A program made the translations under genes and the position numbers. 7,406 nucleotides of DNA. Source: a virus. Taxonomy: Duplodnaviria; Heunggongvirae; Uroviricota; Caudoviricetes. Shown piece after piece: positions 1 to 7,406 of the stretch (the first letter of the stretch is position 1; each line of letters begins with the position of its first letter). The notes below the pieces were generated by a model. That model had not been told where the DNA came from. It made no database searches and saw only the letters and a list, made by a program, of their open reading frames with translations. Location of the stretch: the IMG/VR virus record IMGVR_UViG_2065487007_000059; one strand, given 5' to 3'.

Positions 1-672
1 CCACGCGTAGCCACGCCCCATCATCGCGACAGACAGACGTCCCTGCTCAAGATAAATACGGTTAATATCTGTAATTTCTAACTCACCACGTGCAGACGGC
101 TTCAAGTTTTTCGCCATCTGAACCACGTCGTTATCATAAAAGTACAGACCTGTAACGGCGTAATTACTCTTTGGTTCTAACGGTTTTTCTTCCAGACTGA
201 TTGCCGTACCGTTTTTATCAAACTCAACGACACCATAGCGTTCTGGATCATTAACGTGATAGGCAAATACCGTTGCACCACTTTCTTTGTTAACAGCGGC
301 CTCCATTAGCTTCGGCAGATCGTGACCGTAAAAGATATTATCACCAAGAACCAAAGCACAATCATCACCACCAATAAACTCTTCACCGATGATAAATGCC
401 TGCGCGAGGCCATCTGGGCTAGGTTGCACTTTGTACTGAAGATTCAGGCCCCACTGGCTACCGTCACCCAGCAATTGTTGAAAACGAGGAGTATCCTGAG
501 GTGTACTGATAATCAAAATATCGCGAATACCCGCCAACATCAGTGTAGAGAGCGGGTAATAGATCATCGGTTTATCATAAATAGGTAATAGCTGTTTACT
601 GACAGCCATAGTCACAGGATAAAGACGTGTACCAGAACCACCCGCTAAAATAATACCTTTACGCATTTTCAT
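1..672 (-). CDS. rfbA: Glucose-1-phosphate thymidylyltransferase (RmlA/RfbA), 5' partial: N-terminal 224 codons, C-terminus lies beyond window start
   Basis: Minus-strand ATG at 672..670 gives [60 protein letters not shown]..., with the GGSGTRL nucleotidyltransferase motif. The frame stays open to position 1 (last residues read ...[17 protein letters not shown]). AAGGA Shine-Dalgarno about 9 nt upstream of the ATG. Missing from the ORF track only because it lacks a stop inside the window. Identity is from recalled protein sequence. Confidence 0.9.
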
Positions 673-729
673 TTCATCATTCCTTTTAATTCATCTTGCT
701 CCACCATCACGAACAAGATGCAAAAACTA

Positions 730-1629
730 TTAAATTGCTGTAGTCGTAAATAATTCATTGAGCATTCGTTTCACGCCAACCTGCCAGTCAGGCAAGACAA
801 GCGCAAAGTTCTGCTGAAATTTTTCTGTATTAAGGCGAGAGTTATGTGGACGACGAGCTGGTGTAGGATAGGCTGTTGTTGGTACTGCGTTGAGCTTGTT
901 GAGTGCAAGGGGAATGCCTGCTTTGCGCGCCTCTTCAAAAACCAGCGCAGCATAATCGTACCAGGTTGTGGTACCACTGGCTACCAAATGGTACAAGCCT
1001 GCGACATCCGGTTTATTCAGTGCGACACGAATGGCATGTGCTGTACAATCAGCCAGCAGTTCAGCACCTGTTGGCGCACCAAACTGATCGTTAATAACCG
1101 CTAATTCTTCACGCTCTTTTGCCAGACGTAACATCGTTTTGGCGAAGTTATTTCCTTTTCCTGCATAGACCCAGCTGGTCCGGAAAATAAGATGCTTCGC
1201 GCAATATTCCTGTAACGCTTTTTCTCCGGCTAACTTGGTTTCACCGTAAACATTTAGTGGTGCGGTTGCATCCGTCTCCAGCCATGGCATATCGCCATTT
1301 CCAGGGAAGACGTAATCAGTCGAGTAATGGATAACCCAGGCTCCAACTTCATTTGCTGCTTTCGCAATCGCTTCGACACTTGTTGCGTTAATTAATTGTG
1401 CAAACTCCGGTTCTGATTCTGCTTTGTCTACTGCGGTGTGAGCGGCTGCATTGACAATAATATCCGGCCGAATGCTTCTTACGGTTTCAGCTACACCTTC
1501 AGGATTACTAAAATCACCGCAATAATCAGTAGAGTGAACATCAAAAGCAATCAAATTACCCAAAGGTGCCAGAGCACGCTGTAGTTCCCAACCTACCTGC
1601 CCTGTTTTGCCAAAAAGGAGGATATTCAT
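730..1629 (-). CDS. rfbD: dTDP-4-dehydrorhamnose reductase (RmlD/RfbD), 299 aa
   Basis: ORF-track 299-aa protein [40 protein letters not shown]... has an N-terminal GxxGxxG Rossmann motif (GKTGQVG). ATG at 1629..1627 overlaps the rfbB TAA stop by 1 nt (TAATG). Stop TAA at 732..730. Confidence 0.93.
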   Translation of the reverse strand: MNILLFGKTGQVGWELQRALAPLGNLIAFDVHSTDYCGDFSNPEGVAETVRSIRPDIIVNAAAHTAVDKAESEPEFAQLINATSVEAIAKAANEVGAWVIHYSTDYVFPGNGDMPWLETDATAPLNVYGETKLAGEKALQEYCAKHLIFRTSWVYAGKGNNFAKTMLRLAKEREELAVINDQFGAPTGAELLADCTAHAIRVALNKPDVAGLYHLVASGTTTWYDYAALVFEEARKAGIPLALNKLNAVPTTAYPTPARRPHNSRLNTEKFQQNFALVLPDWQVGVKRMLNELFTTTAI

Positions 1630-2714
1630 TACTGGCGGCCCTCATAGTTCTGTTCAATCCACGATTGATAGGCACCACTTTTCACATTATCAACCCATTT
1701 TGTATTGGACAGGTACCATTCCACCGTTTTACGAATCCCGCTCTCAAACGTTTCCTGTGGTTTCCATCCCAATGCGCGACCAATCTTCTCAGCATCAATA
1801 GCATAGCGGCGATCGTGTCCCGGACGATCAGCAACATAAGTGATTTGCTCACGATAAGATTTCTCTTTCGGTACAATCTCATCCAGCAAATCACAAATAG
1901 TGAGCACTACATCGATGTTTTTCTTTTCGTTGTGCCCACCAATGTTATAAGTTTCACCCGCTTTACCTTCGGTTACGACGGTATATAACGCACGCGCATG
2001 ATCTTCAACATACAACCAGTCGCGGATCTGATCTCCTTTGCCATAAATAGGTAATGCCTTACCTTCCAGTGCATTAAGAATAACCAGTGGAATAAGCTTT
2101 TCCGGGAAATGATAAGGACCATAGTTGTTCGAGCAATTAGTCACAATTGTCGGTAAACCATATGTACGTTTCCACGCGCGGACTAAATGATCGCTGGATG
2201 CTTTGGATGCGGAATAAGGGCTGCTTGGCGCGTAAGCTGTCGTCTCAGTAAATAAGGGTAATTCTTCTGTATTATTTACTTCATCTGGATGAGGCAAATC
2301 ACCATAGACTTCGTCAGTAGAAATATGATGAAAACGGAAGCTATTTTTCTTGTCGCTATCAAGAGCAGACCAGTAATTGCGAGCGGCTTCCAAAAGGACA
2401 TAAGTACCAACAATATTGGTTTCAATAAATGCCGCAGGGCCTGTAATTGAACGGTCAACATGGCTTTCAGCAGCCAGGTGCATCACTGCATCCGGCTGAT
2501 GCTGAGCAAAAATCCGTGCCATTGCAGGTGCATCGCAAATATCCGCATGTTCAAAAACATAGCGTTCAGAATCAGAAACATCAGCAAGTGATTCCCGGTT
2601 TCCGGCGTACGTTAATTTATCGACATTAACAACACTATCCTGCGTATTATTTATAATGTGACGAACTACAGCTGAACCAATAAATCCTGCGCCACCAGTA
2701 ACAAGTATTTTCAC
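1629..2714 (-). CDS. rfbB: dTDP-glucose 4,6-dehydratase (RmlB/RfbB), 361 aa, GTG start
   Basis: ORF-track 361-aa protein [23 protein letters not shown]... has the [12 protein letters not shown]-binding motif and the YSASK (YxxxK) catalytic motif of short-chain dehydrogenase/reductase family dehydratases. Start codon is GTG at 2714..2712 (plus-strand cac). An upstream ATG in another frame hits a stop after 2 codons. First gene after the JUMPStart leader. Confidence 0.93.
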
Positions 2715-2789
2715 TTAATTTATTCCATATTACTTCAGAGCATGCTGTGAAATAAGCGGCTCTCAGTTTGATTAATAGAGGTATTAATG

Positions 2790-2801
2790 CACGCTACCGC
2801 C
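2790..2801 (-). promoter_or_regulatory. ops (operon polarity suppressor) element, the RfaH recruitment site on the non-template strand
   Basis: Minus-strand GGCGGTAGCGTG at the 3' end of the JUMPStart element matches the ops consensus GGCGGTAGnnTG. Lies 76 nt upstream of the rfbB GTG start. Confidence 0.85.
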
Positions 2802-2828
2802 CCTGGCTTTACAGCTACCAGAGCACTG
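2790..2828 (-). promoter_or_regulatory. JUMPStart element (39 bp) in the 5' leader of rfbB
   Basis: Minus-strand sequence CAGTGCTCTGGTAGCTGTAAAGCCAGGGGCGGTAGCGTG matches the conserved JUMPStart sequence found upstream of polysaccharide gene clusters, as I recall it. It contains two direct copies of GGTAGC (plus-strand gctacc at 2793..2798 and 2814..2819). Confidence 0.85.
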
Positions 2829-2982
2829 CATGCATGCCTATGATGTGACGAGCGTTACCCACTCGCGCTAAACCCGAAAAATTCAAACGCTAATTGTCTT
2901 ACCAATCCGCTCTGGAAACAAGGAAAATCCTGGAAAACTTTGAATAAAACCCTACTGCTAACTCGTTGTTATTCTGATGGTT

Positions 2983-3012
2983 TATATAAAACAACGGCAG
3001 GAAGATTCGCAA
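2983..3012 (-). promoter_or_regulatory. Candidate sigma70 promoter for the rfb operon (-35 TTGCGA at 3012..3007, -10 TATATA at 2988..2983, 18-nt spacer)
   Basis: Hexamers read directly on the minus strand in the galF-rfbB intergenic region, upstream of the JUMPStart element. Motif match only, with no transcript data. Other weak matches exist in this AT-rich region. Confidence 0.25.
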
Positions 3013-3086
3013 CAAATTACTTTTGCTGCGAATTTTCACTGCCGTTATAATTTTCTTATCAACCGTTACATCCGGTCAGATTTTCA

Positions 3087-3980
3087 TTATTCGCTTAACA
3101 GCTTCTCAATACCTTTACGGAACTTCGCCCCTTCTTTCAGGTTGCGTAGGCCATACTTCACAAACGCCTGCATATAGCCCATTTTTTTGCCGCAGTCGTA
3201 ACTGTCGCCGGTCATCAGCATTGCATCAACGGATTGTTTTTTCGCCAGCTCGGCAATAGCATCAGTCAGCTGAATACGTCCCCATGCACCAGGCTGAGTA
3301 CGTTCCAGTTCCGGCCAAATATCGGCAGAAAGCACATAGCGACCTACGGCCATGATGTCTGAGTCCAGCGTCTGCGGCTGATCCGGTTTTTCGATAAATT
3401 CAACAATGCGGCTGACTTTACCCTCACGGTCCAGCGGCTCTTTAGTCTGGATGACGGAGTATTCAGAGAGGTCACCCGGCATACGTTTTGCCAGCACCTG
3501 GCTGCGGCCCGTTTCGTTGAAACGTGCAATCATGGCAGCAAGGTTGTAACGTAGCGGGTCGGCGCTGGCATCGTCGATCACAACGTCTGGCAGTACCACG
3601 ACAAATGGGTTGTCACCAATGGCAGGTCGCGCACACAAAATGGAGTGGCCTAAACCTAAAGGTTCGCCCTGACGCACGTTCATAATGGTCACGCCCGGCG
3701 GACAGATGGACTGTACTTCCGCCAGCAGTTGACGCTTCACGCGCTGCTCAAGGAGTGATTCTAACTCATAAGAGGTGTCGAAGTGGTTTTCGACCGCGTT
3801 CTTGGACGCGTGAGTTACCAGGAGGATTTCTTTGATCCCTGCAGCCACAATCTCGTCAACAATGTACTGAATCATTGGCTTGTCGACGATTGGTAGCATC
3901 TCTTTGGGTATCGCCTTAGTGGCAGGCAACATATGCATCCCGAGACCCGCTACAGGAATAACTGCTTTTAAATTCGTCAT
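3087..3980 (-). CDS. galF: GalF, UTP-glucose-1-phosphate uridylyltransferase paralog (non-catalytic/regulatory GalU-like subunit), 297 aa
   Basis: ORF-track protein [55 protein letters not shown]... The GTG at 3992 lies immediately after AGGTGG with no spacing, whereas the ATG at 3980 sits about 9 nt downstream of AGGTGG, so I call the start at 3980 (MTNLK...). Stop TAA at 3089..3087. Confidence 0.92.
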
Positions 3981-4010
3981 TATTTCATCCACCTGTAAAA
4001 TGGTTGCTGA

Positions 4011-4016
4011 ATTATA
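4011..4016 (-). promoter_or_regulatory. Candidate galF promoter -10 hexamer (perfect TATAAT)
   Basis: Minus strand reads ...GCTGGCGAAAAAAATCGAACAAGC-TATAAT-TCAGCAACCATTTTACAGGTGGATGAAATA-ATG. TATAAT lies about 31 nt upstream of the galF ATG and is preceded by an A-tract. No good -35 hexamer at 16-18 bp spacing (best CTGGCG). Confidence 0.4.
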
Positions 4017-4154
4017 GCTTGTTCGATTTTTTTCGCCAGCATCAATTACCCTGAATTGATTACTGAATTACTTGTGATGTTACGCCGCTTCGTTGTGGAT
4101 TGCAGTAGCATTGTTCCTAAGTATGACTCCATTTTTCCAGGAATGGTCGCAAAT

Positions 4155-5549
4155 CTACTCCCTCAGTTCCGGCAATCTAAAGTTAATCTTCTCCACATTA
4201 ACAATATGGTGATTAATCCTGTCGATATCGACGGAGCTTTGTCCTTTTTCATTCACCGCATGAACATTTGCAAGAGACAGCAGTGTTTCTTTTTTCGCCA
4301 TAAAAACACCACGAACGTCTTTGCGCATGTCAAAGTTCATGCTCAATGCGGGTCCAACTGAGGATTCCTGCATCACATTGATATTTCGCATAAAAAAATG
4401 TTGCGGTTTGTTGTGTAACTCCAGCGACGCACGCTTCATCTCAATGTTAGTTAGCGCCACAAAGGAAACAGCATTCCCGGCGGAGATTTGAATGCCGCGC
4501 AATTTATAAGCAAGATGAGTATTATCCAGTTGAATATCATTCACCCGGAAATTTTGCGGTATCGAGAGATATTTGCCTTTAATTACCCCATAGCCGATTA
4601 ACATCCCGGCGCTATTAATCATTTCAATATTATCAATCACGAAATTGTCACAACCGTAAATAGCGACTGTCGCGTTATCAATGCCCGCTTTCTTACTGAA
4701 ATCCGGCGTGATATTGCGGGCTTTGATATTACGAATAACAAAATGTTTACCATTTTCAACATGTATCAACTGCCGACAATCCGATCCCGTGATATTCGCC
4801 ACGACAAAGTTTTTCACTGCCTGGTCTTCCGGGTAGTTGTTATCATAAGTGCTTCCCGCAAGGCCTATGCCGATGCCCCAGTTGATTTTGCCGTTGGTAC
4901 AGTTGATGCGCTCGATGACATGGTCAGATATCAAAATATCACGGTCGTTAATTGCCACGTTCCATTCAATGGCGTCGCCTTGTAAGTCGCTGAACTTACA
5001 ATTGGTGATGTTGGCACCGATAATCTGGTTATGAAATCCCTGGCGTAAGATGGCGTAATTAGCGTGGCTAACGGTCAGGTTATCGATGATCAGGTTGCGC
5101 ATGACCCGTTTGTTTTTGCCGCCGATATAAATCTGCGTCACCGGGCCAAAGCCGCTCATAGTCAGCCCTTTGATGGTGCAGTCAGAACCACGCACATCCA
5201 GGGTGATGTTATGCATACTGCCGCCATCCTCCCCTGTCACCTGGCTGCCGTCCTGTAAGACAAATCGCCCTCTGCCGTTGCCGCGCAAGCTTCCAAGAAT
5301 GTGTAACGTTTTACCGGGAGGGATAAAGATGCCGGTGTTGATATTGTCACAAACCAATCCGGCAGGCACGACGACTGTTTGCCCTTCGCTGAAGGCTTGT
5401 TTAAATGAGGCGATCCAGTCGTGTGGGTTGTAGTCGTTAATGTTAACGCTTTGTCGGGCGGGAAGCGCGCGGGCGAAAGGGGTATGGAGGAAGGCAAGCG
5501 CCGAGCTTGCCGTCAGGAACGTGCGTCGGGAGAGTTTTTTAAATGGCAT
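4155..5549 (-). CDS. wcaM: Colanic acid biosynthesis protein WcaM, 464 aa, twin-arginine signal peptide plus parallel beta-helix repeats; biochemical function unassigned
   Basis: ORF-track protein [31 protein letters not shown]... has an SRRxFL Tat motif, a hydrophobic stretch and an AxA (ARA) cleavage site. The body carries repeated N-[IV]-x-[IV]-x-N beta-helix-like segments ([52 protein letters not shown]). AGGAGAA Shine-Dalgarno 6 nt upstream of the ATG at 5549; 10-nt gap after the wcaL stop. Confidence 0.9.
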
Positions 5550-5559
5550 GCGTTCTCCT

Positions 5560-6780
5560 CTATAAAGCCTGCAGCAAGCTGGCGAGTTCTCGATTGATCA
5601 CCTGCTGGTTAAAATCGTGTTCAACTTTTTCGCGCGCGCGTTTGACGACCGGAGCCAATTCGTCGGTGTCCAGTTGGCTAAACGCCGCCAGTCGTTGCGC
5701 CAGTGCGCGAGCATCGTTCTCAGGCACCAGCCAGCCGGATTTGTCAGCCTCCACCAGTTCCGGTATTCCACTATGCAGAGTAGAAACCACCGGAATACCG
5801 ACCGCCATCGCTTCCATTAGCGCCACCGGAATACCTTCCATATCACCATCCGCACCTGTAACCGATGGCAACAGGAAGACATCCGCGTCGTCGAGCATCG
5901 CTTTCACTTCATGGCTCGGTTTAAAGCCCGGCATCTCCACCACATCTTCCAGTTGATATTGTTCGATGAGGGTGCGCAGGCGTCTTTCCCACGGGCCAAT
6001 GCCGAGGATGCGATAGCGAAATGCCACGCCCTGCTCTTTCAACTGACGGCAGGCTTCGATCGCCACATGCAGGCCTTTTTTCTCGGTTAAGCGTGCGACG
6101 GAAATAATCTCCAGCGGCGTTGCGGGCGCTTTCACGGGACGCGGGCTAAAGCGCGTCATATCTACGCCCATGCGCGATACGGCGATTTTTTCCCTCGGGC
6201 AGCCCATTTTTTGCAGCCTTCCGGCCCACAGATCGCTTATCGGTAACATCAGGTCGCCACGGCGAAACAGTTGCTGATATTCGGGAGTGTAGTGGTTGAG
6301 CACTTCCCGACTGGAGATATCAATACCGTGGAAGATAGTGGCAATTTTGCCGCGAATGACACCCAGTTCGCGGAGTTTTGCTGCGGTTACCCCCGCGGGA
6401 CCAAAATGAGCGATGAACACATCGGCGCGAAACGGTGTTGCGACCTGGCCGCAAATGGCAGACAAAATCAGGTTCCGCGACTCGGCACCATAGCGTTTGA
6501 GGTTGAGCGCCTGCCAGGTATTTTTACGATGAATGCCGCGCAAGGTCTGGCTGGCTCGGTGGCGCAGTTTCGCCACTTTGCCCGTAGGTTCGTCCTGTAA
6601 CCAGCGGGTTCTGGCAGCAAGGTTGTATTTCGTCCATGCCGCGTGGGTGTTTTGTGTGTCGCCTTTTTGCAGCGCGAGAATCTCTACCTCAAATCCCATA
6701 TCAATAAACGCGGTAATTTGGTTAAGGACGAAGGTTTCTGACGACAGCGGGAATTTCAGTAAAAAGAAGCCGACCTTCAT
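5560..6780 (-). CDS. wcaL: Colanic acid biosynthesis glycosyltransferase WcaL (GT4-family, GT-B fold), 406 aa
   Basis: ORF-track protein [37 protein letters not shown]... has a C-terminal EX7E motif (EGIPVALME) typical of GT4 retaining glycosyltransferases. ATG at 6780..6778 overlaps the wcaK TGA stop (ATGA, 4-nt overlap) and is preceded by GGAGG. Stop TAG at 5562..5560. Confidence 0.92.
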
Positions 6781-7406
6781 TTCACCTCCCCGATGCGCTC
6801 AAGCACAGACTGCACCATCTGCATTCCTGTCTGACGCTCACGACTGACGGCTTCACTAAGTCGCGCATTCAGCGCCGGAAGCTGGCCTAAGGTATCCGCA
6901 ACCATCGCTTGCAGGCTGCCGTCTAATAAATGACGGATATCAATTGCCATCTCCGGTAGTCCCAGCTGCTGCATAATCCCGGCGGATTTATGTTCGTAGT
7001 TGATGGCAATTGCCGGAGTGGCAAAATTCATCGAGATAATGGCAGAGTGCAGGCGCGTACCGACGGTGAGTTCACAGGCCCCCAGAATTTTGCCCATTTC
7101 CAGATCGTTGAGTTCATCCATCACTACGTGGTAACGGGCAGGATCGCTGATGTGCTGGCGCAGGTTGAGCGCCACCATGCGGTCGTCTTTGTTATAGCTG
7201 TCAATGCCCGTACAGGTGGAGAGCGCAATCACCTGATACCCTTCATCGAGAATGCGATTGACCACCCCGGCAAAGGCTTTTTCATACGCTTGTTGAGTGG
7301 TGCCGAGACGTTTGTCAAACGGTGCCAGTTCGCGCAGGGTAATGGCCACCGTTTTCTGTTGTGCGGCAACGTCCAGCCAGTGTTGAACGGCATAGCTGGC
7401 GGTGGA
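6777..7406 (-). CDS. wcaK: Colanic acid polysaccharide pyruvyl transferase WcaK, 3' partial: C-terminal ~209 codons, N-terminus beyond window end
   Basis: ORF track gives 6777..7349 from an internal GTG, but I translated 7350..7406 in the same frame (STASYAVQHWLDVAAQQKT...) and found no stop, so the CDS continues past the window edge. C-terminal sequence ...ELTVGTRLHSAIISMNFATPAIAINYEHKSAGIMQQLGLPEMAID... matches WcaK as I recall it. Stop TGA at 6779..6777. Confidence 0.88.
   Translation of the reverse strand, partial: STASYAVQHWLDVAAQQKTVAITLRELAPFDKRLGTTQQAYEKAFAGVVNRILDEGYQVIALSTCTGIDSYNKDDRMVALNLRQHISDPARYHVVMDELNDLEMGKILGACELTVGTRLHSAIISMNFATPAIAINYEHKSAGIMQQLGLPEMAIDIRHLLDGSLQAMVADTLGQLPALNARLSEAVSRERQTGMQMVQSVLERIGEVK

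Follow-up and report, generated by a model that had tools for sequence, protein, structure and literature searches.

Identity and genomic setting of the element

The stretch of DNA analysed here (7,406 nucleotides, hereafter the window) carries on its minus strand, shortly before the first gene of an O-antigen cluster, a sequence ending in a match to ops, the signal at which RNA polymerase pauses and recruits RfaH. The question raised by this locus is whether the match belongs to a genuine JUMPStart/ops element and, if so, what the element does for the genes that follow it. The window is Escherichia coli K-12 DNA, with 100% identity to the K-12 derivatives ER1709 and EC600, and its gene order along the minus strand is wcaK'-wcaL-wcaM-galF-[element]-rfbB-rfbD-rfbA'. 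Profile searches and annotation place wcaK' at 7349-6777, wcaL at 6780-5560, wcaM at 5549-4155 and rfbD at 1629-730, all on the minus strand, and annotation shows only the start of rfbA' at the window end. The conserved gene upstream of the O-antigen cluster, galF, occupies 3087-3980 (minus strand; NCBIfam TIGR01105, 689 bits; RefSeq), and rfbB, the first rfb gene, coding for dTDP-glucose 4,6-dehydratase, occupies 1629-2714 (minus strand; NCBIfam NF007490, 792 bits; RefSeq start GTG).

Read directly on the minus strand from 2828 to 2790, the element is the 39-bp CAGTGCTCTGGTAGCTGTAAAGCCAGGGGCGGTAGCGTG, which agrees base for base with the preliminary description of this DNA. Its 3' third is the ops 12-mer GGCGGTAGCGTG (2801 to 2790), an RNA polymerase pause site and RfaH recognition site (PMC5995543, PMC11001881), and it shares its strand with the rfbB coding sequence, which makes it the non-template strand, as ops requires. 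From the final ops base to the G of the rfbB GTG at 2714 there are 76 nt, with 75 nt in between, and the hexamer GGTAGC occurs twice in direct orientation within the 39 bp (2819 to 2814 and 2798 to 2793), the upstream occurrence repeating the ops core and covering a stem 3' end and loop of the hairpin considered below; the preliminary description had given both of these features correctly. The TG dinucleotide formed by T11 and G12, which induces the pause, is at 2791-2790, and the bases of the C3:G8 pair and of the G4-A7 loop with its T6 are in K-12 those of the ops sequence studied experimentally, a comparison that concerns sequence identity only (PMC5995543).

The element lies within the 372-nt galF-rfbB spacer, which is untranslated: no annotated ORF runs over the element, and the mechanically called ORFs overlapping the spacer code for just 23-46 amino acids. 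One of these, with 23 codons (2815-2886, minus strand), runs from a TTG at 2886 to the TAG within the first GGTAGC and shows no sign of translation; the region around it, upstream of the element, is poorly conserved. Base composition showed no sharp boundary at the element.

The 12-mer is found once in the window, as is its 8-mer core GGCGGTAG. Chance alone would supply the 8-mer 0.19 times per window and the 12-mer, with two or fewer mismatches, 0.49 times per window, and ops motifs this short are by themselves poor evidence of identity. For the full-length element, the Rfam covariance model RF01707 (JUMPstart; 38 positions, gathering score 35 bits) matched exactly 2828 to 2790 over its positions 1-38 of 38, with 60.0 bits and E = 3.1e-12, which places the 39-mer far beyond chance. 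Relative to the Rfam consensus, the K-12 copy has one additional base in the loop and a few differences at 5' positions that are not conserved. The element thus belongs to the JUMPStart/ops family in every feature that can be tested in silico, and we put the probability that it is the JUMPStart/ops of the E. coli K-12 O-antigen (rfb) leader at about 96%. Its identification in the preliminary description, as a non-template signal for pausing and RfaH recruitment, accords with the Rfam match and with the comparative data and the literature considered below. Hobbs and Reeves reportedly described the 39-bp JUMPStart element in 1994, just upstream of polysaccharide gene clusters. Given that an element described in 1994 and curated in Rfam, whose K-12 copy has already served as an experimental RfaH reporter, is known textbook biology and not a discovery, the identification carries little weight as a finding. 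Its use lies in annotation: the element shows where the O-antigen cassette has its 5' edge, and it identifies rfb as an operon that depends on RfaH and would otherwise be silenced by Rho.

Conservation of the element in serogroups and paralogs

A 61-nt query around the element had matches in 5426/5426 complete E. coli genomes, at a median of 3 places per genome, and at the rfb position the element is identical or nearly so across thousands of genomes. K-12 itself has two further full-length JUMPstart copies. The first (57.3 bits), ~24 kb upstream on this part of the chromosome, has its end 178 nt upstream of wza. The second (55.2 bits) stops 83 nt short of waaQ and falls within rirA, a gene annotated as a 73-nt sRNA (positions 13167-13239 of the MG1655 locus L003).

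For comparison at the rfb position we chose six strains whose O-antigen cluster begins with something other than rfbB, the first loci being an O8-type wzy, a locus disrupted by ISAs1, the wzx genes of O113, O83 and O166, and a glycosyltransferase gene in O157. The preliminary description had named alignment with equivalent positions in other O-antigen clusters as a check, and the element is present between galF and the first gene in all six (39.9-57.9 bits against the Rfam model). When the six spacers are aligned with that of K-12, the 39-mer shows a mean identity of 91%, and its last 14 nt, at the 3' end, one of 98%. The flanks are less alike, at 60% for the 56 nt immediately upstream and 36% for the 39 nt immediately downstream. 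The 75-nt spacer from ops to the rfbB start (2715-2789, minus strand) is accordingly serogroup-specific, with 31-36% identity to other serogroups. Throughout the 13 copies compared, the block GGGGCGGTAGCGT and the upstream GGTAGC (2814-2819, minus strand) are invariant.

RfaH dependence of the rfb operon

The action of such an element is established by published experiments, which supply the pause at U11, the recognition by RfaH, the RfaH dependence of rfb and an in vivo RNA 3' end at G10 of ops. Published work describes ops as a consensus-type pause signal, which in the non-template strand forms a small hairpin with a flipped T6 that is read by RfaH, and ops alone suffices for RfaH recruitment in vitro (PMC5995543). 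The pause occurs at U11 (PMC11001881); once open, RfaH binds the polymerase and recruits the ribosome through its refolded KOW domain (PMC5995543, PMC11001881). With regard to the operon itself, Belogurov et al. used the ops fragment from upstream of K-12 rfbB as an RfaH-dependent reporter (pGB083) and found ops-containing operons to be enriched for RfaH in MG1655 (PMC2871177), and elsewhere rfb is reported to be up about 300-fold with RfaH and is stated to be silenced by Rho (PMC5449661). In strain CFT073, 8 of 42 potential ops sites give an RfaH ChIP signal, these being only non-template ones in operon leaders, and the bound leaders include those of O-antigen and wza (PMC9765446). According to a review, the operons that depend on RfaH are waaQ and rfb, and RirA, a 73-nt sRNA from the waaQ leader, interacts with RfaH (PMC8745692). 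The RfaH dependence of K-12 rfb is a published property of exactly the CAGTGCTCTGGTAGCTGTAAAGCCAGGGGCGGTAGCGTG element.

Applied to this locus, the mechanism would run as follows. A transcript begun in the galF-rfbB spacer would cross the JUMPStart element, and RNA polymerase would pause at ops with U11 (window 2791) as the last base of the RNA, while the exposed non-template GGCGGTAGCGTG would fold into a tiny DNA hairpin with T6 flipped out. Autoinhibited RfaH would read the ops loop and open, its N-terminal domain clamping the polymerase in place of NusG and its refolded C-terminal domain recruiting the ribosome via S10. Ribosome recruitment would help rfbB, which starts with GTG and has as its sole Shine-Dalgarno-like sequence a weak GGAA. 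The RfaH-modified polymerase would then resist pausing and Rho-dependent termination along the operon, which in MG1655 is rfbBDACX-glf-wbbHIJKL and measures ~11.7 kb from rfbB to wbbL, all on one strand, with a Rho-termination region (Rho score 1.74) at the galF/rfb boundary (PMC7815308). It should be noted that K-12 makes no O antigen, since wbbL is interrupted by IS5 (wbbL::IS5 in the MG1655 annotation), and that the element is accordingly without an O-antigen phenotype in this strain.

RNA 3' ends and the conserved 5' half

The Term-seq data of Adams et al. 2021 contain an RNA 3' end within the rfb leader at 2,113,139 (minus strand; LB, OD 0.4), with the printed context ...GGGCGGTAGC[G]TGCATTAATA (PMC7815308). 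As the tables use NC_000913.3 coordinates, from which the window position is obtained by subtracting 2,110,347, this end corresponds to ops G10 at window 2792. Its Rho score of 1.28 is not significant and its intrinsic-terminator score of 2.83 is below the cutoff of 3. At the waaQ copy, 3' ends are found at both G10 and U11 (3,808,184 and 3,808,183), and none is found at the wza copy in the laboratory cultures used; the main text of that study mentions neither rfbB nor waaQ nor RfaH (PMC7815308). The rfb and waaQ ends are consistent with the published U11 pause, and are equally compatible with paused nascent RNA and with released RNA. At rfb, ops is followed by CATTAATA, with no U-run, and this together with the score of 2.83 suggests that the rfb 3' end may be that of nascent RNA in paused complexes. 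The waaQ ends fall 17-18 nt before the 3' end annotated for rirA (3,808,166). A second Term-seq 3' end from another growth condition is at window 2834 (minus strand), 6 nt 5' of the element, in the context ...CATAGGCA[T]GCATGCAGTG (PMC7815308), and could be a processing site.

The mechanism given above makes use of the 3' third of the element, and the conservation of the remainder raises the possibility that the 5' half also acts as RNA. The Rfam consensus structure has a stem-loop in this part of the element (2803-2821, minus strand), with the arms CUGGU and GCCAG enclosing the 9-nt loop AGCUGUAAA. In the 13 verified copies, the five base pairs of the stem are standard pairs in 65/65 cells, and in two of the five both partners have changed (C-G to U-A, and U-A to A-U), while in a control in which the 3' partner was slid by 1 to 3 columns just 20-60% of the cells were paired. 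As the sample is small, comprising 5 pairs in 13 sequences that are related to one another, this is moderate covariation support for the hairpin. Within the loop, AGC is the same in 13/13 copies, and the stem's 3' arm comes to its end 12 nt upstream of U11 of ops. A gap of 12 nt between hairpin and 3' end is close to the spacing at hairpin-stabilised pauses such as his. We considered a his-type pause hairpin as the role of this stem and assign it a low probability, for it is weakened by the published description of the ops-paused complex as different from pauses of the hairpin-stabilised type (PMC11001881).

In a broader form, the 5' half would have an RNA function besides the DNA-level action of ops, either as an exit-channel hairpin that tunes the pause or limits backtracking, or as a leader RNA that, like RirA, binds or titrates RfaH. 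The covariation, with the hairpin already noted by Weinberg et al. in 2010 (PMC2864571), the spacing to U11 and the invariant loop all speak for such a function, as does the location of the waaQ copy inside the gene for RirA, an sRNA reported to bind RfaH (PMC8745692). The 3' end at G10 in the rfb leader, which would be that of a stable or abundant RNA, also fits, and a 2026 preprint finds the ops pause to be stronger in the native rfaQ leader for reasons that it calls unclear (PMC13596475). However, the ops-paused complex is described as differing from hairpin-stabilised pauses both in biochemistry and in structure, since it is pre-translocated and not swivelled (PMC11001881), ops needs no further sequence to recruit RfaH in vitro, and the hairpin is thermodynamically unexceptional: the fold of the 39-mer is energetically ordinary (z about 0), and the whole putative leader of 179 nt showed no significant structure (z -0.41). 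The rfb copy also differs from that at waaQ, where ops runs into CTTTTTTC and the intrinsic-terminator score is 6.28. On balance we regard an RNA function of this kind as unlikely, and are slightly more doubtful still of its specific version as an RNA-level module, in which the hairpin would set the strength of the ops pause or the depth of backtracking, or the leader would release an RfaH-binding RNA terminated at ops. Were that module real, it would explain the strengthening of the ops pause by the native leader that the preprint leaves unexplained (PMC13596475).

The edge of the O-antigen cassette and the range of the element

Our preferred reading, in which RfaH recognises ops as DNA, is contradicted by none of the data. 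Homology between serogroups ends sharply, within the final one or two bases of ops (window 2790/2791), with the identity falling from 98% to 36% across the boundary, and the end-points of BLAST matches (query positions 410/411 and 50/51) agree with this break, which identifies the element as the 5' edge of the variable O-antigen cassette. Such a boundary is what one would see if the element were foremost a recombination anchor, a patch of homology at the cassette edge through which clusters are swapped between galF/JUMPStart and gnd, with regulation being secondary. Against this, the same 39-mer precedes wza, waaQ and polysaccharide genes on plasmids, which are not cassette junctions of that kind, and the base-specific conservation of ops together with the structure-preserving conservation of the hairpin points to selection on function. 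Furthermore, RfaH dependence has been shown experimentally (PMC2871177, PMC5449661), and a functional patch under constraint would become a recombination boundary as a by-product. We accordingly hold the anchor to be very improbable as the primary role of the element. On the other side of galF, the O157 and O166 strains (positions 1-478 of loci L009 and L010, respectively) have a UDP-GlcNAc-type 4-epimerase gene and not wcaM, indicating that the junction upstream of galF also varies between lineages.

The plasmid copies were confirmed with the Rfam model, and the 3/3 confirmed matches inspected lie upstream of polysaccharide genes. A full JUMPStart is located upstream of an rfbBDA-flippase set on a Citrobacter IncX3 plasmid, beside catA1 and IS1 (L131, 3002-3040), an E. 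coli IncC plasmid carries another ahead of wecB/wecC-type genes that adjoin IS26 (L132, 3001-3039), and a plasmid copy also precedes a Klebsiella galF-cps locus. The presence of JUMPStart on conjugative resistance plasmids means that mobile polysaccharide modules bring an RfaH loading site of their own. A further, weak class of plasmid match (H68/L133; 82.9% identity, E = 9), adjoining an integron integrase, was without an Rfam match and was set aside as chance.

A wider search of 596 Gb of genome contigs used the pattern GGTAGCN{9,15}GGCGGTAG, which specifies 14 bases and a variable gap, and at least 120 matches were listed. Among the matches listed, 15 loci of gammaproteobacterial appearance were re-tested with Rfam, and of these only a Dickeya copy (L084; 51 bits to RF01707) was real; the matches listed for this pattern are almost only chance ones. 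In Xanthomonas (L020, 5985-6057), a tRNA gene begins with the ops-like 9-mer GGCGGTAGC, which illustrates that the short ops core alone is unspecific and that loose ops scans yield mostly chance matches. For the K-12 element, a chance match or an inactive relic is a reading of negligible probability: the low but appreciable expectation for the 8-mer, the occurrence of ops-like 9-mers in unrelated places and the interruption of wbbL by IS5 could be held in its favour, but it is contradicted by the published reporter and expression data (PMC2871177, PMC5449661), in which the K-12 copy itself works as an RfaH-dependent reporter (PMC2871177), by the RNA 3' end found at the pause site in MG1655 in vivo (PMC7815308), and by a 39-mer with an E-value of 3e-12 that is near-identical across thousands of genomes.

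Relationship to other leader signals

The element shows no substantive difference from the O-antigen JUMPStart/ops family (Hobbs & Reeves 1994; RF01707), with which it shares the consensus, the position between galF and the first gene, the strand and the ops 12-mer. The leader of waaQ (rfaQ) has an identical GGGGCGGTAGCGTG and the same hairpin, preserved through the compensatory change of U-A to A-U, and both leaders have RNA 3' ends in vivo in ops, at G10 and U11 in waaQ and at G10 in rfb. They differ downstream of it, in that the waaQ ops leads into a U-run with a terminator-like score and lies within an sRNA gene, while rfb has neither the U-run nor an annotated sRNA. The wza leader, belonging to the colanic acid or group 1 capsule operon, is a full-length paralog, and in CFT073 RfaH binds it during transcription of the operon (PMC9765446); its JUMPStart drives a different operon, from an inducible and normally silent promoter. 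The ops sites of hlyCABD, kps and F-like tra follow the same logic of RfaH recruitment as rfb, although the first gene lies much farther away than in rfb, by 634 bp in hly, whose 39-bp JUMPStart with its ops sits in a long leader (PMC6775461).

Beyond this family, lambda nut/put, the Bacillus EAR/epsC RNA and the targets of LoaP resemble ops in being cis signals in the leader of a long operon that render RNA polymerase resistant to termination, and EAR/epsC likewise precedes polysaccharide operons (PMC2864571). However, the nut/put, EAR and LoaP signals act as RNA, whereas a NusG paralog recognises ops in the form of single-stranded DNA, on the non-template strand (PMC5995543).

Separation of rfb from galF and wca

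The preliminary description had further taken ops as marking rfb as a unit regulated separately from wca and galF. A separate unit is supported in outline by independent evidence: galF has a transcription start site (TSS) of its own, a hairpin with RNA 3' ends follows galF, and a published TSS is attributed to rfbB. The argument from ops itself does not stand, for transcripts reading through from galF would also cross ops, and its presence alone does not mark a separate promoter.

A strong hairpin followed by a U-run lies 39 nt after the galF stop (2991-3048, minus strand; dG -33.6 kcal/mol, z -7.3), and the strongest Term-seq 3' end of the spacer, seen in two conditions, is inside its 3' arm at window 2999 (PMC7815308). 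This hairpin is probably the galF terminator or a stabiliser of the galF 3' end, which would insulate rfb from galF. It is preserved in the O83 spacer, is represented by a 9-bp stem in O157 and is not evident in O166. A scan of 2600-4300 for consensus terminators missed it because of its interior loops.

Kim et al. 2012 list a TSS for galF (56 reads) that falls at window 4004 on the minus strand (PMC3415461), positions in the window being obtained from their NC_000913.2 coordinates by subtracting 2,108,371. Given that galF thus has its own start, it is not simply the tail of the wca operon. The same data assign to rfbB a TSS at NC_000913.2 2111402, i.e. window 3031 (minus strand; a low count of 8 reads), with a 5' UTR of 317 nt (PMC3415461). 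This position is downstream of the galF stop and inside the 5' arm of the post-galF hairpin, and no convincing -10 element was found upstream of it.

The aligned spacers point to a different place. In 7/7 serogroup spacers, TTGTT (2921-2917) and T..T.AG..AAT (2904-2893) are invariant, and the sequence TTGTTT-N17-GACAAT that they delimit (2893-2921, minus strand) resembles a -35/-10 pair and is our candidate promoter for rfb, inferred from conservation; the O157 version of its -10 is GATAAT. The conserved blocks thus disagree with the TSS at 3031 on where the promoter is. A scan of 2600-4300 for consensus sigma-70 promoters and terminators gave nothing above expectation and did not flag the candidate, and the supplementary tables of SMRT-Cappable-seq contain no rows for rfbB or galF. 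Marolda and Valvano are said to have reported in 1998 an O7 rfb leader of 173 nt, which would fit the blocks at 2921-2893. The TSS list of Kim et al. has no entry for this candidate (PMC3415461).

Two minor observations concern the ends of the flanking genes. The longest ORF of galF starts at a GTG at 3992 (301 amino acids), while RefSeq and the NCBIfam profiles, which cover residues 5-301, use the ATG at 3980 (297 amino acids), and the galF TSS at 4004 is compatible with both candidate starts. At the other end, an internal TSS is located at window 1679 (minus strand; 12 reads), 50 nt before rfbD (PMC3415461).

What the first reader, a model, noticed from the sequence alone, without database searches (positions are those of the whole stretch)
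4155..5549. WcaM: Tat-signal, beta-helix protein with no assigned role in colanic acid synthesis
Unlike its neighbours (glycosyltransferase, pyruvyl transferase), WcaM has no recognisable transferase motifs. It has a canonical twin-arginine signal ([17 protein letters not shown]...ARA) and repeated N-[IV]-x-[IV]-x-N segments that look like right-handed parallel beta-helix (pectate-lyase / tailspike-like) coils. That architecture is typical of secreted polysaccharide-binding or polysaccharide-cleaving proteins, so it may trim or modify colanic acid outside the cytoplasm. To my knowledge its biochemical role is unassigned, making it the least-understood gene in the window. It also appears more AT-rich than wcaL and wcaK.
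Basis: partly seen in the sequence, partly recalled or inferred. Interest (0 to 1): 0.55.

Follow-up and report, generated by a model that had tools for sequence, protein, structure and literature searches.

The report
WcaM: host-encoded periplasmic colanic-acid-cleaving enzyme
The last, still unassigned gene of the E. coli colanic acid operon encodes an exported beta-helix protein that is a clear relative of the enzymes phages use to cut colanic acid, so it most likely cuts the cell's own slime polymer in the periplasm; the gene is well known, but this gives its open function a specific, testable answer.

Summary
The window is E. coli K-12 DNA. The ORF at 4155-5549 (minus strand, 464 aa) is wcaM, the last gene of the colanic acid (CA) operon. 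SRRTFL twin-arginine signal (already listed as a Tat substrate in the literature). Predicted right-handed beta-helix. No transferase domain. GC of 47% against 55% for wcaL. The literal motif N-[IV]-x-[IV]-x-N has no match; a looser rung pattern is enriched.

WcaM is a sequence homolog of phage tailspike colanidases across the whole beta-helix: PDB 6E0V/6E0W Phi92 gp150 (E 6e-24, best fold match) and PHROG 6117 'colanic acid degradation' (E 7e-52). Homologs occur in 245 phage records. Three experimentally validated phage enzymes acting on CA or a CA-like capsule share D192, E195, H263 and E265 with WcaM.

Stand-alone bacterial relatives carry export signals and sit in polysaccharide loci. Phage relatives carry virion-anchor domains instead.

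Best reading: a Tat-exported periplasmic endo-colanidase that trims or releases CA, analogous to Pantoea WceF. Activity is inferred, not shown. It is a new member of a known kind, of moderate interest.

The parts
4155..5549 (-). wcaM coding sequence (464 codons plus TAG stop at 4155-4157), last gene of the colanic acid (cps/wca) operon
   Evidence: ORF list; 100% identical to E. coli K-12 wcaM; NCBIfam WcaM equivalogs above cut-off
5555..5559 (-). Shine-Dalgarno AGGAG in the 10-base gap between the wcaL stop codon and the wcaM ATG, consistent with translation from the operon transcript
   Evidence: Sequence read directly: TAG-AGGAGAACGC-ATG. The wcaM transcript is reported to mirror wza (PMC8117528)
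5466..5549 (-). Tat-type signal peptide, residues 1-28 ([28 protein letters not shown]), with predicted cleavage after ARA
   Evidence: Translation. The identical peptide is tabulated as the WcaM Tat signal in PMC7549933. WcaM appears in Tat substrate tables. The cleavage site is inferred from the AxA rule
5514..5531 (-). Twin-arginine motif S7-R8-R9-T10-F11-L12
   Evidence: Translation. R8 and R9 are invariant in 24 orthologs. RR motifs occur in 10 of 16 stand-alone family representatives against 1 of 48 phage-type forms
4158..5465 (-). Mature protein, residues 29-464 (436 aa, about 48 kDa, pI 8.4): a single right-handed parallel beta-helix domain homologous to the central domain of phage colanidase tailspikes
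4959..4979 (-). Motif G191-D-A-I-E-W-N197, holding candidate catalytic carboxylates D192 and E195
   Evidence: D192 is invariant and E195 at least 90% conserved in 27 diverse family members. G191, D192, E195 and N197 are invariant in the set containing three experimentally validated phage enzymes. The residues align to gp150 D387 and E390. The catalytic role is inferred
4854..4883 (-). Motif N223-W-G-I-G-I-G-L-A-G232, the rung between the two acidic motifs (probable substrate-groove wall)
   Evidence: W224, G225, G229 and G232 are invariant. G225 is invariant and W224, G227 and G229 are near-invariant. This motif was the pattern that retrieved relatives from 202 genomes
4749..4775 (-). Motif R259-Q-L-I-H-V-E-N-G267, holding candidates H263 and E265
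   Evidence: H263, V264 and E265 are invariant in 27 sequences. Q260, H263 and E265 are invariant with the validated phage enzymes. They align to gp150 H461 and E463

Best explanation
WcaM is a Tat-exported, single-domain right-handed beta-helix glycoside hydrolase, a host-encoded 'colanidase'. It cleaves the colanic acid backbone in the periplasm or cell envelope. Proposed steps follow. (1) It is made from the Rcs-controlled wza-wcaM operon transcript together with the synthesis and export machinery. This is shown by gene arrangement and by the literature. (2) It folds in the cytoplasm and crosses the inner membrane through Tat, and the 28-residue signal is removed. The motif is shown here; export is taken from the literature. 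(3) The basic mature protein binds the polyanionic polymer along the beta-helix groove. Carboxylates on successive rungs (D192/E195 and E265, with H263) hydrolyse a backbone glycosidic bond. This step is inferred from homology and residue conservation. By analogy with Phi92 gp150, that bond is the glucose-fucose bond between repeat units. I infer that this is the bond the WcaD polymerase makes. (4) The physiological result would be control of chain length, release of polymer, and/or clearance of polymer stalled in the periplasm, as proposed for Pantoea WceF. This step is also inferred.
Against: No enzymatic activity of WcaM has been shown, here or in any paper I could find. The catalytic roles of D192, E195, H263 and E265 rest on conservation only. 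I could not inspect the 6E0W ligand contacts or the model coordinates. Identity to the validated phage enzymes is low (20-22% in the multiple alignment, 32-35% in the core), so bond specificity may differ. Salmonella wcaM deletions are used as 'colanic acid-deficient' strains and lose biofilm and H2O2 tolerance. That fits a gene needed for production at least as well as a trimming enzyme, although AlgL-type enzymes show both properties (background knowledge). WcaM lacks the N- and C-terminal modules of the trimeric tailspikes, so its oligomeric state is unknown, as is whether activity survives without them.
Confidence: 0.68

Rival explanations
1. WcaM is a colanic-acid-binding but catalytically inactive periplasmic protein. 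It would act as a lectin-like chaperone or scaffold that guides the nascent polymer from the WcaD polymerase and Wzc to the Wza channel, and would be needed for efficient production rather than for cleavage.
For: No activity has been demonstrated. Salmonella wcaM mutants are treated as colanic-acid-deficient and have EPS-loss phenotypes. Beta-helix tailspike domains bind long stretches of polysaccharide. The mature protein is basic, pI 8.4. WcaM lacks the terminal modules of the active trimeric phage enzymes.
Against: The acidic residues and the histidine shared with three active phage depolymerases are invariant across the family, including WcaM orthologs. A pure binding protein would not be expected to preserve exactly this set. 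The analogous protein WceF is enzymatically active.
Confidence: 0.14
2. WcaM is a different kind of beta-helix polysaccharide-modifying enzyme. It could be a lyase acting at the glucuronic acid of the side chain, an epimerase, or an esterase, so that it changes colanic acid chemistry rather than cutting the backbone by hydrolysis.
Against: None of those families is detectable by sequence with the family profile, apart from weak matches to the N-terminal cap region (E 5e-6 to 0.07), whereas gp150 scores 5.6e-161. The characterised homologs are described as hydrolases that produce colanic acid oligosaccharides.
Confidence: 0.08
3. wcaM is a decaying or functionless remnant of a phage tailspike gene that landed at the recombination-prone junction between the colanic acid and O-antigen clusters.
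For: The closest non-orthologous relatives are phage tail proteins, 36-40% identical over the whole mature protein. GC is lower in the 3' 200 codons. The gene lies next to the O-antigen hotspot and is unusually polymorphic, 4-7% between strains. It is sometimes truncated by IS elements. A wcaM deletion had no competitive defect in a mouse infection model.
Against: Full-length orthologs at 75-98% identity occur across Escherichia, Salmonella, Citrobacter, Enterobacter, Kosakonia and Leclercia. 202 species-level genomes carry a relative. Synonymous differences far outnumber non-synonymous ones. The protein has a conserved Tat signal that phage forms lack. The operon position and RBS are conserved. 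Deletion phenotypes exist in Salmonella.
Confidence: 0.03

Closest known systems
Phage tailspike colanidases: Phi92 gp150 (PDB 6E0V/6E0W), NST1 colanic acid-degrading protein (HM214492), Sortsne/Lidtsur-type tailspike colanidases, Klebsiella phage KPPK108.1 Dep108.1 (PHROG 6117; Pfam PF27800 'WcaM')
   Same: Homologous right-handed beta-helix over essentially the whole mature WcaM (residues about 86-459). Shared motifs are [24 protein letters not shown] and RQ.IHVE.G, with D192, E195, H263 and E265 invariant. The substrate polymer of the characterised members (colanic acid or the colanic-acid-like K108 capsule) is the one made by WcaM's own operon.
   Different: WcaM has a Tat signal instead of an N-terminal virion-attachment domain, and it lacks the roughly 135-145-residue C-terminal module of the phage proteins. 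It is chromosomal, operon-encoded and made by the producer of the polymer. Identity is only 20-22% overall to the validated enzymes. Activity and oligomeric state are untested.
Pantoea stewartii WceF (PDB 6TGF by recollection; JBC 2021, PMC7949094), the stewartan-cluster glycanase
   Same: Encoded in a Wzy-dependent exopolysaccharide cluster related to colanic acid. It has a Tat signal peptide and a phage-tailspike-like parallel beta-helix, acts on the cluster's own polymer, and its loss lengthens chains. It is the best functional model for WcaM.
   Different: No detectable sequence relationship: the WcaM-family profile does not hit WceF in the PDB at E up to 10. WceF is larger (736 aa) and a native trimer. 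WcaM is a 436-aa single domain of unknown oligomeric state.
Periplasmic polysaccharide-processing enzymes encoded in other EPS operons (AlgL and AlgG of alginate, PslG, PelA, BcsZ, Vibrio cholerae RbmB)
   Different: Different protein families and chemistries (lyases, epimerases, GH5/GH8/GH39-type folds), mostly in synthase-dependent pathways, and mostly Sec-exported. The comparison with AlgL, PslG, PelA and BcsZ rests on background knowledge and was not tested here.

Membership tests
WcaM (NCBIfam NF007517 / TIGR04004; Pfam PF27800) | Full-length match above the curated equivalog cut-off | tested here: met
   1024.5 bits against cut-off 808, and 972 against 794.6, covering residues 1-463. Database orthologs carry PF27800 'WcaM'.
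WcaM (NCBIfam NF007517 / TIGR04004; Pfam PF27800) | Last gene of the colanic acid operon, after wcaK-wcaL and before galF | tested here: met
   The order wcaK-wcaL-wcaM-galF on the minus strand, with a 10-base gap and an AGGAG site.
Phage colanidase beta-helix domain (Phi92 gp150 type, PHROG 6117) | Significant sequence similarity across the beta-helix domain | tested here: met
   phmmer E 6e-24; PHROG E 6.6e-52 over residues 86-459; Sortsne E 3e-22 over residues 90-451; profile against gp150 E 5.6e-161.
Phage colanidase beta-helix domain (Phi92 gp150 type, PHROG 6117) | Right-handed parallel beta-helix fold | tested here: met
Phage colanidase beta-helix domain (Phi92 gp150 type, PHROG 6117) | Conserved acidic/histidine constellation (gp150 D387, E390, H461, E463) | tested here: met
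   WcaM D192, E195, H263 and E265 align to these residues. All four are invariant with the three validated enzymes; in the 27-member alignment D192, H263 and E265 are invariant and E195 is at least 90% conserved. Their catalytic role was not tested.
Phage colanidase beta-helix domain (Phi92 gp150 type, PHROG 6117) | Hydrolysis of colanic acid | not testable with these tools
   Needs purified protein and substrate. Known for gp150 and NST1 CAE only.
Phage tailspike (virion-borne depolymerase) | N-terminal virion-attachment domain and C-terminal module; phage genome context | tested here: not met
   WcaM starts directly with a signal peptide and ends where the phage C-terminal module begins. Its context is chromosomal and biosynthetic. 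It is therefore a homolog of the enzymatic domain, not a tailspike.
Twin-arginine (Tat) exported proteins | S/T-R-R-x-F-L-K consensus, followed by a mildly hydrophobic h-region and an AxA cleavage site | tested here: met
   S-R-R-T-F-L-T matches 6 of 7 positions. The h-region has mean Kyte-Doolittle 1.62, and the c-region is FARA with a basic residue. RR is invariant in orthologs.
Twin-arginine (Tat) exported proteins | Match to the Pfam TAT_signal profile above the gathering score | tested here: not met
   12.5 bits against 22.7, E 0.15. Short-motif HMMs often miss true signals, so this weakens the case only slightly.
Twin-arginine (Tat) exported proteins | Tat-dependent export shown experimentally | not testable with these tools
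   WcaM is tabulated as a Tat substrate in E. coli and Salmonella. I recall a signal-peptide fusion study (Tullman-Ercek et al. 2007) but could not read it.
WceF-like EPS-cluster glycanases | Tat signal, tailspike-like beta-helix, and location in a Wzy-dependent EPS cluster | tested here: met
   for WcaM; for WceF.
WceF-like EPS-cluster glycanases | Detectable sequence homology to WceF | tested here: not met
   The family profile against all PDB sequences at E up to 10 does not return WceF. The relationship is an analogy of role and fold class only.
Beta-helix polysaccharide lyases and epimerases (PL6, AlgE/AlgG, RbmB, K1/K5 lyases) | Sequence-level membership or family catalytic motifs | tested here: not met
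Glycosyltransferases or other transferases of the wca pathway | Recognisable GT, acyl- or pyruvyl-transferase domain | tested here: not met
   The Pfam scan at E up to 1 returns only the weak TAT_signal hit for WcaM, whereas wcaL and wcaK give strong transferase hits.

The most novel reading that the evidence does not exclude
WcaM is the missing release and chain-termination factor of the colanic acid pathway. By hydrolysing the inter-repeat Glc-Fuc bond that the WcaD polymerase makes, it would cut the growing polymer off its undecaprenyl-diphosphate carrier in the periplasm. That would set chain length, recycle the lipid carrier, and explain why colanic acid is shed as loose slime. Group 1 capsule loci, which lack wcaM and carry wzi instead, yield a cell-bound capsule. 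On this reading, phage colanidases and WcaM are two deployments of one enzyme, exchanged between host and phage. P0183, which combines a Tat signal with the phage-type C-terminal module, would be a possible intermediate.
Probability: 0.15. Interest if true: 0.7.

Novelty: new member of a known kind. Interest (0 to 1): 0.45.

Why it matters
Colanic acid is the general stress and biofilm exopolysaccharide of E. coli, Salmonella and their relatives. It is also a barrier against phages and a nuisance contaminant in plasmid preparations. By recollection, the repeat unit has been reconstituted in vitro without WcaM, and the reviews I read assign roles to the other operon genes, while a 2026 paper still calls WcaM's role unclear.

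If WcaM is an endogenous colanidase, three things follow. First, the operon carries its own depolymerase, like the alginate, Psl, Pel, cellulose and stewartan systems. That extends the rule to the model Wzy-dependent pathway in the model organism. Second, chain length, release and lipid-carrier recycling in this pathway gain a candidate enzyme, with named residues to mutate. Third, phage colanidases and a host biosynthesis gene are shown to be one family, a clear case of enzyme sharing between a host pathway and the phages that attack its product.

There is also a practical point. Salmonella wcaM deletion strains, widely used as 'colanic-acid-negative' strains, may make altered polymer rather than none.

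Tried and rejected
I replaced it with a looser rung pattern, which is enriched.

(2) The Pfam scan of WcaM gave only a sub-threshold TAT_signal hit, because the local Pfam copy predates PF27800.

(3) I tested whether the low-GC 3' half is a recently imported segment. Allele divergence among five E. coli strains is spread evenly along the gene, so this was rejected.

(4) I looked for an intrinsic terminator after wcaM. No terminator-like site lies on the gene's strand, and the intergenic fold is no better than shuffled sequence (z 0.23).

(5) I tested sequence homology to WceF and to lyase and epimerase families with a family profile against the PDB. None was found beyond weak N-terminal cap matches.

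(6) The genome-wide scan for non-enterobacterial relatives returned mostly WcaM orthologs. One 'Chryseobacterium' contig and two 'Proteobacteria' MAG contigs turned out to carry enterobacterial-type clusters. Two sphingomonad loci are genuine, but naive ORF calling in high-GC DNA gave little neighbour annotation: one GDSL hydrolase and one hexapeptide acetyltransferase.

(7) Literature searches for an explicit WcaM-to-colanidase link, catalytic residues of colanidases, or a biochemical wcaM phenotype found none in the searchable library. The Phi92 genome paper and Xu et al. 2025 were not held.

(8) The afdb50 fold library was unavailable.

(9) I could not obtain model or PDB coordinates, so active-site geometry and the 6E0W ligand contacts were not checked.

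Full report
WHAT IS THERE

The window is E. coli K-12 DNA. The segment 4155-5549 is 100% identical to wcaM of MG1655 and other K-12 strains, and a match covering at least 80% of the gene is present in 4628 of 5426 complete E. coli genomes.

On the minus strand the window carries the 3' part of wcaK, then wcaL (5560-6780), wcaM (4155-5549), galF (3087-3992), rfbB (1629-2714) and rfbD (730-1629). wcaM is a 464-codon ORF. It starts 10 bases after the wcaL stop codon, behind an AGGAG ribosome-binding site. It scores well above the curated cut-offs of both NCBIfam WcaM equivalogs.

- Transferase motifs: WcaM has none in Pfam, whereas its neighbours give strong GT4 and pyruvyl-transferase hits.
- Signal peptide: the N-terminus [28 protein letters not shown]|LP carries SRRTFL, which matches 6 of 7 positions of the S/T-R-R-x-F-L-K consensus. 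A mildly hydrophobic stretch and an ARA site follow.
- The Pfam TAT_signal profile alone is below threshold. RR is invariant in 24 orthologs.
- WcaM, with exactly this peptide, appears in published tables of Tat substrates of E. coli and Salmonella. This part was therefore already known.
- Motif: the literal N-[IV]-x-[IV]-x-N does not occur. The looser rung pattern [ILVF]-x-[ILVF]-x-[ND] occurs 14 times against 5.9 expected.
- GC content: 47.1% against 54.9% for wcaL. The drop is limited to codons 265-462.
- Alleles from five E. coli strains differ by 4-7%, evenly along the gene and mostly at synonymous sites. The low-GC part is therefore not a recent import, and the gene is under purifying selection.

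FOLD

An AlphaFold2 model built on 24 orthologs has pTM 0.79 and mean pLDDT 77, with most of the core above 80. It consists of about thirty short strands.

HOMOLOGY, NOT JUST RESEMBLANCE

- The only solved structure detectable by sequence is gp150, at E 6e-24. A profile of the family matches gp150 over its whole crystallised length, at E 5.6e-161.
- WcaM residues 86-459 match PHROG 6117, 'colanic acid degradation', at E 6.6e-52.
- 245 phage records encode a homolog. Most are coliphages, many were isolated on K-12, and most of the homologs are annotated as colanic-acid-degrading tailspikes.
- The Sortsne tailspike colanidase aligns to WcaM residues 90-451.
- Metagenomic phage proteins are 36-40% identical over the entire mature protein. 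One carries an N-terminal T7-tail domain, and another sits among baseplate genes.

The family is small, with 190 representatives among 1.84 billion. It comes in two architectures:

- Stand-alone proteins of about 400-500 residues. 10 of 16 start with an RR motif followed by a hydrophobic stretch, and others have Sec- or lipoprotein-like signals.
- Proteins of 550-1000 residues with an N-terminal extension and a common C-terminal module of about 140 residues. Only 1 of 48 has such a signal.

All five distant stand-alone homologs whose contigs I could read lie beside glycosyltransferase or sugar-nucleotide genes. One, at 41% identity, sits in a rearranged colanic-acid-like cluster.

WHAT THE RELATIVES DO

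- gp150 is reported to hydrolyse colanic acid at the beta-1,4 glucose-fucose bond (PMC13450770, citing Xu et al. 2025). By recollection, the PDB title of 6E0W says it was crystallised with one repeat unit of colanic acid.
- The NST1 enzyme depolymerises colanic acid in vitro and in fermenters (PMC9143390). It aligns to WcaM at E 3e-12.
- Dep108.1 of Klebsiella phage KPPK108.1 is a validated depolymerase of the K108 capsule. A paper title describes that capsule as similar to E. coli colanic acid.

In an alignment of WcaM with these three enzymes and five other members, the invariant residues include D192, E195, H263 and E265, together with Q170, N197, W224 and Q260. D192, H263 and E265 are also invariant across 27 diverse members, and all are kept in the orthologs and E. 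coli alleles. They sit in three motifs spaced about one helical turn apart: GDAIEWN, NWGIGIG and HVE. Each lies on a predicted strand (194-197, 226-229 and 262-265). This is the arrangement expected for residues lining one face of a beta-helix groove. That last point is an inference, because I had no coordinates.

MOST LIKELY MECHANISM

WcaM is made with the rest of the Rcs-controlled operon; its transcript is reported to track wza. It folds in the cytoplasm and is exported by Tat. As a basic (pI 8.4) single-domain beta-helix of 48 kDa, it binds the acidic polymer and hydrolyses a backbone bond.

If specificity follows gp150, that bond is the Glc-Fuc linkage between repeat units. I infer this is the bond made by the WcaD polymerase. 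WcaM would then shorten, release or clear colanic acid in the periplasm.

The closest functional precedent is Pantoea stewartii WceF. It has a Tat signal and a tailspike-like beta-helix, is encoded in the related stewartan cluster, is active on stewartan, and its loss gives longer chains. WceF is not detectably related in sequence, so it is an analog and not a family member.

What is shown: gene identity, signal motif, predicted fold, homology, residue conservation, family architecture and genomic context. What is inferred: catalysis, bond specificity and physiological role.

RIVALS

- An inactive binding or scaffold protein cannot be excluded, because no activity has been measured and Salmonella wcaM deletions behave as EPS-deficient. 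The preserved acidic constellation argues against it.
- A lyase or epimerase is compatible with the fold but has no sequence support.
- A dead phage remnant is contradicted by conservation across genera, purifying selection, the acquired Tat signal and mutant phenotypes.

NOVELTY

The gene, its Tat signal and its location are textbook facts, and database curators have evidently noticed the similarity to phage proteins. Examples are PHROG 6117, the Pfam family 'WcaM' that covers phage proteins, and phage genes annotated 'putative colanic acid biosynthesis protein WcaM'.

I found no paper that assigns WcaM a hydrolase role or tests it. A 2026 paper says the role 'remains unclear'. Reviews of the pathway list a function for every other gene and none for WcaM.

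The finding is therefore a well-supported functional prediction for a long-unassigned gene of a model pathway, and a new member of the known class of EPS-operon-encoded polymer-cleaving enzymes. A specialist would find it plausible rather than startling. Its value is that it makes the question directly testable, with named residues and positive-control enzymes.

Noticed in passing
window 2794-2801 (-), in the galF-rfbB intergenic region: A single exact ops element, GGCGGTAG, lies upstream of rfbB. This is where the JUMPStart/RfaH site of the O-antigen operon is expected. Chance expectation is 0.19 matches per window.
   Followed up: no
window 4155-4757 against 4758-5549 (wcaM codons 265-464 against 1-264): There is a GC step inside wcaM. 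GC3 is 0.59-0.68 in the first 264 codons and 0.42-0.49 in the last 200. Divergence between strains is no higher in the low-GC part, so the step looks old and is unexplained.
   Followed up: partly
window 4155-5549 compared with L009-L012: wcaM alleles of E. coli strains differ by 4-7% at the nucleotide level, mostly at synonymous sites. From background knowledge this is well above typical core-genome divergence. A 2026 study found wcaM to be the best single-gene predictor of O serotype. Both fit hitch-hiking with the adjacent O-antigen recombination hotspot.
   Followed up: partly
P0183 (605 aa, metagenomic): This protein combines a Tat-like signal (LSRRKFITG) and the WcaM-type beta-helix with the roughly 135-residue C-terminal module otherwise seen only in phage tailspike forms. 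It may be an intermediate between the host and phage architectures.
   Followed up: no
L016 (labelled Chryseobacterium sp. 18061), L018 and L093 (labelled Proteobacteria MAGs): L016 and L093 carry a typical enterobacterial wcaL-wcaM-galF arrangement, and L018 carries wcaL-wcaM at its contig end. The Chryseobacterium label is probably contamination or mis-binning.
   Followed up: partly
P0104 (761 aa): One ENA gene call fuses a WcaM domain (95% identical) to CoA_binding_3 and Bac_transf domains of the WcaJ type. This is probably an assembly or gene-calling artefact rather than a real fusion.
   Followed up: no
window 3993-4154 (wcaM-galF intergenic region): The 162-base spacer after wcaM has no terminator-like site on the gene's strand and no unusually stable fold (z 0.23). 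How the long cps transcript ends before galF is not evident from the sequence.
   Followed up: partly
L036 (Sphingomonas MAG) 7797-9050 and L065 (Stakelama sediminis) 2206-3456: These are genuine WcaM-family genes outside the Enterobacteriaceae. Both proteins begin with RR motifs and lie beside a GDSL-type hydrolase and a hexapeptide acetyltransferase respectively. This hints that the exported stand-alone form recurs in unrelated polysaccharide loci.
   Followed up: partly
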